Part shown: positions 1 through 35,002 of the stretch, piece by piece | Layout of the letters: each line of letters opens with the position of its first letter | Numbering within the stretch: position 1 is the first letter of the stretch | From: Hormoscilla sp. | GTDB lineage: Bacteria; Cyanobacteriota; Cyanobacteriia; Cyanobacteriales; Desertifilaceae | Direction: 5' to 3' | DNA: 35,002 nucleotides | Assembly: GCA_051439505.1 (NCBI GenBank) | Contig: JBFRWI010000125.1 | Coordinates: forward strand, 1-35,002 | Notes under the pieces: generated by a model | What the model was told of the DNA's origin: nothing | What the model saw: the letters and a program-made list of their open reading frames with translations, nothing else | Database searches by the model: none | Translations under genes and position numbers: made by a program

Positions 1-577
1 GCAAAACTTCCTCACCCGATAACTCAACCGGATTTGACAATACCTCCACTTCCGATCGCAACCGATAAACTTCCACTTTTCTATTTTTCGGATCGATTAA
101 CCAGCCTAAAATAGCCCCATTGTCCATATACTCTTGCATTTTTTCTTGTAAAGATTTCAAGGTATCGGAATCCGAACGCAACTCCACCACAAAATCGGGA
201 CAAATATTAGCAAAACTTCTCTTTTGTTCTGGGGTCAGCGCATCCCAACGCGATCGACTCACCCAAGAAGCATCGGGAGAACGAGTTGCACCATTGGGTA
301 AAATGAAAGCCGTTGAAGAGTCAAAAGTCTGCCCTAAGTCTTCATTTTCTTCATCCCAGCGATCGAGTTGTCCGGTAATCCGACTATTCCGTTTGCCTGT
401 TTTCCAGCCTGTCGGTGGATTCACAATTAACTCTCCTTCTGCAGTTCTTTCCAGTCGCAAATCTCGATTGCTGGTAGCTAGGGCAGCAAACTGTTCTTGA
501 GTAACATAGAGCTTAAGAGTTGCGGGAATCTCGAGTAATAATGTTTCAGTTTCCGGTTGAATTGGTGTTTGTACCAT
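1..577 (-). CDS. Uma2 family (PDDEXK) endonuclease, 3' end runs off the window
   Basis: Hand translation from ATG at 577: MVQTPIQPET...FANICPDFVVELRSDSDTLKSLQEKMQEYMDNGAILGWLIDP...SGEEVL, typical Uma2 motifs. Not in the ORF track because it has no stop in the window. Confidence 0.9.
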   Translation of the reverse strand, partial: MVQTPIQPETETLLLEIPATLKLYVTQEQFAALATSNRDLRLERTAEGELIVNPPTGWKTGKRNSRITGQLDRWDEENEDLGQTFDSSTAFILPNGATRSPDASWVSRSRWDALTPEQKRSFANICPDFVVELRSDSDTLKSLQEKMQEYMDNGAILGWLIDPKNRKVEVYRLRSEVEVLSNPVELSGEEVL

Positions 578-691
578 CTTGACCTCTCAGATTACCGAGA
601 TTGATTGAGAAATATTTCCATTTTAACCGATCGCCAACATCCAAAACCCACCAGCAAAAAGAGCGAGTTAAGCGAATATGCAAATTAAAAG

Positions 692-765
692 CGGGACAGG
701 AGGGATTCGAACCCCCGACACCGTGGTCCGTAGCCACGTGCTCTAGTCCACTGAGCTACAAGCCC
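692..765 (-). tRNA. trnR-ACG: tRNA-Arg (anticodon ACG)
   Basis: Reverse complement is GGGCTTGTAGCTCAGTGGACTAGAGCACGTGGCT-ACG-GACCACGGTGTCGGGGGTTCGAATCCCTCCTGTCCCG. D arm, anticodon stem CGTGG/CCACG and T loop TTCGAAT are present; CCA is not encoded. Confidence 0.96.
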
Positions 766-834
766 TTATCCTTGGATGGGAGTTTTGGGTAATCCCTAAC
801 CTCCACATAAACTATCCTAACACAGGATTTCAGA

Positions 835-1332
835 ATGACAACAAATTTTTCCGAAAAAATTTTAAGCCACTTGGACCAGCAGGGACAAGCCCAGATGGTG
901 GATGTTTCCGCCAAGCCCCAGACTGTCCGAGAAGCAGTAGCTGCCGGTCAGGTGCGGATGTTGCCAGAAACCTTGGCCGCCATACAATCCGGTAACGCCC
1001 CCAAGGGCGATGTCTTAGCCACTGCTAGGATAGCAGGCATTATGGCAGCAAAGCAAACAGCACAGTTGATTCCCTTGTGTCACCCCCTACCCCTACAGAA
1101 AATTGAGGTCCAACTCACCCCAGACCCCCAGTTGCCTGGTTATCAGATTCGAGCTACAGTTAAAACTCTTGCCGTTACCGGTGTGGAAATGGAAGCCCTC
1201 ACCGCTGTCTCTGTGGCCGCCCTCACTCTCTATGATATGGCCAAAGCCTTGGAAAAGTCGATCCAGATTGAATCGATTCGTCTTTTGAGCAAAACCGGTG
1301 GCAAGTCCGGAGATTATCAGGCCAATATCTAG
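835..1332 (+). CDS. moaC: Cyclic pyranopterin monophosphate synthase MoaC
   Basis: [40 protein letters not shown] and KTGGKSG motifs. Confidence 0.97.
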
Positions 1333-1859
1333 AATCTTCTGGGAGTAGAATATTGGCTGAGAACTTCCTTTCCCAGGCGGACGATCTTTTCTGGTCCCTC
1401 GATCATCAACAAGTACCGACCTTGACGCAGTTGATGCCGATAAAAACCGGCAGTGTTCCCTTCCCCGAAGAAACCGATTAAAGCTCCGATCGCCGCTCCA
1501 CAGAAGCCTAATAACAGACTAACAGTTGGGACGAACAGCCACCAATCGATATCTTCAAGGGGTATTAGTCCTAACTGATGGGCGATCGCCAGGGTACCGG
1601 TAATTACCAAGCCGGAGATCCCGGTAAAGATGCCCAGACGGTAGGCTTGATGCAGGGCAATTTGGGCCGGTTTGAACAGACCTACCCATTCGGGATTGTT
1701 GTATTCGGTGCCCACAAGGGCTAAATACTCTGGCGACATGCCGTGGTGTTGCAGCAGCCGGTAGGCTGCAAACGCCGCATCCGCATCGGGCAAAATGGCG
1801 ATCGCCAGGTGAGAGCGGCGTTTTAGCTTGGGTTTGCGAAAGTAGTGCGCGTTGTTCAC
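1329..1859 (-). CDS. Hypothetical membrane protein with two TM segments and a glycine-zipper-like second helix
   Basis: 176-aa ORF (GTG start) with two hydrophobic Gly-rich helices and a C-terminal '[12 protein letters not shown]' segment. Confidence 0.7.
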
Positions 1860-1951
1860 ACAATCTAACCAGTGTAACAGCTCTGTCCCATCTTACTGAA
1901 TTGTAACTCTACTCAACGACAACCTGTGTATAGAGGAATTTCACCTACCGC

Positions 1952-2115
1952 TGTCATTGCGAGGGGGGATTCCAAACCGAGATGAAAGGAACTCCACTAA
2001 CAGACCCCCCGAAGCAATCTCCCCACCAATAGATCTCGGTTGAGATTGCTTCGGGGGGGGGATGCTAGTGCAAGATGATGATTCTTCGCTTTGGCACCCC
2101 CCCCTCGCAATGACA
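1952..2115. repeat. Nested palindromic element (TGTCATTGCGAG...GAAGCAATCTC/GAGATTGCTTCG...CTCGCAATGACA), copy 1
   Basis: Terminal inverted repeat plus an internal inverted repeat; the same scaffold recurs at 12487-12669. Confidence 0.85.
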
Positions 2116-2209
2116 TGAACAACTTTTTCCTTCAGTCAGTGCCATTCCTGTATAGAGGACAGCCGATTGCGATAAGTTAGAACTACTTTTTATTTTTCTC
2201 GTACTGCCT

Positions 2210-2488
2210 ATGCCTCCGAAATGGCCTCGTCAACCCGATCGCCGGGACCCGGACTACCGACGTTTGGACGATCGGATGAATTTTGCCTTCCATGTAGCTG
2301 TTTTTGCCGCTAGCAATTCTGGTTTGTGGTTTTTCCACGTTTTGCGGCCCCAAACCCTGCTGTGGGTACAGTGGTTTACCCTCAGCTGGCTATTGCTGCT
2401 GTTGGGTCATGGGGTCTATGTTTTCGCGATCGCCTCCTACTCGGAAGCATCATCTGCGGACAGTCCGCCCAAATCTTCTTCAGGATAA
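2210..2488 (+). CDS. 2TM-domain small membrane protein (conserved cyanobacterial)
   Basis: MPPKWPRQPDRRDPDYRRLDDRMNFAFHVAVF followed by two TM helices. Confidence 0.8.
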   Translation: MPPKWPRQPDRRDPDYRRLDDRMNFAFHVAVFAASNSGLWFFHVLRPQTLLWVQWFTLSWLLLLLGHGVYVFAIASYSEASSADSPPKSSSG

Positions 2489-2500
2489 AGGTTAAGTAAG

Positions 2501-2530
2501 AAACCCGGTTTTTGGTGCGAAACCGGGTTT
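2501..2530. terminator. Hairpin between convergent genes (AAACCCGGTTT/AAACCGGGTTT repeat family)
   Basis: Perfect 11-bp inverted repeat; a related hairpin lies at 6845-6877. Confidence 0.6.
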
Positions 2531-2542
2531 TGTGGGTGATTT

Positions 2543-3139
2543 TTAAGCCAATAATTCATCTACAGCTACATTAAAACCAAGCAGGACTTTCTGAGTGCTG
2601 ACAACCTCACCAGAAACAAACACCAGTCGTGATTCGGAAGTATTCACCATTATCAAACGATTGTCAGGATACACTAACCATACTTCCTGACCACCCGACT
2701 GTAAATACTCTTGAGATTTGGCCATGACTTCAACGGCAAAATCTGTAGGTGAAATTATTTCAGCGATCAAAGGAAAACTCTGAGGAAGCACTGCCTCATT
2801 GCCAAACTGGGCCAGCAGATCCGGTGTAAGGTAGGCAACATCAGGCTTACGTCCTCTGCCAATAGTACGACAGGGCGCATCTGTATAAACTTCTCCTCCT
2901 TGTTTATTAGAGTCCTTGTAATTTTTCCAGTACGATCCTAACCTTAACTGAATCTGACCGTGCTTGAGTGTCATGCCATTTTTCTCCAGTAATTGTCCAT
3001 CCACCCACTCCATATCTGGGGGGTTGCGCATATAGTCATCTAGGGTGATAATTGGTGATTCTTTATCTGGGGGGTTGCGCATATAGTCATCTAGGGTGAT
3101 GACTTCCGATTCTTCTGAAACAATTGTAGAAGCTACCAT
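2543..3139 (-). CDS. Uma2 family endonuclease with a duplicated N-terminal segment
   Basis: EWVDGQL, RKPDVAY, PLIAEIISP and EVWLVYP motifs; ITLDDYMRNPPD occurs twice. Confidence 0.9.
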   Translation of the reverse strand: MVASTIVSEESEVITLDDYMRNPPDKESPIITLDDYMRNPPDMEWVDGQLLEKNGMTLKHGQIQLRLGSYWKNYKDSNKQGGEVYTDAPCRTIGRGRKPDVAYLTPDLLAQFGNEAVLPQSFPLIAEIISPTDFAVEVMAKSQEYLQSGGQEVWLVYPDNRLIMVNTSESRLVFVSGEVVSTQKVLLGFNVAVDELLA

Positions 3140-3272
3140 TGCTATCTATTCTCCTTGGTAGTATAATCCTTAGAAGGACTAAAGTCCTTACTACAAACTG
3201 GCAGTCCTGTGCTACATTGGGATAAGGGGCGGATTTGCTCCTATAATTAGTATATCATACTAGATCGCTATT

Positions 3273-3581
3273 ATGGCTAACTGGAACACGACAGAAGCAA
3301 TTGAATCACTTGCTGCCGAAATTGGCGACAAAGTCTACATAGACATCGCTAAATGGCATCTATACTTAAATGATGCCCATTTACACACAGTCCTGGCCGA
3401 GCAATTCTATCCCATGCTTGCCGATAATAATCTACAAGAAGGCCAGGTGCTACAAATACTGCAAAATATCCCTGTTAAGCTAGGCGGCGGCAAACGGGAA
3501 ATCCCTCTAGCTGAACTCATTCCCATGCAGGCACAAATGAATCTCATGGATCTACTCGAAGAGTTTCAGCGCCAAATGTAG
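3273..3581 (+). CDS. DUF3181 family protein
   Basis: IESLAAEIGDKVYIDIAKWHLYL and IPVKLGGGK resemble this conserved cyanobacterial/plastid family. Confidence 0.8.
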   Translation: MANWNTTEAIESLAAEIGDKVYIDIAKWHLYLNDAHLHTVLAEQFYPMLADNNLQEGQVLQILQNIPVKLGGGKREIPLAELIPMQAQMNLMDLLEEFQRQM

Positions 3582-3709
3582 CTAATGCTAATGGCTAATG
3601 ATTATTGCGATTAGCCATTAGCAATTGATTGGTGGTCTTGCACCAGTTGGGAAAAAAATACCACACCCACTTCTGGTGGGCGGTGCCAGAATGGTGGGCG
3701 GTGCCCACC

Positions 3710-5323
3710 CTACGAATGCAATTTCTGCCGCAGGCGGGACATAAACATGTCAACTTCTGGTAATTTTAACTGGGTGGCAAATAGGAAAAATACCCCTAAG
3801 CCGATAGTTGCTGATATTATCAGTTCCAGAATTTGGGTTACCAAGCCTTCTGTCCCGAAAATTTGCTCCCAATGTTGTGCCGTGGCGTAGCTGGCAACAC
3901 CAGCTAATATGCTGCCGACGATCAAAGCGGCGATCGGCAAACTCCATTTGAGTAAGGGCAAACCATGCAGCTTGCGATCGAGTAACCATAACATGGCTAC
4001 CATGGAAATCACATTCACGCCCACGGTGGCGAGGACTAAACCGGGTGCCCCGAAGCTATTAATCAGCAGATAATCCAGCACGACATTCAATGCTATATTA
4101 ATGATACTGACTCTAAAGGGCGTCTGTCCGTCACCCAAAGCATAGAATACTCTCACTAAAACATCCCGCCCTAAATAGACAAACATCCCGACACCGTAAG
4201 CCATCAGCATCGGTGCGACAAATTGGGATGCACCCCGATCGAAGGCACCCCGTTCGTATACTACTCGCACGATCGGGACTGCGAGAACGATCATCAGGGC
4301 CCCCAGGGGCAACATAGTTAAACCCGTGACGATCAACCCTTGGCGAATTCTTAATTTTAGTTCGGGCCAGTCATTGGGGTCTGCTAACCGCGATAATATT
4401 GGTAACAATGGCACCAAGATCGTATTGGAAAGAATTCCCAAAGGCGTTTGCACTAATAAACCAGCATAAGCTAAGGCGGCAGCAGTTTGGGGAATGAAAG
4501 AAGCAAAGAATAAATCGGTCCAGACATTAATCTGCATCATGCCCGAGGAAAAGGTGGCTGGCCCCATGACCTTCAGCACTTCCGAAACCCCAGGCTGCCG
4601 AAAATTAAACCTCAGACGCAAGCTGCCTAAGCCCGATCGCCATTGGGCAATAAGCTGCATCAACCATTGTAATATCGCACCTACCAGAGTAGACCAGGCT
4701 AACACGACTCCCCCTAGTAGGGCATATTCGGGCAGGATAATTTTCTCCCCCAGCTGCAGGGCTAATATCCCTATGCCAGCAATTAATGCTACGCTGGAAA
4801 ATAAGGGACTGATGGATGGCAGCCAATATAGATCGGCGGCAGTCAGAGTGCCAAAACCCAGGCCAATTAAACCCGCAAGTAGGGCCAGCGGTGCCATGAT
4901 CCGGAATTGCTGGATCGCGATCGCGCGAATTTCCATCCCTTCTGGGGTCTCAGTCAAGCCCGGTGCCACGAGATCGATCGCGGGATGGGCAAAGAAGATC
5001 AAAGCAATGGTAACGGGCAGTAAAATGCAGCTAACTAAGGTAGTGATGGTTTCTACCAGGGGGGCAGTTTCTTCAGCCTTGCGCTTAGCTAAGGCACTGA
5101 CGATCGCGCTATGGAAGGGTCCATTGATGCCCCCTAGCAACACTAACAGAAAGCCTGGGATAACATAAGCGTAGGTGTAGGCATCCACGGCGGGACCGAC
5201 GCCAAAAGCAGCCGCGATCGCTTGCTGGCGTACCAACCCAAAGATTTTACTAATCAGCGTGGCAGCAGCCACAATACTGGCAATGGAAACCAGAGAACGT
5301 TTGGCTTGGTTTTGTTCTTCCAC
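3710..5323 (-). CDS. murJ: Lipid II flippase MurJ (MviN)
   Basis: ATLISKIFGLVRQ..IAAAFG.G...DAY, GGINGPFHSA, YERGAF and RVFYALGD motifs; many TM helices. Confidence 0.95.
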   Translation of the reverse strand: MEEQNQAKRSLVSIASIVAAATLISKIFGLVRQQAIAAAFGVGPAVDAYTYAYVIPGFLLVLLGGINGPFHSAIVSALAKRKAEETAPLVETITTLVSCILLPVTIALIFFAHPAIDLVAPGLTETPEGMEIRAIAIQQFRIMAPLALLAGLIGLGFGTLTAADLYWLPSISPLFSSVALIAGIGILALQLGEKIILPEYALLGGVVLAWSTLVGAILQWLMQLIAQWRSGLGSLRLRFNFRQPGVSEVLKVMGPATFSSGMMQINVWTDLFFASFIPQTAAALAYAGLLVQTPLGILSNTILVPLLPILSRLADPNDWPELKLRIRQGLIVTGLTMLPLGALMIVLAVPIVRVVYERGAFDRGASQFVAPMLMAYGVGMFVYLGRDVLVRVFYALGDGQTPFRVSIINIALNVVLDYLLINSFGAPGLVLATVGVNVISMVAMLWLLDRKLHGLPLLKWSLPIAALIVGSILAGVASYATAQHWEQIFGTEGLVTQILELIISATIGLGVFFLFATQLKLPEVDMFMSRLRQKLHS

Positions 5324-5379
5324 GAGTTAAGCTGAGATAATGGCTAATGGCTAATTGTATCCTGGCAAGCTGAGTAACA

Positions 5380-6453
5380 ATGAATTCATCTACTGACATC
5401 CTGATTATTGGCGGTGGCTGGCTCGGTCTGGCGATCGCGATCGAGTTAAAATTGCGTGGTGCTAATGTCACAGTCCTGAGTCGCAACTTTACCGAAGCTG
5501 CTGCCCATGTCGCTGCGGGTATGCTTGCGCCCCAAGCTGAGGGCATTCCTCCTGGTCCCATGCTTGACCTGTGCTTGCGCAGTCGGGCTATGTATCCCGA
5601 CTGGACTAGCAAGTTAACAGCAATTACTGGCTTAGACACGGGCTACTGGCCCTGCGGCATTCTCGCCCCAGTCTACGATATTCCCGATAACATTACCACT
5701 ACATCGGATGCCAAATGGCTAGATAAAAAGGAGATTCATCAATTTCAGGATGGTTTGGGTGCAGATGTGGTGGGAGGTTGGTGGTTTCCTAAAGATGCCC
5801 AGGTTGATAATCGCAGGGCTTTAGGGAAAGTGCTGCAAGTGGCGGCCCAAGAATTAGGGGTGGAAGTAGGGGAGGGGATAGAAGTAAAAAAAATCCAGCA
5901 GCAGCAAGGACAAGTTATCGGTCTCCAGACCAACAGGGGAGAAATGCGCGGGTCGCAGTACATCCTGGCAACGGGTGCCTGGTCGGGTCAGTTATTATCC
6001 GTGCCAGTCTATCCTAAAAAGGGGCAACTTTTCTCGGTCCGAGTGCCAGAATCATACCAGGAATTGCCCCTACAGCGAGTGCTATTTGGTCCCAATACTT
6101 ATATCGTGCCTCGCCGGGATGGTTTGATTGTCATTGGTGCGACTGCCGAAGATGTAGCTTTCACTCCCCACAATACCCCAGACGGAATGCACGCATTGCA
6201 AGGGCGGGCAATTCGCCTTTACCCAGTCCTCAAAGATTTTCCAATTCAAGAGTTTTGGTGGGGATATCGACCTGCAACTCCAGATGAATTGCCAATTCTC
6301 GGTCCCAGTCCTTGGCCAAATTTAACCCTGGCGATCGGGCATTACCGCAATGGCATTCTCCTGGCACCCGCGACCGCGAACTTAATTGCCGATTTTGTTT
6401 GCCAGCACAAGTCCGATCCTCTGCTATCACATTTCCGCTGGGATAGGTTTTAA
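5380..6453 (+). CDS. thiO: Glycine oxidase ThiO (stand-alone)
   Basis: IIGGGWLG FAD motif, AAGMLAPQAE, P.KGQ, YIVPR, G.RP.TPDELPILG and GHYRNGILLAP. Confidence 0.92.
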   Translation: MNSSTDILIIGGGWLGLAIAIELKLRGANVTVLSRNFTEAAAHVAAGMLAPQAEGIPPGPMLDLCLRSRAMYPDWTSKLTAITGLDTGYWPCGILAPVYDIPDNITTTSDAKWLDKKEIHQFQDGLGADVVGGWWFPKDAQVDNRRALGKVLQVAAQELGVEVGEGIEVKKIQQQQGQVIGLQTNRGEMRGSQYILATGAWSGQLLSVPVYPKKGQLFSVRVPESYQELPLQRVLFGPNTYIVPRRDGLIVIGATAEDVAFTPHNTPDGMHALQGRAIRLYPVLKDFPIQEFWWGYRPATPDELPILGPSPWPNLTLAIGHYRNGILLAPATANLIADFVCQHKSDPLLSHFRWDRF

Positions 6454-6464
6454 TATCATCGATC

Positions 6465-6573
6465 TTGTTCCCTGACTCTGGCAGGGAACGCCCATAACGA
6501 GGCTCTGCCTCCTAATATATTAACAGGAGGCAGAGCCTCTCGGAATCGTTGCTAGCTAGAAACTAGCAACGAG
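6465..6573. repeat. Multi-hairpin REP/MITE-like element
   Basis: GTTCCCTG/CAGGGAAC, GAGGCTCTGCCTCCT/AGGAGGCAGAGCCTC and CGTTGCTAG/CTAGCAACG inverted repeats. Confidence 0.7.
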
Positions 6574-6624
6574 GGAAGCATGCTTGCCATCGCAATTTGT
6601 TAATTCGCAATTATCCCTTAGCTT

Positions 6625-6830
6625 ATGATCAGTATAGCCACGCCAACAAAAACACTGGAAGAGTTCTTACAACTCCCAGAAACCAAACCAGCGTCTGAGT
6701 TTATTGATGGAGAAATTGTACAAAAAAAGATGCCTCAAGGTGAACATAGTGTGCTGCAATGGGAACTTAGCACAGCCATAAACCAACCCCAGAAGATTGC
6801 TATAGCATTCCCATAGTTACGCTGTTCAGA
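6625..6830 (+). pseudogene. Uma2 family endonuclease fragment
   Basis: TLEEFLQLPETKPASEFIDGEI...IAFP-TAG-LRCS. The expected FPELRC has Glu replaced by a stop, and homology ends just before the 6845-6877 hairpin. Confidence 0.85.
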
Positions 6831-7081
6831 GATAAAAATTGCAAAGAAACCTGGTTTTTCCAAAAAACCAGGTTTCTGGGTCGGGCGCAGGCGGGATACT
6901 GGTGAAACTTCATTTAGTGAGGGAACTTTCTAAAGAAAGCATTAAAATTAGGGCGGTGATGTGGAGATGGTAGTAAAAAATATGAGGTAAAAAAACTCAA
7001 GATATCTACGTTCGCAGATTAACGCAGATATAATATTTGGTTACACTGAAAATTGAAAAGATTGGAACGGAGGAGAACGGA

Positions 7082-8566
7082 ATGGGAAAACCAACTGGCT
7101 TTATGGAATATGTTCGTGAGGAACATTCCGAACTGCCCCCCCTCGATCGCATCGGTAACTGGGATGAATTTCACCTGCCCATGGCGGAGGAAAAACTCGG
7201 CACCCAAGCGGCCCGTTGCATGGACTGCGGTACGCCCTTTTGCCACACGGGAACGCTGATCAATCGCATGGCCAGCGGTTGCCCGATTAATAATTTGATC
7301 CCGGAATGGAATGACCTGGTCTATCGCGGTCTCTGGGAAGAAGCCCTCGATCGCCTGCACAAAACTAACAATTTCCCGGAATTCACTGGCCGGGTTTGCC
7401 CCGCACCCTGCGAAGGATCCTGCGTCCTGGGTATCCACAACCCCCCCGTGACGATCAAAAATATTGAATGCGCGATCGCCGATAAAGGTTGGGAGTCGGG
7501 GTGGATAAAGGCCGAACCTCCCCAAAAGCGTACTGGTAAAAAGGTGGCGGTAGTGGGTTCTGGCCCGGCGGGTCTCTGCGCTGCGGCCCAACTGAATAAG
7601 GCCGGTCATTTGGTGACGGTCTACGAACGGGCCGATCGCCCGGGGGGTCTGCTGATGTATGGCATTCCCAACATGAAGCTGGACAAGCAGGAAGTAGTGA
7701 TGCGCCGCCTGGAAGTTTTGGAAGCGGAAGGGGTGAAGTTCCTTTGCAATACGGAAGTGGGCAAGGACTTACCCGCCGAAAATCTCCTGAAGGAATTCGA
7801 TGCTACGGTTCTCTGCGTGGGCGCGACCAAACCCCGAGACCTGCCCATCGAAGGTCGAGAGTTGCAGGGTATCCACTTTGCGATGGAGTTTCTCACCTCC
7901 AACACGAAGGCAGTTCTAGACAGGGACAAGAATGGCAGCTTTATTTCTGCGGAAGGCAAAGATGTCGTCATTATTGGGGGTGGTGACACCGGTACGGACT
8001 GCGTGGGTACGTCCATTCGCCACGGTTGCAAGAGTCTGATCCAACTGGAAATCATGCCCAAACCGCCCCTAGAACGGGCCCCCAATAATCCCTGGCCCGA
8101 ATGGCCCAAGGTATATCGGATGGACTACGGTCAGGAGGAAGCTGCGGCCAAGTTTGGGGAAGATCCCCGCAGCTATGTGACTACGGCGACCAAGTTCGAG
8201 GGGGATGAAAACGGACGAGTGAAAGCAGTTCACATCGTGCAGGTAGAGTGGCAGAAAAACGAACAAGGTCGGTTCATTCCCCAGCATGTCCCGGGTACGG
8301 AAAAAGTGATACCGGCCCAGTTGGTGCTGCTGGCCATGGGCTTCCTGGGTCCCGAACAGCCGCTGTTAGATTCCTTGGGACTCGATCGGGATCCTCGCAG
8401 CAACATTAAAGCCGAGTATAACGAATATGCAACTAGCATTCCTGGGGTCTTCGCTGCTGGTGACTGCCGTCGCGGTCAAAGTTTGGTAGTCTGGGCTTTT
8501 AATGAAGGTCGTGGGGTGGCCCGGGAGTGCGATCGCTACCTAATGGGCAGCACCGACCTACCTTAA
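7082..8566 (+). CDS. gltD: Glutamate synthase small subunit (NAD(P)H-GOGAT)
   Basis: MGKPTGF start, [41 protein letters not shown] and [17 protein letters not shown] 7082 is preferred over 7037 (GGAG upstream, canonical N-terminus). Confidence 0.95.
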
Positions 8567-8662
8567 ACTTAATCCAGGTTTGTAGTGAGGACTTTAGTCC
8601 TCATCAGGTTTGTAGTAACTGTAGGTTGGGTAGAGGAACGAAACCCAACCGGCAAGATAACG

Positions 8663-8898
8663 TTAGTTGGTGGCTAAACGTTCAGCAAGGTAGGTTTCGA
8701 CGATCGCTTGGGGGGTAACCCCTAGGCGGTTGGCAACTCGGTTGAAGCTGTTCGATCATCCAGTTCGATCGTCCAGGTGGGTAGGTCGAGTTGGATGCGT
8801 TGCTGTTTCCGTCGGGGGCGTTTAGCCTTGGATAGGTCAAGCAGTTGGCTGATGTCTTCACCAGCGTCAAATTTTCGGTCAAATTCTTGAGCTTTCAT
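8663..8898 (-). pseudogene. BrnA/CopG-like antitoxin, frameshifted
   Basis: MKAQEFDRKFDAGEDISQLLDLSKAKRP...LDLPTW. A 13-nt duplication and a further +1 shift follow, and the natural tail RVANRLGVTPQAIVETYLAERLATN* lies in another frame. Confidence 0.75.
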
Positions 8899-8938
8899 AC
8901 AGTGCAACCTCTTCTGTTCGGGATCTGCGGACTGAGAT
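8879..8938 (-). pseudogene. BrnT-like toxin C-terminal remnant
   Basis: ISVRRSRTEEVALYESSRI* overlaps the antitoxin start; the rest of the toxin is absent and a hairpin repeat lies upstream. Confidence 0.6.
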
Positions 8939-8973
8939 AAACGAGGGTAAAACGCTTTGGGCGACAAAGTTTC

Positions 8974-9029
8974 CAGTGGGTTTTAACCCACTTAAGCTAT
9001 TAGCCGGGGGTTTTAACCCCCGGCGGGCC
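8974..9029. repeat. Double-hairpin repeat, related copy at 34374-34430
   Basis: CAGTGGGTTTTAACCCACTTAAGCTATTAGCCGGGGGTTTTAACCCCCGGCGGGCC vs CAGTCGGTTTTCAACCGACTTCAGCTATTAGCAGGGGGTTTGAACCCCCTGCGGGCC, with compensating stem changes. Confidence 0.75.
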
Positions 9030-9051
9030 AGGAGGCTTATCTACGAACCCC

Positions 9052-12000
9052 TCAACTAAGCTTAGCTAGCCGCGTCCCGCATTTGTAACAGAAATTGGAA
9101 GCCGCTGGGTTCTTTGTCCCGCAATTAGTACAGAAAACATGTTCTGGTACGGAATCAAAGGGCGGATCTTCTGGGGAGTCGCTGCCCCCCGATCGCATCC
9201 CATTCCCGGCGTGAACGGTATCCTTAATAACCGTCTCTGCTGCTGCATGGGAGTCAATTGGAGTTTTCTGATGCTGGGGTTCAACTACAGGTGATTTGGG
9301 TGCAGCGGTTTGCAGCTTGTAAGCCTCGATCGTCTCCAGAATAATCGTTTTCTCGCGCTTATATTCCGGGCTATCTTCACCCCCCATTTTGGACAAATCT
9401 TCCTTCCGCCGATCCAGATATTGGGTCAATAGATCGAACAACTCTTGCTTTTGGGAGTCTGTTTCCGCCTCATTCAGTTTCAGAGTCACTTGTCGCAAGA
9501 TCTCTTCCCGATCGTCCCGACAGGCCAAGACTTCCAAAACTTGGGCTGCTTCCTCCCAACTGGAGGCGAGGTCTACATTTTCGGTATCTACAGCAGTTTG
9601 GCGAGTATAGCGGATGGCATTTTCCTTAGTCGCGCGATTTTCTTCCTGGCGCAAGATTCCCAAGGCCCTTGCTTGCACCACCAGCTTAAATACTTGGGGG
9701 TCTTCGGGAAACAGGTCCCAGAAAGGCGGTTCTTTTTGCATGTGAACGGGAATGGGCAGGTCTCGGCTTTCTCCCCGCAGCTTGGCCCGTTTCGCGACAA
9801 TACTCTCCCCCTTCCAATCCTGATAAGAGTACCGCAGGTCTTTCATGCCATCAATACAGCGCAGGGAAAAACCGCCGATTTCTTGGACGAAGACCATCCG
9901 GTGACGTTCGAGATTTCCCAAAGGTTTAATGGCATCTTCATTGCCAATAAATTCCTCCAGCTTGGACAGCATTCTTTTGGCTGCCGGGTCGCTAGTGTTC
10001 CGCCCTCCCAACAGGGCCACGTTAGTATTGATCGCTGGGGTAAAGCCCGCATCTTTGCCGGTGAGAACGGCCTTGTTCATCAAAATCAGGGGTTTAGACC
10101 GATTATAGGCGATGCGAATGTTGTTGACAACTTCTGCATCGTCGTTCAAGACTTTGAACAGCCGATCGCAGGCAGCCAGTTCTTGTTTCAACTGACTGCC
10201 CTCGGGGGCCTCCTCCACCACTTTCTTTGCCCGTTCAAAAATTATTTCCCGCAAGTCTTCATCTTGCACGTCCGGTACTTCTGTCAAGTCGAACAGTTGC
10301 ATTACCTCATCCGCAGCGCGGGTTTCTTTCCACAAGGGACTCGCCTCTTTGAGTATATCTTCCGACATGGTGCTGCAAATGGAATCCATGCCCAGTTCGT
10401 AGCGCGTTTTACTCCCCTCGGAAGCCCCGGCCAACTGTTCGATTAAATCTTGATACAAACCATTCAACTCCTGACGGACATAGAGTTTAATGCCATTGAT
10501 CTGCAAGGCATCCGCGCTGTCAGCTTGTCGATCGGCCCTTTGCTTGAAGTAATCCCGATTTTGAATTAATTTTTGATTGAAGCGACTGAACCGACGTTCT
10601 AAAACTGTCAGGTGTTCTTGCAGGCGGGCGATCGCCTCCAGTCCTAGGGCCCTTGCTTTCCGCTGAATTATCGCCACCAAACTCCCCTCCAACCCGTTGA
10701 GGGCCGCGTCGCAATATTCTTCCATTTTCGCTTGTTTGGAGATGCCGAATTTATCTTTGAACTCGTTAAGGGAGGCGATCGCATCTTTATACTCCTGCTG
10801 GCGCTTATTTTCATTTGGTTCCCAGACCTTTTCTTGTTCCCGGCGAAACTTTTCCGCTGCATCCTCGAAAATTTGCCGCACCGTGACGATGAAGCTATCG
10901 GCGAACTTCGGTCCTTGGGTGCGGTCTGCCAACAGGCGGTAAAATTCCGTTTCTAGGGCTTTGCGACCCCGCACAATCAGGCGATCGCGATTATTATACA
11001 TCTTCTTGAGGTAATCCCCGTGCAATCGTTCGTCCGAACTTATTTCCCGGAAATGATCTGCCCGATATGCATCTACTGTTGGTTTGAGATACTCGTCCAA
11101 AAACCGCATAATCTTGCCCCGTTCCGACCCCAACATTTTCACCCCTTGCTGGGTGCATTGCAGCCAATTATCCGTGGCAATTTCATTGCGGATGGTGGTC
11201 ATCCACTCAGTAATCACTGCCAAATAGGAACGGTCTTCCGCCGCCGACAGATCTGCAATCATTTCGGCATCCGTCAGGCGCATGCGCTTGAGCATATCCG
11301 ATCGCACCAATTCTAACATCTGGGGCGGCAACTCCACCGATTCATTCAGCCACCAATGCACCAAGTCCTTGGCCAGACGGTTAGATAGAGAAGCCCGGAT
11401 CTGGGCGATCGGGATTTCGATGGTCGCCAGTCCAAAGCTCATAAAATTCTTAGGATAGCCCCGTCCCCCGGGGTCTGCTGCTGCCCAAGCACTTTTAATA
11501 TTATCGCGAATCGATCGCTTGTGGGGAGCAAAATCGGAAGTCAAGTCCAAAAACATATTTTGGGCAATCATTTCCCGCAGTTGGTCCAGTTGAAAATCAC
11601 TTTCATCATTTTTCGTCCCCACCAGATAAGTAAAATCAAAGGGAGGCAAATTACTCCGCACCTCATCTGCCAGACCATTGCTATACTGGGCTACATACTC
11701 CGTTCTGTAGTCCGAATAATAGCTCAACTCCATCATCGCCGCATAGCCATTTGCCAGCACCCGATCGCCCACACTTATGCCTGCAAACGCCTGGGGCATG
11801 GGCACGATCGCCGTTACCAAAGGGCTAGCTTCCCCCCGCACCCAATTGCGGATACAGTAACCGATATCGATCAGCATCCCGCTACCCGTCCCTCCCGACA
11901 AGGAACCCGTCACGAACACGTTCAAGCTGCCGCTGTTGACCTTAATTCCGTAGCGATCGAGTAGATAATTTTCCCGACCCTTCACCCGGTTACTAGCTGC

Positions 12001-12417
12001 TTGAAATTTCTTTTGCAGTTCGTGGTAATTGCAGAAAAATGCAAACCGACCGCAGGCGCGAATTTGACCCGCACCCGCTTCCAAAGAAGTTATATTCCGT
12101 TCCAACTCTCGGGGAAACCAGTTGTCTATCCAAGGATAATTTTCCATATTCGACACCATCTCCCGGACTTCTTTGCCACTCACCCGAGCCCAATATTTTT
12201 CATTATCTTTGAACTCCGAACCGCTAGCTTCGGGATTGGTAATTTTGTAACCCTTATCCGTATCGATGACCAGAAAACTAACAATCGGAAAATTCTTCAG
12301 ACTGCCATAGGTTTCCTCCACTAAGCGACGCACCCGGGACAGCACTTCCGTTCCCGTGCCCCCAATGCCCACCAGGATCGTGGGCACCATTGTTTTTTCT
12401 TCTACTTGCGGTGGCAT
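9052..12417 (-). CDS. Tubulin-like (Tubulin_2/FtsZ-like) domain protein with long helical region and C-terminal zinc ribbon
   Basis: VGIGGTG, GAGQIRACGR and GSLSGGTGSG GTPase motifs; C-terminal CTNCG...FCYKCG. ATG 12417 is preferred over 12462. Confidence 0.85.
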   Translation of the reverse strand: MPPQVEEKTMVPTILVGIGGTGTEVLSRVRRLVEETYGSLKNFPIVSFLVIDTDKGYKITNPEASGSEFKDNEKYWARVSGKEVREMVSNMENYPWIDNWFPRELERNITSLEAGAGQIRACGRFAFFCNYHELQKKFQAASNRVKGRENYLLDRYGIKVNSGSLNVFVTGSLSGGTGSGMLIDIGYCIRNWVRGEASPLVTAIVPMPQAFAGISVGDRVLANGYAAMMELSYYSDYRTEYVAQYSNGLADEVRSNLPPFDFTYLVGTKNDESDFQLDQLREMIAQNMFLDLTSDFAPHKRSIRDNIKSAWAAADPGGRGYPKNFMSFGLATIEIPIAQIRASLSNRLAKDLVHWWLNESVELPPQMLELVRSDMLKRMRLTDAEMIADLSAAEDRSYLAVITEWMTTIRNEIATDNWLQCTQQGVKMLGSERGKIMRFLDEYLKPTVDAYRADHFREISSDERLHGDYLKKMYNNRDRLIVRGRKALETEFYRLLADRTQGPKFADSFIVTVRQIFEDAAEKFRREQEKVWEPNENKRQQEYKDAIASLNEFKDKFGISKQAKMEEYCDAALNGLEGSLVAIIQRKARALGLEAIARLQEHLTVLERRFSRFNQKLIQNRDYFKQRADRQADSADALQINGIKLYVRQELNGLYQDLIEQLAGASEGSKTRYELGMDSICSTMSEDILKEASPLWKETRAADEVMQLFDLTEVPDVQDEDLREIIFERAKKVVEEAPEGSQLKQELAACDRLFKVLNDDAEVVNNIRIAYNRSKPLILMNKAVLTGKDAGFTPAINTNVALLGGRNTSDPAAKRMLSKLEEFIGNEDAIKPLGNLERHRMVFVQEIGGFSLRCIDGMKDLRYSYQDWKGESIVAKRAKLRGESRDLPIPVHMQKEPPFWDLFPEDPQVFKLVVQARALGILRQEENRATKENAIRYTRQTAVDTENVDLASSWEEAAQVLEVLACRDDREEILRQVTLKLNEAETDSQKQELFDLLTQYLDRRKEDLSKMGGEDSPEYKREKTIILETIEAYKLQTAAPKSPVVEPQHQKTPIDSHAAAETVIKDTVHAGNGMRSGGSDSPEDPPFDSVPEHVFCTNCGTKNPAASNFCYKCGTRLAKLS

Positions 12418-12486
12418 AATCTTTCTCCTTGTACTTCCTCTTATTATACTCCAAACGGTCATAAACTGAGCTTTTTAGGGCAGTAA

Positions 12487-12669
12487 TGTCATTGCGAGGG
12501 GGGGGGGTGCAATTGAGAGTACTTGTGTCGTAGGAGTAACTCCCCCCGCTAGCGCAGCGGCCCGACGTAGGAGGGCTAGCAATCTCCTGGCTCGTGGAGA
12601 TTGCTTCGGGGGGGGATCCTTGAGTTGTTCCGGACAATAATGGTCATGGATACCCCCCTCGCAATGACA
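12487..12669. repeat. Nested palindromic element, copy 2
   Basis: TGTCATTGCGAGGGGG...AGCAATCTCC/GGAGATTGCTTCGGGGG...CCCCCTCGCAATGACA. Confidence 0.85.
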
Positions 12670-12714
12670 AATTCAGTGGCAAAAAGCACAAGTCGATCCT
12701 TTCGGGAGTATAGC

Positions 12715-13620
12715 CTAGCATTGGGATATGAATGGTATCCCGCCTGCCCAACTCCAAATTATACAGGGCGTGACTGCTGTCCAAAATAAAGCATTCCCTA
12801 ATGCTAATTTCCCCGAAACCGTCCAGTGCCTCTGCATGATTCCTTGCAAAATCCAGCGGTCTATAGGCATAATCAGCATCCACATCAAAGCTATCCATGC
12901 ACAGCCTAGCCAAAAGATAATCCATCTTATGTTACTATTAAATAACGAGAAAAATCTGTTTGTAAATAACAATTCCAGATTATCTACATCCTCGGACAAG
13001 TATACTCCTCTTGTCGCCAATGCTGCAGTTGCCAACGCCGGGGCTTCTCCTCCTATGACCACCGAATTAATCTTCACTTTCCGGAAAGCCGCATCGGCAA
13101 TTATCCCCGGGCTAACCGGTGCTTCCCCATCAGTAACTAGGAGTAATTCTCGACAGCGGCCTGGAATATTGCTCAGGGCATTAGTTGCCTCTTCAATGGC
13201 TAAGTCGAGATTGGTGGTACTGGCAACAATTTGTTGGGGGAGATTGGGATTTCGCAAAGCTTGGGTTAATTCAGCCTTCACCTGTTGGCTGTCGCTGTTA
13301 AAACCATTAGTTAAGGGTTTCACGACACCGCCAAAGCCAAATACCTGCACCTGGTTGGGTTGGCGCAGGATGTCAGGAGAATTTTTCTCCAGATAGGCTG
13401 ACACTGCTTGCACTTCTTGTGCCATAATCGTACCCGGAGCATTGAAGCTCCCAGCACCGTAGGTGCTGCTACTTAAATCTAAGGCGATCGCCACTGCGAC
13501 TGGGGGTCTGCCAAAACCCAACAGCCCGAACAGTAAAGCTGCCAATAAGCAAGCACCCAAGATCATTAACGGAATTTGAAACAGTGGATATAGCCACAAA
13601 GGGCGACGATAATTATTCAC
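12715..13620 (-). CDS. Membrane-anchored von Willebrand factor A domain protein
   Basis: MIDAS motif ALDLSSST, TTNL and LLVTDG; one N-terminal and two C-terminal TM helices. Confidence 0.85.
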   Translation of the reverse strand: MNNYRRPLWLYPLFQIPLMILGACLLAALLFGLLGFGRPPVAVAIALDLSSSTYGAGSFNAPGTIMAQEVQAVSAYLEKNSPDILRQPNQVQVFGFGGVVKPLTNGFNSDSQQVKAELTQALRNPNLPQQIVASTTNLDLAIEEATNALSNIPGRCRELLLVTDGEAPVSPGIIADAAFRKVKINSVVIGGEAPALATAALATRGVYLSEDVDNLELLFTNRFFSLFNSNIRWIIFWLGCAWIALMWMLIMPIDRWILQGIMQRHWTVSGKLALGNALFWTAVTPCIIWSWAGGIPFISQC

Positions 13621-13626
13621 TGGTTT

Positions 13627-13711
13627 GAGAATTGAGCAATTGTTAATTGAGCAATTGTTAATTGAGAAAAGCCATTAGCCATTAGCCATTAGCCATTCTC
13701 AATTAGCCATT
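13627..13711. repeat. Short tandemly repeated sequences (STRR-like heptamers)
   Basis: About four GCCATTA units plus AATTGAGCAATTGTT repeats. Confidence 0.7.
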
Positions 13712-15333
13712 TACGGGATCGGGTCGAATTGATAGTTTGACCCCACAGGTCCGGAGGTACCGGGAACAGCTTGAACCAAAGGAACTTCCTCAAAAATATT
13801 AAAATCAGTGTTGCTACTAATGGGAAGACCTCGGTTCAGGAGTCGAGACGCCCCAGAACGACTGGGTTTGGAGGTAACGGCATCGGCGAGGACTTTGGTA
13901 GCATCATAGGCAGTAGCAGTACGCCAGCTAACACGTCCTTTCCAACTCTCTAGGGCTTTAGCGGCGAAGGGATCCCCAGGCTGATAACTCCAGGGAACTG
14001 CCAGTACCAGGCCCTCAATGGCATTTCCTCCTTCTATCAGGATAGTAGGATTATATAGTTCATCTCCTCCCAGCAGGGTCATGACTGGCCATCGATATGC
14101 ATTGGCCTGGGCCAGGGCCACTGCCTGAGAAACCTTATTTTTACTCAATGCCAAAAATCCCACATTCGCCCCTCTTCTCTTGGCCCGGGCAACTTCTGTC
14201 GCCGGATCGAAGTCAGCCCCCAGCACATCCACTGTACTCACTACTCTACCATCGATCGCCGCGATCGCCTGCACCAATTCCTGCTGCAACTGCTGGCTGT
14301 AGGGACTATCGGAGTTATAGAAAACCACAGCGGCGGGGGTAAAATACCTGTCCTTGGCATATTCAGCCAGAGTCTTGCCCACAGCTTGGAGATAACTGCC
14401 CAGCAATTCATTAGATTTTTCGGACGGCCCGATCGTCTTGAGAGTAGACCGACCCTCCCCGCTGGAGGTAACGCTAGTAGTCAGGGGCGATAGCACGGCC
14501 AAGTCATTAGCATTATATATTTTCAGGGCCTGTTGGCTGCCCGGATCGATGCCATGTCCCAACACCCCCAGCACATTGGCATTCACCAAGTCTTGGGAGA
14601 TCGAGGCCGCGCGACCCGGTGCAATATCATTGACAACCACTACTTCTAACAGGCGTCCGACTGAGGCCGAGGGAGACTGGTTATATTCTGCTTGATATTG
14701 GGCGACCCCCCGCAGCACTTCTTTCGCCGAGTTCGCACTCGCAGTAATAGGAACCACTACTGCTATGGTCAGAGGATTGCCTGCTTTTCTGGCCATGGCA
14801 TTCTGGAGATAAATTTTGCTTTCCGGATCGTTGGGCCTGGCGTCCGATGCTTGTTGATAGAGACTTTGGGCCCGACTCCACTGCTGCCTGGCAAATTCTG
14901 ATGCCCCATCTAACTTCAATTGAGTTTCATCCAACAGAATTTTCTCCCCCTGACTGAACAGTTCTTTATTCCTAGCTTTTTCACTGACAAACCCAGCGGA
15001 ATTAATTATGACTTCGTTATCGATACTGTTTAGCATCTTAACCGCTAGCAAAGAAATAGCTCCCCCTGCTAGGATAATCAGCACTGCTACTATGGCGATC
15101 GGGCCCATATTCAGTTTTTGGGTAGCTTTAGATACGAAAGTCTTTGGAACTATATTCCGATGCTTTCCTTTTGGTTCCACTGCCTCCCTGGGCAGACCGC
15201 AGATAGTGCAATCAGGACCAGACATTTCCTCGGGTTCGTGGGGACCAGAACAATAGGGGTATTGTAACCCATCTTTCGGTCGCCCATCGCAGATCCAAGT
15301 CGTTCTCGGGTTCATCACATTTCCCCTCAGCAT
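13711..15333 (-). CDS. Membrane protein with Cys/His-rich N-terminus, TM helix, TPR-like segment and LivK-like periplasmic-binding domain
   Basis: WICDG..YPYC..H...CTICG, a TM helix, PNDPESKIYLQNA, IAVVVPI and SWRTATAYDAT. The start may be ATG 15315. Confidence 0.8.
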   Translation of the reverse strand: MLRGNVMNPRTTWICDGRPKDGLQYPYCSGPHEPEEMSGPDCTICGLPREAVEPKGKHRNIVPKTFVSKATQKLNMGPIAIVAVLIILAGGAISLLAVKMLNSIDNEVIINSAGFVSEKARNKELFSQGEKILLDETQLKLDGASEFARQQWSRAQSLYQQASDARPNDPESKIYLQNAMARKAGNPLTIAVVVPITASANSAKEVLRGVAQYQAEYNQSPSASVGRLLEVVVVNDIAPGRAASISQDLVNANVLGVLGHGIDPGSQQALKIYNANDLAVLSPLTTSVTSSGEGRSTLKTIGPSEKSNELLGSYLQAVGKTLAEYAKDRYFTPAAVVFYNSDSPYSQQLQQELVQAIAAIDGRVVSTVDVLGADFDPATEVARAKRRGANVGFLALSKNKVSQAVALAQANAYRWPVMTLLGGDELYNPTILIEGGNAIEGLVLAVPWSYQPGDPFAAKALESWKGRVSWRTATAYDATKVLADAVTSKPSRSGASRLLNRGLPISSNTDFNIFEEVPLVQAVPGTSGPVGSNYQFDPIP

Positions 15334-15721
15334 TGATTTCTTACTTTAGACTATACTCCCCCTGCTTGACCGCGATCGCTTTGGCTTGGTTTCCCGGGGT
15401 GCGGCGCTAGTAACATTTTTATCTGCACCCATAATAACAGATGTCATCTTCCTACATGATATTGGCGATCGCGCATCGGGTTATGCAATTGACTTGGCGG
15501 GCATTGCCCACCGAACAATTTGGCGTTGCATAACGACACCGATGATTGGCGATCGCCTCCAAAGGGGTGTGGTCTGGCAGAAGTTGCTCGCTCAGACTCG
15601 GTGCAATAACCCGGTGTAGCTCCTCTAACCCAAGTTTAAGGCCCCCACGCGACCGCCTCCTCTACCAACTGTAAATGAGCCGCACCCCCACACCCGTCGG
15701 GAACCGTCGTACACAGTCGGG

Positions 15722-15926
15722 AACCGTTGCGCGGCTGTCTGCAACCGTTGCGCCGCTGTCTGCAACCGTTGCGCGGCTGTCTGCAACCGTTGCGCCGCTG
15801 TCTGCAACCATTGCGCCGCTGTCTGTAACCGTTGCGCGGCTGTCTGCAACCGTTGCGCCGCTGTCTGCGACCGTTGCGCCGCTGTCTGCAACCGTTGCGC
15901 CGCTGTCTGCAACCGTTGCGCCGCTG
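15722..15926. repeat. 21-bp tandem repeat (AACCGTTGCGCCGCTGTCTGC), 9 full units plus 1 partial
   Basis: Read directly from the sequence; no spacers, scattered point variants. Confidence 0.95.
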
Positions 15927-15989
15927 CTCAACATTAGTCGATTACGATCGCCCGCTACCGGTGAAAGTCGAAAATTGCTCTACTCTATC

Positions 15990-16139
15990 GGGTGTGGTCA
16001 AAAGTAGTTGGAGAGGATCCCCCCCACACCCCCCCTTCCAAAAGGGGGGGCTTCCGGAAGCCCCCCAATAACGGGGGGTTCGGGGGGATCCGGCGCCTGG
16101 GCGGGCCGCCCGAACGATCAACGGGTTTTGACCACACCC
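15990..16139. mobile_element. MITE with 14-bp TIR GGGTGTGGTCAAAA and 9-bp TSD TACTCTATC
   Basis: Perfect TIRs; TSD at 15981-15989 and 16140-16148. Confidence 0.9.
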
Positions 16140-16258
16140 TACTCTATCAACTACTTTTGAGCCGCACCCCCTCAACGGGCGCAAGACCACACCCTTGCCC
16201 ACCAGATCAGTTATTAGTAATAGGTAAAGTTTTATTGGGGCAATTGCTCAATTAACAA

Positions 16259-17287
16259 TTAACAATTGACAATCTGTCCTGTAGCGGCTGAGAGCTGAGC
16301 GGCATTGGCAATTTTCAGACTGTATAAACTGGCCTCCGGAGACAAGTATAATGGCGTTCCTGCGATTAAACGATCTAACACCATGCCAGTATCTTGAGCA
16401 AATAGACCTCGGCGACTGGCAACTTCTATAGGTGTAGTTTCCTCTCCGCGCACCAGAAAACCCCGATCGCTGCGATCGAAGATCAGAGTTCCCTGGTCTC
16501 CATGAGCTTCTAGTTTCCGTTCGGCCTGCCAGAAGGTTTCTCCTTTACCATAGATTAGGTCCGCGATCGCCCCCGACGTAAACCGCAACTGCGCAGTACA
16601 TAGACAAGCGCGATAGTCATCTTCTGTCACTGGCCAATATCGGACCTGACAGCTAACGGTAGCGACTGTACCCAAGGCGTCCGTGAGCCGGTGCAGACGG
16701 GAGAGCGCCGCAGTCAGAGGAAAACCGAACAGTTTTCGGTTATATTTCCAGCCCGTTGGAGCCGGTCGTTTAGGGGCGATCGTGGCGTAGCGAAGATAAA
16801 AGGGGTTACCAATTGCCGGTAATGACTGCTTAAAAGCCCGATGCAAGCCACCGAGAAGTTCAATATGCTCCACATGCAGCAGCTTACCACCAGCAGCAGC
16901 CAAAGCGAGCAGTTCTTCAGCTTCGGTTGCATCTAAGCAAAGGGGATATTCTACCACCACATGCTTACCGCTGTTGAGTGCCGCACGAGTTATGACACCA
17001 TGATCTCGATTCACAGTACAGACGATCGCTAGATCCAGATCCGAACGTTCTACCAGATCCTGCCAGTTAATTGCCTCAGCCCCATAGTAATTCGCGAATT
17101 CCTGGGTTTTCTCCAGAGAGTGACCGGCAACAGCAACCAAGTCCGAGCGTGGATCGGCCTGCAAGGTTTGCGCCCGCATCTTGGCAGCATAACCAGTCCC
17201 AACGATGCCAACTCTGATAGTCACGGTCCCATACATGTTCTTCACCGGCGGCAGGGCAACTTCAACCATAACCTTTACTCTTACCAT
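16259..17287 (-). CDS. bvdR: Biliverdin reductase (Gfo/Idh/MocA family)
   Basis: VGIVGTGYAA, GKHVVVEYPL, LLHVEHIELLGGLH, FGFPL..ALSR and YGKGETFW. The start is more likely ATG 17236. Confidence 0.8.
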   Translation of the reverse strand: MVRVKVMVEVALPPVKNMYGTVTIRVGIVGTGYAAKMRAQTLQADPRSDLVAVAGHSLEKTQEFANYYGAEAINWQDLVERSDLDLAIVCTVNRDHGVITRAALNSGKHVVVEYPLCLDATEAEELLALAAAGGKLLHVEHIELLGGLHRAFKQSLPAIGNPFYLRYATIAPKRPAPTGWKYNRKLFGFPLTAALSRLHRLTDALGTVATVSCQVRYWPVTEDDYRACLCTAQLRFTSGAIADLIYGKGETFWQAERKLEAHGDQGTLIFDRSDRGFLVRGEETTPIEVASRRGLFAQDTGMVLDRLIAGTPLYLSPEASLYSLKIANAAQLSAATGQIVNC

Positions 17288-17326
17288 ATCCCGCTCCCCG
17301 ATCGAACGCTATAACCAGCAATAGCA

Positions 17327-17536
17327 GCAGATATAAGTAATCAGGATAGAATAAGCAGAACTTATAATAAATTCTATTCAATCGCTCTGTAAAAAACTGT
17401 AACAAGCCGGAAATTTTCCCGTAATATCAGAGATGAAGCTGACCGAGTTACAAACTGTTAACCCGATGAGACTTAATAGTGTGTATAAGCGAAGCTTATG
17501 AAAGACTAGCAAAAGAATGTTTGAGAGGAATGGCAG
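17327..17536 (+). promoter_or_regulatory. petF upstream region, copy 1, with an HLR1(RpaB)-like site at 17386-17403
   Basis: 210 nt highly similar to 18069-18278; the minus strand reads GTTACAGT-TT-TTTACAGA as a direct repeat. Confidence 0.6.
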
Positions 17537-17842
17537 ATGGCAACTTACAAAGTAACACTGATCAACGAGGAAAAAGGGATAAACCAGACGATTGAGGTTC
17601 CTGAAGATGAGTACATTCTGGATGTGGCTGAAGAACTGGGACTCGATCTACCCTACTCCTGCCGCGCCGGTGCTTGCTCGACCTGTGCGGGCAAAGTCAC
17701 CAAGGGTACAGTCAATCAGGAAGACCAGACCTTCCTGGAGGACGACGCCTTAGAAGCAGGGTTTGTCCTGACTTGCGTGGCTTACGCCACTTCAGACTGC
17801 ACGATCGAAACCCATACCGAAGATGCGTTGCAGGACCTGTAA
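17537..17842 (+). CDS. petF: Plant-type [2Fe-2S] ferredoxin with divergent C-terminus
   Basis: [13 protein letters not shown]...VLTCVAY; ends in [10 protein letters not shown]. Confidence 0.93.
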
Positions 17843-18068
17843 TGATATCAATAGTTTCCGAATGGGTGAAACCCAGAGAATCAGCTCTAAAGGCGGTTTG
17901 CCACCAATAGTATCATTCCGTGGCATCTGTTAGTGGTTGTTTGCACGAGCAGATATATCTAGAGCTATCTGTCCGCTCATCTGTCAGCATCCGCTTGTAG
18001 GATGCTGCCCCCCTACAGCTGGCACGGTAGAACAGTTATGTTAATAGAGAGCGATAGATCGCGAGTAC

Positions 18069-18278
18069 GCAGATATAAGCGATCGGGATAGAATAAGCAG
18101 AACTTATAATAAATTCTATTCAATCGCTCTGTAAAAAACTGTAACAAGCAATAAATTTTCCCCTATTATCAGAGATGGAGCGAACCGAGTTACAAACTGT
18201 TAAGCTGATGAGACTTAATAGTTTGTATAAGGGAAGCTTATCAAAGACCAGTGACAGAATGTTTGAGAGGAATAAGAC
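18069..18278 (+). promoter_or_regulatory. petF upstream region, copy 2, with an HLR1-like site at 18128-18145
   Basis: Duplicate of 17327-17536. Confidence 0.6.
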
Positions 18279-18927
<649 letters not shown>

Positions 18928-19006
18928 AACTAGCTAGCTTCGCTGGTGGGAACTCAAAGTGGTTAGTGGTTGTACCCCTAACCACTTTCCATATCCCCCA
19001 CCAAAA

Positions 19007-20722
19007 TCAGACTCCGGATGCCAGTTCAGCGAGCCTAGAAGCTTTGGTTGATGGGGGGTGCTGCCAAAAGATAATCTCGGAGTGGATCTGCTGGATATGG
19101 GTACCGGGAAAGTAGAAGCTGAGAATACGCTCGCTCGACCAACCCAATTTACCTAATCTATGAGATCCCGCTTGAGATAGGCCGACCCCATGTCCAAAGC
19201 CACCGCCAACAAAGGCATAACCTCTTAGGGTGAAATCGTCTTTGTAGAGAGGCTCAAGGTAAAATAGGGTGCTGATGGGAGCCCAAAAGGCATTGCGAAT
19301 CTGATCCTTTTCAATTTCTATTGTGCCCTTATCCGTTTGCACCTCCATTTTCAGCACTCTCCCAGCGGGCGATCGCTCTACCACCTGTACCCAGTGAATC
19401 TTCTGAAAACCAGCCTGGGGATGCTTGCGCCGCTGGAGATATTTATTGAGAAACCCGGTCATTTCTAACAAGCTAGTTTCGTACCGCCAGCGAAACCAAT
19501 CCCACTCCTCTTCGTTAAATCCCTTCTTCAGCTTGATGAAGTTGCGGAAATTGCTTTCCGAGGCCAAGCTTTTGTTGTCCAAATCCCACACATTACCCAC
19601 AGCATCAACCACCGCTGTGAGATAAGGTCGCTCTGGTCCATCCCACAGGTCGCTGTAAGGGGCCGTAATGCCGCCGGTGGTAGAAGAATACAGAGCGTCA
19701 ACTAGCTCATTATTGTAGGTTAGCACCAGACCCTTGGTGGCGGCGATCGCCTTGTCTACATCTGGATATGTTTGGGCCAATCCCTTATACACCTGGCATT
19801 CGGGAGTAGCACAAAGTTGATAGTCATCAATGGCAAATCTCCGTAAATTCCGCAGGACATAAGTTCTGGCCAAAATTGCCTGGGCTTCCAGGGCTGAGAC
19901 TGGTGCTTCGGCTCCAATTTCGTGAGGAACAACGCCCCGCAGATAGGTCTCTAGAGGCACTTTGTTTACTAAAGTGTAAGATCCGTAAGCGTTCAGCTGA
20001 AGTCGCAGACGGCCCCTATAAAGGTAATTGGTGGACTGTCCGTCGAGTTCCTTAGTTATCTGAATTAAATCTTTGCCACTGGTAATATCCAACTGGTGCC
20101 GGTTGTAGCGGTAGCCATCCAGTTCCCAAAATGCTTGGGGAAACTGGCGCAGGACTTTCGTTTCCAGGTAGGAGCGGTCGTCACCATTGCTTTGTAGACT
20201 TTTCAGCAGCAGGCGTCGTAGTAAGGGAGTGTGATAAACCGAGCGTTTGGCCCACACCTGCCACCGATCGGGATGAGCGATCTCCGTCTCAATTCCCCTA
20301 GCACGCCAAAGAAGAGCACTTTGTTCGGCACTCTCAAAGCTGCGATGGACGCTTAAGACCACCCGCTCCTGTAGTATTGGTTCTGGTAAGGGACGCATCG
20401 CTACCTGTAGCTTGACGCTTTCGGTGTGGACGATCGCTTCTCCATCTATTGTCTGATAGCGTAACGCTAACTTCTTGCCTTCTGTCGCTTTTACAGTTAA
20501 GCTGTCATTTGCTTTACTCCCAAACCGCTGCACCACTCCGATCTGAAGTTCGATATCAACATTTCCACTTTGTCCCCACACCGCAGAAGCTGCCATTGAC
20601 ACCCAGCAAAACGATACTAGCATCGTACCTGCTAATTTCCAGACAAATTTGGTACTGGATAGACAAATGTCACTGAAACTATTACTTTTGTGCTTGTACA
20701 CAATTCTTTCATCCAAGAGCAC
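19007..20722 (-). CDS. SpoIID/LytB domain protein
   Basis: LVNKVPLETYLRGVVPHE, EAQAILARTY, CQVYKG and GFGHGVGLSQAG; the true start may be downstream. Confidence 0.9.
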   Translation of the reverse strand: MLLDERIVYKHKSNSFSDICLSSTKFVWKLAGTMLVSFCWVSMAASAVWGQSGNVDIELQIGVVQRFGSKANDSLTVKATEGKKLALRYQTIDGEAIVHTESVKLQVAMRPLPEPILQERVVLSVHRSFESAEQSALLWRARGIETEIAHPDRWQVWAKRSVYHTPLLRRLLLKSLQSNGDDRSYLETKVLRQFPQAFWELDGYRYNRHQLDITSGKDLIQITKELDGQSTNYLYRGRLRLQLNAYGSYTLVNKVPLETYLRGVVPHEIGAEAPVSALEAQAILARTYVLRNLRRFAIDDYQLCATPECQVYKGLAQTYPDVDKAIAATKGLVLTYNNELVDALYSSTTGGITAPYSDLWDGPERPYLTAVVDAVGNVWDLDNKSLASESNFRNFIKLKKGFNEEEWDWFRWRYETSLLEMTGFLNKYLQRRKHPQAGFQKIHWVQVVERSPAGRVLKMEVQTDKGTIEIEKDQIRNAFWAPISTLFYLEPLYKDDFTLRGYAFVGGGFGHGVGLSQAGSHRLGKLGWSSERILSFYFPGTHIQQIHSEIIFWQHPPSTKASRLAELASGV

Positions 20723-20871
20723 TGCTAGTCTAGATAACTTTATTCCCCATGGATTAACCGGAAGGCTCTATGAGGAGATTTATTTTCGTTATGACAGGTT
20801 TTCGGTGGCGTCGGTTCTGGGCTTTACCCCATAAGTCATGGTCTCTTGACAAATTCTGAGCAACGCGCAAG

Positions 20872-20886
20872 TCATAATGACTATGA
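20872..20886. promoter_or_regulatory. PerR/Fur-like 7-1-7 inverted repeat upstream of sulfiredoxin
   Basis: TCATAAT-G-ACTATGA resembles the Per box TTATAATNATTATAA. Confidence 0.45.
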
Positions 20887-20913
20887 TTAAGACAAGAAGG
20901 GAGGAAGCCAAGT

Positions 20914-21174
20914 ATGAGAATCGCAGAAATACCTATAAATCAAATTCGCCGCCCCCTGCCCAGACAAACGGATCCGGCGAAAGTGGCAGCATTGATGAAA
21001 TCTATTCAAATGGAAGGATTACGAGAACCCATTGATGTGTTAGAAGTGGATGGTGAATATTATGGTTTCTCTGGTTGTCACCGCTATGAGGCTCACCAGC
21101 GTCTGGGAAAAGAAACCATCCGCTGTCGCGTCCGCCGGGCCCCCCGTTCCGTACTGCGGATGCATCTGGCTTAA
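20914..21174 (+). CDS. srxA: Sulfiredoxin
   Basis: IRRPLPR, EPIDVL and YGFSGCHRYEA catalytic motif; GGAGG RBS. Confidence 0.9.
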   Translation: MRIAEIPINQIRRPLPRQTDPAKVAALMKSIQMEGLREPIDVLEVDGEYYGFSGCHRYEAHQRLGKETIRCRVRRAPRSVLRMHLA

Positions 21175-21215
21175 TTATACTAGAGAAAGTCAAAAATGTC
21201 AATAAGGGTGAGATA

Positions 21216-21465
21216 ATGAGTGATAACTTGAACTTACAAAGCCTGTATCCAACGCGGCTTGATATCCCCGTAGAATCTCGCTCTGGGGCCTGTGCTATTC
21301 TCAATCAAACCCTGGCAGCTACTTTAGACGGGTGTGGTCAAAAGTAGTTGCAGCACCGATCCCCCCCAAACCCCCCCTTGCCGTTACAAGGCAGATCCTC
21401 GTAACGAGGGGGAGGGGGGGCTGTCTGAGCCCCCACCCACTTTAGACTTAGAGACTCAATTGCAT
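21216..21465 (+). pseudogene. dps: Dps (DNA starvation/stationary-phase protection protein) N-terminal relic interrupted by a MITE
   Basis: Hand translation: MSDNLNLQSLYPTRLDIPVESRSGACAILNQTLAATLD-[MITE]-LETQLH. This resembles cyanobacterial Dps N-termini and ends before the HWNVKG ferroxidase segment. Confidence 0.7.
21330..21438. mobile_element. MITE of the same family, degenerate right TIR, 9-bp TSD ACTTTAGAC
   Basis: Left end GGGTGTGGTCAAAAGTAGTTG; TSD at 21321-21329 and 21439-21447. Confidence 0.85.
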
Positions 21466-21489
21466 GAGCCCGGAATTATCCAGTGAAAA

Positions 21490-22146
21490 ATGAACAATGA
21501 AGAATCAATAATCAATAGCGAACCATCACCGAACAACTATGAAGCAATCTATAACCAAGCACTCTTGCAGTTAATGCAGCGGGTGGGGATATCTAGCTTT
21601 AAGGCTCTCAGTCGCCAGTCTGGCGTACCGGAAAAGCAGCTGCGACGCCTGCGAAGAGGTGAAATATCCAGGCTACGGTGGGAAATTTTCTGCCAATTGT
21701 CCGAGACTTTGGAAGTGCCAGTGACTGAGTTGCTGGCAACTTTTACGGGTGTGGGTGATGCCGATAGTGAAATCAGCCAAGAGTATCAGCGCTTGGCTTC
21801 GCGGCTGGCTTCCCAACGAGAAGAATTAATGTGGGAATTTCAGCAGTCGAGTTTGGCCGTGTTGGAATCGTGGTTGCGACAATGGCCCGTCGCTCAAGAG
21901 AAAGCCAGGGAAAATCCCCAGTTGCCAGCGGTTAATTTGCTGCCTTTGGTACAACCCGTTCAACAGCTAGTGGCACAATGGGGAGTAGAGTCGATCGCCC
22001 CTCTTGGTTCGCAAGTACCTTACGACCCTCAGTGGCACCAGTTGACAGAGGGGACAGCAGAAACAGGGGATCTCGTTGAGGTGGTTCGTCCGGGCTATCG
22101 TCACGGCGATCGACTGTTGTATCGTGCCGAAGTTACACCGCTTTGA
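21490..22146 (+). CDS. XRE-type HTH protein with a C-terminal GrpE-like domain
   Basis: LMQRVGISSFKALSRQSGV HTH; YDPQWHQ...VEVVRPGY....LLYRAEV is a GrpE-like beta domain. Confidence 0.75.
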   Translation: MNNEESIINSEPSPNNYEAIYNQALLQLMQRVGISSFKALSRQSGVPEKQLRRLRRGEISRLRWEIFCQLSETLEVPVTELLATFTGVGDADSEISQEYQRLASRLASQREELMWEFQQSSLAVLESWLRQWPVAQEKARENPQLPAVNLLPLVQPVQQLVAQWGVESIAPLGSQVPYDPQWHQLTEGTAETGDLVEVVRPGYRHGDRLLYRAEVTPL

Positions 22147-23110
22147 GAACGCCGATGATCGCAGGTCTGCCGTAAAATTTGGTGGTCTGGCCATAAATTT
22201 CTACATCAATCATACTGCCGTCTTCACGTTCTCCTGGGAAGCGGCCCGAAAGGTTTTGACTTTGACCGCCAAGACAGAGATTTATGCGATCGGCAAGTTC
22301 CGTCCGGCGTTCAACTGTGGTAAAATCGCATATTGACTTGAGGGCAAGGAAGCTAAAGTCATAGCCGAAAATCTCTGCTAGTCTGATGTTAGCATACATA
22401 AATTTTCCATTGCGATCGATTATGTACATGCCGAGCGCAGATAATTCATCGGGACTGGACGTCGGGGACGTTGTTTTCTGTTCGTCAGGATCGCGCAGAT
22501 GGTTGGGGATCATGGAAAGTCGAGTATTGTCTAGTACCAGAGCAATTTGAGCAGCAATCATCTGGATTATATTGCTATAATTGCGGTTAAAATGTTCTGG
22601 CATCGAATGCATCATGGTAATAATCCCGAGTAACAGTTTACCTTGAAAGATGGGTACGCAGAGTGCAGAACGAACGGTGTAAGGTTGATCGGGTAGGGTA
22701 AACCAGCGGGGATCGTCCATTGTATCGGCGATCAGTCCCACTTTACGGTTGCTGACAACCCAGCCAGCGAGACCTCGATCGAGAATATGACCGATGAGGG
22801 TCTGTTTCTGTTCTTTAATAATAGCACCGCGAGCCAAGATGCTTTCAATGACAATGCCATTAGCATCTAGCAAAAAAAGACTACTTTCTTCAGCTAAGGT
22901 TAGCCTATTAGCAATCTGCACTATCTGTATTAGTATCGCTCTGAGCAGCAGCTGTCCCGTCGCCACCGATTGCTTTATCCTTAATAAGGAAGTAGTTAGC
23001 TCATTTTGAACTTCATATGCTAGCTTGGTGCTTTTCAGTGCGGCTACTTCTCGGCGCATTGCTGCTAATTCGGAAATTAGCTGTTCTTGTGATTTGTCGC
23101 GATCGCTCAT
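22133..23110 (-). CDS. GAF + PAS domain protein with no output domain
   Basis: GLAGWVV, DTMDDPRW and SALCVPI (GAF); YANIRLAEIFGY and REDGSMIDVEI (PAS). Confidence 0.85.
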   Translation of the reverse strand: MSDRDKSQEQLISELAAMRREVAALKSTKLAYEVQNELTTSLLRIKQSVATGQLLLRAILIQIVQIANRLTLAEESSLFLLDANGIVIESILARGAIIKEQKQTLIGHILDRGLAGWVVSNRKVGLIADTMDDPRWFTLPDQPYTVRSALCVPIFQGKLLLGIITMMHSMPEHFNRNYSNIIQMIAAQIALVLDNTRLSMIPNHLRDPDEQKTTSPTSSPDELSALGMYIIDRNGKFMYANIRLAEIFGYDFSFLALKSICDFTTVERRTELADRINLCLGGQSQNLSGRFPGEREDGSMIDVEIYGQTTKFYGRPAIIGVLKAV

Positions 23111-23126
23111 TTTTCCCCTCCGCTAT

Positions 23127-23903
23127 TCAAACGGGTAAAACTGGATTTAGCCACCGACTCATTTCCCGCAACAGCCGATTTAAATCTTTATATAAGAATT
23201 CTTGCTTCACCCACTGGCCTATTGCATCCAGGGGCGTAAATTCTCTTCCCGCTTGCCAGTTGACATCTTGCCCTAGGGGTGTTATGTGGGTTCCGGGTAA
23301 GGTAAGACTGACAACCATATTGGGAAAACGTTTTTGCAAGATGCCCATTAAGCTAGCTGTTTGGTCAATATCGTCGTTCTGAAATTTTATCAGCAAATTG
23401 CGGCGGATGCTATAGCGTTGAGCGATCGACTGGTTAGTTTCTGCTGGTGTTGGAGTAAACTCGATATTAAAAGCTGGGCTTAAATTGAGTTGTTCTACTA
23501 AGGGGATAGCTTGATGGGCGGGGTGATTATTATAGGACATGAGGATATTTCCTCCACGGGACACCTCGTATAAGCTACCAATGAGTAGATGTAGCTTGGA
23601 ACCCATGCTGTGTCCGACTCCGTAGATGGGAAGATAGGCATTGGATAACTTGCCTGTTTTTTGCAAGCGATCGATAGTTGTTTCAAAGCTATCCAGGACT
23701 TCAAGGGCGATCGCGTTATGATCTAGTGTCTGCACAAATGGCGTCGCCACTACTAGATATCTCTTTTCTGCTAGCGCTGACAGCAACCAGCGATAGGTGA
23801 GTTGGGGTGCAGCGGCGGCAAAGGCACCTCCCAGAAAATGTACTATCCCGATCGGGCGACGGGGAATTAATACCCAGTTACCTGCTATCTCTTGCCAATC
23901 CAT
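23127..23903 (-). CDS. DUF1350 family alpha/beta hydrolase-like protein
   Basis: HFLGGAF, YGVGHSMGSKLHLL, NLLIKF.NDDIDQT and LPGTHITP. Confidence 0.85.
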   Translation of the reverse strand: MDWQEIAGNWVLIPRRPIGIVHFLGGAFAAAAPQLTYRWLLSALAEKRYLVVATPFVQTLDHNAIALEVLDSFETTIDRLQKTGKLSNAYLPIYGVGHSMGSKLHLLIGSLYEVSRGGNILMSYNNHPAHQAIPLVEQLNLSPAFNIEFTPTPAETNQSIAQRYSIRRNLLIKFQNDDIDQTASLMGILQKRFPNMVVSLTLPGTHITPLGQDVNWQAGREFTPLDAIGQWVKQEFLYKDLNRLLREMSRWLNPVLPV

Positions 23904-24255
23904 TTTACCTACAGCTGTTCTTTGATAATGTTGTCAGTTGGTAGTTGTTAGTTGTCACTGGTCGGTACGCGATCGACATGCATCCCGTCGAGTGGTAACT
24001 TATCTCTATTATATTATTAGTGTTGCACAAACTTCAAATTACTTTACAAATCATCAGCGATGTTAATTTTTTTAAATGAAAATTTTCTTTACCATCCCCT
24101 AGCCCCCACCCATCCACCCTTATCATACACATTGACTAACTACTTTCTCAACCGTATTTATACTAAAATTATCAGGGTCGGATAACTAATTTTTACCACG
24201 GTGGTGGACCGGGGACAAGGAATCTCAATTAGCTGAACACATGGACAAATGAGTA

Positions 24256-25395
24256 TTAGTTATGCAAAACAATGTCGATCGCCCGATCGATCAAATGAAC
24301 AGCATCCTCAGAGTAGTGATAGGTTTTCGTCTTAAATTTCATATCCTCCATTTGTTCGGGCTGTTTAGAAGGGAAATGCCCGTACTTGTCTTGATACAGT
24401 TGCAAGGTCAGGCGACCGATTTTCGTCCTCTGTCCTGTAGTTACTTGAATGCCCCGTTCTTTGATTCGCTTGGCGACGGAGACGGTTGCCGTGGTTGCAC
24501 TCTTTGCTGTCGGCTTTTTCTTCAAGCTGTTAAATGTTTGGGTCAGTTCGGAGACTGTTGAGATCAATTGCGTTTGTAACTGAGTATATCGTCTAGCGGG
24601 TTTGTCGGTAGCCACGGCAATCTCTAAAGCCCTGGTCTGTCCGACTGCAATAAATGTACTGCTGGCGCGAGTCATGGTAGTATAGAGTAACTGGCGAGTC
24701 AGCATGTGGCGATTACTAAGCAGTAGGGGCATAATCACATAGGGAAATTCCGAACCTTGGGACTTGTGGCAGGTCAGACAGAATGAATGCATAATTTGTT
24801 CCAGTTCGGACTGTTTATAGGAAACGATCGCGCCCTCCTGAAATTCTACTCTTACCTGTTTATTTTCCGGGTCAACGAACACAACCTTGCCAGTTTCTCC
24901 ATTCATCACGGTGGGTGCGATGTCGTAGCGATTTTTGAGTTGAATCACCCGGTCATTCACGCGGTAGACGACCTCATTATACTCTACCTCTGTGCTGTCG
25001 GGCAGTCGAGGATTAAAAATGGGCTGAAGCAGCTGATTGAGATTGCTAACGCCACAGATACCTTTCTTTTGAGGTGCTAACACCATCACAGATGCAGTTA
25101 AATCGACTTCCGTTGCTTTCATGGCAACTGCCAATTCCACAATTGCTCGGGCTGTGGCTTCCAGTGTCGGGGTTTCCCACATGGCGCAATCTCCCACATC
25201 CATCCACTGTTTTGCCTGCTTAAACTCGTGCAGTTTTGGTATTTTACCTCTGTTAACATCTTCTGCTGCATAGATAATCGGGCTTTCATCTCGCTGTCGA
25301 TAGATAGTCTCCAATCGGGTTGTGGGCACCATTTCTGAGATTAGCAAATCTCGCAGCACCATCCCGGGCCCAACGCTGGGTAATTGGTCCGAGTG
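24256..25395 (-). pseudogene. RecD2-like SF1B helicase, C-terminal half only
   Basis: The frame opens at SDQLPSVGPGMVLRDL (motif III), then IYRQ, NGETG, TCHKSQGSEF and LLYTTMTRA. Walker A/B are missing and the IS607 right end abuts it. Confidence 0.85.
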
Positions 25396-25493
25396 CTGTA
25401 TTAAACCCTCACAAAGCTAATATTAGCCCTGCGCAAGTATAACATCGGCATCAGAGATGGTAATAACGCCATCTCTAACATCGAAGGCTACAG
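25396..25493 (-). ncRNA. Putative omegaRNA scaffold of copy A; the guide would be flank 25395 downward (CACTCGGACCAATTAC...)
   Basis: CTGTA...TACAG closing stem plus AGAGATGG/CCATCTCT and GCTAA/TTAGC hairpins; covaries with copy B. Confidence 0.65.
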
Positions 25494-25975
25494 CCTGCAA
25501 TGCTCTCAACATGATGTTAAGAGCGCCTACCCAATCTCTCGTAGCGGAGGGGTCCCGGAGCGTGCCTTATGGCCACAAGCCGGGCATTTATGAATTTTAG
25601 AGCCACCTAAATTCCTATGAATGTGGCCACACTTAGGGCAGGTTTTACTTGTGTACGCTTCATTACAACGAACCACCAGTACCCCTTTCCTTTTTGCTGC
25701 TTGTTCTAGATGTGAAGCAAACCGGCTCATGGCCCAAGTAAGCATATTCCTGACAGACTTCCGATTGATCTTTCTATTGGCTTTGACAACCATTTGAGAA
25801 GTTTCGTAAGTGGGAAAAAATATTAACTTATAGCTATTGACTAGCAGACTAGCAGCCTTTCGATGCAGGTCATCCACCAGTGAATGAATTTTGAATCTGA
25901 GCCGGTCGATTGCTTTGTTCAATTTGTAGCGCAGTCGCTTGTTTGTTTTTCCGCTGGCTTTCACTTTTCTTCCAA

Positions 25976-28374
25976 GTTAAACTAAGCCAGGGTGTTACCA
26001 CCCCGACTCGTCTTCAGAACCGGACGTGAGACTTTCACCTCATCCGGCTCCTCAGCAATGCCATCCTTGTCATGGATACGGCAACTACCATCATTGGCAG
26101 TCTTTACGTCGTGGCAATGTTTGTGTAACAGTTGCAGGTTGTCCCACCGGTCCTTACCACCTAATGATAGCGGTTTGATATGGTCTACTTCCCAACTGTC
26201 ACCGTTTCTGAATGTTAATCCGCATTGTTGGCATATGCCCTTTTGCCTCTTGAGTAGTTTAGCTACCCGGTTACTTAGCTCAGGGTTCTTGCCTAGTCTT
26301 GTGCTCCAATATGTGAGGTTCCCGTCGTATGGGCTTGCTTTTCCTTTTACTTTTACATGTCTCACTATCTCTGTACTTGCGTGTAGAGATAGTTCAATAT
26401 TTCCATGTGCATCCCCGAACTCTGTCGATGCTCTGAATCGCCATTGTCCATCCTGACCTATTGACCAGTATTTCTTGGCTATCCATTGTGCCGACTTATT
26501 GGGGTGCCTCCTTTTTGCCCAATTCCACAGGATTCTCCATAGGTAATGATCCAACTCGGAGAATGTCTCCTTGCTTACCCCAGTTCTGAAGTAGTTTGCC
26601 CAACCTCGTATGATCGGGTTGAGTTTGCCGATCAGTGCCGCTTGTGGGGCTGTTTTATAACTGGTTACAATTGCGGCTAACCTTTCTTTGTGTTTACCTA
26701 TGGATTTGTTGCTGGGTTTGATGAGGGTTTTGAATCCTAGGGGCTCCCCCTGCGTATTCTTTCCAGTTCGGTACTTGCCTACCTCAAATTGCCTGACGGT
26801 AAATCCCAGGAAGTCAAAGCCAGGGTTTTCACCACTCAGGGTGTGGGTAGTGTGAGTCTTTTCCGGTTTCAGTTCTAATCCGACGTCCCCTAACCATTCT
26901 GCCACGACTGTCTGCGCTTTCTCAATTATGTCGCGGTTCTCATGCAGGATCACAAAGTCGTCGGCGTACCTAACTACTGTCAGGGCTTTCCTTTTATCCC
27001 TTGCTTTCCCTGCTATATCCTTGACTCTTTCTTCTAGACCGTGTAGGGCAATGTTTGCCAATAGTGGCGATATTACTCCCCCTTGTGGGGTTCCCTTATC
27101 GGTGTAATGAAATTGTCCTGCATCAATCACGCCAGCTTTTAGCCAGGCGCGGATCTGTCTCCGAAAGATTGGTGAGGTATTCAGTTTTTTGAGCAGCGCC
27201 AAGTGGTCAATCCTATCAAAGCATTTGGCAATGTCTGCATCTAAGACCCATTTGGATTTCTGTTTGATGCTGTCGAATATTGCCGCTATTGCGTCGTGGC
27301 ATCCTCGTCCCGGTCTGAAACCATATGAGTTGGGTTCCATATAGGCTTCCCATTCGGGCTCTAGCGCAAGTTTGACCAACCCTTGAAGTGCGCGGTCGTA
27401 CATTATGGGGATTCCTAATGGACGTTTTTCGTCTCTCCCTGGTTTGGGTATCCACACGCGCCGTGCGGGCCTTGCCTTGTTTGAGATTCTTAACTGTCCT
27501 ACCAGTTCTAGACGTTGCTTGGTTGTGAGGGATTTGACCCCGTCCACACCAGCAGTCTTTTTGCCTTGGTTTTCCTGTGTTACCCGTCGTACCGCTAAAC
27601 ATTTGGCTGACCAAGATTTGGTCAGTAACCTCTGAAGCTTGCGGACTGTCCGCTTATCACCACGTTCTGCCGCTCTGTAAATTCGCTTTTGCAGCTTGAA
27701 GACCTTCCGCTCTAGCTTGTGCCAGGGGATTGTCTTCCATTCATACATCGGTTTTTCTGCCGTGTTCATAACGTTTGTACTGCTACTTACAACTTCACAA
27801 TTGACATTACCGTGAGGGCGTCAGCGTATCCTACCTATTATAGATAGGCGTTTGCTTCTCCTCTCAATCCTTCCCGGTCATGACCTGCCTAATGGAAGCA
27901 GAGGTTGCGCCTTTGGTGGCTACTCTATTTATCGACCTTAATAGAGAGCACATGACCGGGTTACTTCGTTCCTACAGATGATTGGTTGTAACTTTAGATG
28001 GATTCCTTACGCCGGGTTTATTGTCGATGCTTACTGGTCGGAACTCAATCCGCCAGCGACCTATATCCTTTCCCTTTTGGGCCAGTGTATCAGCCTTATT
28101 TCACTGGTTCTTGATTACGACGCTGCAAATCTTTGCTTTATGCTCATCATGGCTACTTGCTCGACGTTGACCGGTAAAGGCTACCGATCAGAGCGCCTTT
28201 CACTCCCGCTTTACGGATTGATGCCATCGCTACCGTAGGGAATGTGCTGTCACTCCTGCATCTGGAGGGGTGGACTTTCACCACCATCTTCTGTAAGTTG
28301 TCAGGGCTAATGTCACCCTGCTAGCTGTCCCCTATTTGACATGTGTCATCTAGTTTAAGCTAAACGAATCGCAC
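25976..28374 (-). mobile_element. Group II intron (2399 nt), probably IIB/chloroplast-like class
   Basis: 5' GTGCGATTCG; domain V GAGCCGGATGAGGTGAAAGTCTCACGTCCGGTTC (about 26017-26050); 3' TTAGTTTAAC. EBS1 (28042-28047) is complementary to IBS1 AACTCA. Confidence 0.93.
25982..27769 (-). CDS. ltrA: Group II intron reverse transcriptase/maturase with HNH endonuclease
   Basis: GKKTAGVDG, RPLGIP, SYGFRPGR, DADIAKCFD, GTPQGGVISPLLANI, YADD, GWANYF and DHIKP..GG....NLQLLH..CH. Confidence 0.96.
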   Translation of the reverse strand: MNTAEKPMYEWKTIPWHKLERKVFKLQKRIYRAAERGDKRTVRKLQRLLTKSWSAKCLAVRRVTQENQGKKTAGVDGVKSLTTKQRLELVGQLRISNKARPARRVWIPKPGRDEKRPLGIPIMYDRALQGLVKLALEPEWEAYMEPNSYGFRPGRGCHDAIAAIFDSIKQKSKWVLDADIAKCFDRIDHLALLKKLNTSPIFRRQIRAWLKAGVIDAGQFHYTDKGTPQGGVISPLLANIALHGLEERVKDIAGKARDKRKALTVVRYADDFVILHENRDIIEKAQTVVAEWLGDVGLELKPEKTHTTHTLSGENPGFDFLGFTVRQFEVGKYRTGKNTQGEPLGFKTLIKPSNKSIGKHKERLAAIVTSYKTAPQAALIGKLNPIIRGWANYFRTGVSKETFSELDHYLWRILWNWAKRRHPNKSAQWIAKKYWSIGQDGQWRFRASTEFGDAHGNIELSLHASTEIVRHVKVKGKASPYDGNLTYWSTRLGKNPELSNRVAKLLKRQKGICQQCGLTFRNGDSWEVDHIKPLSLGGKDRWDNLQLLHKHCHDVKTANDGSCRIHDKDGIAEEPDEVKVSRPVLKTSRGGNTLA

Positions 28375-28999
28375 TGAGTTTGTCAAGATGCAGGCACAGC
28401 CTTGTCAGCCGCCCGATGTCTCCCTTGCCAATCTCTAAGATGTTTTCACCGTCATAACCGGTCAAGAAAGTGCGGTTTCCAGGGTCGAGCGCAATCACCT
28501 TATCAGAACCCGTACTTACTACCGGTACATATGAGGGAAAGCAAGCAAACCATTGCCCGCGCTGGTACAGTAATTCAGTACCGTAAACGCATTTTTCTGG
28601 CAACTCATAACCTTTAGCTATAGCAAATTTCAGTTCGCCGACCTTTTTGGAAAACCAAGTGCCATTTCTGTACGCATCATTCTTAAACTGAATAGCCTGA
28701 GACTTACTTCTACAGGATTTGAATCGCAGCAAAACCTTGCCACCATTAGCTTTGCGAGATTGTCTACTAGCACTTTGGGCCTCACAAACTGCCTCTTGTC
28801 TGGTTTTCCCTAGGCACTTTGTCCATGAGTTTTTATGTTCACTTTGCAACTGCTGAATATACTGATCTAAAGACCGACCTTCTGGCAGTGCTTTGCCGCT
28901 ATTATAAAACTCAATGCACTGATTGTAAACCCACCGGTAAGCCGCCAGCCATTGTTTCCAGATAGCGTGTAATTCGGGCTCGGGAAATAGCGGGATTTT

Positions 29000-29500
29000 T
29001 TGGACACTGTTAGGGGGAACATTCTTACTCTTCTTGAAGAGATTGCGCCCATATTTTTTCGACGTGTTTTTTTCTGTTTCACCAATAACACCAAGAACTG
29101 AGCATGTTGATGCTGAACATCTTATTTGAAACAAGCTCTTATTCTGAACTGCGCTACCGGTTACTGAAAACCAAGAGTTTGATTGCATTGCTGCATAGAT
29201 ATTTAGCCAATTTTCGTCATTGTCTACAATGTTTTCTGTAGGCAATGACAAACCGCTAGATATCCTGCTCGACAATTCATTCCAGAATGGGGACAAATTA
29301 CCATCGTCTAAAGCTAATCCGGGCTGTAATCTCAAAAAGGAATTACGTTCCTGGATACTATCTGCGCAGGTCTTCAAATTATTGCTCAAAATCCCGACAT
29401 AGCGCTCCTGCGTCGCGCACTGCGTATAAGGAATTACTTGAGACACGTGCATAGTAAATAGTTCTAGTTGACGACTAGACACCCTGCACTTCTCTTTCAC
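29000..29500 (-). pseudogene. tnpA: IS607 tnpA serine recombinase relic (copy A), in a frame overlapping tnpB
   Basis: RTIYYARVSS is still readable, but at least 8 in-frame stops are present and the HTH part is missing; boundaries approximate. Confidence 0.7.
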
Positions 29501-29737
29501 TTTTCAATTTATTGAGGTTATAATGTTCGTGTATTCTTGTTGCGAGCAGTCAATGCTCGTTTCTTTTTCTAATTTATAATTAGAAAAAGTTCTGTCGAAA
29601 AGCGTGATAATACAGAGACTCTTATAATGTTTTGCTACCGACAAAAACGAATCGGTACTGAATTATTGTCAAAATCTGAGAGATGTGTAGGTTTTCGGGC
29701 ACTTAGTTACAAGTCTAGCACTTAGGGGGCCTCGGGA

Positions 29738-29790
29738 GCCCGAACCCTAAAGGGTCCGGCTATGCAAACAAAGCCCGCCTAGGCGGGCTA
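29738..29790. repeat. REP-like double hairpin, related copy at 34091-34142
   Basis: CCGAACCCTAAAGGGTCCGGCTA...AACAAAGCCCGCCT.GCGGGCTA in both copies. Confidence 0.75.
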
Positions 29791-30056
29791 GATTACAAAA
29801 CACCAGATGCTCCCCCTACCAACTTCCCGTCCGGACCGACAATATGTAAAGATTTATTACAAACCACTGCATCAGGCATACAATCGGGAATGGCATCGTA
29901 TAGGATGGTAGGAACTGACATTCCCGCTAACTGGAGCAGGGATAAATGACCGGTGTATCTCGTGCTCGACACTGGCAACATTACTGGAAGAGGGATAAAT
30001 GACCGGTGCTACTCGATCGTAGTTAGTCGTTGAGATAGTAAAGGGGATATGGTCAG

Positions 30057-31094
30057 ATGAGTGGTTCAAAAGTAATTTCTGTTGCCGCTGGCGCAGCACC
30101 TGCTACCGGTGCTGCTGTGTTGGCGGCGATCGCCCCAGCAGTAGGGGTCATCATGGCTACCGGTGCGGTGGTGGGGGCGGCGGGAACGATCGCCCATTTG
30201 GGGGTGAAAGCGGTGCAATCTTACCAGGACCGCCTGCGCCGGGAACGGGAGGCTGCTGAACGACGGGAACGGGATATTCAGCAGCGCATTGCCCAGGTGA
30301 GGGCCCGGGTTCGTTCTAGTTCTGGTCCCCCAAGGGTTTCTGTTAATTTGCCCCCACAAACTAATTCTTCGGCAATTGGATCTCAATCTTCAGATGATAC
30401 TATTAAGGCGGCCCGTCGGGACGAGCAACGGCGGGTTGGCGAACTCAGATCTAGACTTCCTCAGGTGCGATCGGAGTATGAGGCTTTAATCTCTCAAGAC
30501 CTCTTAGATGCCCAAACGGTACGGGATGCTTTGCAACAAACTGATGTTGCTCTCAATGCTGGTAATCTTTCTCAGGCCCAGGCCCATTTACAAGCCCTGG
30601 ATGATGCTCGCATTCAAGTGATGCAGCAGCTCAAAACTGACTGGCTGGCCCAAATTGATTACCTCCACGAACGTCTTCAGCTATTGCGCGATCGCCTCCC
30701 TGCTTCGGTGAGCGATCGTTTGCAAAGGGCCATTGACGATGCTGGCAGTAACTGGCAGCAACTTACCGATGGGGACCTACAGGTTCTGCATCAGGAAATT
30801 AGCGAATTTGAGGCCCAAGCCGATCGCATTTGGTCTGCTGCGGAGAATTTGGTCAATTCTTGGACTGATGTGGGCTATGTGGCCCGAATTGCCGGCATAG
30901 AACAGGGAGATGTGGCGATCGAAGTGGAAACCCATGAGGGGGTGAATACCCAGATGCGGGTGCAGTTCGACGGTCAACAAATAGATCTGGAAGGCCCCCC
31001 CGAAGAGTCTAATTCTTGTGCCGATCGCACCAGAGAAGCGATGCAAATTTTTCAAGAACAGGGCTATTATTTGGAGTTGCGACCAAGTACCTAG
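30057..31094 (+). CDS. Hypothetical coiled-coil protein with Gly/Ala-rich hydrophobic N-terminus; 3' end probably cut by element B
   Basis: 345-aa ORF containing HIP1 sites; the last codons (LRPST*) lie inside the conserved IS left end. Confidence 0.75.
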   Translation: MSGSKVISVAAGAAPATGAAVLAAIAPAVGVIMATGAVVGAAGTIAHLGVKAVQSYQDRLRREREAAERRERDIQQRIAQVRARVRSSSGPPRVSVNLPPQTNSSAIGSQSSDDTIKAARRDEQRRVGELRSRLPQVRSEYEALISQDLLDAQTVRDALQQTDVALNAGNLSQAQAHLQALDDARIQVMQQLKTDWLAQIDYLHERLQLLRDRLPASVSDRLQRAIDDAGSNWQQLTDGDLQVLHQEISEFEAQADRIWSAAENLVNSWTDVGYVARIAGIEQGDVAIEVETHEGVNTQMRVQFDGQQIDLEGPPEESNSCADRTREAMQIFQEQGYYLELRPST

Positions 31095-31296
31095 AAACCT
31101 ACACATCTCTCATATTTGAGGTCAACTTAAGTACGTTCGGGGCAGTTCTATGTAATTAAAGTATTATTTATTTACGTACAGTTACGGTTGATTGTCTGAG
31201 TTATATTGTATGTACAGTTATAAACACGAAGTTAATGAAGCTAATGCAATGCAGCAAAAAACGAGCATTTACTACTCTGACCGTCCTCAATTATAA

Positions 31297-31896
31297 ATGA
31301 AGCATGAATATTAACTCCCAGCCCCGGCAGCTAACCTTTTGGGAGTATATCCAGAGTCCCAAAGAAGGTGCCGAAGAGAAGAGAAAACCACATCGTACCG
31401 AACGCCAGGTGGACAGCGCCGTTTCCTCAAAAGGGAGATTGAAAGATTTGCAGGCATCGAGTTGCCAACTACAACTGTTTGTGATGGAAGGGTCTCAAGT
31501 TATTCCCAACGTGACGATCTTGAGCGACAACCTGAATACTTGCGCCTCCACAACGAGGGCGCAGAATTTATTTCAGAAATTGTCGTCCGGCTCAATTTTA
31601 GACGGCGAAAATTTAAGTCCATTTTGGAACGAATTATCAAGCAGGATATCCAGCGGCTTGTCGTTGCCCACCGCGACAGACTCTGTAGATTGGGATGGGA
31701 ACTGGTTGAGTGGTATTGCTTATACAATGCAGTCCAACTCGTGGTTCAAAATGTTCAGCAGCTCAGTCGGAAACAAAAGCTTGTTCAGGATATGTTGTCC
31801 AGCCTCCACGGTTTCAGTTGTCGGCTCTGCGGTTTGCGAAAGTACAGAAAAAAAGAAGGCTCTCCAGTACGGGAAGAATCCGTTACGACAAAGTAA
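31297..31896 (+). pseudogene. tnpA: IS607 tnpA (MerR-type HTH + serine recombinase), degenerate
   Basis: MKHEY*LPAPAANLLGV...YRTPGGQRRF...CDGRVSSYSQRDDLERQ...LNFRR...VAHRDRLCR...FSCRLCGLRKY. TAA at 31312-31314; YARV->DGRV and GSG->VVR. Confidence 0.85.
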
Positions 31897-33079
31897 TAAG
31901 CCAAAACCAAACAGCGTACTTAAGATTCCTCTTTTTCCAGATCGAGAGCAGCATCTGATTTGGAAACAGTGGCTAGCTGCTTATCGCTGGGTTTATAATC
32001 AGTGTGTTGAGTTTTACAATCAGGGTCGGTCCCTGGCTCCTAAGCAGTCGTTAGATCAGTACATACAGCAGTTGCAAAGTTTACCCTTAAACTCATGGAC
32101 GAAGTGCTTGGGTAACACCAGACAAGAAGCTGTTTGTGAAGCACTTTCTGCAAGTCGCCAATCCCGCAAAACTAATGGAGGTAAGGATAAGCTGCGTTTC
32201 CGCTCTTGTCAAAATAAATCCCAAGCTATACAGTTCAATCCCGGAGCTTATCGGAACGGAAAATGGTTTTCCACTAAAGTAAAAGGCACAACATTTGCGG
32301 TGGCAAAAGGGCATGAATTACCAATGAACTGTGAGTATGGAACCAAGCTTGTTTATCAACACGGGCAATGGTTCGGATGCTTCCCCCAACATTTACCAAT
32401 AACTGAAACTGGTTCCGAGCGGGTGATAGCGCTCGATCCAGGCAATCGGACTTTTCTGACTGGCTATGATGGCGAAAATGTTTTAGAGATTGGCAAGGGA
32501 GATATCGGGCGGCTGACGAGGCTGTGCCTGCACCTAGACAAACTCATCGGCAGGAAAGTCAAAGCTAGTGGAAAAGTAAACAAACGACTGCGGTACAAAT
32601 TGAACAAGGCAATTGCTCGGGGAAGATTCAAGATTCGCTCACTGGTGGATGACCTGCATCGCAAAGCAGCTAGTCTACTCGTTAATAGCTATAAGCTGAT
32701 ATTTCTACCTACTTACCAGACTTCGCAAATGGTTGTTAAAGCCAATCGCAAGATTAACCGTAGGTCTGTCAGAAATATGCTGACTTGGGCAATGGGGCGG
32801 TTTGCTTCTCATCTAGAACAGACTGCTAAACGTAAAGGAGTGCTCATAGTGCGCTGCAATGAAGCATACACTAGCAAAACTTGCCCCCAATGCGGTCACG
32901 TCCACAAGAAACTTGGTGGGTCTAAAGTCCACAAATGTCCTAATTGCGGTCACTCTGCCCCGCGAGATTGGGTAGGCGCTCTTAATATTATGTTGAGAGC
33001 TTTGCAGGCTGTCGCCTTCGATGTTAGAGATGGCGTTATCACCATGTCTGATGCCGATGTTGTACTTGCACAAGGTTAA
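31304..33079 (+). CDS. tnpB: RNA-guided endonuclease TnpB (591 aa, Fanzor-like RuvC motifs, long N-terminal extension)
   Basis: KIPLFP...WLAAYRWVYN, IALDPG (RuvC-I), CNEAYTSKTCPQCG...CPNCG and RDWVGALNI (RuvC-III). Confidence 0.9.
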   Translation: MNINSQPRQLTFWEYIQSPKEGAEEKRKPHRTERQVDSAVSSKGRLKDLQASSCQLQLFVMEGSQVIPNVTILSDNLNTCASTTRAQNLFQKLSSGSILDGENLSPFWNELSSRISSGLSLPTATDSVDWDGNWLSGIAYTMQSNSWFKMFSSSVGNKSLFRICCPASTVSVVGSAVCESTEKKKALQYGKNPLRQSNKPKPNSVLKIPLFPDREQHLIWKQWLAAYRWVYNQCVEFYNQGRSLAPKQSLDQYIQQLQSLPLNSWTKCLGNTRQEAVCEALSASRQSRKTNGGKDKLRFRSCQNKSQAIQFNPGAYRNGKWFSTKVKGTTFAVAKGHELPMNCEYGTKLVYQHGQWFGCFPQHLPITETGSERVIALDPGNRTFLTGYDGENVLEIGKGDIGRLTRLCLHLDKLIGRKVKASGKVNKRLRYKLNKAIARGRFKIRSLVDDLHRKAASLLVNSYKLIFLPTYQTSQMVVKANRKINRRSVRNMLTWAMGRFASHLEQTAKRKGVLIVRCNEAYTSKTCPQCGHVHKKLGGSKVHKCPNCGHSAPRDWVGALNIMLRALQAVAFDVRDGVITMSDADVVLAQG

Positions 33080-33106
33080 TATTAGCTTTGTGAGGGTTAA
33101 AGACAG
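33009..33106 (+). ncRNA. Putative omegaRNA scaffold of copy B; the guide would be flank 33107 onward (GTGTGGGTGCTGAATTCC...)
   Basis: CTGTC...GACAG closing stem and CAAGGTTAA/TTAGCTTTG hairpin; overlaps the tnpB 3' end. Confidence 0.65.
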
Positions 33107-33487
33107 GTGTGGGTGCTGAATTCCGAGACGATCTCCTATACGGGGTTTCCTATATAAACAGATTTCCTCTATACTGGTAGAAAAGCAGTGGGTTGGTACC
33201 GGCGAACGATGGTCCTGGGCCCGGGAAAATGCCCCGGTTGATTCCAGAAAGGAGAAATTTCGGGAAATATTTGGGAATAGGGTTGACATTATTGGGGGAT
33301 AGGATGCTAAAATCAATTTGCGGATGAAAAATTTTGGGCGATCGGGGGTATAATAATGAATGTGGTGGCAGAGGCGCGTTAACGATCGCTTGCCACCAGA
33401 TTTGCTCTTGCCAAAAGGGGATGCCCCGGGTGTAAAATGGGAAATCATCCACCTTTTTCCAGTCACCAAATCACCGGAGGTGTCACC

Positions 33488-34060
33488 ATGATTGCCAAAC
33501 CCCGGCGGCCCTGGACAGGGAAAGTTCTAGCGATCGCCCTAACTCTCTCGGGTATTATAGCATGTTCTACCCAGGAAAGTCAAGTAAAATATAGCATTTC
33601 GACTAGCTTCAGATGTATGCCATACGAAGACAGTTTGGGAACCTTTGCGAAAAGAGGTAATGCGATTTCAGAATTCCCGATGATCGCCTGGAATACTACA
33701 GAGTTTGGATCGGACTATTCACCAGAGAAACGTTGCAACATTGTTTCCCAACGCTTGACTAGGGCGGTGGCAGACAATGGCGAGATGTTGAGCAATTTGG
33801 AACTCACTACTGGTATGCTAAATGATTATCCAGTAGTTTGCTTCGTTACCAACAGGTCTGAGAAATGTAAAGATAGCAATCTTCTGTTCACCCTGAAGCA
33901 GGAGAATGCCAAAAACCCCCAAAAGGTCCTGGCAAAGATGACCCTTTTTGGTCATGGGAAAGCCGGAAAGGATGAGATAATAGATGAAGAAATTTATCCC
34001 GAGTCCATTTCTTTGGAAGAGTTGGTCGATCGGCATTTGCCACAGGATAGCGGTTGGTAA
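33488..34060 (+). CDS. COP23 domain protein (secreted or lipoprotein-like)
   Basis: GGAGG RBS, signal peptide, FRC, W...FG.DYSPEKRCNIVSQRL, TTGMLNDYPVVC and NLLFTLK. Confidence 0.8.
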   Translation: MIAKPRRPWTGKVLAIALTLSGIIACSTQESQVKYSISTSFRCMPYEDSLGTFAKRGNAISEFPMIAWNTTEFGSDYSPEKRCNIVSQRLTRAVADNGEMLSNLELTTGMLNDYPVVCFVTNRSEKCKDSNLLFTLKQENAKNPQKVLAKMTLFGHGKAGKDEIIDEEIYPESISLEELVDRHLPQDSGW

Positions 34061-34166
34061 ATTTGGTACTCGGCCTCGCCGCCGAACGCCGCCGAACCCT
34101 AAAGGGTCCGGCTACATGAACAAAGCCCGCCTGCGCGGGCTATATACATGTATAGGGCTATGCACC

Positions 34167-34328
34167 GGGTGTGGTCAAAACCAGTTGATCGTTCATGGGC
34201 TTTCCCAGTCGTGGGATCCCCCCAACCCCGTTAAAAAGGGGGGGGCCTCCGGAAGCCCCCCCTTCTGCAAGCTTCTGCAAGGGGGGGGGGTTGGGGGGGA
34301 TCCGCCGCAACTACTTTTGACCGCACCC
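34167..34328. mobile_element. MITE of the same family, opposite orientation, 9-bp TSD CTATGCACC
   Basis: GGGTGTGGTCAAAA...TTTTGACCGCACCC; TSD at 34158-34166 and 34329-34337. Confidence 0.9.
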
Positions 34329-34464
34329 CTATGCACCTGATGCCCGCCGTTCATTCAAAAGAGAAAATGTTTGCAGTCGGTTTTCAACCGACTTCAGCTA
34401 TTAGCAGGGGGTTTGAACCCCCTGCGGGCCCCGGGACAAACCGAGAAATTGAAGGTTAAAGAAG

Positions 34465-35002
34465 ATGTCGAGATTATCAGCCATTATCCTTGGTACTACC
34501 ATCGCCCTAGTGCAACCGACCATCGCCTGGGCCCAAGATGTCTATGACATCGCCAAGGAAATCACAGTTTTCATCGATGGCTGTAGTAGCGGTTCGGGGG
34601 TAATTTATGACAAAAAGGGCAATACTTACTACGTGCTGACAGCATATCACGTGGTGGACGAAAACCCAAGATTTTGTCGAGTGATTACGACCGATGGGGA
34701 ATCATACGACCCCGGACCTGATAATATTGAACACATCGGTAGCTTAGATTTGGCAGTGGTAAAGTTTGTCAGTAATAAGAGATATCAAGTCGGCACCTTG
34801 GGGGACTCTCAGTCAATAACCATTGGCAAAACAGTTTACATCGCCGGGGCCCCCCCATCTAATCCAATACTGGAAATGGAACGCACCATCAGGGTAAGTG
34901 AGGGAAAAATAATCGGTAGGGCTTCACAAGCTTCGGAAGGCTATACTTTAATTTATGATAATACTACGCGCGGGGGCATGAGTGGCGGTCCTATCCTGAA
35001 TA
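34465..35002 (+). CDS. Trypsin-like serine protease, runs off the window
   Basis: Hand translation: signal peptide MSRLSAIILG..., then GSGVI, VLTAYHVV (His), DLAVV (Asp) and GMSGGPIL (Ser). Confidence 0.9.
   Translation, partial: MSRLSAIILGTTIALVQPTIAWAQDVYDIAKEITVFIDGCSSGSGVIYDKKGNTYYVLTAYHVVDENPRFCRVITTDGESYDPGPDNIEHIGSLDLAVVKFVSNKRYQVGTLGDSQSITIGKTVYIAGAPPSNPILEMERTIRVSEGKIIGRASQASEGYTLIYDNTTRGGMSGGPILN

Follow-up and report, generated by a model that had tools for sequence, protein, structure and literature searches.

A non-autonomous cyanobacterial IS607 element encoding a pro-Fanzor TnpB with an N-terminal region apparently overprinted on tnpA

The element and its TnpB

The window analysed here (the whole 35,002-nt stretch, on contig C125 of its own genome G000, a Hormoscilla assembly; we take Hormoscilla to be a cyanobacterium) carries, with bacterial genes around it, an IS607 element in which a decayed tnpA and an uninterrupted tnpB occupy the same DNA. 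The features of the locus are as follows.

30057..31076, + strand: interrupted host gene; the left end of the element breaks it at codon 340
31075..31117, + strand: IS607 left end, with AG (31075-31076) as its probable core dinucleotide and 31077 as the first base of the inner end
31297..31896, + strand: decayed IS607 tnpA, MerR-type HTH plus serine resolvase (PF00239, NF033518)
31304..33079, + strand: pro-Fanzor tnpB, 591 aa, its ATG 7 nt downstream of the tnpA ATG and in the +1 frame
31304..31612, + strand: TnpB residues 1-103, overprinted leader, predicted to be disordered (pLDDT <50); start at M1 or M61
31613..31903, + strand: TnpB residues 104-200, overprinted N-terminal domain, with P106-F-W, L119-S-L-P-T, N145-S-W-F and a basic stretch
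32435..32443, + strand: RuvC-I, D378-P-G (motif reading)
32708..32710, + strand: P469, opposite the canonical RuvC-II Glu (pairwise alignment)
32861..32863, + strand: relocated catalytic E520 (motif and PDB sequence match)
32882..32947, + strand: C4 zinc finger, C527, C530, C545 and C548 (motif reading)
32966..32968, + strand: RuvC-III D555, in RDWVGALN, where Val replaces a usually conserved Asn
32975..33109, + strand: predicted omega-RNA scaffold, overlapping the 3' end of tnpB; 5' limit tentative
33107..33109, + strand: GTG replacing the terminal CAC of the family and breaking the pair of G33008

Translation of 31304-33079 (+) gives 591 uninterrupted codons, the product of which matches Pfam PF07282 (E 2e-19) and NCBIfam NF040570 (130.9 bits; cut-off 100). 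Its active site is rearranged, as a preliminary description of this DNA had reported: RuvC-I reads DPG, the segment L465-I-F-L-P469-T-Y (beginning at 32696) has P469 at the position of the canonical Glu, E520 in C518-N-E520-A-Y-T-S-K-T-C527 lies at a spacing of six residues from the first zinc-finger Cys, and RuvC-III is R554-D555-W-V-G-A-L-N. In a pairwise alignment with the TnpB of an H. pylori plasmid IS607 (L158), the canonical RuvC-II Glu of the latter (CLENL) falls on P469, and no Glu faces E520. Among the 150 best 50%-cluster relatives of the window TnpB, 144 have DPG and 127 match the pattern E-x2-T-[ST]-x2-C. The D378/E520/D555 triad and all four zinc cysteines are intact in the window protein, which, out of 106 conserved columns, has a residue other than the commonest one in 22 (N557V and H497M among them). 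Variation of the motifs was seen elsewhere: L043-L068 and many viral loci have SKTV, SKTA or SKTH for SKTC, i.e. the first zinc-finger Cys is gone and the relocated Glu kept, and two clade members (L134 and L144) have DCG in place of DPG, with the +1 frame of tnpA open.

Pro-Fanzors were described by Yoon et al. (bioRxiv 10.1101/2023.08.09.552727) as IS607-associated, mostly from Cyanobacteriota, and marked by DPG together with a Glu placed six residues ahead of the zinc finger. The preliminary description had placed the window TnpB in the IS607-associated clade nearest to Fanzors, and motifs, the IS607 TnpA, tree position and both sequence and structure searches agree with that placement. The top PDB sequence match is 9B0L, a mimivirus Fanzor2 (E 2.7e-22). 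In a quick IQ-TREE of 68 rows (127 extracted TnpBs cut at 70% identity; midpoint root, no bootstrap, and no named Fanzor1, Fanzor2 or IS200/IS605 references) the protein falls in a 46-row group (SH-aLRT 99) together with three GVMAG rows, and 22 other IS607 TnpBs fall outside it. The closest loci come from Hormoscilla genomes, and a match at E 1e-30 is present in 28 of the 401 genomes from the window's phylum. On these sequence features the window TnpB is a member of the already published pro-Fanzor clade. It is not the "unusually long" protein first described, as relatives' frames containing both RuvC-I and RuvC-III span 466-631 aa from the first Met. The body of TnpB is under purifying selection, with omega of 0.06-0.14 for the window protein against five relatives and of 0.03-0.14 in 14 of 15 pairs; this constraint, together with the intact triad, makes nuclease activity of the window protein plausible.

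Further features were noted in the window. A second copy of the element (25393-29712, -), with 13 stops in tnpA and the +1 frame open, is interrupted by a 2400-nt group II intron (28374-25975) containing an RT-maturase-HNH ORF and lies upstream of a RecD-like ORF; three genomes of the genus show the corresponding empty site. In several copies the frame is shifted by a short, repeat-like insert immediately ahead of RuvC-III (window about 25550-25570; L006-L011 and L021), present there through either repeated insertion or inheritance; the genome contains 24 occurrences of the core of this insert. Consecutive genes for a tubulin-like protein (PF13809, 1136 aa, with a zinc ribbon), a vWA protein and a periplasmic-binding-like protein occupy 9052-15333 (-). 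A lone Rfam CRISPR-DR28 match at 34119-34142, with a similar palindrome near 29770, is probably a dispersed repeat and not an array.

Two reading frames over tnpA

In the window copy the tnpA ATG (31297) is followed by a TAA at codon 6 (31312-31314), the YARVSS motif now reads DGRVSS and further invariant residues are also altered, although the remnant still scores 133.9 bits on NF033518 (cut-off 110). tnpB spans all of tnpA, with TnpB codons 1-197 occupying the +1 frame, and this overlap, which the preliminary description did not include, accounts for the length of TnpB. The element had been called non-autonomous; the status is right, whilst the cause is a tnpA mutated in place rather than absent. 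Judged as an autonomous IS607 element, the copy has a broken tnpA (TAA at codon 6, DGRVSS) and a right end without CAC. The identical tnpA/tnpB layout occurs in copies of the same genome on C174, C35, C213, C1 and C170, of which C170 holds an intact tnpA of the window's subfamily.

The PFW, LSLPT and NSWF motifs of TnpB are +1 readings of tnpA ILERI, LVVAHRD and QLVV, respectively, and W108 is conserved in 110 of 117 aligned rows and W147 in 119 of 120. Residues 1-103 are without third-position bias, yet indels in this leader preserve the frame, a pattern suggesting that the frame is kept and the sequence itself weakly constrained. We consider it very likely that the locus is a non-autonomous cyanobacterial IS607 element encoding a pro-Fanzor TnpB, of which the N-terminal ~200 residues are overprinted on tnpA and include a Fanzor2-like domain. 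One stretch of DNA would then encode TnpA in frame 0 and this part of TnpB in the +1 frame, with translation of TnpB from M1 or M61; in the window copy, where tnpA is dead, selection would have retained the tnpB frame.

To be weighed against this reading is the alternative that the +1 frame is an untranslated shadow of tnpA codon usage, the real TnpB start lying near the end of tnpA in the style of canonical IS607. Stops in +1 were counted across the roughly 119 codons of the resolvase core. The 250 loci comprised TnpB-first sets plus the own genome, and TnpA-first sets (single-TnpA queries); 227 had a TnpA match, and the 192 covering the whole core were counted, the others being left out, as 90% DNA clusters. 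The +1 frame is stop-free in 64 of 69 pro-Fanzor clusters, in none of the 31 IS607 clusters with other TnpBs and in 3 of 34 unclassified clusters, counts that are not independent, the clusters being related to each other, and that are biased toward open frames, most pro-Fanzor loci having been retrieved with the full-length protein. The TnpA-first set holds only four classified pro-Fanzors, and the +1 frame is open in all of them; canonical tnpAs have 2-20 stops in this frame. When the window core was recoded synonymously with host codon usage, stops averaged 5.7 and 3 of 3000 draws had none; the pooled codon usage of pro-Fanzors, which makes for a circular control, left 288 of 3000 draws without stops.

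Natural controls run both ways, since some copies have lost tnpA and others tnpB. In the dead-tnpA copies L008 and L010 the core of tnpA contains 10 and 4 stops, respectively, and the +1 frame none. Comparison of the two gives omega of 1.12 in the tnpA frame, 0.24 in the tnpB frame and 1.02 in the remaining one; of the 74 changes, 39 fall on third positions of tnpB codons. The window copy compared with L002 gives 0.91 for tnpA and 0.39 for the tnpB frame, and several dead-tnpA pairs have +1 omega of 0.24-0.43. The solo tnpAs L179 and L191, whose proteins are 75-78% identical to an overprinted tnpA, are without tnpB downstream and have 10 and 11 stops in +1. Thus the +1 frame remains open after the death of tnpA and closes upon the loss of tnpB. 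Where both frames are intact, +1 omega is 0.57-1.32, not below that of the nine canonical pairs listed (0.64-1.54), and the window copy against C170 and C174 gives 0.79 and 0.80; from this, constraint on +1 whilst both frames are alive would fall mainly on stops and a few residues. (L179:1477-2100 and L191 are solo tnpAs of the overprinted lineage that stand beside unrelated genes, and may be domesticated recombinases.)

An omega near 1 with tnpA alive is what an untranslated shadow would be expected to give, and the +1 frame of tnpA weakly matches the family profile even in canonical elements. Such a shadow is nevertheless very improbable in view of the stops in canonical tnpAs, the open and constrained +1 frame of several dead-tnpA pairs, its closure after tnpB loss, the conservation of W108 and W147, and the superposition of the modelled overprinted segment on a solved Fanzor2 domain (below).

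A different route to the same protein would be programmed +1 frameshifting after initiation at tnpA, in place of initiation at the tnpB ATG. In 18 full-length relatives the starts of tnpA and tnpB are separated by 7 or 10 nt, a promoter scan found no consensus promoter, and in the C1 copy of the same genome (about 1930-3600) an indel fuses the tnpA N-terminus in frame with tnpB to give an apparent fusion ORF, all of which could accommodate frameshifting. The tnpB ATG is, however, retained in 13 of 13 close copies examined, three of which (L008, L009 and L053) have lost the tnpA ATG with the tnpB frame still open, and the window tnpA itself terminates at codon 6; we accordingly give frameshifting very little credence, and favour translation of the overprinted TnpB from a start of its own.

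Element ends, guide RNA and activity of the window copy

Homology among copies starts at 31071-31079, and their common span is about 31074 to 33106. Both junctions of the window element are bridged by DNA contigs, the right one without differences in runs X1 and X3, and an assembly error at either is unlikely, with the proviso that the best runs may derive from the window's own source. Left junctions of copies are mostly AG-ended and right ones AC-ended; unlike cores at the two ends of IS607 elements have a precedent (bioRxiv 10.1101/2023.11.20.567912). The continuation of the interrupted host gene was found neither at the right flank nor in the assembly, suggesting an adjacent deletion. No contig skipping the element was seen, and joining the flanks does not reconstitute an empty site; the sequence adjoining the element on the right has no match in four genomes of the genus or elsewhere in the assembly, and the C174 flank likewise has none in these four genomes.

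At the right end, a scaffold of 33009-33106 had been proposed, which leaves out three terminal bases kept by the family and lost here. The predicted helix consists of six pairs between 33008-33013 and 33102-33107; across 14 closely related rows 83 of 84 cells are paired, the sole broken cell being that of the window copy, and one pair is changed on both sides in 6 of the 14. Fifteen of 16 matched right ends finish CAGCAC, and the window copy has CAG-GTG. The G:C pair so broken is at RNA position -2, by analogy the counterpart of a pair read by RuvC in ApmFz2, and with its 3' end damaged the window copy's own guide RNA is doubtful. Rfam gave no match across the element. The empty-site sequence is GAC for L003, L010 and the second copy in the window, and GAG for L008, from which a GAC-like TAM is predicted.

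Judging from TnpB and Fanzor2 biology and from the empty sites, TnpB would most likely bind the omega-RNA from the right end, and D378/E520/D555 would cut dsDNA beside a 5'-GAC-like motif at empty donor sites, so that the element is restored after excision; collateral activity would not be expected, by analogy with PMC10530073. Mobilisation in trans by the intact tnpA of C170 is conceivable for the family, and for the window copy is unlikely given the end bases lost.

An opposing interpretation is that the TnpB of this lineage, or at least of the window copy, is no longer a homing nuclease, and is instead a decaying relic or a domesticated RNA-guided binder. The damaged right end, the flanks that fail to rebuild an empty site and the right flank without a match elsewhere in the assembly are consistent with this, as are N557V and other departures near the active site, the frameshifts of many sister copies, and the state of the closest relative, L001 (protein about 96% identical), which carries a stop, is truncated and reads APG for DPG. 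On the other side stand the three catalytic residues and four zinc cysteines, the purifying selection on the TnpB body and the intact C170 tnpA; moreover, copies at different sites with empty-site counterparts indicate that the family has been mobile. We regard the relic or binder as unlikely, though deserving of some weight. Returning to the window protein as a homing nuclease, we think it rather likely to be active if supplied with an intact family guide RNA, and somewhat doubtful that it would be active with its own damaged right end; the window copy is poorly suited to assay in cis.

The N-terminal domain, its origin and known relatives

The structure of ApmFz2 (9B0L) contains an N-terminal domain (residues 53-130) absent from other TnpB structures (Schargel et al., PMC11832414), in which RuvC-R (65-91) touches the RNA pseudoknot via N82 and S83, and a basic thumb is also described; the ApmFz2 E467A mutant is dead (PMC10530073). 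When 9B0L is aligned to a profile of the 150 relatives, the match begins at its residue 57, and its N82-S83-W84 coincides with the family NSW motif, i.e. N145-S146-W147 here. In a template-free AlphaFold model of the window TnpB residues 1-103 are disordered, and confidence is high at 104-125 and 137-164. 9B0L ranks top in Foldseek, and residues 104..571 of the model align with its residues 53..517 (Z 26.2, rmsd 3.1, 418 residues), whereas ISDra2 TnpB, ISFba1 TnpB and Cas12f align only from about residue 200. A profile of the overprinted segment alone matched 99 of the 150 relatives and gave no match in the PDB at E up to 10; a search of the ESM Atlas with residues 60-210 gave a best score of 0.86, under the tool's meaningful level, and a degenerate pattern for the ApmFz2 NSW peptide gave zero matches in viral contigs. 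Homology to the ApmFz2 domain is argued, accordingly, from the full-length alignment and the predicted fold, on which residues 104-200 are likely to be homologous to the Fanzor2 N-terminal domain (RuvC-R and thumb). They would pack on the nuclease as RuvC-R plus thumb, and the NSW motif may, from the contacts in 9B0L, read the guide-RNA pseudoknot.

The match of the overprinted N145-S146 to N82-S83, together with the model alignment, suggests that the "unique" domain of Fanzor2 probably arose from tnpA overprinting. In a FastTree of 85 TnpA cores, those with an open frame come together as a single group of 54 rows (support 94) surrounded by closed ones, and L191 is nested within this group; from this tree we infer that tnpA is the older frame and that +1 was opened once and lost once. 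Among 25 loci with a weak or absent TnpA match, several viral members match no more than the 3' half of the TnpA profile and have a TnpB ORF beginning just upstream of PFW; five of the 25 retain the N-terminal domain without a detectable tnpA. We think it probable that the RNA-contacting N-terminal domain of Fanzor2 was born de novo by overprinting of the IS607 tnpA +1 frame in a pro-Fanzor ancestor, that the nuclease came to require it and that it passed into giant viruses, the cyanobacterial lineage displaying the hand-over, in which tnpA dies, selection switches frame and the domain outlives tnpA.

If this is true, overprinting would explain the origin of a solved functional domain in a genome-editing enzyme family, and coupled coding may link excision and homing in one message. 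To our knowledge, few cases of long same-strand overprinting that yields a folded, conserved product have been documented in bacteria. There are also practical consequences: clones of pro-Fanzors annotated to start downstream of tnpA would lack about 100 structured residues, and filtering by length at 550 aa would exclude full-length pro-Fanzors such as the window TnpB. Yoon et al. clustered candidates of 350-550 aa, and the IS607 TnpB that they assayed had a typical active site (bioRxiv 10.1101/2023.08.09.552727).

Pro-Fanzors are thus already known, and for the overprint we found no published report. This holds for the main text of openly accessible articles; no mention of it was found in passages of PMC10711439, PMC3627910, PMC13565253, PMC10691335, PMC10530073 and PMC10432273.

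Of the known systems, the pro-Fanzors of Yoon et al. (NAR, PMC10711439) share with the window TnpB the DPG, the relocated Glu and an IS607 serine-recombinase TnpA; a long tnpA overlap is not described in the main text of either version, where "frame" has zero occurrences. Canonical IS607 (L158; CboIStron, bioRxiv 10.1101/2023.11.20.567912) shares the TnpA family NF033518, the tnpA-then-tnpB order, insertion at a short core without duplication and an omega-RNA over the right end (predicted here), but differs in a gene overlap of at most about 30 nt, a +1 frame full of stops and the canonical TnpB Glu. The RuvC-II glutamate is likewise relocated in the rearranged TnpB2 / RIIr TnpBs, although these groups are broader and polyphyletic, and the tested member, TvTnpB, is IS605-associated (PMC10530073, PMC10691335). 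The best match in both sequence and structure is ApmFz2 (9B0L, PMC11832414), whose D324/E467/D501 correspond to D378/E520/D555, and which shares with the window TnpB, as modelled here, an N-terminal domain with NSW and a disordered leader, and with its predicted guide RNA a G-C pair at position -2 and a C-G pair at -3. The two proteins are, however, only about 20% identical, the host of the window TnpB is bacterial, and the motif is GGG in ApmFz2 as against the GAC-like one predicted here; the N-terminal domain of the window TnpB is still written on tnpA.

Follow-up and report, generated by a model that had tools for sequence, protein, structure and literature searches.

A covarying right-end fold as the predicted guide-RNA scaffold of an IS607-family pro-Fanzor TnpB element in Hormoscilla sp.

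For the window analysed here (the whole stretch of 35,002 nt presented above), the question is what is encoded at the right end of the two copies of a tnpB transposon, A and B, that lie within it. An earlier note, made from the letters of the window, had proposed an omega RNA scaffold of ~100 nt that overlaps the 3' end of tnpB and is followed by guides taken from the flanking DNA. It now appears quite probable that positions 32978-33109 (copy B) and 25524-25393 (copy A) form the right end of a TnpB element of the IS607 family and pro-Fanzor type, and that the covarying sense-strand fold found there is its predicted omega guide-RNA scaffold. A guide-RNA scaffold at this place is an expected feature of a known kind of system.

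The pro-Fanzor clade is the bacterial sister of eukaryotic Fanzor2, and its TnpB proteins are the proposed bacterial source of the eukaryotic Fanzor nucleases. The tnpB core of copy B (31895..33079, plus strand; frame open back to 31304) is open and of the pro-Fanzor type, and its product matches Pfam PF07282 (E = 2e-19). The closest solved relative is the Fanzor2 of Acanthamoeba polyphaga mimivirus (PDB 9B0L, E = 6.6e-23), whose D324, E467 and D501 align with D, E and D of the copy B protein, in ...IALDPGNRT..., ...RCNEAYTSKTC... and RD, respectively. Thus both marks of the pro-Fanzor (TnpB2) type, as defined in PMC10711439 and PMC11832414, were found: a DPG motif in RuvC-I and a catalytic Glu shifted by ~50 residues towards the C terminus, the same shift as in the viral protein (PMC11832414). 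Assignment to IS607 follows from a putative serine recombinase gene, tnpA, upstream of tnpB (frame 31339-31896; Pfam Resolvase, E = 2.8e-8). The left end of copy B (31074..31135, plus strand; GAG followed by TTGCGACCAAGTACCTAGAAACCTACACATCTCTCA...) was placed by alignment of 14 left ends in the genome and begins 21 nt upstream of the start of the blast match between A and B. While the tnpB genes of copy B and of two further copies in the genome, C174 and C35, look intact, a group II intron and a frameshift disrupt that of copy A.

Copies A and B are aligned by blastn over 578 columns at 79.6% identity, and the match ends exactly at 25396 and 33106, which bears out the claim that homology breaks off right after ...ACAG. 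Direct reading of the sequence also confirmed the pairing that had been described, namely CTGTC (33009-33013) with GACAG (33102-33106) in copy B and, on the minus strand, CTGTA (25493-25489) with TACAG (25400-25396) in copy A, as well as the position of the swapped 5' base at the third (wobble) position of a Val codon in the tnpB frame (GTC in B, GTA in A and GTT in C174). A single compensatory swap from two copies alone is weak evidence, and a covariance model across homologues had been named as one check; covariation was indeed found in two larger alignments. The first (A3) is fitted to the model and holds 95 copies, 83 of them distinct, and the second (A4) is a sequence-only MAFFT alignment of 20 copies chosen for diversity, all from one family.

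The fold, which is kept by compensatory changes, comprises a closing helix of the form GCUGUN/NACAGC and three hairpins, termed upstream, middle and subterminal. The 5' strand of the closing helix in copy B is GCUGUC (33008..33013), the last base being the Val wobble base, and the 3' strand is GACAG followed by G (33102..33107); with G at 33107, this copy cannot form the sixth pair (G33008-C). In copy A, GCUGUA (25494-25489) faces UACAGC (25400-25395) by sequence reading. The helix is 91.7% paired in A4, with changes on both sides at four of the six pairs; these four occur as UA (12 copies) or AU (8), as GC (12) or AU (8), as UA (10) or CG (9), and as CG (6), GC (4), AU (2) or UA (1). The first C of a terminal CAC lengthens the helix, forming G-C in 18 of the 20 copies.

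The upstream hairpin, which was absent from the earlier finding, occupies 32978..33000 in copy B (GCUCUUAAUA-UUA-UGUUGAGAGC, within codons for ALNIMLRA) and 25524-25502 on the minus strand in copy A (23 nt). It is 96.6% paired in A4, with both-side changes at four of six counted pairs, and all full-length copies as well as the short derivatives can form it despite their differing sequences. Because this 23-nt hairpin moves the start of the conserved covarying structure ~30 nt upstream, the proposed length of ~100 nt has to be raised to about 130 nt, or at least 130 nt, although the proposed overlap with the 3' end of tnpB stands, the stop codon (33077-33079) lying inside the subterminal hairpin. 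The latter hairpin was confirmed at 33069..33092 of copy B (CACAAGGUUA-AUAU-UAGCUUUGUG), G-U wobbles included, and shows both-side changes at all ten pairs in the model-fitted A3 and at five of nine in the sequence-only A4. The middle hairpin, at 33018..33057 in copy B according to the RNAalifold consensus, is long in copies that bear tnpB and only ~20 nt in short derivatives; both-side changes were seen at five of its seven pairs in A3, where the alignment is fitted to the model. In copy A the whole scaffold spans 25393..25524 on the minus strand, from the upstream hairpin through the closing helix to a terminal AC (25394-25393).

For the structure as a whole, the covariation score in A4 was 0.415 versus 0.189 after shuffling (reached by none of 500 shuffles), and it fell to at most 0.105 when the 3' partners were slid by one to three columns. 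Comparable values were obtained for A3 (0.367 versus 0.180 shuffled, slid controls at most 0.069), so that the slid controls lie 4-8 times below the observed score in both alignments. Of the cells in A3, 91.0% are paired versus 79.9% after shuffling (again 0 of 500), a count to be read with the fact that many copies are recent relatives and that cell counts overstate independent events. Other pairings did not hold up. An inner helix GCCU/GGGU suggested by RNAalifold shows no compensatory change in A4, where 5 of 20 copies disrupt it, and shifting its register by one base makes it worse (65% paired); a UGUU/GACA pairing of the 3' strand, taken from the single-sequence minimum free energy fold, scored 0.137 versus 0.125, a value reached by 145 of 500 shuffles. 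The closing helix joins the bases next to the predicted guide to an upstream segment; because the GGC/GCC of a local stem is invariant, the topology may be either nested or a pseudoknot with that stem.

The right end is not confined to the two copies in the window. A nhmmer profile identified 13 right ends of the element in this genome, seven of them in short elements without tnpB, and a covariance model (R1) gave 96 matches in 9 of 61 related genomes, including all four congeners and four other genera; copy A scored higher (94.3 bits) than copy B (85.1 bits). Among 23 loci from relatives, a near full-length tnpB stops ~40 nt short of the right end in six, and 13 lack the gene. A congener and three other genera also have the fold, there at the 3' end of tnpB homologues with 51-82% identity. 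No Rfam family matched at gathering score anywhere in the window, and a relaxed search of 32800-33250 (E up to 10) returned two chance-level matches to unrelated families (E = 2.2 and 9.7); RAGATH-18, the IS605-orfB motifs, HEARO and the other Rfam covariance models had no match in the region, and Rfam holds no model for a pro-Fanzor scaffold.

The fold is specific to the sense strand of tnpB: its folding z-scores are -4.80 (B) and -6.08 (A), versus -1.06 and -3.00 for the antisense strand, and its many G-U pairs would be A-C mismatches on the opposite strand. This bears on the idea that the right end is solely a DNA site for the serine transposase, with a pairing that has no RNA function. The recognition sequences of TnpA must indeed sit in the right end, and the near-invariance of the last bases (GCAC) and of GTGAGGGTT is what one would expect of a site bound by protein. 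Serine recombinases, however, bind duplex DNA and have no need of hairpins, whereas here double changes preserve pairing in three separate helices, G-U pairs are used, folding is thermodynamically favoured on one strand only, and the upstream hairpin stands 110-130 nt from the end, within the coding region. We therefore regard a DNA site alone as very unlikely. A 3' element of the tnpB message, acting in stability, termination or translational control, or a by-product of codon constraint, would account for the overlap with the end of tnpB (34 codons plus the stop codon) and for a compensating base that is synonymous in A, B and C174. Nevertheless, no hairpin is followed by a U-run, the helix always lies 2-3 nt from the transposon boundary, as in guide-RNA scaffolds, and the fold is kept in the seven gene-less derivatives of this genome and in many more in relatives. 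Since it survives in these ~350-bp derivatives without tnpB, coding constraint is no explanation, and we hold an origin in the message or its codons to be highly improbable. The right-end fold of ~130 nt likely serves, by analogy with related systems, as the scaffold of a TnpB guide RNA.

With respect to where the scaffold ends, the flank after it is variable at the DNA level, as had been claimed, but the guide does not appear to start directly after ...ACAG. The end ...CAGCAC is present in 77 of 95 copies, with flanks diverging only beyond it, and this probably places the guide start three bases later than first proposed. Across 73 distinct flanks, 62 are preceded by GCAC and bases +1 to +8 are variable, and the 14 empty sites line up with the flank starting straight after GCAC. 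The alignment of A with B stops three bases early because copy B has GTG (33107..33109) instead of CAC. This GTG is probably still part of the element: GGTG also ends an unrelated copy of the congener G002 with a different flank, and variant ends (CAG then GTG, or CAG then ATG) occur in copy B and in two or three others. The sequence evidence makes it most likely that the guide of copy A (TCGGACCAATTACCCAGCGT, 25373..25392, minus strand) starts at TCGGACC (25392) and not at CACTCGG. The candidate guide of copy B (33110..33129, plus strand) most likely starts at 33110, where conservation ends, in a register that is uncertain; a homologue of the gene interrupted by B continues LEW, which fits, weakly, a flank that begins with TGG (33110). 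The guide length of ~20 nt is an assumption from other TnpB systems.

The original register, with a scaffold ending in ...ACAG, a guide from the next base (33107 in B, 25395 in A) and CAC as a preferred target, would agree with the end of A/B homology and with the absence of CAC from copy B and from one copy each in G002 and G003; for this G003 copy, the corresponding empty site in the present genome reads GGCAG followed by ATGAGATTT, so the insertion there ends at CAG. The paired bases of Fanzor2 likewise reach position 0, adjoining the guide (PMC11832414). The original register is nonetheless unlikely: 77 of 95 copies carry GCAC, none of the 14 readable empty sites has CAC ahead of the flank, meaning that CAC travels with the element, and in 18 of 20 copies the closing helix gains a G-C pair from the first C of CAC. 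In addition, a fixed base past the end of ISXfa1 is counted as scaffold (PMC10711439). For an end after GCAC, the two copies of the window are instructive as a caution in method, as they yielded the correct helix and the wrong boundary.

The bases that precede the flank in the 14 empty sites are GAC in eight, AAC in one, GAG in two, GGC in two and GAT in one, which makes GAC a candidate TAM, in a comparison between species of ~90% identity where a single base may have diverged. This count omits the flanks of L022/L038, L037/L043/L023, L063, L066, L067/L073/L078, L080/L081, L085, L104/L105 and L106 and the paralogous matches of L029, where the flank alignment stopped short of the junction or repeats were matched, and the variant-end locus L084 likewise lies outside it. 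A search of the congeners G001-G004 for the empty site of copy B gave no match to the first 292 nt of its right flank. The left junction is GAG in 11 of 13 copies and GAC in two (copy A and C170), and the right junction is CAC; the two junctions GAG and CAC have one base in common, a misfit with the identical two-base crossover of IS607 elements, and the GG dinucleotide of that crossover does not occur at the left, right and empty-site junctions examined. Three possible cores were considered and rejected. Copy B and one G003 copy would agree with AG as the core at both ends, but the typical copies, whose empty sites are without CAC, contradict it; AC as the core suits copy A and C170 (left GAC) and fails for the GAG found at 11 of 13 left junctions; and the absence of GAGYWGCG from empty sites speaks against a core within the left end (GCG-AC-TAAG).

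Several features of the right end have counterparts in characterized systems. The omega RNA of ISDra2 (IS200/IS605) also derives its scaffold from the 3' end of tnpB and the right end, has a guide-adjacent pseudoknot, takes its guide from the flank, and is retained in gene-less derivatives that carry just the ends and the RNA; unlike the present element, ISDra2 has a Y1 single-strand transposase, a TTGAT TAM, the canonical Glu position and a guide that begins at the first base past the element. A closer parallel is the right-end RNA of the IS607-family ISXfa1 TnpB (Yoon et al. 2023, PMC10711439), likewise from a transposon of serine recombinase and tnpB. It is an RNA of ~150 nt that shares sequence with the 3' end of tnpB and continues into the flanking DNA, as predicted here from DNA, with three stem-loops, five guide-adjacent bases paired upstream, fixed junction bases that count as scaffold rather than guide, and a three-base TAM that contains the crossover bases (PMC10711439). 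ISXfa1, however, lies outside the pro-Fanzor clade and has a GG crossover and a GGG TAM, whereas no GG, a GCAC end and GAC empty sites were found here, and its RNA was sequenced and tested, while the present RNA is predicted from DNA (PMC10711439). In Fanzor2, scaffold positions -4 to 0, its last five bases, pair with a segment ~190 nt upstream in a core gripped by the protein, and long dispensable stem-loops and a three-base TAM are further likenesses (PMC11832414). Compared by description, the viral scaffold is 247 nt with a pseudotriplex, versus ~130 nt here, its pairing reaches the guide, whereas two unpaired bases (AC) follow the helix here, and its TAM is GGG rather than the candidate GAC (PMC11832414). 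The RAGATH-18-derived RNAs of IS607 TnpB (ISFba1) are also guide RNAs with stem-loops and pseudoknots but belong to a different RNA family, mostly of Firmicutes (PMC11061315). The literature searched contained no description of a pro-Fanzor scaffold; the IS607 guide RNA tested in it is that of ISXfa1, and the structure is that of viral Fanzor2.

By analogy with ISXfa1, ISDra2 and mimivirus Fanzor2, TnpB would bind an RNA that is either co-transcribed with tnpB or cut out of its message, with the closing helix as the guide-adjacent pseudoknot core, the two or three fixed bases past it (C-AC) as scaffold, comparable to the fixed right-flank base of ISXfa1, and the ~20 nt of flank after GCAC as the guide. 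Excision by the serine transposase would leave a rejoined site made of a left flank ending in GAC or GAG and the right flank; TnpB might then cut this site, and repair from a sister copy would retain the element. Copy A, with a dead tnpB and an intact scaffold, would need TnpB from B, C174 or C35. Tentatively, the locus may provide the first covariation-backed model of a pro-Fanzor guide RNA, in combination with a non-GG crossover, a GAC-like TAM, a fixed C-AC spacer that separates the pseudoknot helix from the guide, an alternative GTG end in copy B and junctions that share one base. If true, such junctions imply a serine-recombinase crossover that tolerates mismatches or is otherwise unusual, and swarms of gene-less, guide-RNA-only elements ride on few intact nucleases. 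The natural alignment of ~95 copies shows which pairs have to be kept, that the middle hairpin can be dispensed with, where the element ends and what its three-base TAM likely is, enough for designing tests of compact pro-Fanzor nucleases, and the covariance model can be used to annotate pro-Fanzor elements and their gene-less derivatives in cyanobacterial genomes.

As for possible targets, the guide of copy A is, as claimed, DNA of recD2 motif III (codons S-D-Q-L-P-S-V at 25373..25392). A search of both guides against the genome, which had been suggested as a further check, found each only at its own site (guide B from 33107); neither has an exact match in viral contigs, and guide B has no match in plasmids. 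Three cyanobacterial plasmids carry RecD-like helicase genes that match the flank of copy A at 85-90%, and the Dolichospermum plasmid site was rejected as a clean target, as GAC is followed there by a mismatch at guide position 3. The present assembly contains no intact recD2 allele, and its 5' half was not found by a PF13604 search or by tblastn with a congener protein, the PF13604 match on C204 being a PhoH-like gene instead; beyond the left end of copy A lies DNA other than recD2, which means that a rearrangement has taken place on that side. It is reasonable to suppose that the RNA of copy A may be loaded onto the protein of copy B in trans. In the intact recD2 genes of three congeners, GAC is directly followed by TCGGACCAATTACCCAG..., and under the standard homing model this intact site would be a target; in G004 and G003 the 20 nt after GAC are the same as guide A, and in G002 they differ from it by one mismatch, at position 18.

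The helix that the earlier note placed at the end of a putative omegaRNA scaffold, in which CTGTN pairs with NACAG near the right end of each IS607-like tnpB element (33009-33013 with 33102-33106 in copy B), is real, and its covariation extends well beyond the two copies, A and B, in which it was noticed. All letters were found where they had been read, and the closing helix, though it varies between copies in the source genome, is paired in every one of them: CTGTC/GACAG, CTGTA/TACAG, CTGTT/AACAG, CTGCG/CGCAG and CTGTG/CACAG. Among 95 right-end copies (83 distinct) fitted to a covariance model, the paired fraction of cells was 91.0% (shuffles, 79.9%) and the covariation score 0.367 (shuffles, 0.180), each value being reached by 0 of 500 shuffles; a slid-partner control scored at most 0.069. 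As this alignment had been fitted to the model, the count was repeated on 20 diverse copies aligned by sequence alone with MAFFT, the structure being written by hand; here the closing helix was 91.7% paired (UA12/AU8, GC12/AU8, UA10/CG9 and CG6/GC4/AU2/UA1). In the subterminal hairpin both partners had changed at 5 of 9 pairs in the sequence-only alignment and at 10 of 10 in the fitted one. Shortly upstream of the closing helix, a 23-nt hairpin that is absent from the earlier note (stems such as GCUCUU/GAGAGC, GCGCGC/GCGCGC, GCACGA/UCGUGC and GCUUAAC/GUUAAGC) was 96.6% paired in the sequence-only alignment, with two-sided changes at four of the six pairs counted. The scaffold interpretation was right in kind, and the proposed length of about 100 nt was too short by this hairpin. 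An inner helix GCCU/GGGU suggested by RNAalifold had zero double changes and was broken in 5 of 20 copies, with worse pairing when moved by one base, and the pairing of the closing-helix 3' strand favoured by single-sequence folding was no better than shuffles. The GGC and GCC flanking the closing-helix 5' strand are invariant; they may form a local stem, which would make the closing pairing a pseudoknot, or the fold may be nested.

Thirteen such right ends occur in the source genome. The six long copies are B, A, C35, C174 and two that lie at contig ends, with open tnpB frames in B, C174 and C35; the other seven belong to elements of about 350 bp that lack tnpB and keep both ends (C169:13334-13686, C100, C116, C10, C71, C210 and C161). 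Such derivatives, in which the left end and the predicted guide-RNA scaffold are retained and the middle hairpin is shortened, have many further representatives in the four congeners. Across the genus they are commoner than copies with tnpB, and as apparently non-autonomous elements they would need TnpA and TnpB in trans. A covariance model based on 11 of the in-genome copies and run on 61 genomes returned 96 matches, spread over 9 of them: the source genome, its four congeners and representatives of four more genera in the order. The remaining 52 gave none under the stricter filters of that search. Among 23 tested loci of relatives, the RNA motif stood at the end of tnpB homologues (51-82% identity) in 6 and occurred without tnpB in 13.

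These gene-less copies bear on two other explanations of the conserved pairing. The tnpB of copy B stops at 33077-33079 (plus strand; PF07282, E = 2e-19). Pairing near the right end might be a by-product of codon constraint, or the right end might act purely as a duplex-DNA site. However, the fold persists where the gene is gone, it contains many G-U pairs, and strong folding is confined to the sense strand (z = -4.80 for B and -6.08 for A against shuffles, versus -1.06 and -3.00 for the antisense strand, not far better than shuffles). Codon constraint is therefore ruled out and a pure duplex-DNA site is unlikely, and a structured RNA remains the preferred reading.

The A/B homology does stop at 25396 and 33106, but the scaffold, earlier thought to end at ...ACAG, most likely extends three bases further. 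GCAC closes the right end in 77 of 95 copies (62 of the 73 distinct flanks), and immediately after it the sequence varies, A or T being somewhat favoured at +1 and +2. At all 14 sites read both occupied and empty (13 between genomes, mostly a congener insertion against the source genome, and one a source-genome copy against a paralogous site in the same genome), the flank starts directly after GCAC; the bases ahead of it in the empty sites are GAC (8), AAC (1), GAG (2), GGC (2) or GAT (1). The recD2 empty site in three congeners, for instance, reads ...GTGGGAGAC|TCGGACCAATTACCC... CAC thus moves with the element. The closing helix is lengthened by the first C of this triplet, which forms a G-C pair in 18 of 20 copies. 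Placing CAC in the scaffold is consistent with ISXfa1, whose fixed junction base belongs to the scaffold and not the guide (PMC10711439). The predicted guide of copy A most likely begins at 25392. The A/B alignment stops at ACAG solely because copy B carries GTG where other copies carry CAC. A GGTG end also occurs in an unrelated congener copy (G002) with a different flank, and a 52%-identical homologue of the gene cut by copy B continues ...LEW..., fitting a flank from TGG (33110); both clues are weak, leaving the guide register of copy B less certain.

Copy B TnpB has a DPG motif and its catalytic Glu within ...RCNEAYTSKTC...; among solved structures its nearest relative is mimivirus Fanzor2 (9B0L, E = 6.6e-23), whose D324, E467 and D501 align with its D, E and D. 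By sequence it belongs to the pro-Fanzor/TnpB2 clade, described in two studies as mainly cyanobacterial and carried by IS607 (PMC10711439; PMC11832414). The closing helix resembles the guide-adjacent pairing of Fanzor2, ISXfa1 and ISDra2. In ISDra2, five guide-adjacent bases pair with an upstream segment. The same is described for ISXfa1 (PMC10711439), and in Fanzor2 a protein-recognised core arises from pairing between the last five bases of the scaffold and a segment some 190 nt upstream (PMC11832414). The helix is therefore the guide-adjacent pairing to be expected. The predicted right-end RNA is new and uncurated, and belongs to a well-known class.

Copy B (plus strand, left end from about 31074) carries a resolvase-type frame at 31339-31896 (plus; Pfam Resolvase, E = 2.8e-8). 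Ahead of the conserved core, its tnpB frame has about 190 further open codons (31304-31896), which overlap the resolvase frame; this stretch forms one stop-free aligned block with 74% identity to C174. The element interrupts a gene (30057-31094) for a 345-aa Ala-rich, coiled-coil-like protein without Pfam match, supplying its last six codons and stop; a homologue in another genome is about 80 residues longer. Copy A, of the same type, occupies about 29717 to 25393 on the minus strand. A complete-looking, sense-oriented group II intron (25976-28375, minus) interrupts its tnpB; this intron has an RT-maturase-HNH ORF (27769-25982, minus), whose end is overlapped by domains V and VI (26053-25976, minus; Rfam match). 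In principle the tnpB message could be restored by splicing, but the protein would still be truncated by an additional frameshift near 25550, about 150 nt ahead of the normal stop. Copy A cannot produce its own TnpB, though its scaffold scores better (94.3 bits versus 85.1 for copy B).

The host gene of copy A is recD2, as previously recognized: DNA just past its right end matches AAA_30 helicase profile positions 124-184 and encodes ...SDQLPSVGPG. The recD2 5' half is absent from the source assembly, so the side left of copy A was rearranged after insertion. DNA left of the left end (29695-29760) is not this 5' half; it contains a second CTAAGTGC motif, similar to that within the left end, together with AAAGCCCGCCTAGGCGGGCT, a palindromic repeat. 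Short GC-rich palindromes at 34119-34142 and 29772-29792 (AAAGCCCGCCTGCGCGGGCTA and a near copy) score 36.6 bits against Rfam CRISPR-DR28 (cut-off 35); being single occurrences without arrays, they look instead like a dispersed cyanobacterial repeat.

By analogy, the RNA would direct TnpB to the empty site once it is rejoined, where the right flank would be preceded by GAC or GAG as the TAM; TnpB action there would trigger repair from a sister copy. An intact recD2 is absent from the source assembly, where each predicted guide matches its own site alone, and viral sequences gave no exact match. Three cyanobacterial plasmids carry RecD-like genes similar to the copy A flank, and the best of these has a mismatch at guide position 3.

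Of the 13 left junctions in the source genome, 11 read GAG and two, those of copy A and C170, read GAC; CAC stands at the right junction, and GAC is common at empty sites (junctions at 31074-31076 and 33107-33109 in B, and 29717-29715 and 25395-25393 in A). Left and right thus share only the middle A, breaking the rule of a matching GG at the IS607 crossover, and none of three crossover models compared accounts for all copies. The GTG end of copy B and of one G002 copy is the reverse complement of CAC.
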